From Escherichia coli (GTDB taxonomy: Bacteria > Pseudomonadota > Gammaproteobacteria > Enterobacterales > Enterobacteriaceae), in the NCBI RefSeq assembly GCF_001677475.2, contig NZ_CP015229.1: a DNA stretch of 64,000 bases; one strand, given 5' to 3'. This document shows positions 1-64,000 of this stretch, in pieces (positions within the stretch are counted from its first letter, which is position 1; the number at the start of each line of letters is the position of its first letter). The position numbers and the translations under genes were made by a program. Under the pieces are notes generated by a model that did not search any database, was not told the DNA's origin, and was given only the letters and a program-made list of their open reading frames with translations.

Positions 1-356
1 TCCGCACTTTTCCTGACAGTGAGTTTTTAATGCGTCAGCAAGGGCTGGCATGGTTCCGGTACCGTCTGACGCCTTCGGGTGAGGCGCATCGTCAGGCGAT
101 TCATCCTGGAGACGATCCACAGCCCTTAATTGAACGTGGTTGGGTAGTGGCGCAACCCATCACCTATGAAGATTTCTTGCCCGTTAGCGCGGCGGGGATC
201 TTCCAGTCAAATCTGGGTAATGAAACGCAGACACGCAGTCACGGTAATGCCAGTCGCGAAGCATTTGAGCAGGCGTTGGGTTGTCCGGTTTTGAATGAGT
301 TCCAGCTTTATCAGGAAGCGGAAGAACGCAGTAAACGTCGCTGTGGTTTGCTTTAA
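1..356 (+). CDS. ydcJ: 3' end of YdcJ-family protein gene (gene begins upstream of window)
   Basis: Open frame runs from window start to TAA at 354-356 with no upstream stop; position immediately upstream of opgD as in E. coli K-12. Confidence 0.7.
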   Translation, partial: RTFPDSEFLMRQQGLAWFRYRLTPSGEAHRQAIHPGDDPQPLIERGWVVAQPITYEDFLPVSAAGIFQSNLGNETQTRSHGNASREAFEQALGCPVLNEFQLYQEAEERSKRRCGLL

Positions 357-580
357 ATTCTGACCATCCGCCTTTGCAAAAATTTGCCTGATTTTACAAT
401 CGAATCAGGCTCATCCCATCGACATAAAAAAATTGCCAATTTATGCATATTCTCTGAGTTCAACAATTGGATTATTAATAAATATTGTCTAGAGTGAGCG
501 GTCATAAATAAGCACTTTCTTGCCGCTGAAAACGACCAGCGCGGGACCATTCACAACACCAGAAGGACTCACTTTCAGGT

Positions 581-2236
581 ATGGATCGTAGACGATTTAT
601 TAAAGGTTCAATGGCTATGGCCGCCGTGTGCGGTACCAGCGGCATTGCTTCTCTTTTTTCTCAGGCGGCATTCGCGGCAGATTCTGATATTGCCGACGGG
701 CAAACTCAGCGTTTTGACTTCTCCATTCTACAGTCAATGGCGCACGACTTAGCGCAAACAGCGTGGCGTGGTGCGCCGCGTCCGTTACCTGACACGCTGG
801 CGACAATGACGCCGCAGGCTTATAACAGTATTCAATACGACGCCGAAAAATCGCTCTGGCATAACGTTGAGATCCGTCAACTGGACGCTCAGTTCTTCCA
901 TATGGGAATGGGATTCCGTCGCCGCGTTCGTATGTTTTCTGTTGATCCAGCAACACATCTGGCGCGTGAAATTCACTTTCGCCCGGAGTTGTTCAAATAC
1001 AACGATGCAGGTGTTGATACCAAACAATTAGAAGGGCAAAGCGATCTCGGCTTTGCCGGTTTTCGCGTGTTTAAAGCCCCCGAACTGGCGCGCCGTGATG
1101 TAGTATCATTCCTCGGCGCGAGTTATTTCCGCGCCGTTGATGATACATATCAATACGGTTTGTCCGCCCGCGGCCTGGCGATCGACACTTACACCGACAG
1201 TAAAGAAGAGTTCCCCGACTTTACCGCCTTCTGGTTTGATACGGTAAAACCGGGGGCAACCACCTTTACCGTTTATGCGTTGCTCGATAGCGCCAGCATT
1301 ACTGGTGCCTATAAGTTCACTATCCATTGTGAGAAAAGTCAGGTGATTATGGATGTGGAAAATCACCTGTATGCGCGCAAAGACATTAAACAGCTGGGCA
1401 TTGCGCCGATGACCAGCATGTTCAGCTGCGGTACTAATGAACGTCGGATGTGCGATACAATTCATCCGCAAATTCATGACTCTGATCGTCTGTCCATGTG
1501 GCGGGGCAACGGCGAGTGGATTTGCCGTCCGCTGAATAATCCGCAAAAATTGCAGTTCAATGCTTACACCGACAACAACCCGAAAGGGTTTGGTTTATTG
1601 CAACTGGATCGTGATTTCTCCCATTATCAGGACATTATGGGCTGGTATAACAAACGCCCAAGTCTGTGGGTGGAACCGCGTAACAAGTGGGGTAAGGGCA
1701 CCATCGGCCTGATGGAAATCCCAACAACGGGCGAAACGCTGGATAACATTGTCTGCTTCTGGCAGCCAGAAAAAGCTGTAAAAGCGGGTGATGAGTTTGC
1801 ATTCCAGTATCGTCTGTACTGGAGTGCGCAACCGCCTGTTCATTGCCCATTAGCGCGCGTTATGGCAACGCGTACCGGCATGGGCGGTTTCCCGGAAGGT
1901 TGGGCGCCAGGTGAACACTATCCCGAAAAATGGGCGCGTCGTTTTGCCGTCGATTTCGTTGGTGGTGATCTGAAAGCTGCCGCACCAAAAGGCATTGAGC
2001 CGGTGATTACGCTTTCCAGTGGGGAAGCGAAGCAAATCGAAATTCTCTATATTGAACCCATTGATGGTTATCGTATTCAGTTTGACTGGTATCCGACGTC
2101 GGACTCCACTGATCCGGTCGATATGCGGATGTATCTGCGTTGTCAGGGCGACGCTATCAGTGAAACATGGCTGTATCAGTATTTCCCGCCAGCGCCGGAT
2201 AAACGTCAGTATGTTGACGACCGCGTGATGAGTTAA
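581..2236 (+). CDS. opgD: Glucans biosynthesis protein D (periplasmic, Tat signal)
   Basis: 551 aa; N-terminal twin-arginine motif RRRFIK followed by hydrophobic stretch and AFA cleavage-like site; matches recalled OpgD/MdoD length and sequence. Confidence 0.93.
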
Positions 2237-2375
2237 TTGTTTTTTCTTCGGCACCTTCTTCGGGAGGTGCTGTCTGGTTAAACACGATCCCGCTCGCATT
2301 TTTCCCTAAGTTAAATGAGTAATCTGATGGTGTGTATTTCAGATACAACTTGTCAGCCACTAACAGGGAGTGCGT

Positions 2376-2600
2376 ATGTTTCCAGAATACCGAGATTTAA
2401 TATCCCGTCTGAAAAACGAAAATCCTCGCTTTATGTCCTTGTTCGATAAACACAATAAACTTGATCATGAAATTGCCAGAAAGGAAGGTTCCGACGGTCG
2501 AGGTTACAATGCGGAAGTGGTCCGCATGAAAAAACAAAAGCTACAGTTAAAAGATGAGATGCTCAAAATCCTGCAGCAGGAGAGCGTCAAAGAGGTGTAA
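2376..2600 (+). CDS. ydcH: DUF465-family small protein YdcH
   Basis: 74 aa from ATG 2376 with GGGAG Shine-Dalgarno at 2366-2370; the track ORF starts 6 nt earlier at GTG. Confidence 0.85.
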   Translation: MFPEYRDLISRLKNENPRFMSLFDKHNKLDHEIARKEGSDGRGYNAEVVRMKKQKLQLKDEMLKILQQESVKEV

Positions 2601-2662
2601 ACTTTCCTAAGCCGCCAGCCAGGCGGCTTTTTTAACAACTGCATGGATTGACTGGAGATAAG

Positions 2663-3202
2663 ATGACTGAAACGATAAAAGTAAGCGAATCACTTGAATT
2701 ACATGCTGTTGCGGAAAGTCATGTCACACCTCTTTATCAGTTAATCTGTAAAAATAAAACCTGGTTACAGCAGTCGCTAAACTGGCCGCAGTTCGTTCAG
2801 AGTGAAGAGGACACGCGAAAAACGGTGCAGGGTAATGTGATGTTGCATCAACGCGGCTATGCCAAAATGTTCATGATTTTCAAAGAAGATGAACTTATCG
2901 GCGTTATCTCGTTTAATCGAATTGAACCACTGAATAAAACCGCTGAAATCGGCTACTGGCTGGACGAATCTCATCAGGGGCAGGGGATCATTTCTCAGGC
3001 GTTGCAGGCACTGATTCATCATTACGCCCAGTCTGGTGAACTTAGACGCTTCGTGATCAAATGTCGGGTGGACAATCCGCAAAGCAACCAGGTCGCTTTG
3101 CGCAATGGTTTTATTCTTGAAGGTTGCCTGAAACAGGCTGAGTTCCTGAATGATGCCTATGATGATGTGAACTTATACGCGCGTATTATCGATTCACAAT
3201 AA
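2663..3202 (+). CDS. rimL: Ribosomal protein L7/L12 serine N-acetyltransferase
   Basis: 179 aa from ATG 2663 preceded by GGAG; GNAT-fold sequence; K-12 synteny. Confidence 0.9.
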
Positions 3203-4174
3203 CCCTGCCAGCGGCGTTCGCGTAATGCGCTCCTCGCCGTTAATGACTTTTGGACCACGGACATGAACCGTGTCGCCATCAAAGGCTTCAACGACGGCGT
3301 GGTCGGTTAACTCCACATGGTTTTCAATTATCACCGCATCTGTAATACGGCTCTTACCTTGTATTACAACGTGCTCGTCGAGCAGAATCGGTCCGCCACG
3401 TACCACGGCATTTCCGCCAATCAAGACATGATGTTTTAACACACAATTACCTTCCACAATGGCATATTCCGCCACCTGCGAACTGTAATGAATCGTCGGA
3501 ATGGCATCTTCTTCTATGCCAGCTTTCACCTGCGCGTGACCGTAGACTTTAGCGCAATCGCATAGCCATACGTTGTTCTCTTCATTACCTTCAACACTGG
3601 CAAAATCAAAAACTTCGGCGCGATGTTCAATAAAAGCATACCGGACGACGGCATCGCCATAAATTTGTGCCTGGTGGACAATACGCGAGGCGCTAACCCT
3701 CGCGCGATCATAAATTTGTAGCAGGAGTTGATGGTCGGGCGTTAAGCCTTGTGCGGCGACGATCATAGAATGTTGATCAATTAAGGCGTGACCAAATATT
3801 CTACATTGACCGCAAACTAATGAGTCACGAATGGTGACGCTGTCACTTATATATGCACCCTGGCTGATTTCACTATTATCGATCCAGACATTATCCGTTG
3901 CGTATACCTCTCCCCACAGCACGCTTATGCCGGTGATACGCGTATTCCCGGAAATCACCGCTCCGCCGAACGCAATAGCATTCTGGTCGTAAATCCAGCA
4001 ATTTCCTTCCTGTGCTAACACCGTTTCGCAATCGATCCAGCCGCCAGCGGTTCCTGCTATCACATCGTTAAAATCGCTCATGGCGATAATCTGCCGTAAT
4101 AACACACTTTTTTTAGTGCCATCATCCTGATAACTAAAGGCTCGCTGTTCTTCACTTAGACGATATTTGCGCAT
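3194..4174 (-). CDS. ydcK: Hexapeptide-repeat family protein YdcK
   Basis: 326 aa, repetitive hexapeptide-like composition; convergent with rimL as in K-12. Confidence 0.85.
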
Positions 4175-4297
4175 AGCGTTTTCCCACAGGTGACTTACTA
4201 TAACCGTAGCAAATTCTGCGGCTCTGGCTATGCTCGAGAAAATTCCATAAAATGCATTTCAAATATACTTTATAAATTAAACAAAATGAGTAAGAAG

Positions 4298-5290
4298 ATG
4301 CAGAGCGATAAAGTGCTCAATTTGCCGGCAGGCTACTTTGGTATTGTGTTGGGGACGATAGGGATGGGATTTGCCTGGCGCTATGCCAGCCAGGTTTGGC
4401 AGGTCAGCCACTGGTTAGGGGATGGGCTGGTGATTCTGGCGATGATCATCTGGGGATTATTAACTAGCGCATTTATTACCCGACTCATACGCTTTCCGCA
4501 TAGCGTGCTGGCAGAAGTGCGCCATCCAGTGATGAGCAGTTTTGTGAGTTTGTTTCCGGCAACGACGATGCTGGTGGCGATTGGTTTTGTTCCGTGGTTT
4601 CGCCCACTGGCGGTGTGCCTGTTCAGTTTTGGTGTCGTGGTTCAGTTGGCTTATGCCGCCTGGCAAACTGCGGGATTATGGCGCGGATCTCACCCTGAAG
4701 AAGCTACCACGCCTGGACTGTATCTGCCGACAGTTGCCAACAACTTTATCAGCGCAATGGCCTGTGGTGCGTTGGGCTACACCGACGCCGGTCTGGTGTT
4801 TTTAGGCGCAGGCGTTTTCTCATGGCTAAGCCTTGAACCGGTGATCTTGCAGCGTCTGCGCAGTTCGGGAGAATTACCCACGGCACTGCGGACATCACTC
4901 GGCATTCAGCTCGCTCCTGCGCTGGTGGCCTGTAGTGCCTGGCTGAGCGTCAACGGCGGCGAGGGTGACACGCTGGCGAAAATGCTTTTCGGTTATGGAC
5001 TGCTGCAACTGCTGTTTATGCTACGTCTGATGCCATGGTATCTCTCCCAGCCATTTAATGCTTCATTCTGGAGTTTCTCGTTCGGCGTATCTGCACTGGC
5101 AACCACCGGTTTGCATCTGGGGAGTGGCAGCGATAATGGATTTTTCCATACGCTGGCGGTGCCGCTGTTTATCTTTACCAATTTTATTATTGCAATACTG
5201 CTCATCCGTACTTTTGCGCTTCTGATGCAGGGAAAATTGTTAGTCAGAACCGAGCGCGCCGTTTTAATGAAAGCAGAGGACAAAGAATGA
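4298..5290 (+). CDS. tehA: Tellurite resistance protein TehA (TDT family transporter)
   Basis: 330 aa polytopic membrane protein from ATG 4298 ([15 protein letters not shown]...); the track ORF has a 36-codon N-terminal extension judged non-coding. Confidence 0.92.
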
Positions 5291-5880
5291 TCATTCGTGA
5301 CGAAAACTATTTTACTGATAAATATGAATTAACCCGTACACACTCTGAAGTACTGGAAGCGGTGAAAGTGGTTAAACCGGGTAAAACGCTGGATCTGGGC
5401 TGTGGCAATGGTCGTAACAGTCTTTACCTGGCAGCCAATGGTTATGATGTTGACGCATGGGATAAAAATGCCATGAGTATCGCCAACGTCGAGCGCATTA
5501 AATCCATTGAAAATCTGGATAATTTACACACCCGGGTCGTTGATCTGAATAACCTCACATTTGATGGACAGTACGATTTTATTCTTTCGACTGTGGTGCT
5601 GATGTTCCTTGAGGCTAAAACCATCCCAGGGCTGATTGCCAATATGCAACGTTGCACGAAACCTGGCGGTTACAACCTGATTGTGGCGGCGATGGATACC
5701 GCCGATTATCCATGTACCGTCGGCTTCCCGTTTGCCTTCAAAGAGGGAGAATTACGTCGATATTACGAAGGCTGGGAGAGGGTGAAATACAATGAAGACG
5801 TCGGCGAGCTGCACCGCACCGACGCCAACGGTAATCGTATTAAACTGCGTTTCGCCACGATGCTGGCACGTAAAAAATGA
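5287..5880 (+). CDS. tehB: Tellurite methyltransferase TehB (SAM-dependent)
   Basis: 197 aa; SAM-binding motif [15 protein letters not shown]; ATGA start/stop overlap with tehA. Confidence 0.92.
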
Positions 5881-6182
5881 TCCGGTAAGAACAAAGCGCG
5901 TGAAAATTCCCCACGCTGAGATGGTTTACTGTTCTTCTTTTCGGTAAGCATATTTTTTATTGAAGGGATGTGAAATTAATCACAGTAGTCGAAGTTTTTT
6001 AGCAGCTTAACATACTGAAATTTAACTACTGATGATTGACTTAGCCCCTTTTTCGGCATTGACTATATCGTCTGAAAAGGGGCTAAAAAATTTATTTTCA
6101 CCAACACTTTTTTTGCCACAACACGAAGCGGCGCTTTTTGCTATAACTTAAAAAGTAATATAATCATCTCAGGAAACTATTC

Positions 6183-6851
6183 ATGCGTACCACATCATTT
6201 GCGAAAGTTGCAGCTTTATGCGGCTTGTTGGCTCTGTCTGGTTGTGCCTCTAAAATCACCCAGCCAGATAAATATTCTGGTTTTTTAAACAATTACTCTG
6301 ATTTAAAAGAAACAACCTCAGCAACAGGTAAACCTGTTTTACGTTGGGTAGACCCGAGTTTTGATCAAAGCAAATATGACAGCATTGTCTGGAACCCAAT
6401 CACTTATTATCCGGTACCAAAACCTTCTACCCAGGTAGGGCAGAAAGTTCTGGATAAAATTTTGAACTATACAAACACCGAAATGAAAGAAGCGATAGCG
6501 CAGCGTAAACCACTGGTTACCACCGCTGGGCCGCGTAGTCTGATTTTCCGTGGGGCCATTACCGGTGTAGATACCAGCAAAGAAGGGCTGCAATTCTATG
6601 AAGTGGTTCCTGTTGCATTAGTGGTTGCAGGGACGCAAATGGCTACAGGCCACCGTACCATGGATACTCGCCTCTATTTTGAAGGTGAACTGATTGATGC
6701 AGCGACGAATAAACCGGTTATCAAAGTCGTTCGTCAGGGCGAAGGTAAAGACCTGAATAACGAAAGTACGCCAATGGCTTTCGAAAATATTAAACAAGTT
6801 ATTGATGACATGGCGACCGATGCCACCATGTTTGACGTTAACAAAAAGTAG
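6183..6851 (+). CDS. ydcL: Lipoprotein YdcL
   Basis: 222 aa; lipoprotein signal peptide with lipobox LSGC. Confidence 0.85.
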   Translation: MRTTSFAKVAALCGLLALSGCASKITQPDKYSGFLNNYSDLKETTSATGKPVLRWVDPSFDQSKYDSIVWNPITYYPVPKPSTQVGQKVLDKILNYTNTEMKEAIAQRKPLVTTAGPRSLIFRGAITGVDTSKEGLQFYEVVPVALVVAGTQMATGHRTMDTRLYFEGELIDAATNKPVIKVVRQGEGKDLNNESTPMAFENIKQVIDDMATDATMFDVNKK

Positions 6852-6885
6852 TTCCAGACGCGCCGTCGTTAGATGGCGCTTTTTA

Positions 6886-8058
6886 TTATCGGTTTCTGTC
6901 AGCGATTAAATTCAACACCACGTAACAAACGCCTCCGGCAATTAAACCCCAAAACGCAGAACCAATCCCGACCAGTGTCAATCCACTTGCCGTTACCAGA
7001 AATGCCACCACCGCCGCGTCGCGCTCACGCTCATTATGCAGCGCCTGATACAAACTGCCGCCAATGGTACTTAACAGCGCCAGACCTGCCAGCATCTGGA
7101 TCCAACTTACGGGCAGGGCAGCCATCATCCCGGTAATGGCACTACCAAACAGACCTGCGAGCAAATAGAAAATGCCGGCAACGGCAGCTGCCAGCCAACG
7201 TTGATCTTTATCCGGATGCGCTTCCGGGCTTTGGCAAATAGCCGCGGTGATTGCCGCAATACCGACGGAATAAACGCCGAAAGGGGAAAAAACCAGTGCC
7301 AGCAATCCAGTAAATACAATTAATGGCGAAACAGGAGCTGAATATCCGGCTGCTTTCATTGCTGCGATACCCGGTGCGTTTTGCGATGCCATCGTCACCA
7401 GAAAAAGGGGGAGTGCAACGCTCAGGCTGTGAGCAAACGAAAAATCAGGGGTAATATAAGTGGGGAGAACGGGTTTAAAGACAATATCAGTTGTGACAAC
7501 GTCACCTTGCGCGATAACGATCACGATCCCAATAATCATCGCGGCAATTACCGCATAGCGCGGCGCAACGGCCCTGGTTGCCAGCCATACCAGCAACATA
7601 CTGCCACACAACGTAAATTGACCATCCAGACTGGCAAACGCCTGTAAACCAAAGCGTAATAAAATCCCGGCAAGCATTGCCGCCGCAAGCGAGTGTGGAA
7701 TAATGCGCATCAGACGAGCAAAGAGTCCCGTTATGCCGCAGAGGACTATTAACGCGTTGGTGACAATAAAAACGCCGATGGCTTCGTTAAGTGTTAGTCC
7801 CTGCAATCCGGTGACCAACAAAGCCGCGCCAGGCGTTGACCATGCGGTGAGAACAGGTACGCGATACCATAATGTCAGAGTCAGCGTACTGACGCCCATT
7901 GCCAGCCCCAGCGCCGTCATCCAGCCAGAGATTTGTGCAGTGGTGGCTCCGGCGACAATCGCTGCTTGCCAGATTATTGCCGCTGAACTGGCGTAGCCAA
8001 TTAATACCGCCAGAAACCCCGCCAGTAGCGTGGGTGGAGGAATAGAAAACAGACGCAT
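6886..8058 (-). CDS. ydcO: BenE-family inner membrane transporter YdcO
   Basis: 390 aa from ATG (complement of 8056-8058), N-terminus MRLFSIPPPTLLAGF; the 477-aa track ORF includes an upstream extension. Confidence 0.85.
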   Translation of the reverse strand: MRLFSIPPPTLLAGFLAVLIGYASSAAIIWQAAIVAGATTAQISGWMTALGLAMGVSTLTLTLWYRVPVLTAWSTPGAALLVTGLQGLTLNEAIGVFIVTNALIVLCGITGLFARLMRIIPHSLAAAMLAGILLRFGLQAFASLDGQFTLCGSMLLVWLATRAVAPRYAVIAAMIIGIVIVIAQGDVVTTDIVFKPVLPTYITPDFSFAHSLSVALPLFLVTMASQNAPGIAAMKAAGYSAPVSPLIVFTGLLALVFSPFGVYSVGIAAITAAICQSPEAHPDKDQRWLAAAVAGIFYLLAGLFGSAITGMMAALPVSWIQMLAGLALLSTIGGSLYQALHNERERDAAVVAFLVTASGLTLVGIGSAFWGLIAGGVCYVVLNLIADRNR

Positions 8059-8149
8059 AGTCACCTCGTGCGTTATAACGTACAGGTACCGTAGCATTTG
8101 TCCGTTATAACGCACAAGTGATAAACTTCCGTTTTGCCGGAGGAGTCGC

Positions 8150-8686
8150 ATGGAAAATCTCGCTCGCTTTTTATCCACCACACTTAAACAACTACGCCAG
8201 CAGCGCGGCTGGAGTCTTTCGCGATTGGCAGAAGCGACGGGCGTTTCTAAAGCGATGTTAGGGCAGATTGAGCGTAATGAATCCAGCCCGACGGTCGCGA
8301 CATTATGGAAAATTGCCACCGGGTTGAATGTGCCATTTTCGACATTTATTTCTCCGCCGCAGTCCGCAACGCCTTCAGTTTATGATCCACAACAGCAGGC
8401 GATGGTGATCACTTCGCTGTTTCCTTATGATCCACAACTCTGCTTTGAACACTTCTCGATTCAGATGGCATCTGGTGCAATAAGCGAATCGACGCCCCAT
8501 GAGAAGGGGGTAATCGAACATGTCGTCGTCATTGATGGACAACTTGATCTGTGCGTTGATGGTGAATGGCAGAGCCTTAATTGTGGGGAAGGCGCTCGAT
8601 TTGCTGCAGACGCCACGCATGTCTATCGTAATCGTGGGGAGCAAATCGTACATTTTCATTCCCTCATCCATTACCCGCGCAGTTAA
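8150..8686 (+). CDS. ydcN: HTH (XRE-type)/cupin transcriptional regulator YdcN
   Basis: 178 aa; N-terminal helix-turn-helix (SRLAEATGVSKAMLGQIERN) and C-terminal cupin-like region. Confidence 0.85.
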   Translation: MENLARFLSTTLKQLRQQRGWSLSRLAEATGVSKAMLGQIERNESSPTVATLWKIATGLNVPFSTFISPPQSATPSVYDPQQQAMVITSLFPYDPQLCFEHFSIQMASGAISESTPHEKGVIEHVVVIDGQLDLCVDGEWQSLNCGEGARFAADATHVYRNRGEQIVHFHSLIHYPRS

Positions 8687-8758
8687 GCGGGAAAACTATT
8701 TCGCAACGTCGCGCTTGTGGCTAAAATAGCCGCCATTTTTCAGCTACTGGATAAGAAT

Positions 8759-10720
8759 GTGACCGTATCTTCTCATCGACTTGAACTGTTAAGCCCGGCA
8801 CGCGATGCCGCCATTGCCCGCGAAGCTATTTTGCACGGTGCCGATGCTGTTTATATCGGCGGCCCTGGTTTTGGTGCCCGTCATAATGCCAGTAATAGCC
8901 TGAAAGATATTGCCGAGCTGGTGCCGTTTGCCCATCGTTATGGTGCAAAAATTTTCGTCACGCTTAACACCATTCTGCATGATGATGAGCTTGAACCCGC
9001 GCAACGGCTGATTACCGACCTCTACCAGACCGGCGTCGATGCGCTGATTGTTCAGGATATGGGGATTCTGGAACTTGATATTCCGCCGATTGAACTGCAC
9101 GCCAGTACGCAGTGCGACATTCGCACGGTAGAGAAAGCGAAGTTCCTTTCTGATGTTGGCTTCACGCAGATTGTGCTGGCACGAGAGCTGAATCTTGAGC
9201 AGATCCGCGCGATTCACCAGGCCACGGACGCGACCATTGAATTCTTTATTCATGGCGCACTGTGCGTGGCCTATTCGGGTCAGTGCTACATTTCTCATGC
9301 GCAAACAGGGCGTAGCGCCAACCGTGGCGATTGCTCGCAGGCGTGCCGTTTGCCATACACATTGAAAGACGATCAGGGGCGGGTGGTTTCCTATGAAAAA
9401 CATCTGCTGTCGATGAAAGATAACGATCAGACTGCCAACCTCGGCGCGCTGATTGATGCTGGCGTACGCTCCTTCAAGATTGAAGGGCGTTACAAAGATA
9501 TGAGCTACGTGAAGAATATCACCGCCCATTATCGCCAGATGCTGGATGCCATTATTGAAGAACGTAGCGATTTGGCGCGAGCTTCATCCGGTCGTACTGA
9601 GCACTTCTTCGTACCGTCGACGGAAAAAACCTTCCATCGTGGCAGCACCGACTACTTTGTTAACGCGCGTAAAGGCGATATTGGCGCATTCGATTCACCG
9701 AAATTTATCGGCCTGCCGGTGGGTGAAGTATTGAAAGTGGCGAAAGATCATCTTGATGTTGAGGTTACCGAACCGCTGGCTAACGGCGATGGACTGAACG
9801 TAATGATTAAGCGTGAAGTCGTCGGCTTTCGTGCCAACACGGTAGAGAAAACTGGGGAAAATCAGTACCGCGTCTGGCCAAATGAGATGCCAGTGGAGCT
9901 GCACAAAATTCGCCCGCACCATCCGCTTAATCGCAACCTCGACCATAACTGGCAGCAGGCGTTGACCAAAACCTCCAGCGAACGTCGGGTGGCGGTAGAC
10001 ATTGAACTGGGCGGCTGGCAGGAACAACTGATTCTGACTCTGACCAGCGAAGAGGGCGTCAGTATCACTCATACGCTGGACGGGCAGTTCGACGAAGCGA
10101 ATAACGCCGAAAAAGCACTCCTCAATCTGAAAGAGGGATTGTCGAAGCTTGGGCAAACCCTCTATTACGCCCGCGATGTGCAAATTAATTTGCCGGGGGC
10201 GCTGTTTGTACCAAACAGTCTGTTAAACCAGTTCCGCCGTGAAGCTGCCGACATGCTGGATGCTGCACGTCTTGCCAGTTACCAGCGGGGCAGCCGTAAA
10301 CCGGTTGCTGATCCTGCGCCGGTTTATCCGCAAACGCATCTGAGTTTCCTCGCGAACGTATACAACCAGAAAGCGCGTGAATTTTATCATCGCTATGGTG
10401 TGCAGCTGATTGACGCGGCGTATGAGGCACATGAAGAGAAGGGCGAAGTCCCGGTGATGATCACCAAGCATTGTCTGCGCTTTGCCTTTAATCTGTGCCC
10501 GAAACAGGCGAAAGGCAATATCAAAAGCTGGAAGGCGACGCCAATGCAACTGGTTAACGGCGATGAAGTGTTAACGCTGAAATTTGATTGCCGCCCATGC
10601 GAGATGCACGTCATTGGCAAAATCAAAAATCACATACTGAAAATGCCGTTACCGGGAAGCGTAGTGGCATCCGTAAGTCCGGATGAGCTGCTGAAAACAT
10701 TGCCGAAGCGAAAAGGGTAA
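8759..10720 (+). CDS. rlhA: Peptidase U32 family protein RlhA/YdcP (23S rRNA C2501 hydroxylation)
   Basis: 653 aa if initiated at GTG 8759, the recalled YdcP length; the track ORF begins at 8717; U32 family by sequence recall. Confidence 0.85.
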   Translation: MTVSSHRLELLSPARDAAIAREAILHGADAVYIGGPGFGARHNASNSLKDIAELVPFAHRYGAKIFVTLNTILHDDELEPAQRLITDLYQTGVDALIVQDMGILELDIPPIELHASTQCDIRTVEKAKFLSDVGFTQIVLARELNLEQIRAIHQATDATIEFFIHGALCVAYSGQCYISHAQTGRSANRGDCSQACRLPYTLKDDQGRVVSYEKHLLSMKDNDQTANLGALIDAGVRSFKIEGRYKDMSYVKNITAHYRQMLDAIIEERSDLARASSGRTEHFFVPSTEKTFHRGSTDYFVNARKGDIGAFDSPKFIGLPVGEVLKVAKDHLDVEVTEPLANGDGLNVMIKREVVGFRANTVEKTGENQYRVWPNEMPVELHKIRPHHPLNRNLDHNWQQALTKTSSERRVAVDIELGGWQEQLILTLTSEEGVSITHTLDGQFDEANNAEKALLNLKEGLSKLGQTLYYARDVQINLPGALFVPNSLLNQFRREAADMLDAARLASYQRGSRKPVADPAPVYPQTHLSFLANVYNQKAREFYHRYGVQLIDAAYEAHEEKGEVPVMITKHCLRFAFNLCPKQAKGNIKSWKATPMQLVNGDEVLTLKFDCRPCEMHVIGKIKNHILKMPLPGSVVASVSPDELLKTLPKRKG

Positions 10721-10811
10721 AACGCCAGTTTTCTGGTTACTCACCACTCATTGAATCTGCATGATATTGCCTGCCGGGTAAGGCGTCATGCCGCATCCGG
10801 CATCAAACGAC

Positions 10812-11042
10812 TCAACGTTGTCCTGCTTCTGGTTTGCGCGATTTTTGCCAGTAAAAATGCTCGCGCAAACCTTCCGCCGACTCTTCCGCCACAGCACGCA
10901 ATTCATCGCTGTCCGCTTCATGACGTAGCTGATGATCCACATTCTTTACCCACATAAATTCATGTCCTTTGTGCCCTGCCATGAGTTGTCCTGAGAACAG
11001 CGCACACGTTAATAAGACAACCGATAACGCCTTCGTAAACAT
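10812..11042 (-). CDS. yncJ: Secreted small protein YncJ
   Basis: 76 aa with N-terminal signal peptide. Confidence 0.8.
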   Translation of the reverse strand: MFTKALSVVLLTCALFSGQLMAGHKGHEFMWVKNVDHQLRHEADSDELRAVAEESAEGLREHFYWQKSRKPEAGQR

Positions 11043-11213
11043 CCCGCCACCTTTTTCTCACCTTTTGCCGCTATGATGCCGATCGTTTCTTGAGGTTCTT
11101 ATTCAGTTTTGCAAATTAGCGCAAAGAAATTCTGGAATCTTCCTTCCTGATTTTGCATTGCATTCTGCCGTTGCGGCGATTAAGTGCTATTTTCGAGCAA
11201 ATTACACACGGAG

Positions 11214-11231
11214 GTAAACACTAATGTTTAC
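11214..11231. promoter_or_regulatory. Inverted repeat GTAAACA-N4-TGTTTAC upstream of hicA; candidate HicB operator
   Basis: Perfect 7-bp arms read directly at 11214-11220 and 11225-11231, about 35 nt upstream of the hicA start. Confidence 0.3.
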
Positions 11232-11263
11232 TTTGTTGATATACTCAGCGGCAGGGAGGCGAT

Positions 11264-11440
11264 GTGAAACAAAGCGAGTTCAGACGTTGGCTCGAATCTC
11301 AGGGCGTCGATGTAGCGAATGGCAGCAACCATTTAAAACTAAGGTTTCACGGGAGGCGCAGTGTCATGCCGCGTCACCCCAGCGAAGAGATTAAAGAATC
11401 ATTGCGTCAAGCCATTCTGAAACTACTCAGTTTGAGTTAA
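11264..11440 (+). CDS. hicA: HicA mRNA interferase toxin (type II toxin-antitoxin)
   Basis: 58 aa from GTG 11264 with GGGAGG Shine-Dalgarno at 11254-11259 (VKQSEFRRWLESQGV...); absent from the ORF track because it is under 60 aa. Confidence 0.85.
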   Translation: MKQSEFRRWLESQGVDVANGSNHLKLRFHGRRSVMPRHPSEEIKESLRQAILKLLSLS

Positions 11441-11485
11441 TCGCCCATTAAAAAGGTTAATGACATGCGAGAGACAGTCGAAATT

Positions 11486-11902
<417 letters not shown>

Positions 11903-11980
11903 TAACAGTTAATGAAAAGTTGTCATTTTTAACAACTGATATAGACTGCCGAATCACCTGCACATAATAACGATTCGATA

Positions 11981-13387
11981 ATGAAAAAATACCAGCAGCT
12001 TGCAGAACAATTACGCGAGCAGATTGCGTCGGGTATCTGGCAACCCGGCGATCGTTTGCCTTCGTTGCGTGACCAGGTGGCGCTTTCTGGCATGAGCTTT
12101 ATGACTGTCAGCCATGCCTATCAGTTGCTCGAAAGTCAGGGATATATTATCGCGCGACCGCAGTCGGGTTATTACGTTGCGCCACAGGCAATAAAAATGC
12201 CGAAAGCGCCAGTCATTCCAGTCACTCGAGATGAAGCAGTCGATATCAACACCTATATTTTTGATATGTTGCAGGCCAGTCGCGATCCGTCGGTCGTTCC
12301 GTTTGCCTCGGCCTTTCCCGACCCGCGACTTTTCCCCCTCCAACAACTCAACCGCTCGCTGGCGCAGGTAAGCAAAACCGCCACGGCGATGAGCGTGATT
12401 GAAAATTTACCGCCAGGAAACGCAGAACTGCGTCAGGCTATTGCTCGTCGCTATGCCTTACAGGGCATCACTATTTCTCCTGATGAAATTGTCATTACCG
12501 CCGGGGCGTTAGAGGCATTAAACCTCAGTTTACAAGCGGTAACGGAACCAGGCGATTGGGTGATAGTAGAGAATCCTTGTTTCTACGGCGCGTTGCAGGC
12601 GCTGGAGCGGTTACGGCTGAAGGCGTTATCGGTGGCGACGGACGTTAACGAAGGGATTGATCTCAAGGCGCTGGAACTGGCGTTGCAGGAGTATCCGGTG
12701 AAAGCGTGCTGGCTGATGACTAATAGCCAGAATCCACTCGGATTTACCTTGACGCCGCAGAAAAAAGCGAGGCTGGTAGCGTTGCTCAATCAGTACAACG
12801 TAACGCTGATTGAAGATGATGTTTACAGCGAACTTTATTTTGGACGGGAAAAACCGCTGCCTGCGAAAGCGTGGGATCGCCACGATGGCGTTTTGCATTG
12901 CTCTTCGTTTTCGAAATGTCTGGTGCCTGGTTTTCGTATTGGTTGGGTCGCCGCCGGAAAACATGCACGTAAAATTCAACGCTTGCAGTTGATGAGTACG
13001 CTTTCCACCAGCTCACCGATGCAGCTTGCGCTGGTGGATTACCTTTCCACGCGCCGATACGACGCCCATCTTCGTCGCCTGCGTCGCCAGCTTGCGGAAC
13101 GTAAACAACGTGCCTGGCAGGCACTGCTGCGTTATCTGCCTGCGGAAGTTAAAATTCATCATAATGACAGCGGTTATTTTCTCTGGCTGGAGCTCCCCGA
13201 GCCGTTAGATGCCGGCGAATTAAGCCTGGCGGCACTGACGCATCATATCAGTATTGCGCCGGGTAAAATGTTTTCTACCGGTGAAAACTGGTCACGTTTT
13301 TTTCGTTTTAATACCGCGTGGCAGTGGGGAGAACGTGAAGAACAGGCGGTAAAACAATTAGGCAAACTTATTCAAGAACGGCTGTAA
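11981..13387 (+). CDS. ydcR: MocR/GntR-family regulator with aminotransferase-like domain, YdcR
   Basis: 468 aa; N-terminal wHTH and large PLP-fold C-terminal domain. Confidence 0.88.
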   Translation: MKKYQQLAEQLREQIASGIWQPGDRLPSLRDQVALSGMSFMTVSHAYQLLESQGYIIARPQSGYYVAPQAIKMPKAPVIPVTRDEAVDINTYIFDMLQASRDPSVVPFASAFPDPRLFPLQQLNRSLAQVSKTATAMSVIENLPPGNAELRQAIARRYALQGITISPDEIVITAGALEALNLSLQAVTEPGDWVIVENPCFYGALQALERLRLKALSVATDVNEGIDLKALELALQEYPVKACWLMTNSQNPLGFTLTPQKKARLVALLNQYNVTLIEDDVYSELYFGREKPLPAKAWDRHDGVLHCSSFSKCLVPGFRIGWVAAGKHARKIQRLQLMSTLSTSSPMQLALVDYLSTRRYDAHLRRLRRQLAERKQRAWQALLRYLPAEVKIHHNDSGYFLWLELPEPLDAGELSLAALTHHISIAPGKMFSTGENWSRFFRFNTAWQWGEREEQAVKQLGKLIQERL

Positions 13388-13631
13388 TAGCGTTTAATTT
13401 AATTCCTCTTAGATTAGGTAATATGAATTTCGAATAGCAGTCATATTTCCTAACTCCTTGTCTATACTCCAGAAGATAACCTTACAGACGGCATAATGCG
13501 CGGTAGCTCACAACCTGATTAAATTTTCTCAGGGGCGAAGGTGTGCCTGCTAGCCGCCGTCTATGGTTAAACAAGGAGATATTTTTACGGCACGGCGGCT
13601 GAACAATTAATTACGACAGGAGTAAGACTTT

Positions 13632-14777
13632 ATGAGCAAGACATTTGCCCGCAGCAGCCTGTGTGCGCTCACCATGACAATAATGACCGCTCACGCCGCC
13701 GAACCGCCTACCAATTTAGATAAACCGGAAGGGCGACTGGATATTATCGCCTGGCCGGGATACATCGAACGCGGACAAACTGATAAACAATACGACTGGG
13801 TAACGCAGTTCGAAAAAGAGACAGGCTGCGCGGTGAATGTTAAAACCGCCGCGACTTCCGATGAAATGGTCAGTCTGATGGCCAAAGGGGGTTACGATCT
13901 GGTTACGGCATCCGGCGATGCCTCGCTGCGTTTGATTATGGGCAAACGCGTGCAGCCGATTAATACCGCCTTGATTCCCAACTGGAAAACGCTCGATCCG
14001 CGCGTGGTTAAAGGCGACTGGTTTAACGTTGGCGGCAAAGTTTACGGCACACCTTACCAATGGGGGCCGAACCTGCTGATGTACAACACTAAAACCTTCC
14101 CGACGCCGCCGGATAGCTGGCAAGTGGTTTTTGTTGAGCAAAATCTGCAGGACGGCAAGAGCAATAAAGGCCGCGTTCAGGCTTATGATGGCCCTATCTA
14201 CATTGCGGACGCTGCGTTGTTCGTTAAAGCCACTCAGCCGCAGTTGGGCATCAGCGATCCGTATCAACTCACCGAAGAACAGTATCAGGCGGTGCTGAAA
14301 GTGCTGCGCGATCAACATAGTTTGATCCATCGCTACTGGCATGACACTACCGTGCAAATGAGCGATTTCAAAAACGAGGGTGTGGTCGCTTCCAGTGCCT
14401 GGCCCTATCAGGCCAACGCCTTGAAAGCCGAAGGTCAGCCTGTCGCTACCGTTTTCCCGAAGGAGGGCGTTACCGGTTGGGCTGACACCACTATGCTACA
14501 TAGCGAAGCGAAACATCCGATTTGCGCCTACAAATGGATGAACTGGTCATTAACGCCAAAAGTGCAGGGCGATGTGGCGGCCTGGTTTGGTTCGTTACCA
14601 GTCGTGCCGGAAGGGTGTAAAGCCAGTTCGTTATTAGGCGAGAAAGGTTGTGAAACAAACGGTTTTAACTATTTCGATAAAATAGCCTTCTGGAAAACGC
14701 CTATAGCAGAAGGGGGCAAGTTTGTTCCCTACAGTCGCTGGACGCAGGATTACATTGCCATTATGGGCGGTCGCTAA
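13632..14777 (+). CDS. ydcS: ABC transporter periplasmic substrate-binding protein YdcS
   Basis: 381 aa with signal peptide; first gene of ydcSTUV-patD cluster. Confidence 0.9.
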   Translation: MSKTFARSSLCALTMTIMTAHAAEPPTNLDKPEGRLDIIAWPGYIERGQTDKQYDWVTQFEKETGCAVNVKTAATSDEMVSLMAKGGYDLVTASGDASLRLIMGKRVQPINTALIPNWKTLDPRVVKGDWFNVGGKVYGTPYQWGPNLLMYNTKTFPTPPDSWQVVFVEQNLQDGKSNKGRVQAYDGPIYIADAALFVKATQPQLGISDPYQLTEEQYQAVLKVLRDQHSLIHRYWHDTTVQMSDFKNEGVVASSAWPYQANALKAEGQPVATVFPKEGVTGWADTTMLHSEAKHPICAYKWMNWSLTPKVQGDVAAWFGSLPVVPEGCKASSLLGEKGCETNGFNYFDKIAFWKTPIAEGGKFVPYSRWTQDYIAIMGGR

Positions 14778-14794
14778 CTTCGCTGGGGTGCTTT

Positions 14795-15808
14795 ATGACG
14801 TACGCAGTGGAGTTTGACAACGTCTCGCGGTTGTACGGTGACGTGCGCGCAGTAGATGGCGTCAGTATTGCGATAAAAGATGGTGAGTTCTTCTCTATGC
14901 TGGGGCCGTCCGGCTCCGGCAAAACCACCTGCCTGCGCCTGATTGCTGGATTCGAACAGCTTTCCGGCGGGGCTATCTCTATCTTTGGTAAACCCGCCAG
15001 CAATCTGCCACCGTGGGAGCGGGATGTTAATACCGTTTTCCAGGACTATGCGCTGTTTCCCCATATGTCGATTCTCGATAACGTGGCCTACGGGTTAATG
15101 GTCAAAGGTGTGGAGAAAAAAAAGCGTTACATCATGGCGCAAGAGGCGCTGGAAAAAGTGGCGCTGGGTTTTGTTCAGCAACGTAAACCGTCACAACTTT
15201 CTGGTGGTCAGCGCCAGCGGGTTGCTATCGCCAGAGCATTAGTAAATGAACCGCGCGTATTATTGCTGGATGAACCACTCGGCGCGCTGGATCTCAAGTT
15301 GCGTGAGCAGATGCAGCTGGAACTGAAAAAGCTGCAACAGTCTCTCGGTATCACTTTTATCTTCGTTACCCACGATCAGGGCGAAGCGTTATCGATGTCC
15401 AATCGTGTGGCGGTTTTCAATAATGGACGCATTGAGCAGGTCGATTCCCCGCGCGATCTCTATATGCGCCCGCGCACGCCGTTTGTTGCCGGGTTCGTTG
15501 GTACATCGAATGTTTTTGATGGACTGATGGCAGAGAAACTTTGTGGCATGACGGGAAGCTTCGCCCTGCGACCGGAACATATCCGCCTCAACACCCCTGG
15601 TGAACTGCAGGCCAATGGCACGATCCAGGCGGTGCAATATCAGGGCGCGGCGACCCGTTTTGAACTGACACTGAGCGGCGGTGAAAAACTGCTGGTTAGT
15701 CAGGCCAATATGACGGGGGAAGAACTCCCCGCTACGCTTACTCCAGGGCAACAAGTGATGGTTTCCTGGGCGCGCGATGTGATGGTGCCACTGGTTGAGG
15801 AGAGGTGA
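14795..15808 (+). CDS. ydcT: ABC transporter ATP-binding protein YdcT
   Basis: 337 aa; Walker A GPSGSGKTT and ABC signature LSGGQRQR. Confidence 0.9.
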   Translation: MTYAVEFDNVSRLYGDVRAVDGVSIAIKDGEFFSMLGPSGSGKTTCLRLIAGFEQLSGGAISIFGKPASNLPPWERDVNTVFQDYALFPHMSILDNVAYGLMVKGVEKKKRYIMAQEALEKVALGFVQQRKPSQLSGGQRQRVAIARALVNEPRVLLLDEPLGALDLKLREQMQLELKKLQQSLGITFIFVTHDQGEALSMSNRVAVFNNGRIEQVDSPRDLYMRPRTPFVAGFVGTSNVFDGLMAEKLCGMTGSFALRPEHIRLNTPGELQANGTIQAVQYQGAATRFELTLSGGEKLLVSQANMTGEELPATLTPGQQVMVSWARDVMVPLVEER

Positions 15809-16750
15809 ATGGCGATGAACGTATTGCAATCACCTTCACGTCCGGGTGTTGGGAAAATATCAGGTTTTTTCTGGCGGAATCCGGGGCTGGGGCTGTTTTT
15901 GCTGCTGCTTGGCCCGCTAATGTGGTTTGGCATTGTCTATTTCGGCTCGCTGCTGACACTGTTATGGCAGGGATTTTATACCTTTGACGATTTCACCATG
16001 TCGGTAACGCCGGAACTGACGCTGGCGAATATCCGTGCGCTGTTTAATCCGGCGAATTACGACATCATTCTCCGCACGCTGACTATGGCTGTGGCAGTCA
16101 CTATCGCCAGCGCCATTCTGGCTTTTCCAATGGCGTGGTATATGGCGCGCTATACCAGCGGGAAAATGAAAGCGTTTTTTTATATTGCGGTAATGTTGCC
16201 GATGTGGGCGAGCTACATTGTTAAAGCCTATGCCTGGACGTTATTGCTGGCAAAAGATGGCGTGGCTCAGTGGTTTTTACAACATCTTGGGCTGGAACCA
16301 CTGCTGACTGCGTTCCTTACATTACCTGCGGTGGGCGGCAATACGCTGTCAACTTCCGGGCTGGGGCGCTTTCTGGTGTTTCTCTATATCTGGCTGCCGT
16401 TCATGATCCTGCCCGTGCAGGCGGCGCTTGAGCGTTTGCCGCCGTCATTGTTGCAGGCGTCAGCTGATCTCGGCGCACGTCCACGACAAACCTTTCGCTA
16501 TGTGGTGCTGCCGCTGGCGATCCCGGGTATTGCCGCTGGCTCTATCTTTACCTTCTCACTCACACTGGGCGATTTTATCGTCCCGCAGCTGGTTGGCCCG
16601 CCAGGATATTTTATCGGCAATATGGTTTATTCCCAGCAGGGGGCGATTGGCAATATGCCGATGGCGGCGGCATTCACCCTGGTGCCGATTGTTCTCATCG
16701 CACTGTACCTGGCGTTCGTGAAACGTCTGGGAGCGTTCGATGCACTCTGA
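15809..16750 (+). CDS. ydcU: ABC transporter permease YdcU
   Basis: 313 aa polytopic membrane protein; operon position. Confidence 0.88.
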
Positions 16751-17534
16751 ACGCGCACCGTTTTTCCTCAAACTGGCGGCCTGGGGCGGCGTTGTTTTCC
16801 TACATTTTCCCATCCTGATAATCGCCGCCTATGCGTTTAACACTGAAGATGCGGCGTTTAGTTTTCCACCGCAGGGCCTGACGCTGCGCTGGTTTAGCGT
16901 GGCAGCACAGCGTAGTGATATTCTTGATGCCGTGACACTGTCACTTAAAGTGGCGGCGCTGGCGACATTAATGGCGCTGGTGTTAGGGACGCTGGCAGCT
17001 GCCGCGCTGTGGCGACGAGACTTTTTCGGCAAAAACGCCATTTCGCTGTTACTGCTGCTGCCCATTGCGCTGCCGGGCATTGTCACTGGTCTGGCGTTAT
17101 TAACCGCCTTTAAAACCATCAATCTGGAGCCGGGATTTTTCACCATCGTGGTCGGTCATGCGACTTTTTGTGTAGTTGTGGTGTTTAACAATGTCATCGC
17201 CCGTTTTCGCCGCACCTCGTGGAGTCTGGTTGAGGCGTCAATGGATCTTGGGGCCAATGGCTGGCAAACCTTCCGCTACGTAGTGTTGCCGAATCTTAGT
17301 TCGGCGTTACTGGCAGGAGGAATGCTGGCGTTTGCCTTGTCGTTCGATGAAATCATCGTTACGACTTTTACGGCAGGTCATGAACGAACGTTACCGTTGT
17401 GGTTGCTCAATCAGCTTGGGCGACCGCGTGATGTACCGGTAACCAACGTGGTGGCACTGCTGGTTATGTTGGTAACAACCTTGCCGATCCTGGGGGCCTG
17501 GTGGCTAACCCGCGAAGGCGACAATGGTCAATAA
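16740..17534 (+). CDS. ydcV: ABC transporter permease YdcV
   Basis: 264 aa polytopic membrane protein; overlaps ydcU stop. Confidence 0.88.
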
Positions 17535-17555
17535 CCACTGATACAGGAATATGCT

Positions 17556-18980
17556 ATGCAACATAAGTTACTGATTAACGGAGAACTGGTCAGCGGCGAA
17601 GGGGAAAAACAGCCTGTCTATAATCCGGCAACGGGGGACGTTTTACTGGAGATTGCCGAGGCATCCGCAGAGCAGGTCGATGCTGCTGTGCGCGCGGCAG
17701 ATGCAGCATTTGCCGAATGGGGGCAAACCACGCCGAAAGTGCGTGCGGAATGCCTGCTGAAACTGGCTGATGTTATCGAAGAAAATGGTCAGGTTTTTGC
17801 CGAACTGGAGTCCCGTAATTGTGGCAAACCGCTGCATAGTGCGTTCAATGATGAAATTCCGGCGATTGTCGATGTCTTTCGCTTTTTCGCCGGAGCAGCT
17901 CGCTGCCTGCATGGTCTGGCGGCAGGTGAATATCTTGAAGGTCATACTTCGATGATCCGTCGCGATCCGTTGGGGGTCGTGGCTTCTATCGCACCGTGGA
18001 ATTATCCGCTGATGATGGCTGCGTGGAAACTGGCTCCGGCGCTGGCGGCAGGGAACTGCGTAGTGCTCAAACCATCAGAAATTACCCCGCTGACCGCGTT
18101 GAAGTTGGCAGAGCTGGCGAAAGATATCTTCCCGGCAGGCGTGATTAACGTACTGTTTGGCAGAGGCAAAACGGTGGGAGATCCGCTGACCGGACATCCC
18201 AAAGTGCGGATGGTGTCGCTGACGGGCTCTATCGCCACTGGCGAGCACATCATCAGCCATACCGCGCCGTCCATAAAGCGTACTCATATGGAACTTGGAG
18301 GCAAAGCGCCAGTGATAGTTTTTGATGATGCGGATATTGAAGCGGTGGTCGAAGGTGTACGTACTTTTGGCTATTACAATGCCGGACAGGATTGTACAGC
18401 GGCTTGTCGGATCTATGCGCAAAAAGCCATTTACGATACGCTGGTGGAAAAACTTGGTGCTGCAGTGGCAACGTTAAAATCGGGTGCACCGGATGACGAG
18501 TCTACGGAGCTTGGACCTTTAAGCTCGCTGGCGCATCTCGAACGCGTCAGCAAAGCGGTAGAAGAGGCGAAAGCGACAGGGCACATCAAAGTGATCACTG
18601 GCGGTGAAAAGCGCAAGGGTAATGGCTATTACTATGCGCCGACGCTACTGGCTGGCGCATTACAGGACGATGCCATCGTGCAAAAAGAGGTATTTGGTCC
18701 GGTAGTGAGTGTTACCCTCTTCGACAACGAAGAACAGGTGGTGAACTGGGCAAATGACAGCCAGTACGGACTTGCATCCTCGGTATGGACGAAAGATGTG
18801 GGCAGGGCGCATCGCGTCAGCTCGCGGCTGCAATATGGTTGTACCTGGGTCAATACCCATTTCATGCTGGTAAGTGAAATGCCGCACGGTGGGCAGAAAC
18901 TTTCTGGTTACGGCAAGGATATGTCACTTTATGGGCTGGAGGATTACACCGTCGTCCGCCACGTCATGGTTAAACATTAA
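17556..18980 (+). CDS. patD: Gamma-aminobutyraldehyde dehydrogenase (aldehyde dehydrogenase family)
   Basis: 474 aa; aldehyde dehydrogenase motifs ELGGKAP and catalytic cysteine region; K-12 synteny. Confidence 0.92.
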
Positions 18981-19076
18981 GGATAATATTGCAGATCGTA
19001 AGAGTATGAGAAGATCTTGCGTACTGTCAGAGAGTTGATTTCTCTGACAGTACGTGTTGCGTGCAAAATCACTACA

Positions 19077-19172
19077 TCAAATAAACCAGCCAAATCTCAT
19101 AGAGATAAGAGTAAACAAACCAACAGCAGCAAAGACATTTATCAGTACTACAGTTCTACTGGAAACATTCAT
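19077..19172 (-). CDS. yncL: Small membrane protein YncL
   Basis: 31-aa ORF read from the reverse strand (MNVSSRTVVLINVFAAVGLFTLISMRFGWFI); single hydrophobic helix; absent from ORF track (too short). Confidence 0.7.
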   Translation of the reverse strand: MNVSSRTVVLINVFAAVGLFTLISMRFGWFI

Positions 19173-19366
19173 TTTTGCCACCTTTTATCATTGCCCCTAT
19201 GTGTATAGTACGGGTTAAGAAAATCCGCAATAATACTCATTCTGAAGATGGATAAGGGCAAGTTGCTGTTTGATGATTTTTTCTCAAACCGGTTAAAAAA
19301 CTTGATGTACATCAAAAAATGACGCATATTTGCGCGCGTTTTATTCATCTGGCTGGACGCCCGTAC

Positions 19367-19540
19367 ATGTCTTTCTATCAACACATGCTTGTTTTTTATG
19401 CGGTTATGGCAGCAATCGCATTTCTTATCACCTGGTTTCTTTCTCACGATAAGAAACGCATCCGTTTCTTAAGCGCCTTTCTGGTGGGGGCAACATGGCC
19501 GATGAGTTTCCCGGTGGCGCTGTTGTTTTCACTGTTTTAA
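19367..19540 (+). CDS. ortT: Orphan toxin OrtT (YdcX), small membrane protein
   Basis: 57 aa from ATG 19367 (MSFYQHMLVFYAVMAAIAFLITWF...); the track ORF has a 16-codon extension. Confidence 0.8.
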   Translation: MSFYQHMLVFYAVMAAIAFLITWFLSHDKKRIRFLSAFLVGATWPMSFPVALLFSLF

Positions 19541-19625
19541 ATCTTATGCATTGGCTTGACGGCACCACGCAGACTTATATCATTTGGATGAATCGATAAA
19601 TTTCACAAGTGGCTAAGGAGAAAGT

Positions 19626-19859
19626 ATGTCGCATCTGGATGAAGTCATCGCGCGCGTGGATGCCGCGATTGAAGAGAGCGTCATTGCCCATATGAACGAA
19701 TTATTAATCGCCCTGAGCGATGACGCGGAGTTAAGTCGGGAAGATCGCTACACCCAGCAGCAGCGTTTGCGCACCGCTATTGCTCATCACGGTCGCAAGC
19801 ATAAAGAAGATATGGAAGCGCGCCACGAACAGTTAACCAAAGGCGGCACCATCCTCTGA
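19626..19859 (+). CDS. ydcY: Small protein YdcY
   Basis: 77 aa; K-12 synteny. Confidence 0.8.
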   Translation: MSHLDEVIARVDAAIEESVIAHMNELLIALSDDAELSREDRYTQQQRLRTAIAHHGRKHKEDMEARHEQLTKGGTIL

Positions 19860-20309
19860 TTAAAATGAGCGTCTGGCCACCAACCAGGCGCCAACCACAA
19901 GTAAAATTGCGCCACAAATTGGTCCGAACAACGCCCGTAGTGGTACGCCATGACTGCGGAAGATATCCAGAACCAGACCGCCAATCAGCTGGCTGGCGAC
20001 CAGTACTGCAATAGTTGTCGCCGCTCCCACATTCTGATATCCGCTGATACTAGCGAAGACAAAAAACGAACCCAGCAAGCCAGGTATAAGTGTCCACCAG
20101 CGCACGCTGGACACCAGTTCGCCAAACCCCGCCATGCCTTGTTTAAACCATAAAATAGAAACAAAGAGCACAATCCCCACCAGTGAGTTCAGCAACATGG
20201 CGATGAGAATGGTAGAGGAGGTCTGGGTGATGCGCACCATAAGCGTGTTCTGGATTACCAGACCAATTCCGGCGGCAATCAAAAAAGCAAGGGTGAGCGA
20301 CTGATTCAT
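19860..20309 (-). CDS. ydcZ: DMT-superfamily inner membrane protein YdcZ
   Basis: 149 aa, four hydrophobic segments. Confidence 0.8.
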   Translation of the reverse strand: MNQSLTLAFLIAAGIGLVIQNTLMVRITQTSSTILIAMLLNSLVGIVLFVSILWFKQGMAGFGELVSSVRWWTLIPGLLGSFFVFASISGYQNVGAATTIAVLVASQLIGGLVLDIFRSHGVPLRALFGPICGAILLVVGAWLVARRSF

Positions 20310-20824
20310 CCAATCGTGTCCGGTTCAGTGCGCTCGTCGAGTTGCAACTGCATAAATGTCAGATCCAGCCAACGACCAAATTTAGTGCCTACCTGCGGCA
20401 TTTGTGCGGTGACGACAAATCCCAGCGACTGGTGCAGATGCAGCGAGGCCTGATTTTGCGATTCGATCCCGGCGATCATGACATGCTTCCCGCAATCTCG
20501 CGCTTCATCAATCAATCGGCTTAACAATTTACGCCCCAGGCCTTTGCCCTGATGATCGGGATGGACATAAACCGAATGCTCCACGGTATGGCGAAAACCA
20601 TCGAAACTACGCCAGTCGCCAAATGAGGCATATCCCGTCACTACGCCATCTTCTTCACTTACCAGCACCGGATAACCTGCTATGGTCCGCGCTTCAAACC
20701 AGGCAATGCGGTTATCTGCATCCACCGTTTGGTCATTCCAGATAGCCGCCGTATACAACACGGCGTGGTTATAAATTTCCGCAATGGCAGCACAGTCGGC
20801 TTTGCGGGCAAAACGGATGGACAT
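20306..20824 (-). CDS. mnaT: L-amino acid N-acyltransferase MnaT (GNAT)
   Basis: 172 aa from ATG (complement of 20822-20824); GNAT motif QGKGLGRKLL; track ORF extension rejected. Confidence 0.88.
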   Translation of the reverse strand: MSIRFARKADCAAIAEIYNHAVLYTAAIWNDQTVDADNRIAWFEARTIAGYPVLVSEEDGVVTGYASFGDWRSFDGFRHTVEHSVYVHPDHQGKGLGRKLLSRLIDEARDCGKHVMIAGIESQNQASLHLHQSLGFVVTAQMPQVGTKFGRWLDLTFMQLQLDERTEPDTIG

Positions 20825-21004
20825 GTCTGGCCTCAATAAAATAATGATGATGATGTTATCAATACTATCGAAAACAGCCCGAAGCAACGGATTCCTCGAT
20901 GAAATTATTGCGTGTTGCAGAGGGGATGTGACGGCTACAAACAAAACCAATCCCGTGAGCCTGCTACTATTGATGGATTCATGCCAAAAGCACAGGAGAG
21001 CATT

Positions 21005-22042
21005 ATGGGGCAACAAAAGCAGCGTAATCGACGTTGGGTTCTGGCCTCGCGTCCACATGGCGCACCGGTTCCGGAGAATTTCCGTCTTGAAGAAGATGAT
21101 GTCGCCACACCGGGTGAAGGACAGGTGTTACTGCGCACAGTTTATTTGTCCCTGGACCCGTATATGCGTGGACGTATGAGCGATGAGCCATCTTATTCAC
21201 CGCCGGTTGATATTGGCGGCGTGATGGTCGGCGGTACGGTGAGCCGTGTCGTGGAGTCGAATCATCCTGATTATCAGCCTGGCGACTGGGTGCTGGGCTA
21301 CAGTGGATGGCAGGACTATGACATATCCAGTGGTGATGATCTGATGAAACTTGGCGATCATCCGCAAAATCCATCGTGGTCGCTGGGTGTGCTGGGGATG
21401 CCAGGCTTTACCGCTTATATGGGGCTGCTGGATATCGGTCAACCTAAAGAGGGCGAAACATTGGTGGTTGCTGCGGCAACCGGCCCAGTGGGAGCAACGG
21501 TGGGGCAAATCGGCAAACTTAAAGGTTGCAGGGTGGTGGGTGTTGCCGGTGGCGCGGAAAAATGCCGCCATGCTACCGAGGTGTTAGGCTTTGATGTTTG
21601 TCTTGACCATCACGCGGATGATTTTGCCGAACAACTGGCGAAAGCGTGCCCAAAAGGTATTGATATCTATTATGAAAACGTGGGCGGTAAGGTATTCGAT
21701 GCGGTGCTACCGTTACTTAATACATCTGCGCGCATTCCCGTTTGTGGCTTAGTGAGCAGCTATAACGCTACAGAGCTACCACCCGGTCCGGATCGATTAC
21801 CTTTGTTGATGGCTACGGTGCTGAAAAAACGTATTCGCTTGCAAGGATTTATTATCGCTCAGGATTATGGTCACCGCATCCATGAGTTTCAGAAGGAGAT
21901 GGGGCAATGGGTGAAAGAGGATAAAATCCACTACCGCGAAGAAATTACTGACGGTTTAGAGAATGCGCCACAGACGTTTATCGGCCTTCTGAAGGGTAAA
22001 AACTTCGGCAAAGTGGTGATCCGCGTGGCGGATGATGATTAA
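21005..22042 (+). CDS. curA: NADPH-dependent curcumin/dihydrocurcumin reductase (MDR family)
   Basis: 345 aa from ATG 21005 with GGAGAG Shine-Dalgarno; Rossmann motif AAATGPVGATVGQ. Confidence 0.9.
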   Translation: MGQQKQRNRRWVLASRPHGAPVPENFRLEEDDVATPGEGQVLLRTVYLSLDPYMRGRMSDEPSYSPPVDIGGVMVGGTVSRVVESNHPDYQPGDWVLGYSGWQDYDISSGDDLMKLGDHPQNPSWSLGVLGMPGFTAYMGLLDIGQPKEGETLVVAAATGPVGATVGQIGKLKGCRVVGVAGGAEKCRHATEVLGFDVCLDHHADDFAEQLAKACPKGIDIYYENVGGKVFDAVLPLLNTSARIPVCGLVSSYNATELPPGPDRLPLLMATVLKKRIRLQGFIIAQDYGHRIHEFQKEMGQWVKEDKIHYREEITDGLENAPQTFIGLLKGKNFGKVVIRVADDD

Positions 22043-22239
22043 AGTTTCAACGGCGGCGTAAGCCGCCATAAAAATCCAGGCAAAAAGCTTATTTTCAGCT
22101 TTAATTAACTAACCACGTCATTGTTCTGCTGCTAATAACAACAAAGGTGAGTGGTTTATGATTATTCACTTTAATACACCAGGTGAACTCCTTCTGCCAT
22201 GCAGGCAGGGTTGGGCAGAAAACACGCGAAGGAATTAAA

Positions 22240-22905
22240 ATGCCTGGAACGGGAAAAATGAAACATGTCAGTTTGACTCTGCAGGTTGAGAACGACCTGA
22301 AACATCAGCTTAGTATTGGCGCATTAAAACCTGGCGCACGCCTGATTACTAAAAATCTGGCGGAGCAATTAGGTATGAGTATTACACCTGTGCGTGAAGC
22401 ATTATTACGTCTGGTTTCGGTGAATGCGCTTTCTGTCGCACCAGCGCAAGCATTTACAGTTCCGGAAGTGGGAAAACGTCAATTAGACGAAATCAATCGG
22501 ATCCGCTATGAACTGGAATTAATGGCAGTTACTCTGGCTGTTGAACACCTCACCCCGCAAGACCTGGCGGAACTCCAGGTATTACTCGAGAAATTACAGC
22601 AGGCGCAAGAAAAGGGCGACATGGAACAAATCATTAATGCGAACAGGCTATTTCGCTTAGCGATTTATCATCGCTCAAATATGCCCATCCTGTGTGAGAT
22701 GATTGAGCAACTGTGGGTCAGGATGGGACCTGGTTTACATTATCTTTATGAAGCGATTAATCCAGCGGAATTACGGGAGCGTATAGAAAACTATCATCTA
22801 TTACTCGCCGCGTTAAAAGCAAAAGACAAAGAGGGATGCAGGCATTGTCTTGCTGAAATTATGCAACAAAATATTGCTATTTTATACCAGCAATACAATC
22901 GTTAA
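22240..22905 (+). CDS. mcbR: GntR/FadR-family transcriptional regulator McbR
   Basis: 221 aa from ATG 22240; N-terminal wHTH; K-12 synteny. Confidence 0.88.
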   Translation: MPGTGKMKHVSLTLQVENDLKHQLSIGALKPGARLITKNLAEQLGMSITPVREALLRLVSVNALSVAPAQAFTVPEVGKRQLDEINRIRYELELMAVTLAVEHLTPQDLAELQVLLEKLQQAQEKGDMEQIINANRLFRLAIYHRSNMPILCEMIEQLWVRMGPGLHYLYEAINPAELRERIENYHLLLAALKAKDKEGCRHCLAEIMQQNIAILYQQYNR

Positions 22906-22940
22906 ATTAAATGCCCGGCAAATACCGGGCATCAAGGTAA

Positions 22941-25031
22941 TTACTCAAATCGCCACGCAATATTCATGCCGACACCATAATTTCGTCCGGGCGCAGGTTC
23001 GTAATATCGCCCGTTTGACTCATTGACAATGACAGAACCAACGTATTCTTTATCGAATAAATTATCGACACGACCAAATAAATCCACGGTTAAATTGTGG
23101 TAATTGTATTTATACCCGGTGAATAAGCCGACGAGAGTATAAGACGGCGCTTTTGCCGTATTTTCATCATCTGCCATAATATCGCCCATATAACGCGCTT
23201 CCGTGCCTGCATACCAGCCATCTTCCGGTACATAACCTATCGACGCAAAGCCCATATTACGGGCGATCCCTGGCATCCGATTACCGTTACAATCCTGTTC
23301 GTTGCAAACATTGCTGCGATAGGTCGCATCAAGCCAGGTCCAGGACGCGTTTACGCGAAAATCTCCCGCGAAACGTTGATCCCATGCCAGTTCAGCGCCT
23401 TGACGACGGGTCTTTCCGGCATTTTTGTAAGTCGTACGCCCACCGCTACTGCTATCGACAACAATTTCATCATCGGTGTCGGTCTGGAACAATGCGAGAC
23501 TAAGCAGCCCATCACCAATACGCGTTTTACTGCCGATCTCAATTGTATCGTTGGTGGATGGTTTTAAACCAAAGTTCATACCGCTTTGCCCATCAGCGCG
23601 ATAAGACAGTTCATTAATCGTCGGCGTTTCAAAACCTCGCCCGGCTGCCAGATAGATATTCCAGGCATCGGTCATTGCATATTTTAACGAACCGGCAGGT
23701 AGCCATTTATGATAACTGTCATCGCCGTTACCCGGAGTAACGTAATGGTCGTTGGAATCAAACCACACGGAGCTGTAGCGCACGCCAGCATCCAGCGACA
23801 GTTTTTCGCTCAGCTGCCACTGCGTCTGTAAATAGGGATCGACGTTCCACATCAGATTGCGTTCGTCGCGACGCAACTCACCTTTTTGCCCGTATTCCGG
23901 CACGCCGCTATTCAGGCGGAAGTTATTGTAGCCCTTGCGGTTTTCACTCATGTTTTCGTAGTTCAGGCCGGTAGTGAACGTGACCGGAACGCCCAGTTCA
24001 CCACGGTGTGTCCAGCGGCTGTCTATTCCCTGGTAATGGCGTTGCAGGGTAATCACGCCGCCCGCATGTGACGGGTTAAGTTGTGGTGCCATGGGTATTG
24101 ACTGGTACTGGGTCGTTTCTCGCTCTCCGGCATACATCATCACACTCATATCATCCCGCGAACTCAGGCTACGTTCATAGCGCAACCCAGCCTGAGTTTG
24201 CTTGATGGTTTTTCGCGTGTCGTACTGTTCTGCACGAGGCGCTTGTTGTGGATTCGCCTTCCATTCTGCTTTTGTTAGACCACCTGGGTCATCTGCTTTG
24301 ATATCCACACTATTGAAAATCAGGCTTAATTTGCTGGCTTCATCAATGCGCACGCCCAGTTTGGCATTGGCTAAATTTTTCTGTGCGCCACTATGGTTAC
24401 GATAACCGTGGGTCGTAAAACGCGTGGTTGAGACGGTGTAATCGACATCGCCAGGCTGTGTGCCGTCGCCCGTTACACCCGTTGCTTTCAGCCCATAGCG
24501 CCAGCTGCCAAAACTGCCGTAGTAACTACTGGCTTCAATAGTTGGTGGCAGTTGTCCGGTCTGGGTGGTGACATTCATTACCCCACCAGACGCGTTGCCA
24601 TACAGGGCAGAGAAGGGGCCACGCAGCACTTCCACATTTTGCACACTGCTTAAATCGATGTTGGATGTTTGCCCTTGCCCGTCGGGCATGGTGGCGGGAA
24701 TACCGTCCACATACAGGCGAATACCGCGAATTCCGTAAGTGGAACGGGAGCCAAATCCGCGAATCGACAGCTGTAAATCTTGCGCATAGTTCTGCCGGTT
24801 TTGTACCTGCAAACCAGGCACGCCGGTCAGTGATTCGGACAAGTTAATGCGCGGTGTTGCCAGGCGCATCTCCTTGCCATCCACCACGCTCACGGCTGCA
24901 GGGGTATCCAGTTCTGAAACCACCTGCGGCGCGGCACTGACAATCATGGTCTGTTCATCAGCGGCAAAAACAACGGGGGAAAGAACAAGCAGTGCGGGCA
25001 AAACGGTCTGTCGAACGAAAACAATCTTCAT
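22941..25031 (-). CDS. yncD: TonB-dependent outer membrane receptor YncD
   Basis: 696 aa; signal peptide; C-terminal aromatic residue (…AWRFE) typical of TonB-dependent barrels. Confidence 0.9.
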   Translation of the reverse strand: MKIVFVRQTVLPALLVLSPVVFAADEQTMIVSAAPQVVSELDTPAAVSVVDGKEMRLATPRINLSESLTGVPGLQVQNRQNYAQDLQLSIRGFGSRSTYGIRGIRLYVDGIPATMPDGQGQTSNIDLSSVQNVEVLRGPFSALYGNASGGVMNVTTQTGQLPPTIEASSYYGSFGSWRYGLKATGVTGDGTQPGDVDYTVSTTRFTTHGYRNHSGAQKNLANAKLGVRIDEASKLSLIFNSVDIKADDPGGLTKAEWKANPQQAPRAEQYDTRKTIKQTQAGLRYERSLSSRDDMSVMMYAGERETTQYQSIPMAPQLNPSHAGGVITLQRHYQGIDSRWTHRGELGVPVTFTTGLNYENMSENRKGYNNFRLNSGVPEYGQKGELRRDERNLMWNVDPYLQTQWQLSEKLSLDAGVRYSSVWFDSNDHYVTPGNGDDSYHKWLPAGSLKYAMTDAWNIYLAAGRGFETPTINELSYRADGQSGMNFGLKPSTNDTIEIGSKTRIGDGLLSLALFQTDTDDEIVVDSSSGGRTTYKNAGKTRRQGAELAWDQRFAGDFRVNASWTWLDATYRSNVCNEQDCNGNRMPGIARNMGFASIGYVPEDGWYAGTEARYMGDIMADDENTAKAPSYTLVGLFTGYKYNYHNLTVDLFGRVDNLFDKEYVGSVIVNESNGRYYEPAPGRNYGVGMNIAWRFE

Positions 25032-25271
25032 GAAAAAAGCCAGGTTAAGAATGGGAAAACACCGTCATGGTAATAAAATTGTAAATTTATGGAAAACGAA
25101 ACGGCACGATACGTTAAGTAATTGAGAAAATTGTAGTCGTAACGGCAAGAAATGCTCCACATTTGAGAAAATAATGATTACCATTCCCATTTATAACAAG
25201 AGCGTAACGATGATTACGCTTAGCGAAGCATTGTGAAGCAGCAAAAATATCGGTCATCAAAGGGAGTCGTC

Positions 25272-26333
25272 ATGCATTTACGTCATCTGTTTTCATCGCG
25301 CCTGCGTGGTTCATTACTGTTAGGTTCATTGCTTGTTGCTTCATCATTCAGTACGCAGGCCGCAGAAGAAATGCTGCGTAAAGCGGTAGGTAAAGGTGCC
25401 TACGAAATGGCTTATAGCCAGCAAGAAAACGCGCTGTGGCTCGCCACTTCGCAAAGCCGCAAACTGGATAAAGGCGGCGTGGTTTATCGTCTTGATCCGG
25501 TTACTCTGGAAGTGACCCAGGCGATCCATAACGATCTCAAGCCGTTTGGTGCCACCATCAATAACACGACTCAGACGTTGTGGTTTGGTAACACCGTAAA
25601 CAGCGCGGTCACGGCGATAGATGCCAAAACTGGCGAGGTGAAAGGCCGTCTGGTGCTGGATGATCGTAAGCGCACGGAAGAGGTGCGCCCGCTGCAACCG
25701 CGTGAGCTGGTGGCAGACGATGCCACGAACACCGTTTACATCAGTGGTATTGGTAAAGAGAGCGTGATTTGGGTCGTTGATGGCGAGAATATCAAACTGA
25801 AAACCGCCATCCAGAATACCGGTAAAATGAGTACCGGTCTGGCGCTGGATAGCAAAGGCAAACGTCTTTACACCACTAACGCTGACGGCGAATTGATTAC
25901 CATCGACAGCGCCGACAATAAAATCCTCAGCCGTAAAAAGCTGCTGGATGACGGCAAAGAGCACTTCTTTATCAACATCAGCCTTGATACGGCCAATCAG
26001 CGTGCATTTATCACCGATTCTAAAGCGGCAGAAGTGTTAGTGGTCGATACCCGTAATGGCAATATTCTGGCGAAGGTTGCGGCACCGGAATCACTGGCTG
26101 TGCTGTTTAACCCAGCACGTAATGAAGCCTACGTAACGCATCGTCAGGCAGGTAAAGTCAGTGTGATTGACGCGAAAAGCTATAAAGTGGTGAAAACGTT
26201 CGATACGCCGACTCATCCGAACAGCCTGGCGCTGTCTGCCGATGGTAAAACGCTGTATGTCAGTGTGAAACAAAAATCCACTAAACAGCAGGAAGCAACC
26301 CAGCCGGATGATGTGATTCGTATTACGCTGTAA
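25272..26333 (+). CDS. yncE: Periplasmic beta-propeller protein YncE
   Basis: 353 aa from ATG 25272 with AGGGAG Shine-Dalgarno; signal peptide. Confidence 0.88.
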   Translation: MHLRHLFSSRLRGSLLLGSLLVASSFSTQAAEEMLRKAVGKGAYEMAYSQQENALWLATSQSRKLDKGGVVYRLDPVTLEVTQAIHNDLKPFGATINNTTQTLWFGNTVNSAVTAIDAKTGEVKGRLVLDDRKRTEEVRPLQPRELVADDATNTVYISGIGKESVIWVVDGENIKLKTAIQNTGKMSTGLALDSKGKRLYTTNADGELITIDSADNKILSRKKLLDDGKEHFFINISLDTANQRAFITDSKAAEVLVVDTRNGNILAKVAAPESLAVLFNPARNEAYVTHRQAGKVSVIDAKSYKVVKTFDTPTHPNSLALSADGKTLYVSVKQKSTKQQEATQPDDVIRITL

Positions 26334-26445
26334 TAGATATGGCGAGGGTGAAAACTGAGAGACGTGCCTGACTTTTATCACGCCGTATCCGGCACCTTCG
26401 TCAGTAATTTGAATTTGCCCGGCACGTAGCCGGGCAATTTTGCAA

Positions 26446-27945
26446 TTAACTCGCCGTTTCAGGTTTAAACACAATTTCCTGTTTTTCTTCATCTTCCTCG
26501 ACGACTGGCGCAGTGCTGTGAATTTCAGCAACGCGTTTGCGCACACCAAACCAGCCTATAACCAGCAGAATACCGATAATCGGCAGCGCCGCGATGGTAT
26601 AAGTCCCGTTCGGGTAATCGAATGCCATCAGCACCAGGACACTCAGTAAAAACAGTAATGTCAGCCAGGAAGTGAAGGGCGCGCCAGGCAGTTTAAAACT
26701 GACATCCGCTGCTTTGCCTTCTTTAATCGCTTTACGCAGGCGCATCTGGCACACGATGATAAACGCCCATGAAGCGATGATTCCCAGCGACGCGAAGTTC
26801 AACACAATCTCAAATACGCGCGACGGCACCAGATAGTTGAGGAATACGCCGACGACATAAACGACCAGTGTCGCCAGAATCCCGGCATACGGCACATGCT
26901 GACGGCTCATTTTCGCCATAAAACTCGGTGCGGAACCGCCCATCGCCATCGAGCGTAGAATACGTCCGGTGCAGTACAGACCTGAGTTCAGGCTGGAGAG
27001 GGCAGCGGTCAGCACCACAATGTTCATAATGCTGCCGATGTACGGCACACCCAGTTTAGAGAAAAACGTCACGAACGGACTTTGCCCAGCCTGATACGCG
27101 CTCCACGGCAATAACATAACCAGCAACACCACGGAGCCGACGTAAAACAGGCCAATACGCCAAATCACACTGTTAATCGCTTTAGGCACCATGGTCTGCG
27201 GATCTTTACATTCTCCGGCAGCTGTACCCACCATTTCAATGGAGGCAAAAGCAAACACTACGCCCTGAATCAACACCAGAGCAGGAAGCAAACCGTGGGG
27301 GAAGAAGCCGCCATTATCGGTGATTAAATGAAAGCCAGTGGTGTTGCCATCCAGCGGCTGACCACTACCGAGGAACACTGTACCCACGACCAAAAAGGTC
27401 ACAATGGCGAGCACTTTAATAAGCGCAAACCAGAACTCCATCTCCGCAAACCATTTCACACCAATCATATTCATGGTGCCAACGATGGTAAGTGCAGCGA
27501 GCGCAAAGACCCACTGCGGCACGCCGCCAAACGCCCCCCAGTAATGCATATACAGCGCTACAGCGGTGATATCGACAATCCCCGTCATCGCCCAGTTAAT
27601 GAAGTACATCCAGCCTGCAACGTAAGCGGCTTTCTCTCCTAAAAACTCACGGGCATAAGAGACAAAGCTGCCACTGGAAGGGCGATGTAACACCAGCTCA
27701 CCCAATGCACGCAGAATAAAAAACGAAAACAGGCCACATATTAAATAAACCAGTGCCAGCGCAGGACCCGCCATTTGCAGTCGGGCTCCTGCACCTAAAA
27801 ACAAGCCGGTGCCAATCGCGCCGCCAATGGCGATCATCTGCACCTGGCGATTGCCCATCGCTTTGTGATACCCCTCTTCGTGGGCATTAAGCCAGCGGCG
27901 TTTCGCGGCGTGTTGATCTGGAGTGTCGGTGTCGTGTTTACTCAT
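26446..27945 (-). CDS. ansP: L-asparagine permease (APC family)
   Basis: 499 aa from ATG (complement of 27943-27945); polytopic amino acid permease sequence. Confidence 0.92.
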   Translation of the reverse strand: MSKHDTDTPDQHAAKRRWLNAHEEGYHKAMGNRQVQMIAIGGAIGTGLFLGAGARLQMAGPALALVYLICGLFSFFILRALGELVLHRPSSGSFVSYAREFLGEKAAYVAGWMYFINWAMTGIVDITAVALYMHYWGAFGGVPQWVFALAALTIVGTMNMIGVKWFAEMEFWFALIKVLAIVTFLVVGTVFLGSGQPLDGNTTGFHLITDNGGFFPHGLLPALVLIQGVVFAFASIEMVGTAAGECKDPQTMVPKAINSVIWRIGLFYVGSVVLLVMLLPWSAYQAGQSPFVTFFSKLGVPYIGSIMNIVVLTAALSSLNSGLYCTGRILRSMAMGGSAPSFMAKMSRQHVPYAGILATLVVYVVGVFLNYLVPSRVFEIVLNFASLGIIASWAFIIVCQMRLRKAIKEGKAADVSFKLPGAPFTSWLTLLFLLSVLVLMAFDYPNGTYTIAALPIIGILLVIGWFGVRKRVAEIHSTAPVVEEDEEKQEIVFKPETAS

Positions 27946-28295
27946 TGCTCTCCCTGATTGCTTTAATGAAAAAGTCATATAAGTTGCCATGAACAATGTT
28001 TATTCATCCTGGCGATGACAAGATTCACCATTATTCTTTATGGGTATAACTGTCGGCGCAGAATCCTACCTTTTATCGTGTAACGATGCAAAATAATCCC
28101 GCTATAAATATGAGGGGATAAAGGCGGCCGGCAACAAAATAGCAACCTGATGAAATTTTGACGGAAACAACCACTATTGGTTTGATGATGCCCGACGGCA
28201 GTCCTACTCTTGCGCCACTCGTTCGTCGCTCTGAACGCCAGTGGTTGCAGTGGACACTGGCGTGGTTGGCTCATTGAATAGTGAGGTGCTAGCAC

Positions 28296-28472
28296 ATGAC
28301 GGGTTTCAGGGGTAATACACCAAATACCAATACAATTGCTGATTATATGAGCCAATTGCCGATGTTACAGAAAAGGCTAAAAAATGTAAGAGGCATGCAG
28401 GATGATAAACGCGCTATTGCCCAACAGGGGTTTCTGGAATTAGTCCTGTTCCATGGTCATTACAACTCTTAA
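28296..28472 (+). CDS. Hypothetical small protein (58 aa)
   Basis: ATG 28296 preceded by GAGGTG about 8 nt upstream; no recognisable family; not in ORF track (under 60 aa). Confidence 0.25.
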   Translation: MTGFRGNTPNTNTIADYMSQLPMLQKRLKNVRGMQDDKRAIAQQGFLELVLFHGHYNS

Positions 28473-28882
28473 AACATTACTTCAATATAATTAATGTGTA
28501 TATCATTCCCGATATTAATTTATGAAGTGAATTTGATATATTCCGAATTCTTAATTTACATTACTAATGTATGGGGCATAACGTTAAGATTGCTATGTGC
28601 AGATTAACATATCAGGGTGGGGCGGTAGCGTTTACAGATATTAATCAATTGATGAGAATTATGTTAACTGCGTAATCATTTGCATCGATTATTGATATTG
28701 AAGATAGATTAATAAAAATGCTGAGAATTAATGTTAAAAAATCATAACGGGAAACGTTGATAACTTGCTTTGATTTCATTTTCTATGAAGATGATGTCAT
28801 CAATACTGTATAAAGTGGAAATGTTGAACATCAAAGAGCGTTTGTGTTTTATCTGAAAGATATTATTTCCAGGGGGAAGGAT

Positions 28883-29013
28883 ATGTCATTAAGGAGAATG
28901 ACATCTGGTGAATTAACATTGGCCAGATCGATTTTTGAGAATACAATTGATTATAGCAAGGTATGGATCCACAATGAAAAATATTTGCCTGGTCAAGGGG
29001 AAAGAACAGCGAT
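28883..29013 (+). pseudogene. 5' portion of a host ORF interrupted by the prophage left end
   Basis: ATG 28883 with strong GGGGGAAGGA Shine-Dalgarno; the reading frame runs straight across the Mu-type end at 29014 into phage sequence, so the track ORF 28844..29083 is a host-phage fusion. Confidence 0.45.
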
Positions 29014-29040
29014 TGTATTGATTCACTTGAAGTACGAAAA
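29014..29040 (+). repeat. Prophage left terminal transposase-binding site (L1-like)
   Basis: Begins with 5'-TG; sequence matches the recalled Mu attL terminus. Confidence 0.75.
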
Positions 29041-29352
29041 AAACCGGGAGGACATTGGATTATTCGGGATTTGGCGGGATTAGATTTAGTGGGGCTTGCA
29101 AGCCTGTAGGACAGATTTTAGCCGTTACATCTTGAAACGCGAAAGATTGTTGGAAACAGCTTTTGATTCATTAAAGACACGAAAAGCAATTACTTCACGC
29201 ATCATTTCAAGTACAGCTTCAAAAATGCTTCAAAAACGGTAACAACCAGGCTTTCGGCAAGTGATGTGTGTCAAAAACAATCATCACTGTTTGGGTATCT
29301 TACATATGTAATTACCTAGAGTGAAGTTTATGTCTTAGCTATTACCTGGTTG

Positions 29353-29877
29353 TTATACAGCTTTCTTTACATCGTTTTCTCTTACAGGGAAATTATGTTC
29401 TTTGCCTTCATACTGAGACAAAATCTCTCTCACTTTTTCAGGTGGTAATGCCTGAAGAGTTTGCAGGGTTTTCTGTTGATCCACAGTAATCCCTAATGCC
29501 TCTAATGCCTTATCTTTACTGACAATTGTAGGCATAAGTCCTTTAATCCCTGCTACACGAATGATCTCCACAGCTGCGGCCTGCTCATCTGGTGTTAAGA
29601 AGCTCATTGCATAAATTAGCCTCTCATCAACTGTATGGGCGATTGATGTATGCACTGGTTTATCAGAAAGTGAGGCTCCTTTAATGGCCCTACGTGTTTC
29701 TTCTGGCAGACTGTTGATGTGATACTCATAAGCGACACCTTTCCCACCGTGACGCTGACGTTTTACCCAATCTTCCGCCACAGCTTTCCTGGTAATGTTA
29801 GTCGCCAACTTTGGTACACCAGGCATCCCTTCCAGCTCTTTCGCATTAAACCATTCTTTGATTTCAAAAGACATCAT
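29353..29877 (-). CDS. c: Transposable-phage repressor (Mu c / D108 repressor family)
   Basis: 174 aa, divergent from ner-A-B; N-terminal about 60 aa are roughly 50 percent identical to the N-terminus of the adjacent transposase. Confidence 0.8.
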   Translation of the reverse strand: MMSFEIKEWFNAKELEGMPGVPKLATNITRKAVAEDWVKRQRHGGKGVAYEYHINSLPEETRRAIKGASLSDKPVHTSIAHTVDERLIYAMSFLTPDEQAAAVEIIRVAGIKGLMPTIVSKDKALEALGITVDQQKTLQTLQALPPEKVREILSQYEGKEHNFPVRENDVKKAV

Positions 29878-30062
29878 TTAAAATCCTAGCGATTTCAATA
29901 GAGACAAAATAAATTCATATAAAAATCATGCCGTTATATGAAATCATGGTAAATACTTTCAAATCTCTATTGATTTGAAAATGATTCCACACTACATTGC
30001 ACGATATGCCGTGAGCTACTTTATAGCGTAGCTCACGGGGGAATCTGAAAGGATTACATGAA
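29878..30062. promoter_or_regulatory. Early operator/promoter region between divergent c and ner
   Basis: AT-rich 185-bp divergent intergenic region with several inverted repeats (for example TCAAAT..ATTTGA at about 29958-29978). Confidence 0.6.
30009..30038. promoter_or_regulatory. Perfect inverted repeat CCGTGAGCTAC-N8-GTAGCTCACGG; candidate Ner operator
   Basis: 11-bp arms at 30009-30019 and 30028-30038 with AT-rich 8-bp spacer, 25 bp upstream of ner. Confidence 0.5.
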
Positions 30063-30284
30063 ATGCATATGAATAAAAGAACTAACCGCCAAGATTGGCA
30101 CAGAGCTGACATCGTTGCAGAGCTACGAAAACGCAATATGTCACTAGCTGAATTGGGAAGATCTAATCATCTTTCGTCTTCAACATTAAAAAATGCTTTG
30201 GATAAGAGATATCCGAAAGCGGAGAAAATCATTGCAGATGCACTGGGAATGACACCGCAAGATATTTGGCCGTCTCGATACTAG
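30063..30284 (+). CDS. ner: Ner-family DNA-binding protein (early-operon negative regulator)
   Basis: 73 aa; motifs [14 protein letters not shown] and IWPSRY shared with Mu Ner and E. coli Nlp. Confidence 0.85.
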
Positions 30285-30291
30285 GTGCGCT

Positions 30292-32280
30292 ATGAAAGAA
30301 TGGTATACAGCAAAAGAGTTGCTCGGTTTGGCAGGTTTACCAAAGCAAGCCACTAACATTACACGTAAGGCACAAAGAGAAGGCTGGGAGTTCAGGCAGG
30401 TTGCAGGGACTAAAGGTGTATCATTTGAATTCAATATCAAATCATTCCCTGTCGCATTACGTGCTGAAATTCTGTTGCAACAAGGGAGAATTGAAACAAG
30501 CCAGGGGTATTTTGAAATCGCCCGCCCCACGCTGGAAGCCCACGATTACGATCGCGGGGCACTGTGGAGCAAATGGGATAAAGCCAGCGATTCCCAGCGC
30601 AGACTTGCTGAAAAATGGTTGCCTGCAGTTCAGGCCGCAGACGAAATGCTGAACCAGGGGATTTCAACAAAAACGGCTTTTGCGACCGTTGCAGGACATT
30701 ACCAGGTCAGCGCATCCACTTTGCGAGACAAGTATTACCAGGTACAGAAGTTTGCGAAGCCTGACTGGGCGGCTGCACTTGTTGATGGACGTGGTGCATC
30801 TCGTCGCAATGTTCACAAAAGTGAATTTGACGAGGATGCCTGGCAGTTTCTGATTGCAGATTATCTGCGACCGGAAAAACCCGCCTTCCGCAAATGTTAT
30901 GAGCGTCTGGAACTGGCAGCCCGCGAGCATGGCTGGAGTATTCCCTCCCGTGCCACGGCCTTTCGCCGGATTCAGCAACTGGACGAGGCAATGGTTGTTG
31001 CCTGTCGTGAAGGTGAACATGCACTGATGCATCTGATACCGGCACAGCAGCGAACTGTGGAACACCTGGACGCCATGCAGTGGATCAACGGCGACGGTTA
31101 TCTGCATAACGTCTTTGTACGCTGGTTTAACGGTGATGTGATCCGCCCGAAAACATGGTTCTGGCAGGATGTGAAAACCCGAAAAATTCTGGGCTGGCGC
31201 TGCGATGTGAGCGAGAACATTGATTCAATTCGCCTCTCGTTCATGGATGTGGTGACACGCTACGGCATCCCGGAAGATTTTCACATCACCATTGATAACA
31301 CCCGTGGGGCAGCGAATAAATGGCTGACGGGGGGCGCGCCCAATCGTTACCGCTTTAAGGTGAAAGAGGACGATCCAAAGGGACTGTTTTTACTGATGGG
31401 CGCGAAAATGCACTGGACAAGCGTTGTTGCCGGTAAAGGCTGGGGCCAGGCAAAACCTGTTGAACGTGCTTTCGGTGTTGGTGGGCTTGAGGAATACGTT
31501 GATAAGCATCCGGCACTGGCTGGCGCATATACGGGGCCAAATCCGCAGGCAAAACCTGATAACTATGGCGACCGTGCTGTTGATGCAGAGCTGTTTCTGA
31601 AAACCCTTGCTGAAGGTGTGGCGATGTTCAATGCCAGAACAGGCCGTGAAACAGAAATGTGCGGGGGCAAACTCTCGTTTGATGATGTTTTCGAGCGTGA
31701 ATACGCCAGAACGATTGTGCGTAAGCCAACCGAAGAACAAAAACGGATGCTGTTACTGCCTGCCGAAGCGGTGAACGTTTCACGCAAAGGCGAGTTTACG
31801 CTTAAAGTTGGCGGCTCCCTTAAAGGCGCGAAAAACGTTTATTACAACATGGCGTTAATGAATGCAGGCGTGAAAAAAGTTGTGGTCAGGTTTGATCCGC
31901 AGCAGCTACACAGCACAGTTTATTGCTACACCCTGGACGGTCGGTTTATCTGTGAAGCGGAATGTCTGGCACCTGTTGCATTTAATGATGCTGCGGCAGG
32001 CCGTGAATATCGCCGCCGCCAGAAACAACTGAAATCTGCAACTAAAGCAGCCATTAAGGCGCAGAAACAAATGGACGCGCTGGAAGTTGCTGAACTGCTG
32101 CCGCAGATAGCCGAACCAGCAGCACCAGAATCAAGGGTTGTTGGTATTTTCCGGCCTGTGGGTAACACAGTACGGGTTAAATATCGCACCCCCGATGATA
32201 AATACGAACCCGCTCGTGATGAATATCTGAATCAGTCACTGGATATTCTGGAACAGAAAAGACGTAAAAAAGCCATTTAA
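30292..32280 (+). CDS. A: DDE transposase (MuA family)
   Basis: 662 aa; Mu-transposase-like sequence throughout; N-terminal domain shared with the repressor. Confidence 0.93.
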
Positions 32281-32318
32281 TTAACGTTTAAACAAAATTT
32301 AATTACGAGGTTATTTAG

Positions 32319-33278
32319 ATGAATATTTCCGATATTCGCGCAGGACTGCGCACGCTTGTAGACAATGGAGAAACCACGCTGACACGCATCGCCAGTGAAT
32401 CAGGCGTGGCCCTGAGCACAGTCAGTGGTTTTGTGAATGATAAATATAACGGCAACATGGAATCAGTCGGGCGCACACTGGAACGCTGGCTGGAAAACTA
32501 TCACCGCGCAGAAGAACTGCCGGAACCCCCGCGTTTTGTGGAAACTGCAACAGCCCGTCAAATCTGGACAAGTATGCGTTTTGCTAATCTGACCGGAACC
32601 ATTGCTGTTATCTGTGGCAATCCAGGAGTGGGTAAAAGCGAAGCAGCCCGTGAATTTTGTCGCACTAATAATAATGTCTGGATGATCACCATCGCGCCAT
32701 CCCGTGCCAGTACGCTGGAATGTCTGACTGAACTTGCCGAAGAGTTGGGAATGAATAATGCACCCTGTCGCAAAGGGCCGCTTTCCCGTAATCTGCGTCG
32801 CCGCCTGAAAGGGACGCAGGGACTGGTCATTGTTGACGAAGCTGATCACCTTGACACCGAAGCGCTGGAAGAGCTCCGTCTGTTACAGGAGTCCGCCTGT
32901 ATTGGTCTGGTTCTGATGGGGAATCACCGTGTTTATTCAAATATGACCGCTAATGGCGACAGAACAATTGAGTTTGCCCGTCTGTTTTCCCGTATTGCAA
33001 AGCGCACAGCAATTAATAAAACCAAAGAAGACGATGTAAACGCAATTGCGGATGCCTGGCAGATTACCGGGAAAAATGAACGGGAATTATTACAGCAGAT
33101 TGCACAAACGCCTGGTGCGCTCCGCATTATGAATCAAACGCTGCGCCTTGCTGTTATGAATGCCTTCGGTAAAGGCGAACGTGTTAATGAGGATTATCTG
33201 CGTGAGGCTTACAAAGAGTTAGACCAGGACGTTGATGTTTCGATGCTGCTGGGTGTGCAAGGGGATGCTGAATCATGA
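32319..33278 (+). CDS. B: Transposition ATPase / target DNA activator (MuB family)
   Basis: 319 aa; Walker A GNPGVGKS; immediately downstream of A. Confidence 0.9.
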
Positions 33279-33502
33279 TGTCACGGAATATCAAAATGGC
33301 AACGGAAGTAAAGAGCTGGTTACAGGAGCGCGGCAGCCACGTCAACGAATCCTGGCTGGGCGTGGCCCGCCCGGTGCTTGAAATCACCTGCCCACCACCG
33401 GAGCTTGTCAGGAATGCTGTCAGGATTATGGAGCGTAAATCAGGGGTTGCCCGTTCAGTCTGGACGGCCCGCCTTAATGGTTGCCAGATTATCTGGCGTT
33501 AA
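33275..33502 (+). CDS. Hypothetical early protein (positional analogue of Mu Kil)
   Basis: 75 aa; ATGA overlap with B stop; assignment by position only. Confidence 0.4.
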
Positions 33503-33534
33503 TAACGGCTTATTTATTTGTGAGGAATAACAAA

Positions 33535-33804
33535 ATGGCAAAAGTAATCTTTGAATTTAACCGCATGGAAGATGTTGAGTTTCAGAAAAAAGGAGGTTTC
33601 TTTGTAGGAATGAGTGTGCAACTGGAAGAACAGTCTCCTAAGGAGCAAACCGGACCGCATGACGTGATGGCAGTCATTATCAAGAGCATGGCTCCTGAAA
33701 TTATTGAAAAAGCAACCCAGGAGTTGTTGAAGTCAGCCAGAGAACTTGGGCTGGAAGCCGAAGGCGAGTTATTCCGGTATAACCCGGATGCAGCTAAATA
33801 TTAA
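33535..33804 (+). CDS. Hypothetical early protein
   Basis: 89 aa from ATG 33535 with GAGGAA Shine-Dalgarno. Confidence 0.5.
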   Translation: MAKVIFEFNRMEDVEFQKKGGFFVGMSVQLEEQSPKEQTGPHDVMAVIIKSMAPEIIEKATQELLKSARELGLEAEGELFRYNPDAAKY

Positions 33805-33824
33805 TTCGCAAAGGAACGCTGACA

Positions 33825-34244
33825 ATGAAAGCCAAAATCAGAAACGAAATTCAGGCATTAATTCGGATTAAAGAGCGTAATAGCAATGGTGGAGACTTGC
33901 GCGAATTTATTTGCGCGCGCGAAGTTGAGGGATATGGCGAAAAGACTTACCTGATTGCATTCGACCATTACAGCATTTGTGCGCGTTATTGCGGGGAGGC
34001 GGTATTCCGCGCCATTACGTTTGGCAATGCCTTCAATGTGGATTTATGGGAATACGTCATGGACCGCGAATACATCAGCGCGTCAGACCCGGACGCACGG
34101 GAGCAGTGGAAGAACATCTGGCGCGATTACCGGCAAATGGCGAAAGGCTGGACGCAGGGGACGTATTCTTCCCTTGCCCTGAAAGCGGTTCAGCTATCTG
34201 TGCGGCATATGCTGTCGGCACGATTCGAACTCCCGGTGCACTGA
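33825..34244 (+). CDS. Hypothetical early protein
   Basis: 139 aa; operon context. Confidence 0.55.
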   Translation: MKAKIRNEIQALIRIKERNSNGGDLREFICAREVEGYGEKTYLIAFDHYSICARYCGEAVFRAITFGNAFNVDLWEYVMDREYISASDPDAREQWKNIWRDYRQMAKGWTQGTYSSLALKAVQLSVRHMLSARFELPVH

Positions 34245-34260
34245 TAAGGAGGGCATCATC

Positions 34261-34548
34261 ATGATAATCCCTCGCAAAAGATGGTCACGTGAAGACCGGG
34301 AATTTATCGAAGCCAGTGTCGGGAAAATGACAGTTGAAGAAATGGCGAAAAAACTGAACGTTGCCACAAGCGCCCTGCGGGCACATGCCAGAAGGTACGG
34401 AATATCGTTGTGTGTATACAAAATCAGTGAGCACGACAAATATTTGTGTCGAGAACTTTATAAAGAAGGGGTGGCTATTCATGTCATTGCCCAAAAGATG
34501 GAATTAAGCAATCGGGCTGTATCCAGCGTTGTATACAGTGAATATTAA
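34261..34548 (+). CDS. Hypothetical early protein with HTH-like segments
   Basis: 95 aa; two helix-turn-helix-like stretches (MTVEEMAKKLNVATSALRAHARRYG and VAIHVIAQKMELSNRAVSSVVY). Confidence 0.5.
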   Translation: MIIPRKRWSREDREFIEASVGKMTVEEMAKKLNVATSALRAHARRYGISLCVYKISEHDKYLCRELYKEGVAIHVIAQKMELSNRAVSSVVYSEY

Positions 34549-34568
34549 TTAACAGGAGCTTTATTTAT

Positions 34569-35093
34569 ATGGCTAAACCAGCAAAACGAATCAGGAATGC
34601 CGCAGCAGCTTATGTTCCTCAATCCCGCGATGCCGTGGTGTGTGATATTCGCTGGATTGGTGACCTGCAACGCGAAGCGGTACGACTTGAAACGGAAATG
34701 AATGACGCTATTGCTGAAATTACGGAGAAATACGCCTCACGGATTGCGCCGCTTAAAACCCGTATTGAAACCCTTTCAAAAGGCGTTCAGGGGTGGTGTG
34801 AAGCGAACCGTGACGAACTGACGAACGGCGGCAAGGTGAAGACGGCCAACCTGGTAACCGGTGATGTGTCATGGCGTCAGCGCCCACCATCAGTAAGTAT
34901 TCGCGGTGTGGATGCGGTGATGGAAACGCTGGAGCGTCTTGGCCTGCAACGCTTTATTCGCACGAAACAGGAAATCAACAAGGAAGCGATTTTACTGGAA
35001 CCGAAAGCGGTCGCAGGTGTTGCCGGAATTACAGTTAAATCAGGCATTGAAGATTTTTCTATTATTCCGTTTGAACAGGAAGCCGGTATTTAA
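34569..35093 (+). CDS. gam: Host-nuclease inhibitor Gam (Mu Gam family)
   Basis: 174 aa, same length as Mu Gam and matching recalled sequence character. Confidence 0.88.
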   Translation: MAKPAKRIRNAAAAYVPQSRDAVVCDIRWIGDLQREAVRLETEMNDAIAEITEKYASRIAPLKTRIETLSKGVQGWCEANRDELTNGGKVKTANLVTGDVSWRQRPPSVSIRGVDAVMETLERLGLQRFIRTKQEINKEAILLEPKAVAGVAGITVKSGIEDFSIIPFEQEAGI

Positions 35094-35191
35094 TACCACC
35101 ACGAATATTTAATTAGTTCACTTTCTTTTAATTATGGCGCGATGCGTCAGGGGATTGCTCGCGCCTGAATCTGATATACGGGATATAAAAA

Positions 35192-35734
35192 ATGATTAAT
35201 ACAAAAGTTCTGAGCGGCGTCAGCACATTATTACAGGTTTACGGGCGTCTGACCTGCGGCGTACTGGCTGAAAAAATGAAGATGCCACCTTCCTCAATGG
35301 TGTATTTCCTGCGTGATGCGGTTGATGCCGGAGTTCTCACTGAATGCAACGGATTTTATGACGTTCCGCGCCCTCGTCCGACGCCGCCAGTAATACGAAA
35401 CGCAACAACGGAGCACCCCGATGTTGATGATGCTCAATGGTGCGCGTTCCGCCGCTCTTTGCCCTGGCTGGAAGGCAATGCCATTCCGGCACTGGCAAAA
35501 GAATTTGCGACAGGCGTACTGACCTGCGAGTCGGTTTACATCGTTGCTGAAGTGGATGACGATATGTGCAAACAGGGAATGCCCCGTTTTGTGATGGCTT
35601 ATATCGATATCCGGCTGGGTCGTTTTATTTGTGGCTCCAGTGGCTGGAATATCACCGACCACATCCTGCGCTATCTCATTCTTGATTATTCACCAGCTCC
35701 GGCAGCAACACAGGAAGTCAGTGAACATGATTAA
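35192..35734 (+). CDS. Hypothetical early protein
   Basis: 180 aa; no recognisable motif. Confidence 0.55.
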   Translation: MINTKVLSGVSTLLQVYGRLTCGVLAEKMKMPPSSMVYFLRDAVDAGVLTECNGFYDVPRPRPTPPVIRNATTEHPDVDDAQWCAFRRSLPWLEGNAIPALAKEFATGVLTCESVYIVAEVDDDMCKQGMPRFVMAYIDIRLGRFICGSSGWNITDHILRYLILDYSPAPAATQEVSEHD

Positions 35735-35909
35735 GTCAACTGGCTTTGTCCTGCTGGTTGGCACCTGCGGGAATGATGCCTGCGATGCCATTCCGGTAAC
35801 GGAAAAAATCTGGCCCACAGAGCAGGCATGTATGCAGGTGATGGAGCGCATACAAAAACGTTATCCCAGTGAAATCTTTTATTGCGAAGAGGTATTACGA
35901 AATGAATAA
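35727..35909 (+). CDS. Hypothetical small protein with N-terminal hydrophobic segment
   Basis: 60 aa from ATG 35727 overlapping the preceding stop; MIKSTGFVLLVGTCGNDAC resembles a signal/lipoprotein-like N-terminus but is not a canonical lipobox. Confidence 0.4.
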   Translation: MIKSTGFVLLVGTCGNDACDAIPVTEKIWPTEQACMQVMERIQKRYPSEIFYCEEVLRNE

Positions 35910-36228
35910 ACCAGAGAATAAAGAAATGAAATTCACACCAGTTGATATTGATGGCGTCATGGCTAATTTAAAGATGCTGGAACGTATGCACGATATCGTT
36001 AAATATGGTATTGAGCATGACCTCACCGCCAGAGAAGTCCGGAGCATTATTAACCGTGAAATGAACCAGGTGGAAGCTGCCGTGGCGCTACAAAATGAAG
36101 CAGCCCGCGAGGAATACATTCGTCGCAGGCTGGGACTATCAAATAAAGATATTCTTACGGATGCTCAGATGGCTGAGGCTTTTGATATTCATCAGAATCT
36201 TGGTCTAACAAACGGATGGTATCAGTGA
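35902..36228 (+). CDS. Hypothetical early protein
   Basis: 108 aa from ATG 35902 with GAGGT Shine-Dalgarno. Confidence 0.5.
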   Translation: MNKPENKEMKFTPVDIDGVMANLKMLERMHDIVKYGIEHDLTAREVRSIINREMNQVEAAVALQNEAAREEYIRRRLGLSNKDILTDAQMAEAFDIHQNLGLTNGWYQ

Positions 36229-36421
36229 TTAGCTGTGATATTTGCAGAATGGGATTATTCGTTGTTCTCAATGCCGGAGCCTCTGCCGCTCCGCTTGCTG
36301 CGGCTTCGAGGATCGTTTTGCCTTCCTCTGCGGTAATCAGCCCCTTTCTGACAAGGAGTATCAGCAACCTTGAAGCAATGACATACCCTGCAACATCATA
36401 AGGCTGTTCACTGTTTTTCAT
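36155..36421 (-). CDS. Hypothetical antisense-oriented small protein
   Basis: 88 aa from ATG (complement of 36419-36421) with GAGGA Shine-Dalgarno 7 nt upstream on the reverse strand; 3' end overlaps the preceding plus-strand ORF by 74 nt. Confidence 0.35.
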   Translation of the reverse strand: MKNSEQPYDVAGYVIASRLLILLVRKGLITAEEGKTILEAAASGAAEAPALRTTNNPILQISQLITDTIRLLDQDSDEYQKPQPSEHP

Positions 36422-36494
36422 AAAAAGTTTCCTCTGTTTAGTGAGTGGATTCTGGCGGTGTTGCCGCACCGCCCCCTTTTCTGGAGGTACGATA

Positions 36495-37046
36495 ATGAAT
36501 CGCACATCCCTGATTAAATTAATTCATGTCGCCCGTCGTGATCTACAACTCGACGATGACACTTACCGCGCCTTTCTGGTGCAGTGCACAGGCAAGACCA
36601 GCTGCCGCGAGCTGTCCGTTGCACAACTGGAACGTGTGCTCGATGCCATGAAAGAGTGCGGTTTTAAAAAGCAGAAAAAACATCCCCGCCGTCGCTTTAA
36701 GGGGCATGTCACACCGCGCGAGAAGATTTATAAAATCTGGCAGCAGATGTTTCAGGATGGCTTTATCGCTGATGGCAGCGATGTCGCGCTGGACAAATAC
36801 GTTGCACGCCTGACGGCCAGACGTAATGGCGGTCAGGGGGTTTCCACGCTGGCCTGGTGTCACGGGGAATCGTTGCAGGTTGTGCTCGAAACGCTCAAGC
36901 AGTGGCACATGCGCTGCATCCGGGAAGCCTTTGCCCGACATGGTGTGCCGTTACCTGCAAGCCCATCCGGGCGGGAACTACGCGGATATGATGCACTGAC
37001 CAGTGCATATGCCCGCGCACGAAACAGCGGGAGAATTGCTGTATGA
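36495..37046 (+). CDS. gemA: GemA-family protein (Mu gp16-like)
   Basis: 183 aa from ATG 36495 with GGAGGT Shine-Dalgarno; position upstream of mor. Confidence 0.8.
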   Translation: MNRTSLIKLIHVARRDLQLDDDTYRAFLVQCTGKTSCRELSVAQLERVLDAMKECGFKKQKKHPRRRFKGHVTPREKIYKIWQQMFQDGFIADGSDVALDKYVARLTARRNGGQGVSTLAWCHGESLQVVLETLKQWHMRCIREAFARHGVPLPASPSGRELRGYDALTSAYARARNSGRIAV

Positions 37047-37492
37047 AACAGATGAAAGAGCAGGATTTATTCGAAGACCTTCGGGACGACAGCGTTCTGG
37101 AATATCTTCATGATTACCAGGAAAACACCGCTTATCCGGCGTTACTTTCTGAACTGAACGCACTGCTGCGTAAAGAGCTGGCCCGGATTGGCGCAGACCC
37201 TGCTCATTCCCTTGAGCTGGTTGTGGCGATTTGTCGCCATATCGGCGGGATGCAGGTTTATGTTCCGAGGGGGAATATTCTGGAGAATCTTGTCCGGGAT
37301 ATGCGTATCTGGCGTGATTTTAACGGTCATAATATTCCTGAACTGGTTCAGCGTTACGGGGTGACGTATAAAACCGTCTACAAGGCCATCAAACGGATGC
37401 GACGTCTGGAGCGCAATAAATACCAGCCGGATTTGTTTTACCCCTCCCCGAACCTGCCTCACCCCGTTCGTCGTCCACCACGACGCCCTTAA
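37043..37492 (+). CDS. mor: Mor transcription activator (Mor/C family)
   Basis: 149 aa; sequence closely matches recalled Mu Mor (DLFEDLRDDSVLEYL, VVAICRHIGGMQVYVPRG, YKAIKRMRRL). Confidence 0.88.
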   Translation: MKQMKEQDLFEDLRDDSVLEYLHDYQENTAYPALLSELNALLRKELARIGADPAHSLELVVAICRHIGGMQVYVPRGNILENLVRDMRIWRDFNGHNIPELVQRYGVTYKTVYKAIKRMRRLERNKYQPDLFYPSPNLPHPVRRPPRRP

Positions 37493-37500
37493 TCAATGAA

Positions 37501-37522
37501 GCCGGTAAATCCGGCTTTTTTT
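37501..37522 (+). terminator. Rho-independent terminator after mor
   Basis: GCCGG-TAAAT-CCGGC hairpin followed by a run of seven T. Confidence 0.6.
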
Positions 37523-37577
37523 ATGCCTCCGGCACCATGAAGCAGACCACGTTTAAATCTGCTTCACAGGTGCTTTT

Positions 37578-38174
37578 ATGGAAAATCAAAAATTCTCCCC
37601 GGCCTTTGAACATGCGCTGAATTTCATTCTGCGTCCCGATATCGAAGGCGTCTATGCCAATGACCCCACTGACCGTGGCGGTGAAACCAAATACGGCATT
37701 TCTGACCGCCGCGACGGTGTGACTGACGGCAAAACCGATGTCAACGGCGACGGCAAACCGGATACCCGCATCAGGGATTTAACCCGCGAACAGGTTGCTC
37801 AGATTTACTGGCGCGATTACTGGCTGCCTGCCGGATGTGACCAGTGGCCTGATGGCGTGGCGATGTTTGTGTTCGATGCGGCGGTTCAGCATGGCGTTAA
37901 AAAAGCTATCAGGATTTTGCAGGAAGCCGCGGATGTGGATGCTGACGGCATCATCGGCCCCCGTACCCGTAAGGCCGTGAGCCTGTCCACCCCGGACTGG
38001 CTGCTGGCCCGCTGCATTGTCCGTCGTTCCCGCTTTTATGCCGACATCATCAAGTCCAAACCCGCCCAGGGCAAATACCTGAACGGCTGGTTTAACCGCA
38101 TGGAAAAGCTGACCGACGCCTGTCTGGAAATCATCGATACCCCTCCAGGCATCATGTCCGCCACGCGGGGGTGA
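37578..38174 (+). CDS. Endolysin, glycoside hydrolase family 108 with C-terminal peptidoglycan-binding domain
   Basis: 198 aa; motif EGVYANDPTDRGGETKYGIS matches the GH108 family signature EGGY.NDP.DPGGETN.GI; DGIIGPRT in the C-terminal domain. Confidence 0.8.
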   Translation: MENQKFSPAFEHALNFILRPDIEGVYANDPTDRGGETKYGISDRRDGVTDGKTDVNGDGKPDTRIRDLTREQVAQIYWRDYWLPAGCDQWPDGVAMFVFDAAVQHGVKKAIRILQEAADVDADGIIGPRTRKAVSLSTPDWLLARCIVRRSRFYADIIKSKPAQGKYLNGWFNRMEKLTDACLEIIDTPPGIMSATRG

Positions 38175-38175
38175 T

Positions 38176-38427
38176 ATGGGCAAAGGCTGGGATGCCTCTC
38201 TGAAAGCCGGGCGGCGCGACCGCCTGCGTCAGGAGGTTCTGCACCGCATGGCCGGAGGTCCGCCCCCGAAACCGCTGGACTATACCGGCCATGACGGCAC
38301 ACACGCCAGCTACTACATGCGTGGCTGGAACTCCGTGGATACACGGGACATTTTCTGGCAGTGCCAGAAGTACAGGGAAAAATTCAATGTGGAAAAAGGT
38401 TATGAACAAAATTTTAAAACTGTGTGA
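38176..38427 (+). CDS. Hypothetical protein in lysis region
   Basis: 83 aa; starts 2 nt after the endolysin stop; overlaps the next ORF. Confidence 0.4.
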   Translation: MGKGWDASLKAGRRDRLRQEVLHRMAGGPPPKPLDYTGHDGTHASYYMRGWNSVDTRDIFWQCQKYREKFNVEKGYEQNFKTV

Positions 38428-38812
38428 CTGGCTGATTTGTTCCCGACTGATGAGAACCCCATGGCCGCTGGCCGGACTGACGCTCTGTATGTTCATCATC
38501 AGCATGTTATGTGGCTGGCGATCGTTCGTGTTGATGTTGTTGTCCTTTGCCGGGGTGGTGTTGTTTTCATACAGCGCAAGCCTCGGGAATGTGCCATTTC
38601 GCCTGCTGCCTGAGGTCCGTTACCGGGCTTTTGGTCGCCACATCATCGTGTGGTCATGGGTGGTCTGGGCGCTGGGATATTTCTGCTGCGTCTTCAGCAC
38701 GCTGATGATGATGTCACCGGCACACCCGGTGTTCTGGCTGTGTGGTGGCGGTTGCGGCGCTCTGCTCTGTCTTCAGCGTTATCTGTATGGAGGTTTCCCG
38801 TGGATCCGTTAA
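38402..38812 (+). CDS. Polytopic small membrane protein (holin-like or exclusion-like)
   Basis: 136 aa from ATG 38402; three to four hydrophobic helices; lysis-region context. Confidence 0.5.
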   Translation: MNKILKLCDWLICSRLMRTPWPLAGLTLCMFIISMLCGWRSFVLMLLSFAGVVLFSYSASLGNVPFRLLPEVRYRAFGRHIIVWSWVVWALGYFCCVFSTLMMMSPAHPVFWLCGGGCGALLCLQRYLYGGFPWIR

Positions 38813-39408
38813 CCCTTTCAGGCATCGCCTCCGTTCTGCTGAAAGCCGGGCCGGGGCTGATTCGTTCCGTCGGGCGCTGGTTTGGTGGCGGTACATCTGC
38901 CGCCGCTGACTCGGTGGCCGGTATGGTGGAAAGCGTCCGGGAAAGCCTGCCGGTGGCTGAACAGCAGCGCGTTCTGGAACAGAAGATGGCGATGTTACCA
39001 CCGGAACAACAGATACAACTGGAAACCCTGAAAATTCAGCTGCAACAACTGGAGGTGGAGCGGCAGAAGCTGGTGCTGGCTGACCAGCAGGCCGCACACC
39101 ACGAACAGCAGGAAACCATCCGCAATGGTGACAACGCCACGGACAGCTATGTGCGCCAGACGCGCCCGCTGCTGGCCCGCCTTTCCTGTTACAGCGGTCT
39201 GGCCTATGTGCTGTTGCTCTCCTGCGGCCAGATTGCCGGAGCCGTTGCCGGTGCCAGAGGTATCACGCTGCATATGCCAACACCGGACTGGGATATCACG
39301 CTGATGTTGCTTACCCCTGCGCTGGGCTATCTCGGCGTGCGAACCCTTGACGGCTTTGCCCGTTACAGCAAATCAAGCCGTCACAAAATGTCTGCGGGGC
39401 TGAAATGA
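38800..39408 (+). CDS. Lysis-associated membrane protein with coiled-coil N-terminus and C-terminal transmembrane segments
   Basis: About 202 aa if initiated at GTG 38800 (overlaps preceding stop); Q/L-rich heptad region then two hydrophobic helices; start uncertain (internal ATGs at 38920 and 38984). Confidence 0.45.
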   Translation: MDPLTLSGIASVLLKAGPGLIRSVGRWFGGGTSAAADSVAGMVESVRESLPVAEQQRVLEQKMAMLPPEQQIQLETLKIQLQQLEVERQKLVLADQQAAHHEQQETIRNGDNATDSYVRQTRPLLARLSCYSGLAYVLLLSCGQIAGAVAGARGITLHMPTPDWDITLMLLTPALGYLGVRTLDGFARYSKSSRHKMSAGLK

Positions 39409-39632
39409 CCGATGAAATCGACCGCATCAGTGAAGTGGTTCTGAACGAGCGTCAGTGCGTCGTTAAAGCCTGGCAGACGCGGACAAAAGAAGCGCCCCAC
39501 AGTCGGGGCTTCTGCAATGACTGCGGGAACGTTATTCCGGCACAGCGCCTTGCGGCGCTGCCGGATGTGGTGACCTGTATTGACTGCCAGCAGATGCGTG
39601 AGCGCAGGAGGAAGACATGTCCTGGGAAGTGA
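39405..39632 (+). CDS. TraR/DksA-family C4 zinc-finger protein
   Basis: 75 aa; CNDCGNVIP...CIDCQ four-cysteine motif characteristic of the DksA/TraR zinc finger. Confidence 0.7.
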   Translation: MTDEIDRISEVVLNERQCVVKAWQTRTKEAPHSRGFCNDCGNVIPAQRLAALPDVVTCIDCQQMRERRRKTCPGK

Positions 39633-39922
39633 TCCGGGCCAACTGGCCCATTTTATGGGCGCTGTTGATGACAGCGATAAATTTGCTTCAGCTGATTCTG
39701 GCAAAGACTTACGTCAAACGCGAAGAGTTTGATTCGCTGCGTTCCCGTGTGTCGGTGATGGAAGGTCTGGTGAATCAGCTCCCCGACCGCAATGAATTTC
39801 ACCGCCTGCAACTGGATATCAGCAACCTGCGGGGCGAAATCCGGGAACTGGGGCCATCCATACGCCAGGTTTCCCGCATCAGTGATTTGTTATTAGAGAA
39901 CGAGTTAAAGGTAAAAAATTAA
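39617..39922 (+). CDS. Membrane-anchored coiled-coil protein (i-spanin/Rz-like)
   Basis: 101 aa; N-terminal transmembrane helix (ILWALLMTAINLLQLILA) followed by coiled-coil-like sequence. Confidence 0.5.
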   Translation: MSWEVIRANWPILWALLMTAINLLQLILAKTYVKREEFDSLRSRVSVMEGLVNQLPDRNEFHRLQLDISNLRGEIRELGPSIRQVSRISDLLLENELKVKN

Positions 39923-40215
39923 TGGCGATGAAAGAGATCCTCACTGAAGACCGTCGTCTGGTGTTGCTGCGTTCCCTGCTGGACTGTGGCGACAGCGCGA
40001 ATGAATCCGTGTTGCAGACCTGCCTTCAGGCTTATGGTCATAAGGTATCCCGTGATGTGGTGCGCACCCAGCTTGCATGGCTTCGCGAGCAGGGGTTGGT
40101 TCGTCTGTCTGATGTGGGCGGCTGTTACGTGGCTGAAATCACCGGCAGCGGCGAGGATGTGGCAAACGGCCTGTCCAGCGTTCCGGGCGTTAAAAAACCC
40201 CGTGCGAGGGGCTGA
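39922..40215 (+). CDS. Hypothetical phage protein
   Basis: 97 aa; translationally coupled to the preceding ORF. Confidence 0.5.
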   Translation: MAMKEILTEDRRLVLLRSLLDCGDSANESVLQTCLQAYGHKVSRDVVRTQLAWLREQGLVRLSDVGGCYVAEITGSGEDVANGLSSVPGVKKPRARG

Positions 40216-40217
40216 GC

Positions 40218-40517
40218 ATGGCCCGAAAACTGAAGCCGTTAAGTCGCGGAGAACGGGCCGTCGTGCGGCAACTGGCGTACTGCCTTGTGCTGGCAGATAT
40301 TGAGCAAAACGCCATTGTCCGTGCATACGAACAACAGACCGGAAAGCCCTGGAGCCCGGATGCACCGGACAGCCCCATGAAACGCTTTCTGCGGTCATCA
40401 CCGGCATGTGCGCGGCTGTGGAAGCTGCTGGGTAAGGATATCCGGTCCGTTCGCGAAGAAATATACGCCGGTCTGAAAACACCGGGAACTGAAGACGGGG
40501 GCCGTCGTGAACCGTAA
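40218..40517 (+). CDS. Hypothetical phage protein
   Basis: 99 aa. Confidence 0.5.
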   Translation: MARKLKPLSRGERAVVRQLAYCLVLADIEQNAIVRAYEQQTGKPWSPDAPDSPMKRFLRSSPACARLWKLLGKDIRSVREEIYAGLKTPGTEDGGRREP

Positions 40518-40654
40518 AAAGAATCCGATAAGTAAAGCGTCCCGTGATGAACTCCGCCGTCTGGCGCACAACCTGACATGGCGGGAAATCCAGAGCGGCG
40601 CGCTGAAATCTGCATACGAAAGTTTACAGCGTAGTGAGCAACAGGAGGGCAAAC

Positions 40655-41236
40655 ATGGAAAATGAACAACGCCCCACCCGTGGCCGTCTTTCCAAAGTGG
40701 ATTTACTCCCGGACAGCATCCGGGAGCAGTTGCATCAGATGCTGCGGGAAAAGCGGCACACGCAGGAAGAAATCCGCGAAGCCATCAACGCCCTGATTGA
40801 CGAACACAACCTGCCGGAAGAGATGCAGTTAAGCCGGACGGGTTTAAACCGTTATGCCAGCCGCATGGAAAAAGTCGGGGCCAAAATCCGCGCCTCCCGC
40901 GAAATGGCCGAAGTCTGGGCGGCAAAGCTGGGTTCCGCGCCAACATCAGACGTCGGCAGGCTGCTGATGGAGTTTGTAAAAACGCTGGCCTTTGAAACGT
41001 CCATGTCGATGGCAGAAGACGACAAACCTGTAGCACCAAAGGCGCTGGGGCAACTGGCGCTGGTTGCCCAGCGTCTGGAAGCGGCAGCCATGACCAGCCA
41101 TAAACGCGAGAAAGCGATCCGCGATGCGTTTGCACAGGAGATGGCTGAGAAAACCGAAGAGCTGGTCAGAACGGGTGGTCTGTCAGGCGGTGCGGCTGAC
41201 ACCATCAAACGAGACATTCTGGGGATTAGCGCATGA
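40655..41236 (+). CDS. Mu gp27-like protein (putative terminase small subunit)
   Basis: 193 aa from ATG 40655 with AGGAGGG Shine-Dalgarno; directly upstream of the large terminase and overlapping its start. Confidence 0.6.
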   Translation: MENEQRPTRGRLSKVDLLPDSIREQLHQMLREKRHTQEEIREAINALIDEHNLPEEMQLSRTGLNRYASRMEKVGAKIRASREMAEVWAAKLGSAPTSDVGRLLMEFVKTLAFETSMSMAEDDKPVAPKALGQLALVAQRLEAAAMTSHKREKAIRDAFAQEMAEKTEELVRTGGLSGGAADTIKRDILGISA

Positions 41237-42768
41237 CACAGATGAACACGTTCAGTGAATCCGATGTTCTGCTGCCGTATCAGAAACGCTGGGTGGCGGA
41301 TGATTCAAAACTGAAAATCGCCGAGAAATCACGCCGTACCGGGTTAACCTGGGCGGAAGCGGCAGATGCAGCACTGACCGCATCACTGAAGAAGGAAAAC
41401 GGCGGGCGCGATCACTTTTATATCGGTTCGAATAAGGAGATGGCCCGCGAATTTATCGACGCCGTAGCGATGTGGGCGAAAGCGTTTAATGCGGCAGCGG
41501 AAGAAATCCGCGAGGAAGTGATCACCGACGAAGACATGGACATTCTGACGTTCGTCGTGTACTTCGCCAGCGGTTTTAAGGTCAAGGCGCTGTCCAGCAA
41601 TCCGGGCAACATTCGCGGGATGCAGGGGAATGTCACCATCGACGAAGCGGCGTTTCATGAAAAACTGGATGAGGTACTCAAGGCGGTCACACCACTGACC
41701 ACGTGGGGCGGTAAGGTTCGCCTTATCTCCACCCATGACGGCGTGGACAACCCGTTTAACCAGCTGATTCAGGAGAGCCGCGCAGGCAAAAAAGATTACC
41801 GTATTCACACCATCACGCTGGATGACGCCTGCAGTGACGGGCTGTACCGGCGTATCTGTCAGGTACGCGGCATGGAGTGGTCACCGGAGGCCGAGGCGGA
41901 ATGGAAAGAAGGCCTGCTGCGAAATACCGCCACCCGCGAAGACGCCCTGGAGGAATATTACTGCGTCCCGAAAAACGGCGGCGGCACGTATATCCCCCGC
42001 TCAATGCGTGAACGTGCAGCCCGTGGCACCGGAAAAGTGTTGCGCTTTACCGGCACACCGGAATTTAACGCACTGACGGAAAGCCAGCGCCGGGCAGATA
42101 TCCGGGAATGGCTGGAAACGGTGGTGCGCCCTGAACTGGAAAAACTCCCACAGAACCTGCGCCACTGTCTGGGGGAAGACTTTGCGCGTTCGGGTGACCT
42201 GACTGTGCTGGCCCCGGTGACGGTGAACGACGACACCACCCGCGAGGTGCCGTTCCTGGTTGAGCTTGCCAATGTGCCGTTTAAACAGCAGGAGCAGGTA
42301 CTGTTCTGGCTTTGCGATCGTCTGCCCCGTCGTGACGGCATCAAAATGGATGCGCGGGGGAATGGTCAGTATCTGGCAGAACAGGCGGCGGAGCGGTACG
42401 GCGACGAGGTGGAACAGGTGATGCTGTCCGTGGCGTTTTACCGTGAAAACATGCCCCGTTTCCGTGCGGCGTTTGAAGATGATGAGCTGATCCTTCCGAA
42501 GCATGAAGACGTGATCAATGACCTCGGGGCCATTCAGTTACTGCGTGGCGTTCCCGGCATTGATGATTCACGAACCAGAGGCAGCGACGGTCACAAACGT
42601 CACGGCGACGCCGCTGTGGCCATTTTCCTGGGCTTCCTTGCCAGTAAAGATGACTGCCACCGTTACGAACTGCACCGTCTGAACCGCCCGGCGAAACCGG
42701 AAGAACGCAACGCGCGCCGCCAGCTGAAGCTGACGCGCGGCCTGAAAAATGAGGGAGGTTTACTGTGA
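41233..42768 (+). CDS. Terminase large subunit (Mu gp28 family)
   Basis: 511 aa; position and sequence character. Confidence 0.88.
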   Translation: MTQMNTFSESDVLLPYQKRWVADDSKLKIAEKSRRTGLTWAEAADAALTASLKKENGGRDHFYIGSNKEMAREFIDAVAMWAKAFNAAAEEIREEVITDEDMDILTFVVYFASGFKVKALSSNPGNIRGMQGNVTIDEAAFHEKLDEVLKAVTPLTTWGGKVRLISTHDGVDNPFNQLIQESRAGKKDYRIHTITLDDACSDGLYRRICQVRGMEWSPEAEAEWKEGLLRNTATREDALEEYYCVPKNGGGTYIPRSMRERAARGTGKVLRFTGTPEFNALTESQRRADIREWLETVVRPELEKLPQNLRHCLGEDFARSGDLTVLAPVTVNDDTTREVPFLVELANVPFKQQEQVLFWLCDRLPRRDGIKMDARGNGQYLAEQAAERYGDEVEQVMLSVAFYRENMPRFRAAFEDDELILPKHEDVINDLGAIQLLRGVPGIDDSRTRGSDGHKRHGDAAVAIFLGFLASKDDCHRYELHRLNRPAKPEERNARRQLKLTRGLKNEGGLL

Positions 42769-44336
42769 ACCAGAAACAACAGGCCGGGGCCGCACGCCGT
42801 CTGCTGAACCCGGCAACCGGTGAGGAAGACACGCTGAAAAAAGAGGCGCTCAACGAAGCACAGGCCCGTCCGCGTCAGGCTGGCGTGCGTCCGGCCTCGC
42901 CGGGCATCAGCATCGCCTCCGGGCTGAATCCCGGCAGGCTGGCAGGCATTCTGCGCAATGCCGCCAACGGTATCACGCGTGATTTTTTTATCCTTGCCGA
43001 AGAGATGGAAGAACGCGATTTGCATTACGCCTCGGTGCTGCGCACCCGCAAGCTGACGGTGGCGGGTATTGAACCGGTGGTGGTGGCTGCCAGTGATGAC
43101 GATGCCGACGTACAGCTGGCGGATGCCATACGTGCGCTGATGGAAGCCCCGCAAATCCCCGAGCTGATGTTTGATTTGCTCGACGGGCTGGGAAAAGGCG
43201 TGGCGGTCTGTGAAATTTTGTGGAACACCCGCAACAACCACTGGGTGCCCCGTGATTATGAGTGGGTTGATCCCCGTTTTCTGAAAGCCGAAAAGCCCAC
43301 TCTGCGCCGGTTCCGCCTGCTGACTGACGATGAACCGGTGGATGGCGTACCGCTGACACCGGGAAAATTCATTGTTCACCAGCCGCGTCTGAAATCCGGT
43401 CTGCCGCTGCGTAACGGTCTGGCCCGTCTGGTGGCTGTGATGTATATGCTGAAATCCTTTACCGTGCGTGACTGGTGGGCATTTGCGGAAAAATTCGGCA
43501 TTCCGGTTACGGTGGGGAAATACGGTCCCAACGCCACGGAGGAGCAAATCCGCGTGCTGATTGATGCGATTGCCTCCATTGCCTCAGATGCCGGGTGTGC
43601 CATTCCGCAGTCCATGCAACTGGAGATGCAGGAAACCGCCAGCCGGAATAACGGCGGCGCGCTGTTCCGTGAAATGGCTGAATGGTGCGATGCGCAAATC
43701 AGTAAAGCCGTACTGGGGCAGACCATGACCACAGATAATGGCAGTTCGCGTTCACAGGCGGACGTGCACAATCAGGTGCGCATGGACATTGTGCGCTGGG
43801 ACGCGCGACAGCTGGCTAACACGCTGAATGAATATCTGGTGCGTCCCTACATCGAGGCCAACTACGGGCCACAGGCGCACTATCCCCGTGTTGTTCTGCG
43901 TATCAGTGAAGCCGAAGATCTGAAGGCGCTGACTGATGCTCTGGTGCCACTGATTGACCGGGGGATGCGGGTTCAGGAATCGGAGCTGCGGGATCGGTTC
44001 GGCCTGGCGGAACCGGACGAAGGGGCTGATGTTCTGCATCCGGTGTCTGCCGGAATGTCAGGTGATATGGCGATGAACCACGAGCGCGTCGCCCTGAACC
44101 GGGAACACCCCGACGAACTGGCACAGATGGTGGATGATGCCCTGCGTGACTGGCAGAAAACCGGCGAGGCGTTCACAAACCCGGTGCTGACACTGGCGCA
44201 GGAATGCGACAGTTTTGATGACTTTCTGAAACGCCTGCCTGAGCTTCAGGAAACGCTGAACGCGGACGACTTTGCCCTGCAACTGGCGGAGGTGTGCTTT
44301 AAGGCCCGTGCGCTGGGAGACACTGGTCATGCGTGA
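42765..44336 (+). CDS. Portal protein (Mu gp29 family)
   Basis: 523 aa; follows terminase with ATGA overlap. Confidence 0.88.
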   Translation: MNQKQQAGAARRLLNPATGEEDTLKKEALNEAQARPRQAGVRPASPGISIASGLNPGRLAGILRNAANGITRDFFILAEEMEERDLHYASVLRTRKLTVAGIEPVVVAASDDDADVQLADAIRALMEAPQIPELMFDLLDGLGKGVAVCEILWNTRNNHWVPRDYEWVDPRFLKAEKPTLRRFRLLTDDEPVDGVPLTPGKFIVHQPRLKSGLPLRNGLARLVAVMYMLKSFTVRDWWAFAEKFGIPVTVGKYGPNATEEQIRVLIDAIASIASDAGCAIPQSMQLEMQETASRNNGGALFREMAEWCDAQISKAVLGQTMTTDNGSSRSQADVHNQVRMDIVRWDARQLANTLNEYLVRPYIEANYGPQAHYPRVVLRISEAEDLKALTDALVPLIDRGMRVQESELRDRFGLAEPDEGADVLHPVSAGMSGDMAMNHERVALNREHPDELAQMVDDALRDWQKTGEAFTNPVLTLAQECDSFDDFLKRLPELQETLNADDFALQLAEVCFKARALGDTGHA

Positions 44337-45093
44337 AACCCTCATCCCGAAAGAGGCGCTGGCGTGGCTGAAGGCGAAGAAGCTGCGCCCCGGTTTTGAT
44401 TACCGGGATGTGTGGCGGGAAGAACACCGGAACAGCTTCACCGTGGCAAAAATGCTGCAACTGGATTTGTTGTCGGATGTGAAATCCCTTGTGGAAGACG
44501 CCCTGCAAAGCGGGCAGACGTTCAGCGAGTTCCGGGAGATGCTGCAACCGCTGCTGATAAAACGCGGATGGTGGGGCGTACAGGAGATGGATGATCCGCT
44601 GACGGGCGAAAGGCGCACCGTGCAACTGGGCAGCGACCGCCGCCTCCGCACGATTTTTGACACCAACATGCGCACCGCCCGCGCGGCGGGCCAGTGGGAA
44701 CGCATTCAGCGGACAAAGCGGGCCATGCCGTATCTGATTTATGAGCTGGGGCCATCCCGCGAGCACCGGGCGGAGCATGTGAAATGGGCGCGTCTGTGTC
44801 TGCCTGTAGACCACCCGTTCTGGCAGACGCATTTCGCCCCTAACGGCTGGGGCTGCAAATGCACCATCCGTCAGGTCAGCCGTGGTGAGTATGCGCAACT
44901 GGCGGCACAGGGCACCATTCACACCGAAGCGCCGGAAATCAGGACTGTCCGCTGGGTGAACAAACGTACGGGCGAAGAGGAAGAGGTGCCGGAAGGGATT
45001 GATCCGGGCTGGAACTACAATCCCGGTATAAACCGTGAGCAGGAGCTGGCGCGCCAGCTGGCGACAAAACAGGCCCGTTTTGACAGTGAGTAA
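44329..45093 (+). CDS. Head morphogenesis protein (Mu F family)
   Basis: 254 aa from ATG 44329 overlapping the portal stop. Confidence 0.85.
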   Translation: MRETLIPKEALAWLKAKKLRPGFDYRDVWREEHRNSFTVAKMLQLDLLSDVKSLVEDALQSGQTFSEFREMLQPLLIKRGWWGVQEMDDPLTGERRTVQLGSDRRLRTIFDTNMRTARAAGQWERIQRTKRAMPYLIYELGPSREHRAEHVKWARLCLPVDHPFWQTHFAPNGWGCKCTIRQVSRGEYAQLAAQGTIHTEAPEIRTVRWVNKRTGEEEEVPEGIDPGWNYNPGINREQELARQLATKQARFDSE

Positions 45094-45235
45094 CCCTCCC
45101 GCCGTAAATCCCCCTGAAACGCATCAGAAACGCGTTTTTTATTCTGATGGCGTGAATGTGCATTCTGACGTTTTTGAAGATGCTGTGGCGTTTTTGAAGG
45201 GGTTTTGAAGGGGGTATTTCCCCGTTTTCAGTGAA

Positions 45236-45257
45236 GCCGGTAAATCCGGCTTTTTTT
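45236..45257 (+). terminator. Rho-independent terminator after F; same sequence as the one after mor
   Basis: GCCGG-TAAAT-CCGGC plus seven T; 26 bp identical to 37497-37522. Confidence 0.6.
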
Positions 45258-45306
45258 CTGCCTTCCGCATACTGACCGTCGGTAACCCCAGACGACGGAG
45301 ACTGAC

Positions 45307-46263
45307 ATGCAACCGGAACTGCTGGCGCTGTGTTTTTCCCTGCCAGAACCCATCCCTGAGCTGACACCTGCTCAACTGCCGGAATGGCTCGAACTTGTCC
45401 CTGCGGGTGAGTTCACCGGGCGCGATGGCCGGACGTGGATTAACCGCAATCCGCATGAGGTGGTTGCCCGTTCGTCCGGCATCAAAATTCCGGTGGATAT
45501 TGAACACGCCACCGAAATTAAAGGCCCGCGTGGTGAAGATGCTCCGGCGTATGGCTGGGTGGAAGAACTGCGGGTGACGGACAGCAGCACCATTGAAGGG
45601 CGTGTTGTCTGGAGCGAGTCCGCCCGCTGGATGCTGAGCGAGCGCCGCTACCGCTATTACAGCCCGGCGTTTTTCTTTGACGCGGAAGGCGTAGTGACGC
45701 GCCTGTCCAGCGTCGGGCTGACCAACAAACCTAACCTGGATTTTCCTGCACTGAATACGGAGAAAAACCTGATGACAGTACCTGTGCAAATCACCGGCCT
45801 GCTTGGGCTGGCTGAATCTGCCACGGTGGACGATACCGTGGCCGCCATTAAACAACTTCAGGAGAACGAACAGGTGGCGCTGAACCGCGCACAGACACCT
45901 GATCTGACGAAGTTTGTGCCGGTGGAAACCCACAATCTGGCCCTGAACCGTGCCGAAACCGCAGAACAACGCCTTCAGCAACTTGAAGAGAAGGAAGCAG
46001 AAGCGCTTGTGGATGCGGCCATCGAAGCCGGAAAAGTGGCCCCGGCAAACCGTGACATGTTCCTTGCCACCTGCCGCACGGAAGAAGGCCGCAAACAGTT
46101 TGCGGAGTACACCAGAGGCGCACAGCCGCTGGTGAACAACGACAAGCCCAGCCAGGGCAAGGATAAACCCGCGCAGACACTGACCGACACCGAACTGGCG
46201 ATGTGCCGCAGCATGGGTATTACCGGGGAAGAGTTCCTCGCCGCTAAACCGAAACAGGAGTAA
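45307..46263 (+). CDS. Head protease/scaffold protein (Mu I family)
   Basis: 318 aa; immediately upstream of the major capsid gene. Confidence 0.8.
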   Translation: MQPELLALCFSLPEPIPELTPAQLPEWLELVPAGEFTGRDGRTWINRNPHEVVARSSGIKIPVDIEHATEIKGPRGEDAPAYGWVEELRVTDSSTIEGRVVWSESARWMLSERRYRYYSPAFFFDAEGVVTRLSSVGLTNKPNLDFPALNTEKNLMTVPVQITGLLGLAESATVDDTVAAIKQLQENEQVALNRAQTPDLTKFVPVETHNLALNRAETAEQRLQQLEEKEAEALVDAAIEAGKVAPANRDMFLATCRTEEGRKQFAEYTRGAQPLVNNDKPSQGKDKPAQTLTDTELAMCRSMGITGEEFLAAKPKQE

Positions 46264-46270
46264 GTAACAC

Positions 46271-47176
46271 ATGTCACAGACTATCAGTTCTGAAATCCTT
46301 CATGCACTGACCACCTGCCTGAGCGCCGCCTTTACCCGTGGACTGAGTGGTGTCGAACCGCAGTGGAATCGTATTGCTTCTGAGGTGCCGAGTTCGTCCG
46401 CCTCCAACACCTACGGCTGGATGAAAGATTTACCGGACATCAAAGAATGGGTCGGTGAGCGTCAGCTGGCAACGCTGGACGGTTATGGTTACACCATCAC
46501 CAACAAACTCTGGGAAAGTTCCATTCGCGTTAAGCGCGAACACATTGAAGATGACCAGATAGGTCAGTACAGCATTACCGCCGAACGCTATGGCCGTATG
46601 ACTGCTGTGTTCCCGGACAAGCTGTGTTACGCCCTGTTGTGTGCCGGGTTTAACACCCTGTGCTTTGACGGCCAGAACTTCTTTGATGAAGACCACCCGC
46701 TGGGCGACGGCACCTACAGCAACGTTGTCGGTACACCAGGAACGGACCAGGGCGAACCGTGGTTTCTGATTGATGAGTCGCAGGTGCTGAAACCCATCAT
46801 CTGGCAGACGCGACGCGCCTTTAAATTTGAAGCCCTGGACGATCTGAACAGCGAGCACACCTTCAAGAACCACGAGTTCCTGTACGGCGTGGACGGTCGC
46901 TGTAATGCGGGCTTCGGCTTCTGGCAGACCGCCGTCGGTTCCCGTGCAGCACTGACGGTGGAGAACTACAAAAAAGCCAATGAGTTGCTGCGGGGCATGA
47001 AGGGCACCAACGGTGAGCCGCTGGGCATCCGCCCGACCACCCTTGTGGTGGGGCCGAAAAACCGTGCGGACGCGAAGCTCATTATTGACGCCATGCTGGT
47101 TAACGGCGGCGATTCCAACATCTGGTACAAGGATGTGGAGATCGTGGACAGCCCGTACATCACCACCCCGGCATAA
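46271..47176 (+). CDS. Major capsid protein (Mu T family)
   Basis: 301 aa; position and sequence character. Confidence 0.88.
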   Translation: MSQTISSEILHALTTCLSAAFTRGLSGVEPQWNRIASEVPSSSASNTYGWMKDLPDIKEWVGERQLATLDGYGYTITNKLWESSIRVKREHIEDDQIGQYSITAERYGRMTAVFPDKLCYALLCAGFNTLCFDGQNFFDEDHPLGDGTYSNVVGTPGTDQGEPWFLIDESQVLKPIIWQTRRAFKFEALDDLNSEHTFKNHEFLYGVDGRCNAGFGFWQTAVGSRAALTVENYKKANELLRGMKGTNGEPLGIRPTTLVVGPKNRADAKLIIDAMLVNGGDSNIWYKDVEIVDSPYITTPA

Positions 47177-47200
47177 CCCGTCATCCGTAATCTGTAACCC

Positions 47201-47236
47201 GCAGTTAAAAGGCGCTGCGAATGCCCTTTTAACTGC
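47201..47236 (+). terminator. Stem-loop after the major capsid gene (terminator or attenuator candidate)
   Basis: GCAGTTAAAAGG...CCCTTTTAACTGC inverted repeat 25 bp after the capsid stop, followed by the palindrome GCCTTTTAAAAGGC. Confidence 0.4.
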
Positions 47237-47254
47237 CTTTTAAAAGGCAGAGTC

Positions 47255-47566
47255 ATGAGTGAAAAAGCAGGAACCAAAGGCGCGAAAGCCGCAAAGAACA
47301 GCGCTGCACAGGAAAACCCGGCACCGCTGGCAGACGTTATTGTGGCTGACGGTCAGGCGAATGAACCACGTCCGGCTGAAGACCCGGTTGCTGTACAGGG
47401 TGACGCCCCTGTCCGGCTGAACGTCCGGGCCGTGTCTGAAAACGGGTTCTGGCGCTGTGGCCGTTTCTGGTCACATGCCGGTGAGAATGTGGCGGTGATC
47501 GCTGCGGTTGCCACCCGCCTGATGGCAGAGCCGAATCTGATTGTCCGGGAAGCGGAGAAAGGCTGA
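47255..47566 (+). CDS. Hypothetical head-region protein
   Basis: 103 aa, Ala/Pro-rich N-terminus. Confidence 0.5.
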   Translation: MSEKAGTKGAKAAKNSAAQENPAPLADVIVADGQANEPRPAEDPVAVQGDAPVRLNVRAVSENGFWRCGRFWSHAGENVAVIAAVATRLMAEPNLIVREAEKG

Positions 47567-48003
47567 TGGGGTACATCACGCAGGAAGACCTGTTACGCGC
47601 GGACGGCAATCTTGTCTGGAACATGGCGATTAACCGGGAAACCAACGGGCTGGACGAGGACAAAATCCGTCAGGCCATCAGTGATGCCGAAGCGGAAATT
47701 GATTCGTTTCTGTCCCGCCGCTACCAGCTGCCGCTGGGAGTGACGGAAATCCCGCGCCCGCTGCAACGCGTGGCAGTATCGCTGGCGTTTTACTGGTTGT
47801 CAGAGCGTGACAATCAAATCACTGAGCTGATCCAGAAACGCTACGACGACGCCATTAAAACCCTGCGTGAGATGGCGAACGGCACCCGTGACCTGGGTCT
47901 GCCGACGTATGCCACCCCGGCAGAAACCGACCACGGGAAGATCATTGTAGTGGGTGCCAATGCCCGGCTGTTCACCCGTAACAACCTGAAAGGGGTGCTG
48001 TGA
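47566..48003 (+). CDS. Mu gp36-like protein (DUF1320 family)
   Basis: 145 aa; position. Confidence 0.6.
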   Translation: MGYITQEDLLRADGNLVWNMAINRETNGLDEDKIRQAISDAEAEIDSFLSRRYQLPLGVTEIPRPLQRVAVSLAFYWLSERDNQITELIQKRYDDAIKTLREMANGTRDLGLPTYATPAETDHGKIIVVGANARLFTRNNLKGVL

Positions 48004-48545
48004 TGGGGATTTCTGTACAGGTCAGCGGTGACCAGCGTCTGGAGGATATCCGCCGCGCCGTTGAAAAGCTGGCAGATGGTTCATTGCAGGCAGAGCTGCT
48101 GGAAAGCATCGGTGCGGTGGTGGAATCACAGACCCGCCGCCGCATCATCGATGAGAAAACCAGTCCGGGTGGCGAACGCTGGCCGGACTGGTCTGACGGG
48201 TACAAAAAGACCCGCCACGGCAACCAGAGTCTGCTGCGCGGTGAAGGCCATCTGCTGGAGAGTATCCAGTACATCGTGGAAAACCGTGTGGTGCGTATCG
48301 GTTCACCGCTGGATTATGCCCGCATCATGAATGACGGCTTTTCCGGCAGTGTGCCGGTCAGCGCCCACAAACGGCTTATCTCGCAGTGTTTCGGGCGGGC
48401 GCTGAAATATCCGGTCTGGCAGACCGTCGGCGCACATAACCGCATGATGAACATTCCACAACGTGAATTTCTGGGGCTGTCTTCTGCCAACCAGCAGGAG
48501 CTGCAACAGGTTATCAGTCATTTCTGGAAGGAGGTTCTGCCATGA
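48000..48545 (+). CDS. Virion morphogenesis protein (Mu G family)
   Basis: 181 aa; sequence character of Mu G-like late proteins. Confidence 0.75.
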   Translation: MMGISVQVSGDQRLEDIRRAVEKLADGSLQAELLESIGAVVESQTRRRIIDEKTSPGGERWPDWSDGYKKTRHGNQSLLRGEGHLLESIQYIVENRVVRIGSPLDYARIMNDGFSGSVPVSAHKRLISQCFGRALKYPVWQTVGAHNRMMNIPQREFLGLSSANQQELQQVISHFWKEVLP

Positions 48546-49153
48546 CAGAACAACGCCCTGAACTGCGCACACCGGGGAGCACCGTTGCGGCCGCAGAGCG
48601 CATTGTGGCCTGGCTGAAAACAGCACTTCAGGGGAAAACCCCTGACCGGGCCGACGTGGTGGAGCGTCACATCGGCCAGTTCAACAGCCCGGAAGAAGTG
48701 AAGCGCTATCTGTCCGGTCGTACCGGCTGTATCCGGGTAGCTGCCCTGCGTGTCCGGGATATCAACCCGCGCGGCGGGCTGTCCGGTCTGGTCACCTGGG
48801 TGGCTTACATCATGGCAACGGATTCGTGGGGGTATTCCCGCGACGTGCGCTGTGAAGTGCTGGCCGAAAAGGTGATCAAACGCCTGCTGTCGTCGGATGC
48901 CACAGCGGGCATGGGGGCTGAACGCATGGCCGCTGATGTGCGGGCAGACAACATTTACTCCGCCAGCCTCGACGGGCTGGGTGTCACCATGTGGGCGGTG
49001 ACGTGGGAGCAGGAATTTCAGCTGGATGAAGAGATTGATCTCGCCGCGCTCCCGGACTTCCTGCGCCTCGGAGCGACGCTGCGCAGCGGTGAACATACTG
49101 AGATTAACGACGTGATCCATGTACGGGGTGACGATGGAACAGAAACTGATTAA
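48542..49153 (+). CDS. Mu gp37-like protein
   Basis: 203 aa; position. Confidence 0.6.
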   Translation: MTEQRPELRTPGSTVAAAERIVAWLKTALQGKTPDRADVVERHIGQFNSPEEVKRYLSGRTGCIRVAALRVRDINPRGGLSGLVTWVAYIMATDSWGYSRDVRCEVLAEKVIKRLLSSDATAGMGAERMAADVRADNIYSASLDGLGVTMWAVTWEQEFQLDEEIDLAALPDFLRLGATLRSGEHTEINDVIHVRGDDGTETD

Positions 49154-49337
49154 GCCAGCGCGGGAAAACGTCCGTGTCCGTAAACCGGATGGCGCGCATT
49201 TATCCCCGGAAGGGGAACGTCTCGACGTCGGGGCGTACTGGCGACGTCGTGAAGCCGAGGGGGATGTGGTGATTGCTGATGTTCCGGCAGAAACATCCCT
49301 CCCTGAAACCAAAAATCAGAAACGAAAGAGGAAGTAA
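49119..49337 (+). CDS. Mu gp38-like small protein
   Basis: 72 aa; position. Confidence 0.5.
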   Translation: MYGVTMEQKLIKPARENVRVRKPDGAHLSPEGERLDVGAYWRRREAEGDVVIADVPAETSLPETKNQKRKRK

Positions 49338-49341
49338 ATCT

Positions 49342-50817
49342 ATGTCGCTGGGTTCAATTCCTGATGATATCCGCGTCCCGCTCGTCGTGATCGATATTGA
49401 CAATTCACAGGCGCTGGACAGTGCATCCGCGCAAAGCCGAAAAATTCTGGTCATGGGCCATGCGGTATCGTCCGGCAGCGCAGACGCCCTGTCACTGACC
49501 CGCATCACCAGTGACAGCCAGGCAGAGCAGCTTTATGGCAAAGGGTCTATGCTGGCTGAAATGCTCAAAATACTGCGTCGTGCCAACACGTACACGGAAA
49601 CCTGGGCAATGCCGGTTGCCGCACCTGTTGGCGCTGCCGCAAAAGCCACGCTGACCGTGCTGGGGACAGCAACAGAGGCCGGAACGGTGGCACTACTGAT
49701 TAACGGTGTCTCCGTTCAGGTGGGCGTGAGCGCCGGGGATACCAAAGAAAACATTGCAAAAGCCATTGCTGATGCGGTGACGAAAAAGCCTGCCACGCAG
49801 GTGGCCGCTGCGGTGAAGGATGATGCCACGGATACCGTGGAGCTGACCGTGAACTGGCACGGCGTCACCGGCAACGGTGCCGACGTTCGCCTGAACTACT
49901 ACACCGGTGAAGCCTTCCCGGCAGGTGTGAAGGTGACCGCAACCGCGTTTACCGGCGGCACCGGGACACCGGAAATGGCAGACGCCGTTGCGGCCATCGG
50001 CCCGGAGTGGTTTACCGATATCATCGCCCCGTTCACCGACACGCAAAGCCTGAACACCCTGCGTGATGAACTGCTGAACCGCTGGGGGCCGCTCAGGATG
50101 ATGGAAGCGCAGCTATGGACGGCGTTTCGTGGCACGCACGGCGAGACAGGCACGTTTGGTGAAACCCGCAATGACTGGCTGATTAGCTGTATCGGCACCA
50201 ACCTGTCACCGCATCCGGCGTGGATGTGGGCCGCGTCATACGGCGCAACGGCAGCGTATCACCTTGCCATTGACCCGGCGCGTCCGCTTCAGACGCTGGT
50301 CCTGACCGGCATTCTGCCGCCTGCGCGTAATGTTCGCTGGGATATGCCGGAACGTAACCTGCTGCTGCATGACGGCATTGCCACGCACATGGTGGACGCC
50401 GGGGATAACGTCTGCATAGAGCGTGAAATCACCATGTACCGGGTTAATCAGTACGGTGATGCGGATGTGTCGTACCTGGATGTGCAGTCGCCCGCCACGC
50501 TGGGCCGTATCCGTTACATCATCAAAAACCGTTTCTCGAACCGTTATCCGCGCCACAAGCTGGCGGATGATGACGTGCTGGACTCGCTGGATGCGGGGCA
50601 GCCGGTGATGACGCCGAAGCTGTGCACCGCAGAGCTGCTGGATATCTGCCAGACCGAACTTATCCCGGCAGGCCTTGTGGAGAACTTCAGCGATTACAGG
50701 GACACGCTTCAGGTGACACGCGACAGCAGCGATAAAAACCGCCTGAACTTTATCTGCCACCCGAATCTGGTGAACCAGCTGCGTGTGCTGGCAGGCCTGA
50801 TTCAGTTCAGAGTTTAA
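49342..50817 (+). CDS. Contractile tail sheath protein (Mu L family)
   Basis: 491 aa from ATG 49342 with AGAGGAAG Shine-Dalgarno. Confidence 0.88.
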   Translation: MSLGSIPDDIRVPLVVIDIDNSQALDSASAQSRKILVMGHAVSSGSADALSLTRITSDSQAEQLYGKGSMLAEMLKILRRANTYTETWAMPVAAPVGAAAKATLTVLGTATEAGTVALLINGVSVQVGVSAGDTKENIAKAIADAVTKKPATQVAAAVKDDATDTVELTVNWHGVTGNGADVRLNYYTGEAFPAGVKVTATAFTGGTGTPEMADAVAAIGPEWFTDIIAPFTDTQSLNTLRDELLNRWGPLRMMEAQLWTAFRGTHGETGTFGETRNDWLISCIGTNLSPHPAWMWAASYGATAAYHLAIDPARPLQTLVLTGILPPARNVRWDMPERNLLLHDGIATHMVDAGDNVCIEREITMYRVNQYGDADVSYLDVQSPATLGRIRYIIKNRFSNRYPRHKLADDDVLDSLDAGQPVMTPKLCTAELLDICQTELIPAGLVENFSDYRDTLQVTRDSSDKNRLNFICHPNLVNQLRVLAGLIQFRV

Positions 50818-50826
50818 GGGGGCCGC

Positions 50827-51183
50827 ATGGCAAAAATTCTTGGCATGGCGACCATTCGCGTGAATGGCCGCGAAATTAAAACCGAGGGGAAATCCACGCT
50901 GAATCCAGGCGGCTTCAGTCGCACCCAGCATATGGGCGGCGGCAAGGTCTGGGGCATCTCCAGCAAGATGGCCTCGCCGTCCATCAAAGTGACCATTGCG
51001 GCGGCTGCGGATATGGACGTGATTGAAATCAGCAGCTGGGAAGACGTCACGGTGATGTTCTACGGCGACAACGGCCTGAACTACATGATGACGGGGTCCG
51101 CCACGGATAACCCGGCGGAGCTGGACGAGGATTCCGGCACCATCAGTGCAAACTTTATCGGTGAAAAATGCGTGAAGGTGTGA
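50827..51183 (+). CDS. Tail tube protein (Mu M family)
   Basis: 118 aa directly after sheath. Confidence 0.85.
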   Translation: MAKILGMATIRVNGREIKTEGKSTLNPGGFSRTQHMGGGKVWGISSKMASPSIKVTIAAAADMDVIEISSWEDVTVMFYGDNGLNYMMTGSATDNPAELDEDSGTISANFIGEKCVKV

Positions 51184-51184
51184 C

Positions 51185-51580
51185 ATGGCCGCGATGGAAT
51201 TTGAACTGAAACACGGGCTTCTGACCGGCAAAGGCACGGCAGATGAAACCCTGCATAAAACCGTGAAGCTGCGCGAACTGACTGCCAGTGATGTGATTGA
51301 TGCGCAACTGGCCGCAGAACGCGTCGTCATGGGCGGGAACGGAAAGGCGGTGGCCTACTGCTCTGAAGTGCTGATGGGGCTGGAGATGATGCGCCGTCAG
51401 GTTGCGGCCATCGGCAGTATTCCCGGCCCGCTGGACATGAAACAGTTGCGAATGCTCCACCCCGCAGACCTTGAGCTTATCAGCACGAAAGCTGCTGCGC
51501 TGGATGACATGCTTGAGGAGGTGGCAACGCGGGGGCGAACTGATGCCGCTGGCGGCGGCACTGATGAACCTGCTGGTTAA
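51185..51580 (+). CDS. Tail assembly chaperone
   Basis: 131 aa between tube and tape measure; an overlapping ORF in another frame (51471..51680) ends just inside the tape-measure gene. Confidence 0.7.
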   Translation: MAAMEFELKHGLLTGKGTADETLHKTVKLRELTASDVIDAQLAAERVVMGGNGKAVAYCSEVLMGLEMMRRQVAAIGSIPGPLDMKQLRMLHPADLELISTKAAALDDMLEEVATRGRTDAAGGGTDEPAG

Positions 51581-51666
51581 CCTGTCTTCGAGATTCAGCA
51601 TTCAGTACCTGGAACAGCTGCCCCTGCGGCAGCTGTTCCGCCTGATAAAGCAACTGGAGAAACAGC

Positions 51667-53514
51667 ATGGCAACAGGTAACCGTCTCAGCACGGAAATCA
51701 TGATCAACCTTGCCGGGAACCTGACCGCCAAAGCCCGGCAGTACGGCGCAAATATGTCGCAGTTCGCCCGGAACCATCAGAAGGCTATGAGCCTTGTCAA
51801 AGCCACAACGGAGGCCGCAGGACGCGGCCTTGATACGCTTGGTAACCGCTACACGGCAATGATAGCCGGGCTTGGCAGTAGTCTTACCATCAAACAGGTT
51901 GCCGATTTTGATGCGCAGATGCGCCGGATGGGTACGGATGCCCAGTTAACCACTGAACAGGTAAAGACGCTTCACGACAAAATCAGGGATGTATCGAACC
52001 AGAAAGATATTCGTATTGATGCTTCTGCGCTTGGTCAGGGGGCCAGCGAACTTCTGGGGAAAACCGGTGATTATCAGTATGTGGTGGACAACCTCCGCAA
52101 CATGGGGTTGATGATGCAGGCGTTCGGTGTTGACGGACAGGTTGCAGCCGGGCTGATGGCCCAGTTCTGGGAAAAAAACGTCCGGGGTGCTGAGGCGGTC
52201 AATAACATGATGGACAGGCTGTATTCGCAGTTCGCAGTGGGGTCTGTTAGCGTTGCCGATGTTGCCCGCGCTGCCCCGAAACTGTTTTCCATCATTCAGG
52301 ATCAGGGACCGGAAGCCATTGCCCAGATGGGGGCATTTGCTCAGGTGTTCGCCAAAAACAAAGGCAGCATTGATGAGACGGTAACCAGTATTCAGGCCAT
52401 GTATGCTTCCCTGTCGGACAAAAAGAACATCGAGTTCCTGAAAAAAAACGGCATTGACGTTTTTGTCAAAGGCACAAAAGACATCAAAAAGCCCTATGAG
52501 CTGATGATGGAAATCCTTAAACGGGCCAAATACGATCCGCTGAAACTTCAGGATGTGTTTGATCTGACCGGAATGCAGGGGATTAAGGCGCTGCTTAACC
52601 CTGAAAACCGGCAACTGATGGAACAAATGATTTACGGCACGATTGAGCTGGGTTCCACGCAAAAGGCCGCACAGACCAATGCCGAAGGCTTTAATGCCGC
52701 AATACAGTCACTGAATAACGAATGGCAACGTTTTGCTGAAGGACAACTGGCAAAACCCGTTCAGGAGCTGGCGGATGCGCTCAACAGCGTGGACCAGCAT
52801 ACCGTCCAGAACTGGTTGCAGGTCGGTAAATATATGGCGATTGCTGTGGGCGGCATTATCGCCATCAGAAAAACGTACCAGTTAGGTAAAACCCTCCACG
52901 ACATCATGAATCCCAAAGGGAAAGGCAAAGGAATACCCGGTGCCATTACTGACGTTTTTGGTTCCGGCGTGATACCTGTTTATGTGGTCAATATGGGCAG
53001 CTTTGGTCCGGGTAAGGACGGTGGTCTGCCGGATCTCCCTGACCTCCCGGAGTTACCGGAAAACTCCGGCGGTTCAGGTAACGGTCGGGGACGTTTTATA
53101 GGGAAAATCCTCGGTCCTGTGCTGGGGGCAATGGCTGTAAAAGAGCGTCTGGAAACACTATACGCCCTGCCGGATGAAACAGACTCACTCACGAAATCTG
53201 TGGCTGCTGACCCCAGCGCCAGCCCGTGGGAGCGCGAGTTCGCGCAACAAAGTCAGGACAACCAGAAAGCGCTCGAGTCCGTCTGGCGTAAGGTAACGGA
53301 CTGGTTCAGTTCGCTGGGTGACAAGAACATTGCTGACCCGCGACCGTGGGCAGGTATGCAGGGCACACAGAATTATCCTTTCCTTCCGCAGCAGTTGCAG
53401 GGGGAAATCCGTGTGGTGGTGGAAGGTGACGCCCGCGTGAAAAGTGTCAGAGTGGATCAACCCGGCGTCAGACTCAGTGCGCAGGCTGGCGTCACCAGCG
53501 TGGAGCAAGGGTAA
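51667..53514 (+). CDS. Tail tape measure protein
   Basis: 615 aa; position. Confidence 0.85.
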   Translation: MATGNRLSTEIMINLAGNLTAKARQYGANMSQFARNHQKAMSLVKATTEAAGRGLDTLGNRYTAMIAGLGSSLTIKQVADFDAQMRRMGTDAQLTTEQVKTLHDKIRDVSNQKDIRIDASALGQGASELLGKTGDYQYVVDNLRNMGLMMQAFGVDGQVAAGLMAQFWEKNVRGAEAVNNMMDRLYSQFAVGSVSVADVARAAPKLFSIIQDQGPEAIAQMGAFAQVFAKNKGSIDETVTSIQAMYASLSDKKNIEFLKKNGIDVFVKGTKDIKKPYELMMEILKRAKYDPLKLQDVFDLTGMQGIKALLNPENRQLMEQMIYGTIELGSTQKAAQTNAEGFNAAIQSLNNEWQRFAEGQLAKPVQELADALNSVDQHTVQNWLQVGKYMAIAVGGIIAIRKTYQLGKTLHDIMNPKGKGKGIPGAITDVFGSGVIPVYVVNMGSFGPGKDGGLPDLPDLPELPENSGGSGNGRGRFIGKILGPVLGAMAVKERLETLYALPDETDSLTKSVAADPSASPWEREFAQQSQDNQKALESVWRKVTDWFSSLGDKNIADPRPWAGMQGTQNYPFLPQQLQGEIRVVVEGDARVKSVRVDQPGVRLSAQAGVTSVEQG

Positions 53515-54788
53515 TGACAACAAGCAACGGCAAATGGGACGGGCTGCGCGACGCTTCGTTTCGTGGCGTCCCCTTCTTTCTGGTGGATACGGAAGGCACC
53601 GGTGGCCGTCGTGCCATTCCCCGTGCGTATCCCCGGCGTGAAACCGCCTGGACGGATGATAACGGGGCCGTTCCGGGGCAACAGCAGATTAACGCAAAGC
53701 TGTTGGGTAAAAACTTCCAGGATGATTTAAACGCCCTTTTAGATGCACTCAATACCCCCGGCCCCGGTGAGCTTATCCACCCGTGGTTCGGAATACAGAC
53801 CGTACAGGTTGGCAAGGTCACCCATCGCCTCAGCACGGAGGAAGATGGCATTGCATATGTCACCTTTGAAGTGTTTGAGGCAGGCGAGCGCCTGTTCCCG
53901 TCTGCGGCGGATAACACGCAGCAGGAGGTGCTGACGGGTATTGATGCGGTAAAAGCGGCTATTGATGCTGGCGACTGGTTCGGTGTACCTGACGGGCTGG
54001 GTGACATGGCCGACAGCTTTCTGGCCGATATGGAAAACCTTGTGGCTAACCTGCCCACGTTACCGGCAGCACTGAATCAGTGGATGGACAGGCTGAACCA
54101 TTTTAAGGAGATGGCCGGAACCATCATTGCCACGCCGGGGCGTCTGGTCAGTGAGCTGTCCTCGTTCATTAACGGCGTGGTTGATCTGGTGACGGAAGCA
54201 CCCGAAGCACTGGCGGTTTACACGACATTACGCAACCAGTGGGCCGGAGAACGCTCCCGACAGGTTGCCACCGGCGCACTGCCGGAAGATATCACAGTGA
54301 AGCCAGGCAGCGTGGCAGACGGCGAACCTGGCTTTGCTATCGGGCTGTCACCGGATTATCAGCCTGTATCTGACAGCCTGCAAAAGAACATTGACGACTT
54401 CCGCCTGGTGGTTGTGCTGGAAACTCTGCTGGGACAGGCAAATGCCGTGGCCTCGATGACGTTCGATACCAGTGATGCGGCATTATCTGCCGGTGACGTG
54501 CTGGCGGCTGAACTGCATGAGCAGGCGGTGGCAGCAGTGGAAAATAACCAGCGGGCATTGTGGCGAACGCTGCGCGATTTACGGCAGGCCGTGATTACGG
54601 ATGCCCGCGAGCGTGCCGCCCGTCTGCCGGAAACCCGGCAGGTGACGCTGACCACAACCACATCTGCCGCATTGCTGGCATGGCGCGAGCATGGGGATAC
54701 AAGCCGACGGGATGAAATCGTGCAGCGTAACCGCCTGCGCCATCCATCATTCATTCTGCCGACGCAACCTGTGGAGATCACCGACTGA
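53514..54788 (+). CDS. DNA circularization protein (Mu N family)
   Basis: 424 aa; follows tape measure. Confidence 0.85.
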   Translation: MTTSNGKWDGLRDASFRGVPFFLVDTEGTGGRRAIPRAYPRRETAWTDDNGAVPGQQQINAKLLGKNFQDDLNALLDALNTPGPGELIHPWFGIQTVQVGKVTHRLSTEEDGIAYVTFEVFEAGERLFPSAADNTQQEVLTGIDAVKAAIDAGDWFGVPDGLGDMADSFLADMENLVANLPTLPAALNQWMDRLNHFKEMAGTIIATPGRLVSELSSFINGVVDLVTEAPEALAVYTTLRNQWAGERSRQVATGALPEDITVKPGSVADGEPGFAIGLSPDYQPVSDSLQKNIDDFRLVVVLETLLGQANAVASMTFDTSDAALSAGDVLAAELHEQAVAAVENNQRALWRTLRDLRQAVITDARERAARLPETRQVTLTTTTSAALLAWREHGDTSRRDEIVQRNRLRHPSFILPTQPVEITD

Positions 54789-55858
54789 TGGGATCCGTGA
54801 TTCTTACCGTTGACGGTAAACTGTGGGAAGGCTGGACGGAAATGTCCGTCAGCCGTTCCCTGAAGGCGATTGCCGGTGAGTTTGATCTCAGTGTGACAAC
54901 ACGCTGGTCAGCGGCGGCACCGCGCGTGATTCGTGAGGGGCAACCCTGTACGGTCAGGCTGGGTGCGGATACCGTGCTGACGGGGTATATCGATGATTTT
55001 ATTCCCAGCTATGACGCGGACAATGTGGAAATTCGTGTCATGGGGCGCGACAAAACCGGCGACCTGGTGGACTGCTCTGTGGTGCATTCGTCCGGGAAAT
55101 GGAAAGGCGTGCGGCTTGAACAGGTGGCGGCGGATGTCTGCCGCCCGTTCGGAATAACCGTCATCACGGAAACCCCGACCGGGGAGGCGTTTGCGTCCGT
55201 TGTTCTGGAACAGGGTGAAACGGGTTTTGAACTGCTCGACCGGCTGGCAAAACAGCGCGGTGTTCTGCTGACGTCTGACGGAGCGGGTAACCTGATTATC
55301 ACCCGCGCTTCTTCCGTTCGCGCGGGCGTGTCACTGGTGCTGGGAAAAAATATCCTCGCCGCCCGTGGGCGCTTCAGCTGGCGGGAGCGTAACAGTCAGT
55401 ACATCATCAAGGGCACCACCAGTGCCGGTGGCAAACTGTGGGACAGCCAGCCTGCCCCGATGGTGGGCGGTCGCCAGTACATCACCGAAGACCCGGAAAT
55501 TAACCGTTACCGCCCGCGCATTCTGGTCAATGAAGACAGTCTGACCGTGGGCGGTGCCAGCATTCGCGGGGAATGGTACAAAGCCCGGATGCTGGGAGAG
55601 GCCCGCACGACGGAAATCACGGTGGCAGGCTGGCGCGAACAGGGCGACAGCGGTCCGCTGTGGCAGACCAACCGCCTTGTCGATATCGACGACAGCATTC
55701 AGAACCTGAAAACCACCTGGCTGATATCCGGGGTGACCTGGACGGATGGTGCACAGGGGCGGATGACGGTTCTGGCGCTGGTTCCGCCTGAATCACTGGA
55801 TATGCCGGAAATGAAAGCGAAGACGAAGAAAACAAAGGCGGTGGCCACATGGGATTAA
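54788..55858 (+). CDS. Baseplate hub protein (Mu P/gp44 family)
   Basis: 356 aa. Confidence 0.8.
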   Translation: MGSVILTVDGKLWEGWTEMSVSRSLKAIAGEFDLSVTTRWSAAAPRVIREGQPCTVRLGADTVLTGYIDDFIPSYDADNVEIRVMGRDKTGDLVDCSVVHSSGKWKGVRLEQVAADVCRPFGITVITETPTGEAFASVVLEQGETGFELLDRLAKQRGVLLTSDGAGNLIITRASSVRAGVSLVLGKNILAARGRFSWRERNSQYIIKGTTSAGGKLWDSQPAPMVGGRQYITEDPEINRYRPRILVNEDSLTVGGASIRGEWYKARMLGEARTTEITVAGWREQGDSGPLWQTNRLVDIDDSIQNLKTTWLISGVTWTDGAQGRMTVLALVPPESLDMPEMKAKTKKTKAVATWD

Positions 55859-56385
55859 ACGCCATTGCCCGCCGTCTGCGACTGATGGTTGACCGTGCCA
55901 TTGTCCGCATGGTGTCTGACAGTCTGGAGCGGCAGAACCTGCAAATCCAGACGCTGGCAGATGCCACCGACGACGACGTGGAACGCTTCCAGAACTACGG
56001 TTTTACATCCGTGCCGCCGGAAGGTTCTGAAGCCATAGTGCTGGCCGTTAGCGGGCGGCGTGACGGGCTGGTTGCCATCGCGGTGGAGGACAAGCGATGT
56101 CGCCCGAAAGGGCTGTCCCCCGGCGACGTCCGGCTGTATCACCAGGACGGCAAATCACATATCACGTTAAGGAAAGGCGGAATTATTGAAATCACAGGGG
56201 AACAATTAAACGTTTCAGGGAAAACGGTAAATCTCACCGCCGACGAATTACTGGCTATAAATGCAGGAAATATGAAATTCGTCGGTCCCTGTGAGTTTAC
56301 TGAAGATGTCAGAATCAACGGCAAATCTTTCAGCGAACACATTCATAAGGACGGCGACAATGAGAATACATCACCGCCCGTATGA
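55849..56385 (+). CDS. Baseplate assembly/spike protein (Mu gp45, gpV-like)
   Basis: 178 aa. Confidence 0.75.
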   Translation: MGLNAIARRLRLMVDRAIVRMVSDSLERQNLQIQTLADATDDDVERFQNYGFTSVPPEGSEAIVLAVSGRRDGLVAIAVEDKRCRPKGLSPGDVRLYHQDGKSHITLRKGGIIEITGEQLNVSGKTVNLTADELLAINAGNMKFVGPCEFTEDVRINGKSFSEHIHKDGDNENTSPPV

Positions 56386-56834
56386 CGACAGGAATCCGCT
56401 GGAATAACATGCTCTCACGGGGTGACATCACCGTCACCCATAACGGCCTCTCACTGGATGAGGGGCTGGTCACTCAGGTTCTTATCTGCCTTTTCACCGA
56501 TGCCCGTGCTGATGACGATGATGTCATTCCTGATGGTTCCGGCGACCCGCGCGGATGGCCGGGCGACACGTACAGCGATTTTTCGTGGGGTTCCCGCCTG
56601 TGGCTGCTTGAGCGCGAAAAACTGACGGAAGATGTCCGCCTGCGCGTGGAAGACTACGCGCGGTTGTCCATGCAACCGCTGCTGCGGGCCGGTTACGCCC
56701 GTAACGCCACCGTCACGGCCAGAATCATCGTCCCTGACCGTATTGCCTTTCAGGTGGTGTTAACCCGCCCGGACAAAACCACGCTCACAATTGAAATCAC
56801 CCGCCGATGGGAGGCCACCATTAATGCCGTATGA
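56382..56834 (+). CDS. Baseplate protein (Mu gp46 family)
   Basis: 150 aa. Confidence 0.75.
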   Translation: MTTGIRWNNMLSRGDITVTHNGLSLDEGLVTQVLICLFTDARADDDDVIPDGSGDPRGWPGDTYSDFSWGSRLWLLEREKLTEDVRLRVEDYARLSMQPLLRAGYARNATVTARIIVPDRIAFQVVLTRPDKTTLTIEITRRWEATINAV

Positions 56835-57900
56835 AATCCCCACGCTGGGCAAACTGATTGCCGACGGCGAAAAAGATATTGCGTATGAACTCGGCCTGCA
56901 AAAGCTGCCGCCTGTCAGTGTTGAGCAGGCACTGAACGTGTCATTCAGCAGTCAGGTCCGGGATTTATACGACCATCAGAGCTGGATTAAGGACCAGATA
57001 ATTCCGTCCACCGCGTCTGATGATGAAACCATTATCAAAACAGCAACGTATGAAGGGGTTATCCGCAAGCAGGCCACCTTTGCCAGCGGGCCGGTGACCT
57101 TCACCAGTCAGTCCCCCATTCCGGCAGAAACCCGGATGCAGTACGACACGAATCAGGTGTATCAGGTACTCACATCCGGCGAGGTACAGAACGGCGAGGT
57201 CACTGTCATCGTGCAGGCTGAAGAAGCCGGTGTTGCGGGCAATCTTGCTGCCGGTGCCGTGCTGACCCTGCTGTCCCCGTTGCCCGGAACGGGCAGCACA
57301 GGCGCGGTGACTGAAAGTGGCATCACCGGTGGCGCAGATATCGAATCCATCGCAGAGCTGCTGGACCGTCTGCTGTATGTGCGCCGTAATCCCCCGGTAG
57401 GTGGTGCGCTGCATGACTACGTGATATGGGCGCGTGAAGTGCCGGGCGTCAGCCGTGCGTGGGCGTGGGATGCGTGGCACGGCCCCGGCACGGTCGGGCT
57501 GGCATGGCTTTATGATGACCGTGAAGACATTATCCCCACACGGGACGACCTGAAGACCATGGAGCAGTATCTGTTCTGCCACAAACACCCGGCCACCGGC
57601 GTGATGGTGGGCAAACCGGGCGGCATCGAGGTCTGGCCGGTACAGGTCAGGCTGAAGAAAATCGACCTGTCCATCCGTCTGACACCGGACAGCCAGGCGA
57701 ACAGGAACGCCGTCCGGGCAAACCTGACCGCATTACAGAAAACGCTGGCCCCCGGTCAGATGCTGCCGGTGTCCTCGCTGCGCACGGCCATCGGTATGAC
57801 GTCCGGTATCACGGATTACTTTCTTAACATCGGGGAAGACACCACCAGTGATGTGGATGAGCTTATCACCATCGGGGAGGTGACATGGCTCACAGCGTGA
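56824..57900 (+). CDS. Baseplate J-like protein (Mu gp47 family)
   Basis: 358 aa from ATG 56824 overlapping the preceding stop. Confidence 0.8.
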   Translation: MPYEIPTLGKLIADGEKDIAYELGLQKLPPVSVEQALNVSFSSQVRDLYDHQSWIKDQIIPSTASDDETIIKTATYEGVIRKQATFASGPVTFTSQSPIPAETRMQYDTNQVYQVLTSGEVQNGEVTVIVQAEEAGVAGNLAAGAVLTLLSPLPGTGSTGAVTESGITGGADIESIAELLDRLLYVRRNPPVGGALHDYVIWAREVPGVSRAWAWDAWHGPGTVGLAWLYDDREDIIPTRDDLKTMEQYLFCHKHPATGVMVGKPGGIEVWPVQVRLKKIDLSIRLTPDSQANRNAVRANLTALQKTLAPGQMLPVSSLRTAIGMTSGITDYFLNIGEDTTSDVDELITIGEVTWLTA

Positions 57901-58469
57901 CGGAATGGCTGACCGCACTGCAACAGGTCATGCCACGGGGTAAGGCATGGCCTCGTGATAACGACGCGGATTTAAACCGCTTTTTAAGGGCACTGGCAGA
58001 GCGTTTAACCCGCGTTGAATACGATGCCTCGCGCCTGCATGTGGAGATGCGACCGGAAACCACGCTCCAGCTGCTGCCGGAGTGGGAGCAATATCTGGCG
58101 CTGCCGGAATGCGGAATTGCCGCCACCACAACGGAAGCCCGCCGCCGGGCCGTTGTGGAGAAATACCGCCGCAAAGGCGGGCTGGCAACCTGGCAGATTG
58201 AAGCCGCTGCGGCGGCGCTGGGCTTCACCATTAAGGTGACGGCCGTTCTGCCGCACCACTGCCTGCGTGACTGCATGTACCCGCTGCATCCGGCACGGTA
58301 TCGCTGGCTGCTGAAAGTGGAAGTCCCGGACAACGATGCCGGGCGGTTTACCTGTATTGATGACGTCATGACGCCATTAATCAGCGAACGTACCCGCGAG
58401 CTGGAATGCCTGCTGAAGCATTACCGGCTGGCGGGTACGGAATATGAATATTATTACACCGGAGAATAA
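57885..58469 (+). CDS. Baseplate/tail protein (Mu gp48 family)
   Basis: 194 aa. Confidence 0.75.
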   Translation: MAHSVTEWLTALQQVMPRGKAWPRDNDADLNRFLRALAERLTRVEYDASRLHVEMRPETTLQLLPEWEQYLALPECGIAATTTEARRRAVVEKYRRKGGLATWQIEAAAAALGFTIKVTAVLPHHCLRDCMYPLHPARYRWLLKVEVPDNDAGRFTCIDDVMTPLISERTRELECLLKHYRLAGTEYEYYYTGE

Positions 58470-58472
58470 TTT

Positions 58473-59468
58473 ATGTTTCACGTGGACAATAATACGGGTG
58501 TGCCTGTTATGCCGCCTGTTGCGGCTGAATTAAGCAAAACAACGCTTTATTTCACCGAAGGCGGGAACGGTATTCCACCCACTTATCCAGGACCAGACTG
58601 GTTTAATATTATTCAGTCTGAATTACTGAAAATTCTCGAAGAAGCCGGAATAACGCCGGATAAAGCAGATACCGGTCAGATAATGGCAGCCCTGAAAAAA
58701 CAGTTTATTACGAACAGTGGTTCAGCCGGAGCTATTGCCGGATTAACCGGTGAGAATAATACGTTCCCGTATTTTACCGGCGAAGACACAATGGCATTAA
58801 CGCCGCTCAGTGCGTTTGTGCGCAGTATTCTTGGAAAAAACAGCGGCAGTGAGTTTATTAAAGCAATTGGCCTGTCACCGGACACCCTTTTATCATCAGG
58901 GCGAATAACAGCATTAAGCGGTGGCTCACAGGGAGCAACCGGACTTCAGATGTACGAAGCGTATAACAACGGCTATCCCATTCCATACGGCAATGTGCTG
59001 CATCTGAAGGGGGGGACAGCGTCAGGTGAAGGCGAATTACTGATTGGCTGGAGTGGCACAAGTGGTGCACATGCCCCGGTTTACATCCGCTCAAGACGAG
59101 ACAATGACGAGGCGGAATGGTCTGAATGGGCACAGGTTTTTACCTCAAAAGACAGTTTCAACGCAGCAACTGCTACAAAACTCCAGACAGCCCGCAAGAT
59201 TAATAATGTGGCATTTGATGGCACCAGCGATATCACCATCAGCAGTACCGATTCTGGTGCTGTGCGTGATTTCAGATACACCAGCGAAGTGTTTCACAAT
59301 CCCGGAGGTAACGAAATCACCTGGACGTTTCGCGCGCCCTCAGGTTGCGTTTTGTCAGGTATTTACGTTCAGGAAACGGGAAGAAGTTCTTCGGATAACA
59401 TCGGCGGCGTGTATTACAAACAAACTCAGGTTTATATCAATGGCTCATGGCGCACCGTATCCGGTTAA
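58473..59468 (+). CDS. Tail fibre protein 1 (Mu S-like N-terminus)
   Basis: 331 aa; N-terminus MFHVDNNTGVPVMPP...FTEGGNGIPP resembles the conserved N-terminal part of Mu S / P2 H fibres. Confidence 0.7.
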   Translation: MFHVDNNTGVPVMPPVAAELSKTTLYFTEGGNGIPPTYPGPDWFNIIQSELLKILEEAGITPDKADTGQIMAALKKQFITNSGSAGAIAGLTGENNTFPYFTGEDTMALTPLSAFVRSILGKNSGSEFIKAIGLSPDTLLSSGRITALSGGSQGATGLQMYEAYNNGYPIPYGNVLHLKGGTASGEGELLIGWSGTSGAHAPVYIRSRRDNDEAEWSEWAQVFTSKDSFNAATATKLQTARKINNVAFDGTSDITISSTDSGAVRDFRYTSEVFHNPGGNEITWTFRAPSGCVLSGIYVQETGRSSSDNIGGVYYKQTQVYINGSWRTVSG

Positions 59469-59482
59469 TTAAGGAGAAAATA

Positions 59483-60013
59483 ATGGAACTCAGAAACGTC
59501 ACGCGTTATTACCCGGAAGAAATGCCTTATGGTGAAAACATTCAGTATTTCCGCAGTGAAGACGGACAGGATTTTTATGAATCACTGGATAAATTCACGA
59601 AGAAATACAAATTGTGTATTCACCCTGACACAGGCGTGATTTTTTCGATGGCGGAAGATGTGTCCCGTCTTTATCCGGCTGGTTTCACTATTGTGGAAGT
59701 GGACGAACTGCCGGAGGGTTTTGGCATTGAAGCCTGCTGGTATTACCTGGATGGCGAAGTGCTGCCGGTTCCGGTTGATTATTCGCAACTGGCAGAAAAG
59801 CAACGCCAGCGTCTTCTGGCTGAAGCCAGGGACATCACCTCCGACTGGCGAACCGAGCTGGATCTGGGCACCATCAGCGACGATGACAAAGCCCGTCTTA
59901 CGCAGTGGATGGCATATATCAAAGCGGTGAAGGCGCTGGATTTAAGCACCGTTACTGATGAAGCCTCCTTTAATGCCATCAACTGGCCGGAGCGTCCCGA
60001 TGCCGCAGCTTAA
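59483..60013 (+). CDS. Tail fibre assembly chaperone 1
   Basis: 176 aa from ATG 59483 with AAGGAG Shine-Dalgarno; follows fibre 1. Confidence 0.65.
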   Translation: MELRNVTRYYPEEMPYGENIQYFRSEDGQDFYESLDKFTKKYKLCIHPDTGVIFSMAEDVSRLYPAGFTIVEVDELPEGFGIEACWYYLDGEVLPVPVDYSQLAEKQRQRLLAEARDITSDWRTELDLGTISDDDKARLTQWMAYIKAVKALDLSTVTDEASFNAINWPERPDAAA

Positions 60014-62249
60014 AGGTGTGATTAAAACGCCCACGGGAGAAGCGCTGGGCGGCGCAACCATTACTCTGACCTCCCTGCACAACCGTGCAGGGATCCTGAA
60101 AGGTGTTTTCAGCCACGTAACCACACAGAGCGGGGAGTACGACTTTTCCGTTCAGCCGGGTGTGTACAGCGTTCGCCTGACACAAAGCGAACAGCGCCTT
60201 TCAGAAATCGGTGTCATTCGTGTTTATGAAGATTCACAGGACGGTTCACTGAATGATTTTCTGGGTGCAACCGATATTGACCTGCGCCCGGAAGCCCTGA
60301 AGAAATTCGAAGAACTGGCGCAACAGGCGCAGCAAAGCGCGGAAGAAGCCGGAGAGCACGCGGACGCGGCTGAACAGGCCCGCCAGGATACAGAAACCCT
60401 CGCCGGGGAAATACGGCAGGATGCAGAAGAAATTGCAGGCAATGTGCAGAAAGCTGAAGAGCTTGCCTCTGAAACCAGTCAGAATGCAGCCCGCGCAGAG
60501 CAGGCCGTTAAGGATGCCGACACGATAGTCCGGAAAGCGGTCGATAAACTTGCTGATGCTGCAACGCTGACCGGCGAGGCAAAAGCCAGTGCCAAAGCTG
60601 CCGCACAAAGCGAACAGAATGCGGAAAATCACGCTGATAATGCAGCACAAAGCGCACAGCAGACCGCACAGGATGTGCAGGCAACGGTAACAGCCCGCAG
60701 TGATGCGGAACGTTTTGCGGGTGAGGCAGAAAACAGCGCACAGTCATCAGGCACAGCGCGGGACGAATCAGTCGATGCCGCCGAACGCGCCCGCCTTTAT
60801 CATAATGCCGCATCATCAGCTGCAACCAGCGCGGAAAATGCAGCAAATGCTGCACTCGGGCATGAAAACAGCGCCGCCGAATACGCCCGACAGGCTAAAG
60901 CCAGCCAGGATGCAGGTGCAGACAATGCGCAGGAAGCGAAACAGTACAGGGATGAGGCGCAGCAGATAGTTGATGACCTGAATGCAACAAATGCCTCCAC
61001 GACAGAAAAAGGTCTGGTGCAACTGTGTAGTGATACGGACAACGACAGCGAGGAACTGGCTGCCACGCCAAAGGCTGTCAAAACCGTCATGGACGAGACG
61101 AAAACAAAAGCGCCACTGGACAGCCCGGCCTTCACCGGCACCCCAACCACCCCAACCCCACCGGATGATGCCGCCGGTCTGGAAGCAGCGAACGCAGCGT
61201 TTGTGCGCAAACTGCTTGCTGCGCTGGTTGGCTCATCGCCGGAAGTTCTGGACACCCTGAACGAGCTGGCAGCGGCGCTGGGCAATGACCCGAACTTTGC
61301 GACGACAATCACAAACGCGCTGGCAGGCAAACAACCGCTTAATGACGTCTTAACGGCAATCAGCGCACTGACGCAACGGGCAGATAATCTTCTGTACTTC
61401 AATACAGACGGGAATGCCTCACTGTCTCTGCTGTCAGAGAAGGGCCGCGCATTGCTGGCGCATGACACGGCTGAAGCCATGCGCACGGAGCTTGAGCTGA
61501 GCACGGCTGCGACGATGGAACCCCAGAGTGATATCCGTGACCGCACACCGGGCAGGCTGGCCCTGTCCGGGATGTATGGGTTTGGACAGGCATTCACCAG
61601 CGCCGAAGCTCTGTCATTTAACGGACAGGCTGATTTCGTTATATGGCTGCAGACAGTCACCCCGGGGCGTTATGCGGTCAGTATTGCGGACTCCTCCACG
61701 CTGCTGGTGGGCACCACGAAATTTAACGGTATCATTGATGTGATGTGGTCACCCTCTGATAACGATGGTTCAGACTCAGCGCGTAAATTCAAAACGCTGC
61801 TGTACTACAACCAGTATTACGAGGATGAGCACAGCATACATTGTATGCGTTATCGCTACAGTGGTAACAGCTGGAATGCAACATCAAGCCTTATTGTGTA
61901 TGACGGCAACTCCCTGGCATATCTGATGTCCTCAACCGCCGGTAATGGTCCGTTCTCATATTACCAATACCCGGCCGTCGGTGTGCCGATTATGGCGGTA
62001 TATCAGGGAGAAAGTTTTGGTGAAAATGCTTCTCTGGGACTCGGTGATACTGTGCCGGGTTCCCGTCTTGGTCCTCTGGCCATGAGTGCACAGGTTAGTG
62101 ATACAGGGACATACGCATCCTCACCGCAGGTTGTGATTGGCGGTGCCGGTGAATACAACTTCCCCGGTCGTTACACGGCGCTTTCGGGCCTGGGTAACAA
62201 TTATGGTACTCAGCGTGGCTTTATCGGTCTTTTTGTACGCATTGAGTAA
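60000..62249 (+). CDS. Tail fibre protein 2 (lambda Stf-like side tail fibre)
   Basis: 749 aa from ATG 60000; N-terminus (KGVIKTPTGEALGGATITL, YEDSQDGSLNDFL) and central region (ELAATPKAVKTVMDETKTKAPLDSPAFTGTPT, LNELAAALGNDPNFATTITNALAGKQP) match recalled lambda Stf; Ala/Glu/Gln-rich repeat shaft. Confidence 0.8.
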   Translation: MPQLKGVIKTPTGEALGGATITLTSLHNRAGILKGVFSHVTTQSGEYDFSVQPGVYSVRLTQSEQRLSEIGVIRVYEDSQDGSLNDFLGATDIDLRPEALKKFEELAQQAQQSAEEAGEHADAAEQARQDTETLAGEIRQDAEEIAGNVQKAEELASETSQNAARAEQAVKDADTIVRKAVDKLADAATLTGEAKASAKAAAQSEQNAENHADNAAQSAQQTAQDVQATVTARSDAERFAGEAENSAQSSGTARDESVDAAERARLYHNAASSAATSAENAANAALGHENSAAEYARQAKASQDAGADNAQEAKQYRDEAQQIVDDLNATNASTTEKGLVQLCSDTDNDSEELAATPKAVKTVMDETKTKAPLDSPAFTGTPTTPTPPDDAAGLEAANAAFVRKLLAALVGSSPEVLDTLNELAAALGNDPNFATTITNALAGKQPLNDVLTAISALTQRADNLLYFNTDGNASLSLLSEKGRALLAHDTAEAMRTELELSTAATMEPQSDIRDRTPGRLALSGMYGFGQAFTSAEALSFNGQADFVIWLQTVTPGRYAVSIADSSTLLVGTTKFNGIIDVMWSPSDNDGSDSARKFKTLLYYNQYYEDEHSIHCMRYRYSGNSWNATSSLIVYDGNSLAYLMSSTAGNGPFSYYQYPAVGVPIMAVYQGESFGENASLGLGDTVPGSRLGPLAMSAQVSDTGTYASSPQVVIGGAGEYNFPGRYTALSGLGNNYGTQRGFIGLFVRIE

Positions 62250-62263
62250 TGAGGAAATCAGGC

Positions 62264-62839
62264 ATGAAAATCAGAGCGGTGAAAGGTATCAGAAACGCAC
62301 ATTATCTTGAAAATGGTGCGGTTGACTGCGAGGTGTTATTTGAAGGTGAAACGGAGTTCGCCCTGTATACTGCCATACAGGATGATATGGCCCCGACAGG
62401 CCAGCACATCTGGCAGGAGCTGCAAAGCGGGAAATGGGGCGAAATCGCCCCGTTCACCGTCACGCCGGAACTTATTGCAGCGGCAAAGGATGCCAAAAGG
62501 CGGGAAATTGAGGCATGGCGCGACAGTCAGGAAAACGTTGAGTTTATTTTCACGTTTGATGGCCGTCGTTTTGATGGCGGAAAAACCTCGCAGTCACGCC
62601 TTGCCCCCGTGGTTGCAGCAGCGCAGGCCGGACTGCTTCCGGAGGGATTTTTCTGGACTGATGCGGATAATAACAACGTCGTACTGACCAGGGAGAAACT
62701 TATTGCGCTGAACGATGCCATGATGGTGGCCATGGTGGCGGAGGGCTTTAAAATCCACGAACGCCAGCGCGAGATGAAAGAGCAACTTTCCCTGCTGTCC
62801 ACACTGAGCGATATAAGAGCGTTAACGCCCGGTTATTAA
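62264..62839 (+). CDS. Tail fibre assembly chaperone 2
   Basis: 191 aa from ATG 62264 with GAGGA Shine-Dalgarno (alternative ATG 62249 overlaps the fibre stop). Confidence 0.6.
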   Translation: MKIRAVKGIRNAHYLENGAVDCEVLFEGETEFALYTAIQDDMAPTGQHIWQELQSGKWGEIAPFTVTPELIAAAKDAKRREIEAWRDSQENVEFIFTFDGRRFDGGKTSQSRLAPVVAAAQAGLLPEGFFWTDADNNNVVLTREKLIALNDAMMVAMVAEGFKIHERQREMKEQLSLLSTLSDIRALTPGY

Positions 62840-62863
62840 GTCATCATTTTGTATAGTTTATAA

Positions 62864-62887
62864 CGATCGATACAATCGTATCGATCG
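62864..62887. promoter_or_regulatory. GATC-containing inverted repeat upstream of com/mom; candidate Dam-methylation-sensitive operator
   Basis: CGATCGATAC-AATC-GTATCGATCG; two GATC sites at 62865-62868 and 62883-62886, about 75-100 bp upstream of com. Confidence 0.5.
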
Positions 62888-62961
62888 TCAGTTTGCATCA
62901 TCTGTGATTAAATACCCTGGCCCTCAGGGCTATCGTATCTGGTTAATACACAGGTGGGATC

Positions 62962-63147
62962 ATGGATGCTGTTCGTTGTAAAAACTGCAATAAATTGCTG
63001 TTTAAAGGAAGTTTTAAGCATATAGAAATCAAATGCCCTCGTTGTAAACGTTACATTGTCATGTCGAGTGCCCGGGAGCATCCCACGGAGCTGTATTGTG
63101 GGAAAAGAGAAGAAATCACGCATCCTTACAAAACCCTGCGTTATTGA
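62962..63147 (+). CDS. com: Com zinc-finger translational activator of mom
   Basis: 61 aa; CKNC...CPRC...C..H zinc-finger pattern as in Mu Com; overlaps the mom start. Confidence 0.8.
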
Positions 63148-63793
63148 GTATGAAGGCCGTATTGTCGGCTATGGTTCAAGGGAACTGCGCGTTGAAACCA
63201 TATCCTGCTGGCTGGCCCGCACAATCATTCAGACAAAGCACTATTCCCGCCGTTTTGTGAATAACTCCTGGTTGCATCTGGGGGTATTCAGCGGACGTGA
63301 TCTGGTTGGCGTTCTCCAGTGGGGATACGCCCTTAATCCCAACTCAGGGCGTCGGGTCGTGCTGGAAACGGATAACCGGGGCTATATGGAACTGAACCGC
63401 ATGTGGTTACACGACGACATGCCCCGCAACTCTGAATCACGGGCTATCAGCTACGCACTGAAAACCATCAGGTTACTGTATCCATCAGTGGAGTGGGTTC
63501 AGTCCTTTGCAGACGAACGCTGCGGACGTGCAGGTGTTGTGTATCAGGCATCTAATTTTGATTTTATTGGTAGCCATGAAAGCACGTTCTACGAGCTGGA
63601 CGGCGAGTGGTATCACGAGATAACGATGAACGCGATTAAGCGTGGAGGACAACGAGGCGAGTATTTGCGGGCTAATAAGGAGCGGGCGGTGGTACACAAA
63701 TTTAATCAGTATCGCTACATCAGATTCCTGAACAAGCGCGCAAAAAAGCGACTAAATACTAAGCTATTCAGGATTCAGCCATACCCGAAGTGA
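63098..63793 (+). CDS. mom: Mom DNA modification protein
   Basis: 231 aa if initiated at GTG 63098 (Mu Mom length) with GGAG 7 nt upstream; the track ORF starts at TTG 63056; overlaps com. Confidence 0.8.
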
Positions 63794-63815
63794 TCCCACG
63801 TAATGAATAAAAAAG

Positions 63816-63835
63816 CAGCGGCCAATGCCGCTGTT

Positions 63836-63839
<4 letters not shown>
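63816..63839 (+). terminator. Rho-independent terminator after mom
   Basis: CAGCGGC-CAAT-GCCGCTG hairpin followed by TTTTAT. Confidence 0.6.
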
Positions 63840-63999
<160 letters not shown>

Positions 64000-64000
64000 A

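Follow-up and report, generated by a model that had tools for sequence, protein, structure and literature searches.

Control of the mom gene of phage Mu by Dam methylation and OxyR is a classic example of how DNA methylation can regulate a gene. To our knowledge, this control has been studied on a single promoter architecture, in which three GATC sites are combined with the activator C. The Mu promoter, Pmom, is governed by Dam and OxyR (PMC3378877; PMC2909390), and an 18-bp PvuI fragment has been reported from it (PMC3378877). Phase variation of mom has not been shown and is an open question (PMC2909390). The binding sites of Mor and C are both 16-bp dyads centered at -43.5, with arms of 5 bp around a spacer of 6 bp, and the spacer of the Mor site is described as G/C-rich (PMC4390567; PMC2582627).

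Here we analyze a com-mom locus in a 64-kb stretch of Escherichia coli DNA, the whole of which we refer to as the window, and we call its type of com-mom upstream region the W class. Besides Mu, two known switches invite comparison. The gtr operon of P22 and Salmonella is likewise a prophage-borne modification function gated by OxyR half-sites with GATC pairs (PMC2909390), but it has three half-sites, four GATC in two pairs 13 bp apart and two alternative OxyR positions, whereas the window has one full site. At the E. coli agn43 (flu) gene, GATC are clustered in an OxyR site, as they are in the predicted site of our locus, although agn43 has three GATC, spaced 19 and 13 bp, compared to two at 18 bp in the window, and no sequence similarity between the two is detectable by BLAST. 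In the literature that we searched, we found no description of a two-GATC variant without C.

A com-mom operon in a Mu-like prophage

The window contains a Mu-like prophage at about 29.3-63.9 kb, with its right end near 63920. The early region encodes a Mu-type repressor domain and gemA, and two open reading frames, one of 662 amino acids (30292-32280) and one of 319 amino acids (32319-33278), occupy the positions of the transposase and AAA ATPase genes in the UMNF18 relative. A GH108 endolysin gene directly follows the activator gene (Table 1), and a DUF4376 tail fiber assembly gene (62249-62839) adjoins the com upstream region. We found neither gin nor a G segment in the prophage. GATC is depleted about 2.4-fold over its length, with 54 sites observed and 132 expected.

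The genes at issue are com and mom, as the earlier note on this DNA had named them: the encoded proteins are 69% (Com) and 97% (Mom, over 231 residues) identical to their Mu counterparts at the amino acid level. We place the mom start at GTG 63098 rather than at ATG 63150. The com-mom operon is intact, and the predicted operator lies immediately upstream of it. The UMNF18 and FDAARGOS_943 E. coli prophages have the same organization, without C and without gin. Overall, a single Mor-family gene with no C or gin was found in all three W-class prophages examined.

Table 1. Features of the prophage and of the com-mom upstream region, in window coordinates; the last two lines give the two versions of the aligned upstream island
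Feature	Position	Strand	Basis or remark
Mor/C-family activator gene	37043-37492	+	Pfam Mor
Mor-type box AATGA-AGCCGG-TAAAT	37495-37510	+	upstream of endolysin gene; in exact 25-nt repeat
Second Mor-type box AGTGA-AGCCGG-TAAAT	45230-45245	+	upstream of protease/scaffold gene opening the head-tail operon
Candidate sigma-70 promoter (a) inside the operator	62849-62876	+	predicted; -35 TTGTAT 62849-54, 16-bp spacer, -10 TACAAT 62871-76
Predicted OxyR-type operator, ATAG-N7-CGAT-N7-ATCG-N7-CGTC	62853-62889	.	14/20 specified consensus positions; Mu register; conserved in relatives
Palindrome 1, perfect inverted repeat ACGATCGATAC / GTATCGATCGT	62863-62888	.	repeat finder; 4 nt between arms
Dam site 1, GATC inside CGATCG	62865-62868	.	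invariant in 22 aligned W-class sequences, 4 metagenome variants and the Mu class
Dam site 2, GATC inside CGATCG	62883-62886	.	18 bp after site 1; same spacing in Mu, L058, L059, L064
CATC replacing the third GATC of Mu	62896-62899	.	13 bp after site 2; Dam cannot methylate CATC
Conserved TGTGATTAAATA including TG-n-TTAAAT, candidate extended -10	62903-62914	.	weight-matrix score 5.5; no second copy in window
Palindrome 2, CCCTG-GCCCT-CAGGG	62915-62929	.	sole zero-mismatch CCCTGN5CAGGG match in window
Conserved core of the GC tract, GCCC-TCN-GGGC, possible 4-bp hairpin	62920-62930	+	only consensus structure from RNAalifold
com Shine-Dalgarno	62953-62957	+	GGTGG here, GGGGG in relatives; read from sequence and alignment
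com, zinc-ribbon translational activator of mom	62962-63147	+	Pfam Zn_ribbon_Com; ATG at 62962
mom, DNA adenine modification enzyme	63098-63793	+	overlaps com
Bidirectional terminator-like hairpin after mom	63816-63835	.	terminator scan
Retained island, Mu: TATAGAAAACGACGATCGAATCAATTAAATCGATCGGT			upstream alignment
Retained island, window: TATAGTTTATAACGATCGATACAATCGTATCGATCGTC			upstream alignment

The GATC palindrome and its counterpart in Mu

Upstream of com, the earlier note had described a GATC-bearing palindrome with 10-bp arms. The repeat finder located the palindrome where it had been placed, but with arms of 11 nt each, one base more per arm (62863-62873 and 62878-62888, 100% complementary). 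Perfect inverted repeats with arms of at least 11 nt and a spacer of at most 10 nt occur 0.17 times per shuffled window. CGATCG is present at eight sites in the 64 kb (18 expected), two of which are those of palindrome 1. Two copies of this self-palindromic hexamer automatically give a 6-nt inverted repeat, leaving just about five further paired positions that are informative, and GATC pairs at a distance of 18 bp are not in themselves unusual. The pair that lengthens the arms, C62873/G62878, exists in the window lineage only; in relatives, position 62873 can be any of the four bases while its partner 62878 stays A, so that the two do not covary. It is conservation and the alignment with Mu that are decisive for palindrome 1, and not these statistics. 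The earlier note had overlooked one more GATC within its interval, at 62958, which lies just ahead of the com ATG and is absent in nearly all relatives.

Similarity to Mu, D108 and SfMu by blastn begins only at 62972, ten bases into com. Direct alignment of the Mu and window upstream regions revealed a single retained island (Table 1), the remainder between the upstream gene and com codon 4 being unalignable. Within it, palindrome 1 matches the GATC region of Pmom position by position, which answers the comparison with Mu that had been proposed as a check. Like the Pmom of Mu, D108 and SfMu, the element sits directly upstream of com-mom, and it shares with them the aligned core TATAG-N6-ACGATCGA...ATCGATCG; the columns that do not vary among Mu, SfMu, D108 and the window family read TATAG..A..ACGATCGA....AT...ATCGATCG. 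The register common to Mu and the window, ATAG-N7-CGAT-N7-AT(nn)-N7-CG(nn), is the phasing of the four OxyR contact elements, and the Mu counterpart of the predicted operator is ATAG-N7-CGAT-N7-ATTA-N7-CGGT. In both, the first two GATC are PvuI (CGATCG) sites 18 bp apart, a spacing that fits the 18-bp PvuI fragment of Mu Pmom (PMC3378877).

The differences from Pmom are equally clear. The earlier count of two GATC compared to three in Mu holds: Mu has three, spaced 18 and 13 bp, and its third aligns with an invariant CATC in the window that sits inside TTTGCATC, itself nearly invariant across the W class. The window has the better inverted repeat and the better fit to the first OxyR half-site, but it is missing the C box, the T6 run and the TAAGAT -10 that lie downstream in Mu. 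Mu also has the C gene and gin, whereas the window prophage has neither, and the Mu operator overlaps the end of gin while that of the window adjoins the tail fiber assembly gene.

Among 5426 complete E. coli genomes, 51 (about 1%) have the W-class upstream region, and 47 of these carry most of it. It is also found in IMG/VR and metagenome contigs, but a blastn search of the sequenced phages in our collection returned none with the upstream region of the window. We obtained 24 distinct W-class sequences, of which 22 were aligned, and four further metagenome variants; the metagenome scan added little diversity. The core CGATCGATA-N6-TATCGATCG is unchanged in 26 distinct relatives, including those with other genes upstream, and the larger block TTTGTATAGTTTATrACGATCGATA-N6-TATCGATCGTC shows no or almost no variation across the 22 aligned sequences and the four metagenome variants. 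Wherever the upstream gene differs (DUF4376, tail fiber, IS3 transposase or SGNH hydrolase), this block forms the left boundary of the module, and the columns that vary within the W class cluster outside it. Loss of the palindrome from related phages had been named as an outcome that would speak against a regulatory role; instead, palindrome 1 is conserved. This within-class conservation should not be given too much weight, since overall identity among W-class sequences is about 90%.

Three GATC, mostly spaced 18 and 13 bp, are found in each of the more distant com-mom modules (L057, L058, L059 and L064), with a C-type box immediately behind them; boxes of this type are also present in the Mu class. 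The Mom of L064 is 83% identical. A search of genome contigs with Mom gave two loci, one of them useful. Set against these modules, the two-GATC architecture without a C box is a derived exception.

We scored candidate OxyR sites against the motif ATAGnTnnnAnCTAT-N7-ATAGnTnnnAnCTAT, which has 20 specified positions, and took the Mu and agn43 sites as known OxyR targets. The full 37-bp motif is reportedly due to Toledano and colleagues in 1994. The window operator matches 14 of the 20 positions, as does agn43, compared to 12-13 for Mu and 12 for UMNF18-type relatives. It is the only site in the window that reaches at least 14; at this threshold, shuffled windows give 3.2 matches, or about 1.6 sites, and the motif score alone is therefore not significant. 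A possible third half-site at 62897 was dismissed, matching just 4 of 10 positions by hand count. For comparison, PMC2909390 quotes the OxyR half-site only, with CATAT in place of CTAT as the last element.

Activator boxes, palindrome 2 and candidate promoters

In keeping with the Mu model, the earlier note had assigned the activation of mom to C. The prophage does not bear this out. A tblastn search with Mu C hit just the Mor-like gene, which is 32% identical to C and 63% identical to Mor, so gene C is absent; nor did tblastn find a second Mor/C-family member in the window, making 37043-37492 the only one in the prophage. The two Mor-type boxes of the prophage resemble AGTAA-AGCCGG-TTAAT, which we picked out of the Pm region annotated in Mu because it agrees with the 5-6-5 layout published for the Mor site. 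Both are Pm-like and lie beside a hairpin and T-run; the exact 25-nt element that they belong to is found only at 37498 and 45233, and the UMNF18 prophage has the same two boxes. A Pm-type box is not present upstream of com in the window, where the best match to the Mor-type box A(A/G)TGA-AGCCGG-TAAAT reaches 10/16, which is at chance level and too close to com to serve. The C box (ATTAT-N6-ATAAC) is matched upstream of com at no more than 8 of 16 positions, which does not exceed chance. The region shows none of the features that define a C-dependent late promoter, and it lacks the three GATC that define the Mu operator.

A second palindrome, CCCTG-GCCCT-CAGGG, had also been noted before com. 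It is present where described, but as a palindrome it is not conserved: apart from the window, just one nearly identical contig, L033, has the 5-5-5 form, and all other W-class sequences read CCCCCAGCCCTCCGGGCGG. What the class has in common here is GCCC-TCN-GGGC (62920-62930) alone. We tried several roles for it. As a structured RNA, its fold is not significant (z = -1.4), and the GCCC-TCN-GGGC stem detected by RNAalifold has no compensatory change, only a G-C to G-U change in one lineage. It does not recur as a motif, as there is no other copy and matches with at most two mismatches are at chance level, and the terminator scan was empty there. Neither palindrome 2 nor the TGTGATTAAATA region matches a C or Mor box above chance. 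Pairing of the C-run with the com Shine-Dalgarno in relatives was also not significant (z = +0.6), TGTGATTAAATA and GTTTGCATCA do not recur elsewhere in the prophage, and an Rfam search gave nothing relevant. Judging from the alignment, palindrome 2 is a lineage-specific variant of the GC tract and no conserved binding palindrome.

With the C box, the -10 and the C gene gone, com-mom transcription must come from one of three sources. The first is the predicted promoter (a), inside the operator, whose weight-matrix score of 9.2 is the best in the region and lies at about the 95th percentile of background windows. Its predicted start is near G62883, the first base of the second GATC; the 5' end annotated for isrC/agn43 likewise falls on the G of GATC-I, a parallel that holds if promoter (a) is real, as promoter overlap in the window is only predicted. 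The -10 reads TA[ACGT][AC]AT in relatives, with variation confined to the two least critical positions. Three lineages have a change in the -35, either in its first T or in the G, which counts against promoter (a), and an activator-free promoter of this kind would leave the silencing of toxic Mom in dam+ lysogens unexplained. In source (b), TGnTTAAAT would serve as an extended -10; transcription would then start near 62920, which would put the OxyR motif at -67 to -31 and the dyad at -43.5 to -44.5. Its TG and TTAAAT (62905-62913) are invariant, whereas the 'n' and the upstream bases vary, and the hexamer is without an A at -11. Source (c) is read-through from the Mor-dependent head-tail promoter at 45233: the terminator scan found no strong plus-strand terminator between 45300 and com, and a bidirectional one follows mom. 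We consider (a) and (c) about equally good candidates, with (b) behind both.

Other -10 elements were considered and rejected. At TTAATA/TAATAC (62943-49), where the geometry is Mu-like, the start would cut off the com Shine-Dalgarno; relatives read TTATTAC, and 2 nt are deleted at this point in L027. ATAG and this element are 90 nt apart, compared to 87 nt for ATAG and TAAGAT in Mu (L001 1457). TATCGT (62931) falls in the most variable stretch of the alignment.

Readings of palindrome 1

We consider it probable that palindrome 1 is a methylation-sensitive OxyR operator of com-mom, of the same descent as the Dam/OxyR region of Mu Pmom and working as follows. With 62865 and 62883 in the unmethylated state, and possibly also in the hemimethylated state that follows replication, an OxyR tetramer would occupy about 62853-62889 and com-mom would be off; if promoter (a) is used, OxyR would block it by occupying it. 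Once both GATC are fully methylated by Dam, OxyR would be excluded and com-mom expressed. We infer OxyR binding, the methylation effect and the position of the promoter. We assume, on the model of agn43, that two GATC would be enough to exclude OxyR. In the W class, everything between the position of the third GATC and com has been replaced, leaving CATC and no C box, T-run or TAAGAT -10. One observation counts against an operator: the axis of the inverted repeat (62875.5) and that of the OxyR motif (62871) do not coincide.

That axis would suit a different protein. Read as CGATA-CAATCG-TATCG, palindrome 1 contains a perfect dyad with 5-bp arms and a 6-bp spacer, centered at 62875.5, which is 43.5 bp upstream of the start predicted from TGnTTAAAT. 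This fits the Mor/C geometry (5-6-5, -43.5) exactly, relatives do so too (CGATA-ACATCA-TATCG), and the TG and TTAAAT are invariant, raising the idea that the phage Mor/C-family activator binds here instead of, or besides, OxyR. Yet the CGATA arms are unlike either Mor-type box of the prophage or the Mu C box, the spacer of the dyad is not G/C-rich, and the best Mor/C box match before com is at chance level. TTAAAT also lacks the critical A at -11, and Mu carries the dyad too, 76.5 bp before the start that its C box implies, a position at which C does not bind. We regard an activator site as quite improbable. Still less plausible, and the faintest of the explanations considered here, is a nucleic-acid hairpin, either an RNA terminator or attenuator of the tail fiber operon or a DNA cruciform. 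The single strand does fold at -16 kcal/mol (z = -4.7), 24 nt past the stop codon of the upstream gene, but no T-run follows, the terminator scan is negative there, the stem in relatives is 9 bp and AT-rich with a 6-nt loop, and the Mu version is an imperfect repeat. The lack of covariation at 62873/62878 argues for a protein site over a hairpin.

The paired GATC might act without OxyR, through SeqA or a direct effect of methylation on RNA polymerase; they lie close together, and in promoter (a) they would sit in the spacer beside the -10 and at the start position predicted for it. What is conserved nevertheless extends past GATC to the flanks (TATAG, CGAT and the 11-bp phasing), which match the OxyR register shared with Mu, and we hold this mechanism to be very unlikely. 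Alternatively, palindrome 1 could be left over from a Mu-type ancestor and regulate nothing, with com-mom expressed only by read-through of the late operon. A relic would agree with the small overall divergence of W-class sequences, with the loss that has already befallen the third GATC and the C box, and with the lack of a strong plus-strand terminator between 45233 and com while one follows mom. Neutral decay sits poorly, however, with a block that is the sole upstream part kept between the Mu class and the W class while its surroundings diverged beyond alignment, that marks the left edge of the module under changed upstream genes, and outside which the variable W-class columns cluster. A functionless remnant thus seems unlikely to us, and a methylation-sensitive OxyR operator is the reading that we retain.

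On sequence grounds, the two-GATC, C-less operator is a variant of the known Dam/OxyR element of Mu. If the operator overlaps the promoter, the element may work more like the agn43 and gtr switches. A bolder and rather doubtful extension is that W-class com-mom is an activator-free, agn43-like unit, in which TTGTAT-16-TAnnAT lies in a two-GATC OxyR operator, transcription starts at the second GATC and Mom is set purely by competition between Dam and OxyR. If this were true, lysogens might have heritable ON and OFF states, amounting to phase-variable modification of host DNA; alternatively, the unit might be a late switch that senses copy number, with replicative transposition making more operators than OxyR can occupy. 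An operator that overlaps an activator-free promoter would bear on whether mom expression is phase-variable (PMC2909390). W-class prophages are a natural experiment on which parts of the operator are indispensable and on how a toxic late gene is timed without a dedicated activator.

Prophage layout and predicted promoters

The Mu-like prophage in the window encodes a single Mor/C-family activator, contains no C gene, gin or invertible G segment, and carries a GH108 endolysin where Mu has a SAR endolysin. The same organisation is seen in two related E. coli prophages. An exact 25-nt repeat combining a Mor-type box, a hairpin and a T-run occurs once upstream of the endolysin gene and once upstream of the protease/scaffold gene, and the prophage of E. 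coli UMNF18 has the same pair of elements. These two copies appear to be the prophage's only activator-dependent promoters.

Coordinates of features in the window and in related sequences
Feature	Sequence	Position
Mu-like prophage	window	29300-63920
Exact repeat GAAGCCGGTAAATCCGGCTTTTTTT	window	37498-37522; 45233-45257
W-class TTTAAT region	window	62903-62914
Third GATC	window	62958-62961
Region of the suggested P2 -10	L001 (Mu Pmom region)	1417-1423
RM9088 match and interrupted mom	L002 (NZ_CP042298)	6399-12461
Intergenic element aaaCGATCGtttataaCGATCGatacaatagtaaCGATCGttt	L016 (E. coli SW07096)	1497-1540 (NZ_CM129859, about 4122420-4122463)

The com-mom region and its GATC sites

GATC is strongly depleted across the prophage (54 observed in window 29301-63920, against 132 expected from base composition), whereas depletion is much weaker in the left flank, window 1-29300 (93 observed, 114 expected). 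Besides the two sites of the predicted OxyR-type operator, a third GATC separates the com Shine-Dalgarno sequence from the com ATG. Among the aligned relatives, this site is limited to the window lineage and one other locus, L005, and therefore falls outside the conserved operator.

Only one complete genome, that of E. coli RM9088, matches the region upstream of com at 100%. Its mom is interrupted by a nested ISEc12/IS66 insertion, unlike the intact mom of the window, and several further copies of the com-mom module are truncated or deleted (e.g., pPS1T and bR_120). The module itself is rare, in contrast to the 489 matches on E. coli plasmids obtained with query 63000-64000; these may stem from the last 80 bases (63921-64000), beyond the right end of the prophage.

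GATTATG is the sequence altered by a momP2-disrupting oligonucleotide (PMC4461284), which suggests CATAAT, on the bottom strand, as the -10 of P2, the leftward promoter at Mu mom. In the W class, the window's type of com-mom upstream region, with two GATC sites and no C box, hand alignment places TTTAAT, the bottom strand of an invariant ATTAAA, similarly to this Mu hexamer. Given that placement, the class may have kept a divergent promoter of the P2 type.

An operator-like element outside com-mom

The SW07096 element, also carried by E. coli strains TB06051 and MS 16-3, is identical to window 62853-62888 at 33 of 36 positions. Its opposite strand reads ATAG-N7-CGAT-N7-ATTG-N7-CGTT and matches the OxyR consensus at 15 of the 20 specified positions. 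Like Mu Pmom, it has three GATC sites with a spacing of 18+13. Because of this operator-like sequence and its intergenic position, flanked by genes for a YeeP-like GTPase and a dynamin-family protein, the element may be another OxyR/Dam switch.

Follow-up and report, generated by a model that had tools for sequence, protein, structure and literature searches.

The last 1.1 kb of the window, by which we mean the whole stretch of 64,000 nucleotides of Escherichia coli DNA that was analysed, carries a com-mom operon on the + strand. We consider it very likely that a hairpin at 63081-63103 in this operon is a functional translation inhibition structure (TIS) of the phage Mu type, that GTG 63098 inside it is the mom start codon, and that Com relieves the block through a second hairpin at 63068-63081. 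The element is a fresh instance of the already well-studied Mu switch, and an ordinary copy of it. An earlier note on this DNA, made from the letters alone, had proposed a match to the Mu mechanism, and the comparison supports it: both arms of the TIS match Mu at every base, as do the Shine-Dalgarno sequence and the GTG, and the Com-binding hairpin is kept. We infer the Com-dependence of the window copy from this homology.

Both open reading frames of the operon are intact. The first gene, com (62962-63147, + strand, with its TGA stop codon at 63145-63147), is identified from the open reading frame list and Pfam as encoding the translational activator of mom, a zinc-ribbon protein of the CCCC type with 61 aa. 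Its product matches Zn_ribbon_Com (PF10122, E=2.2e-7, over the curated cut-off) and is only 69% identical to Mu Com, with all four zinc-ligand cysteines aligned and kept. The second gene, mom (63098-63793, + strand), overlaps com by 50 nt and, on the basis of Pfam and Mu homology, encodes an adenine-modifying enzyme of 231 aa counted from the GTG (PF25680 Mom, E=1e-75; about 96-97% amino acid identity to Mu Mom). From 62972 onward, the nucleotide sequence is 88-89% identical to the com-mom regions of Mu, SfMu and D108. The operon ends at a bidirectional, intrinsic-terminator-like hairpin at 63812-63837, which has 11-nt arms that are 91% complementary and T-runs on both strands. Directly past this terminator, the stretch 63837-63917 carries three direct repeats of TATCTTGAA(T/A)A (at 63837, 63872 and 63894) as well as two copies of TGCGCGCTT (at 63857 and 63909), and is unlike the Mu right end.

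The operon stands at the right side of a Mu-like prophage (29014-63845), whose left end at 29014 corresponds to the Mu genome start/attL (TGTATTGATTCACTTGAAGTACGAAAAA). From there to 63845 the prophage is collinear with Mu, and the regulators are present. The attL-end sequence has no match in 63790-64000, so the right end of the prophage appears to lie beyond 64000. Amino acid identity to Mu is ~66% in the early region, ~40% for the structural genes and 96-97% for Mom, with ~78% for the com-mom segment overall. The gin/G invertible segment found upstream in Mu is absent; a 763-aa tail fibre gene (59958-62249) and a gene for a DUF4376 protein (62249-62839) stand before com. The promoter region that follows them (62840-62961) shows no similarity to Mu Pmom, the match to Mu beginning only at 62972. 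Within this region, ~75 nt 5' of the com ATG, lies a perfect 11-bp inverted repeat, ACGATCGATAC / GTATCGATCGT (62863-62888), with a 4-nt spacer and two GATC (Dam) sites. By analogy, this repeat may be the counterpart of the Dam/OxyR-controlled region of Mu Pmom.

The earlier note had described a CCCAC-N11-GTGGG stem-loop within the 3' end of com, with the mom start in its right arm and the GGAG Shine-Dalgarno in its loop. Its coordinates proved exact (CCCAC at 63082-63086, the spacer GGAGCTGTATT at 63087-63097 and GTGGG at 63098-63102), the sequence places the hairpin in the last 67 nt of com, and the RNA folding it had called for returns a stem with GUG in the 3' arm. The five core pairs were thus confirmed, but the stem is longer: RNAfold predicts 8 bp between a 5' arm, UCCCACGG (63081-63088), and a 3' arm, UUGUGGGA (63096-63103), closing a 7-nt loop, AGCUGUA (63089-63095), all on the + strand. 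The pairs are U63081-A63103, C82-G102, C83-G101, C84-G100, A85-U99, C86-G98, G87·U97 and G88·U96. The placement of the GGAG in the loop holds for its second half, whereas its first two bases, G87 and G88, are predicted to be paired at the top of the stem, with unpaired probabilities of 0.11-0.17 and 0.25-0.48, respectively. This Shine-Dalgarno sequence (63087-63090, + strand) lies 7 nt ahead of the GTG and aligns with the annotated ribosome binding site of the curated Mu record, AF083977.

Predicted folding energies are -7.3 kcal/mol for the 5-bp stem, -9.3 for the 8-bp stem and -10.8 with the Com-binding hairpin included. In 56-, 121- and 321-nt contexts alike, the minimum free energy (MFE) structure contains the TIS, whose core pairs have probabilities of 0.53-0.90 (1.00 in Mu). 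The start codon GUG (63098-63100, + strand) is paired within the 3' arm; in the ensembles of the 121- and 321-nt contexts, each of its three bases has a paired fraction of 95% or more, and in the 56-nt context its first G is unpaired with a probability of 0.39. The 92-nt MFE structure contains an alternative hairpin at 63077-63092, AGC(A)UCC-CAC-GGAGCU (-4.8 kcal/mol), that competes with both the Com-binding hairpin and the TIS and would sequester the Shine-Dalgarno sequence too. It is specific to the window and is enabled by the loop substitution GCU, where Mu has AAA. A direct repeat, GCTGTATTGTGGG / GCCGTATTGTCGG (63090-63102 and 63156-63168; 85% identical, 66 nt apart), joins the 3' arm of the TIS to a stretch inside mom and is possibly due to chance.

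The putative Com-binding hairpin, GUGC-CCGGGA-GCAU (63068-63081, + strand), was assigned by homology to Mu. It consists of 4 bp (G68·U81, U69-A80, G70-C79 and C71-G78) and a 6-nt loop with CC(N)GAG. Its counterpart in Mu, AUGC-CUGCGA-GCAU, corresponds to the 19-mer Com target (PMC6483171); relative to it, the A>G change in the window retains a G·U pair and the loop retains C...GA. As predicted, the hairpin is weak (-2.7 kcal/mol, pair probability 0-0.34). It is adjacent to the TIS, with which it shares only U63081, and the two structures are compatible rather than competing. As the sequence directly shows, the Com SELEX motif is matched a second time at 63083-63090 (+ strand), by CC-ACG-GAG, which spans the TIS 5' arm and the Shine-Dalgarno sequence. 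Such motifs overlap the TIS in Mu too (PMC6483171), and Com probably binds this one in the window as well. Elsewhere in the window, we saw no enrichment of the core motif GCCNNNGAGC (14 matches vs 9.1 expected) and thus no sign of further Com targets. In the window, the loop of the Com-binding hairpin might also pair with the start region in an extended helix; judged by inspection, this pairing is weaker than in Mu, and we dropped it.

In the models of Hattman and of Wulczyn and Kahmann, as relayed in PMC6483171, the Mu TIS holds the Mom GUG in its stem. According to the same account, the target of Mu Com is a short hairpin with a six-nucleotide loop that directly precedes the TIS on its 5' side; Com recognises it through CC(N)2-3GAG, whereupon the start signals become exposed, and the structure of the Mu TIS has been probed experimentally in work cited there. 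The opening itself is said to occur "by the unknown mode" (PMC6483171). Phage Mu and the window share the gene order, the 50-nt overlap, both TIS arms, the GGAG, the GUG and the 7-nt spacing between the latter two; the Com-binding hairpin stands at the same place in both and agrees in its inner pairs and in the C...GA ends of its loop. The differences are confined in the TIS to four loop nucleotides (CUGU in the window, AAAC in Mu) and in the Com-binding hairpin to the loop (CCGGGA vs CUGCGA) and the outer pair (G·U vs A-U). The ATG that stands upstream of the mom start in Mu is a GTG in the window. Beyond these, the modest identity of the two Com proteins, the unrelated promoter region and the alternative hairpin at 63077-63092 set the window apart from Mu.

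By analogy with Mu, the switch would operate as follows. The com-mom mRNA would fold such that GUG 63098 and half of the Shine-Dalgarno sequence are held in the 8-bp hairpin, so that Mom synthesis is blocked. The same mRNA also yields Com, which would bind the adjoining 5' hairpin via its CC..GAG loop, and probably also the overlapping CC-ACG-GAG of the TIS 5' arm, and its binding would shift the RNA to a form in which the Shine-Dalgarno sequence and GUG are accessible. A toxic DNA-modifying enzyme would thus be made only late, and only once Com has accumulated. The shared U63081 and the second CC-ACG-GAG motif would fit a model in which Com captures the open form. An analogy to HIV-1 TAR-Tat has been drawn by Hattman and in PMC6483171: Tat and Com are each a small basic or zinc-binding viral protein, and the target is in each case a hexaloop with CC(N)GAG closed by C-G. 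TAR-Tat nevertheless has no evolutionary relation to the Com system, and it acts on transcription elongation rather than translation initiation.

On thermodynamics alone, the TIS stands only weakly above chance. The 29-nt segment has a shuffle z-score of -2.26, with 6 of 200 shuffles folding equally well, and 6.3% of random 29-mers drawn from the window do so too; in the 41-, 91- and 92-nt contexts, the shuffle energy z-scores are not significant. When the 57 predicted gene starts in the window are compared over positions -20 to +8, the mom start is the most structured (-9.3 kcal/mol vs a mean of -2.7 +/- 2.1), and none of the other 56 is as low. Energy alone cannot establish the hairpin, and the comparative evidence is decisive. 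For this comparison, we combined 43 related loci from viral contigs with Mu-type loci from genomes, which gave 36 distinct Mu-type sequences covering com through the mom start. Among these, 31 of the 34 codons in the 5' portion of com vary at their third position, as opposed to 2 of 13 in 63065-63103. Variation in the two TIS arms is limited to 1 of 9 columns and 1 of 8 columns, in both cases through one sequence only, and the arm singleton C>U in locus L013 retains a U·G pair. In the loop, 63091-63095 is variable in all five columns.

It could be argued that the inverted repeat is a by-product of coding for the Com EHPTE..CGKRE motif and the Mom N-terminus, with no regulatory role here. The 3' arm does lie within two overlapping reading frames and is also constrained by the start codon itself, the energy is unexceptional against shuffles in the longer contexts, and the Mu-type group holds no compensatory double change in the stem; the stem being invariant, no positive covariation can come from it. 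Against this, the third bases of the com codons CCC, ACG and GAG in the 5' arm are invariant, although mom is non-coding there and these com positions are synonymous. In the true double-coding stretch (63104-63147), 50% of columns vary among the 36 Mu-type sequences, as opposed to 11-12% in the arms. Since the arms vary less than this stretch, and the 5' arm lies outside mom, their invariance exceeds what overlapping frames would impose. Distant lineages with unrelated Com C-termini again have the start codon predicted in a helix, and the Mu structure has, according to PMC6483171, been probed experimentally. We therefore regard a mere by-product of coding as most improbable. It is also very unlikely, in our judgement, that the element is intact while the module is silent or decaying, for example because its promoter is not activated, which would make the hairpin a fossil. 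The promoter region, dissimilar to Mu Pmom, could be read in this way, as could the closest E. coli copy, that of strain RM9088 (L116, 3099-4930; 99.5% identical), in which mom is cut after 420 nt by IS21-like and IS66-family elements. In the window, however, both open reading frames are intact, Mom has kept its near-identity to the Mu protein, and collinearity with Mu holds from attL (29014) onwards, with the regulators present. The same promoter type is found in dozens of E. coli genomes, and the RNA elements show a strong purifying pattern, which speaks for a function that is still in use.

A further alternative is that Mom initiates upstream, at GTG 63068 or TTG 63056, in which case the hairpin would be internal to the gene and initiation would not be occluded by it. 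Both codons share the mom frame, which has no stop codon as far back as 63026, and the GenBank records of SfMu (L002, 500-1225) and D108 (L003, 500-1237) annotate mom from an ATG 30 nt 5' of the GUG, inside the Com-binding hairpin, that is homologous to GTG 63068. Neither upstream codon has a Shine-Dalgarno sequence, whereas GTG 63098 is preceded by GGAG at 7-nt spacing. The earlier note had named initiation at TTG 63056 as the case that would refute its reading, and this was not borne out: the equivalent of this codon is shut off by in-frame stops 5' of the -30 codon, TAA and TGA in Mu and TAA in L041. The -30 codon itself is removed in L062 by an in-frame TAA two codons 5' of the GTG, which leaves only TTG(-3) or GTG. 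Conservation of an (A/G)UG at -30 is explained by its being part of the 5' arm of the Com-binding hairpin. L048 leaves an ATG as the sole possible start, at a distance of 32 nt from the hairpin 5' end, and the frame of Pseudomonas phage JD024 opens 3 nt ahead of the only possible ATG. Across 39 loci, moreover, an in-frame mom start follows the 5' end of a Com-type hairpin at a spacing of 24-36 nt (mostly 29-35), and the 30 nt that separate the hairpin from the GUG in the window fall inside this range. These observations make upstream initiation highly unlikely.

The assignment of the mom start to GUG 63098, inside the hairpin, is thus supported by sequence comparison. The codon is in frame, gives a product that ends at 63793 and has the 231 aa stated in the note, and aligns with the GTG at the start of the mom coding sequence in AF083977 (35907), just as GGAG 63087-63090 aligns with the ribosome binding site at 35896-35899 (alignment A1). 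The curated Mu record, PMC6483171 and the NCBI annotation pipeline PGAP all use this GUG, the last of these in the RM9088 copy. The mom starts annotated in the SfMu and D108 records are probably mis-called, their products being 10 aa longer than that of the Mu record. For annotation, the value of this result is that the mom start can be placed, with comparative support, at GTG 63098 (231 aa) and that these two records are probably 10 codons too long.

To place the element in its wider family, we scanned one genome per species with a Mom alignment and obtained 66 loci, which come from Gammaproteobacteria, Alphaproteobacteria and Deltaproteobacteria (Desulfovibrio and relatives) and a few other groups. 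A Com-like zinc-ribbon open reading frame overlaps mom in ~40 of the 66. The Com-type hairpins of the 39 loci mentioned above came from a pattern search (NNGC-C(N2-4)GA-GCNN) that fixed nothing but the two inner pairs and both ends of the loop. Covariation was counted on the 25 loci with 6-nt loops (alignment A4), since MAFFT misplaced the gap for 5-nt loops (A3). Across these 25 loci, the stem is 99% paired and shows 15 double-sided changes, values that none of 500 shuffles reach. The outer two pairs, which the search pattern leaves unconstrained, are complementary in 99% of cells and occur as A-U, G-C and G·U at one position and as C-G, G-C and U-A at the other. The hairpin is found in two different com codon phases, where it encodes unrelated peptides (e.g. 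NACEH, ERPRAS and AGRGAS), indicating that it is conserved at the RNA level. Many non-Mu loci carry two Com-type hairpins ~22 nt apart (for instance, at 581/606 in L048, 578/600 in L049, 1090/1112 in L068 and 1084/1106 in L069). The pairing recalls the bipartite SELEX motif GAGNNCC(N)2-3GAGNNCC (PMC6483171) and, by analogy, suggests two Com molecules per mRNA.

In the non-Mu loci (Pseudomonas phages JD024 and PAN70, Desulfovibrio, Azospirillum, Telmatospirillum, Rhodopseudomonas and others), as in the window, the Com open reading frame overlaps the 5' end of mom, the start codon is predicted in a helix and the Shine-Dalgarno sequence lies in or near the loop. Unlike in the window, the partner of the start codon in the MFE structure of 26 of 31 representatives is the very sequence of the Com hairpin, and the resulting helices have energies of -19 to -36 kcal/mol. 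When the Com hairpin is imposed on the fold, the average cost is 9.7 kcal/mol in the non-Mu representatives vs 0.7 in seven Mu-type representatives including the window, where it stands next to the TIS and is compatible with it. Complementarity between start region and hairpin exceeds that of shuffles in 21 of the 31 non-Mu representatives (p<=0.05). In most non-Mu lineages, we thus predict mutually exclusive folds, with the start codon helix set against the Com hairpin. Column-wise covariation of this long helix in the non-Mu alignment (A5) was no better than in shuffles or after a -1 slide (57.5% of cells paired), the register of the helix differing between lineages, and RNAalifold recovered only the 4-bp Com hairpin from A5. 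With a negative covariation test, the prediction of mutually exclusive folds rests on per-sequence folding and duplex z-scores.

Com control is not universal for Mom, since Mom loci without com exist. Homologues with 67-69% identity that lack com occur in Aeromonas phage pAEv1818 (L047), Serratia (L057, L058 and L061) and Yersinia (L059 and L060); in pAEv1818, mom lies downstream of the antiterminator Q gene. With com absent, these loci were uninformative as comparison material and were set aside. The com-mom element is without an Rfam family: cmscan of 62800-63400 at E<=10 returned three matches to miRNA and snoRNA families, all at chance level. In the searchable literature, which does not extend to the classical subscription papers such as Hattman's 1999 review, we found no comparative description of a family-wide Com hairpin; the family-wide hairpin and its two architectures may be new.

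We give roughly even credence to a broader reading, in which the element of Mu and the window is one variant of a widespread, uncurated protein-dependent RNA switch. Com would capture a small hairpin and thereby prevent a long inhibitory helix from forming, and Mu, with its two hairpins side by side, would represent a modified form of this scheme that perhaps relies on the second CC-ACG-GAG motif. In summary, the com-mom comparison points to the Com hairpin as an RNA element conserved far beyond Mu. The predicted mutually exclusive folds offer a testable model for translation activation by a 62-aa zinc-finger protein whose mechanism is still called unknown in the literature consulted, and the family-wide Com hairpin would justify a new curated RNA family.
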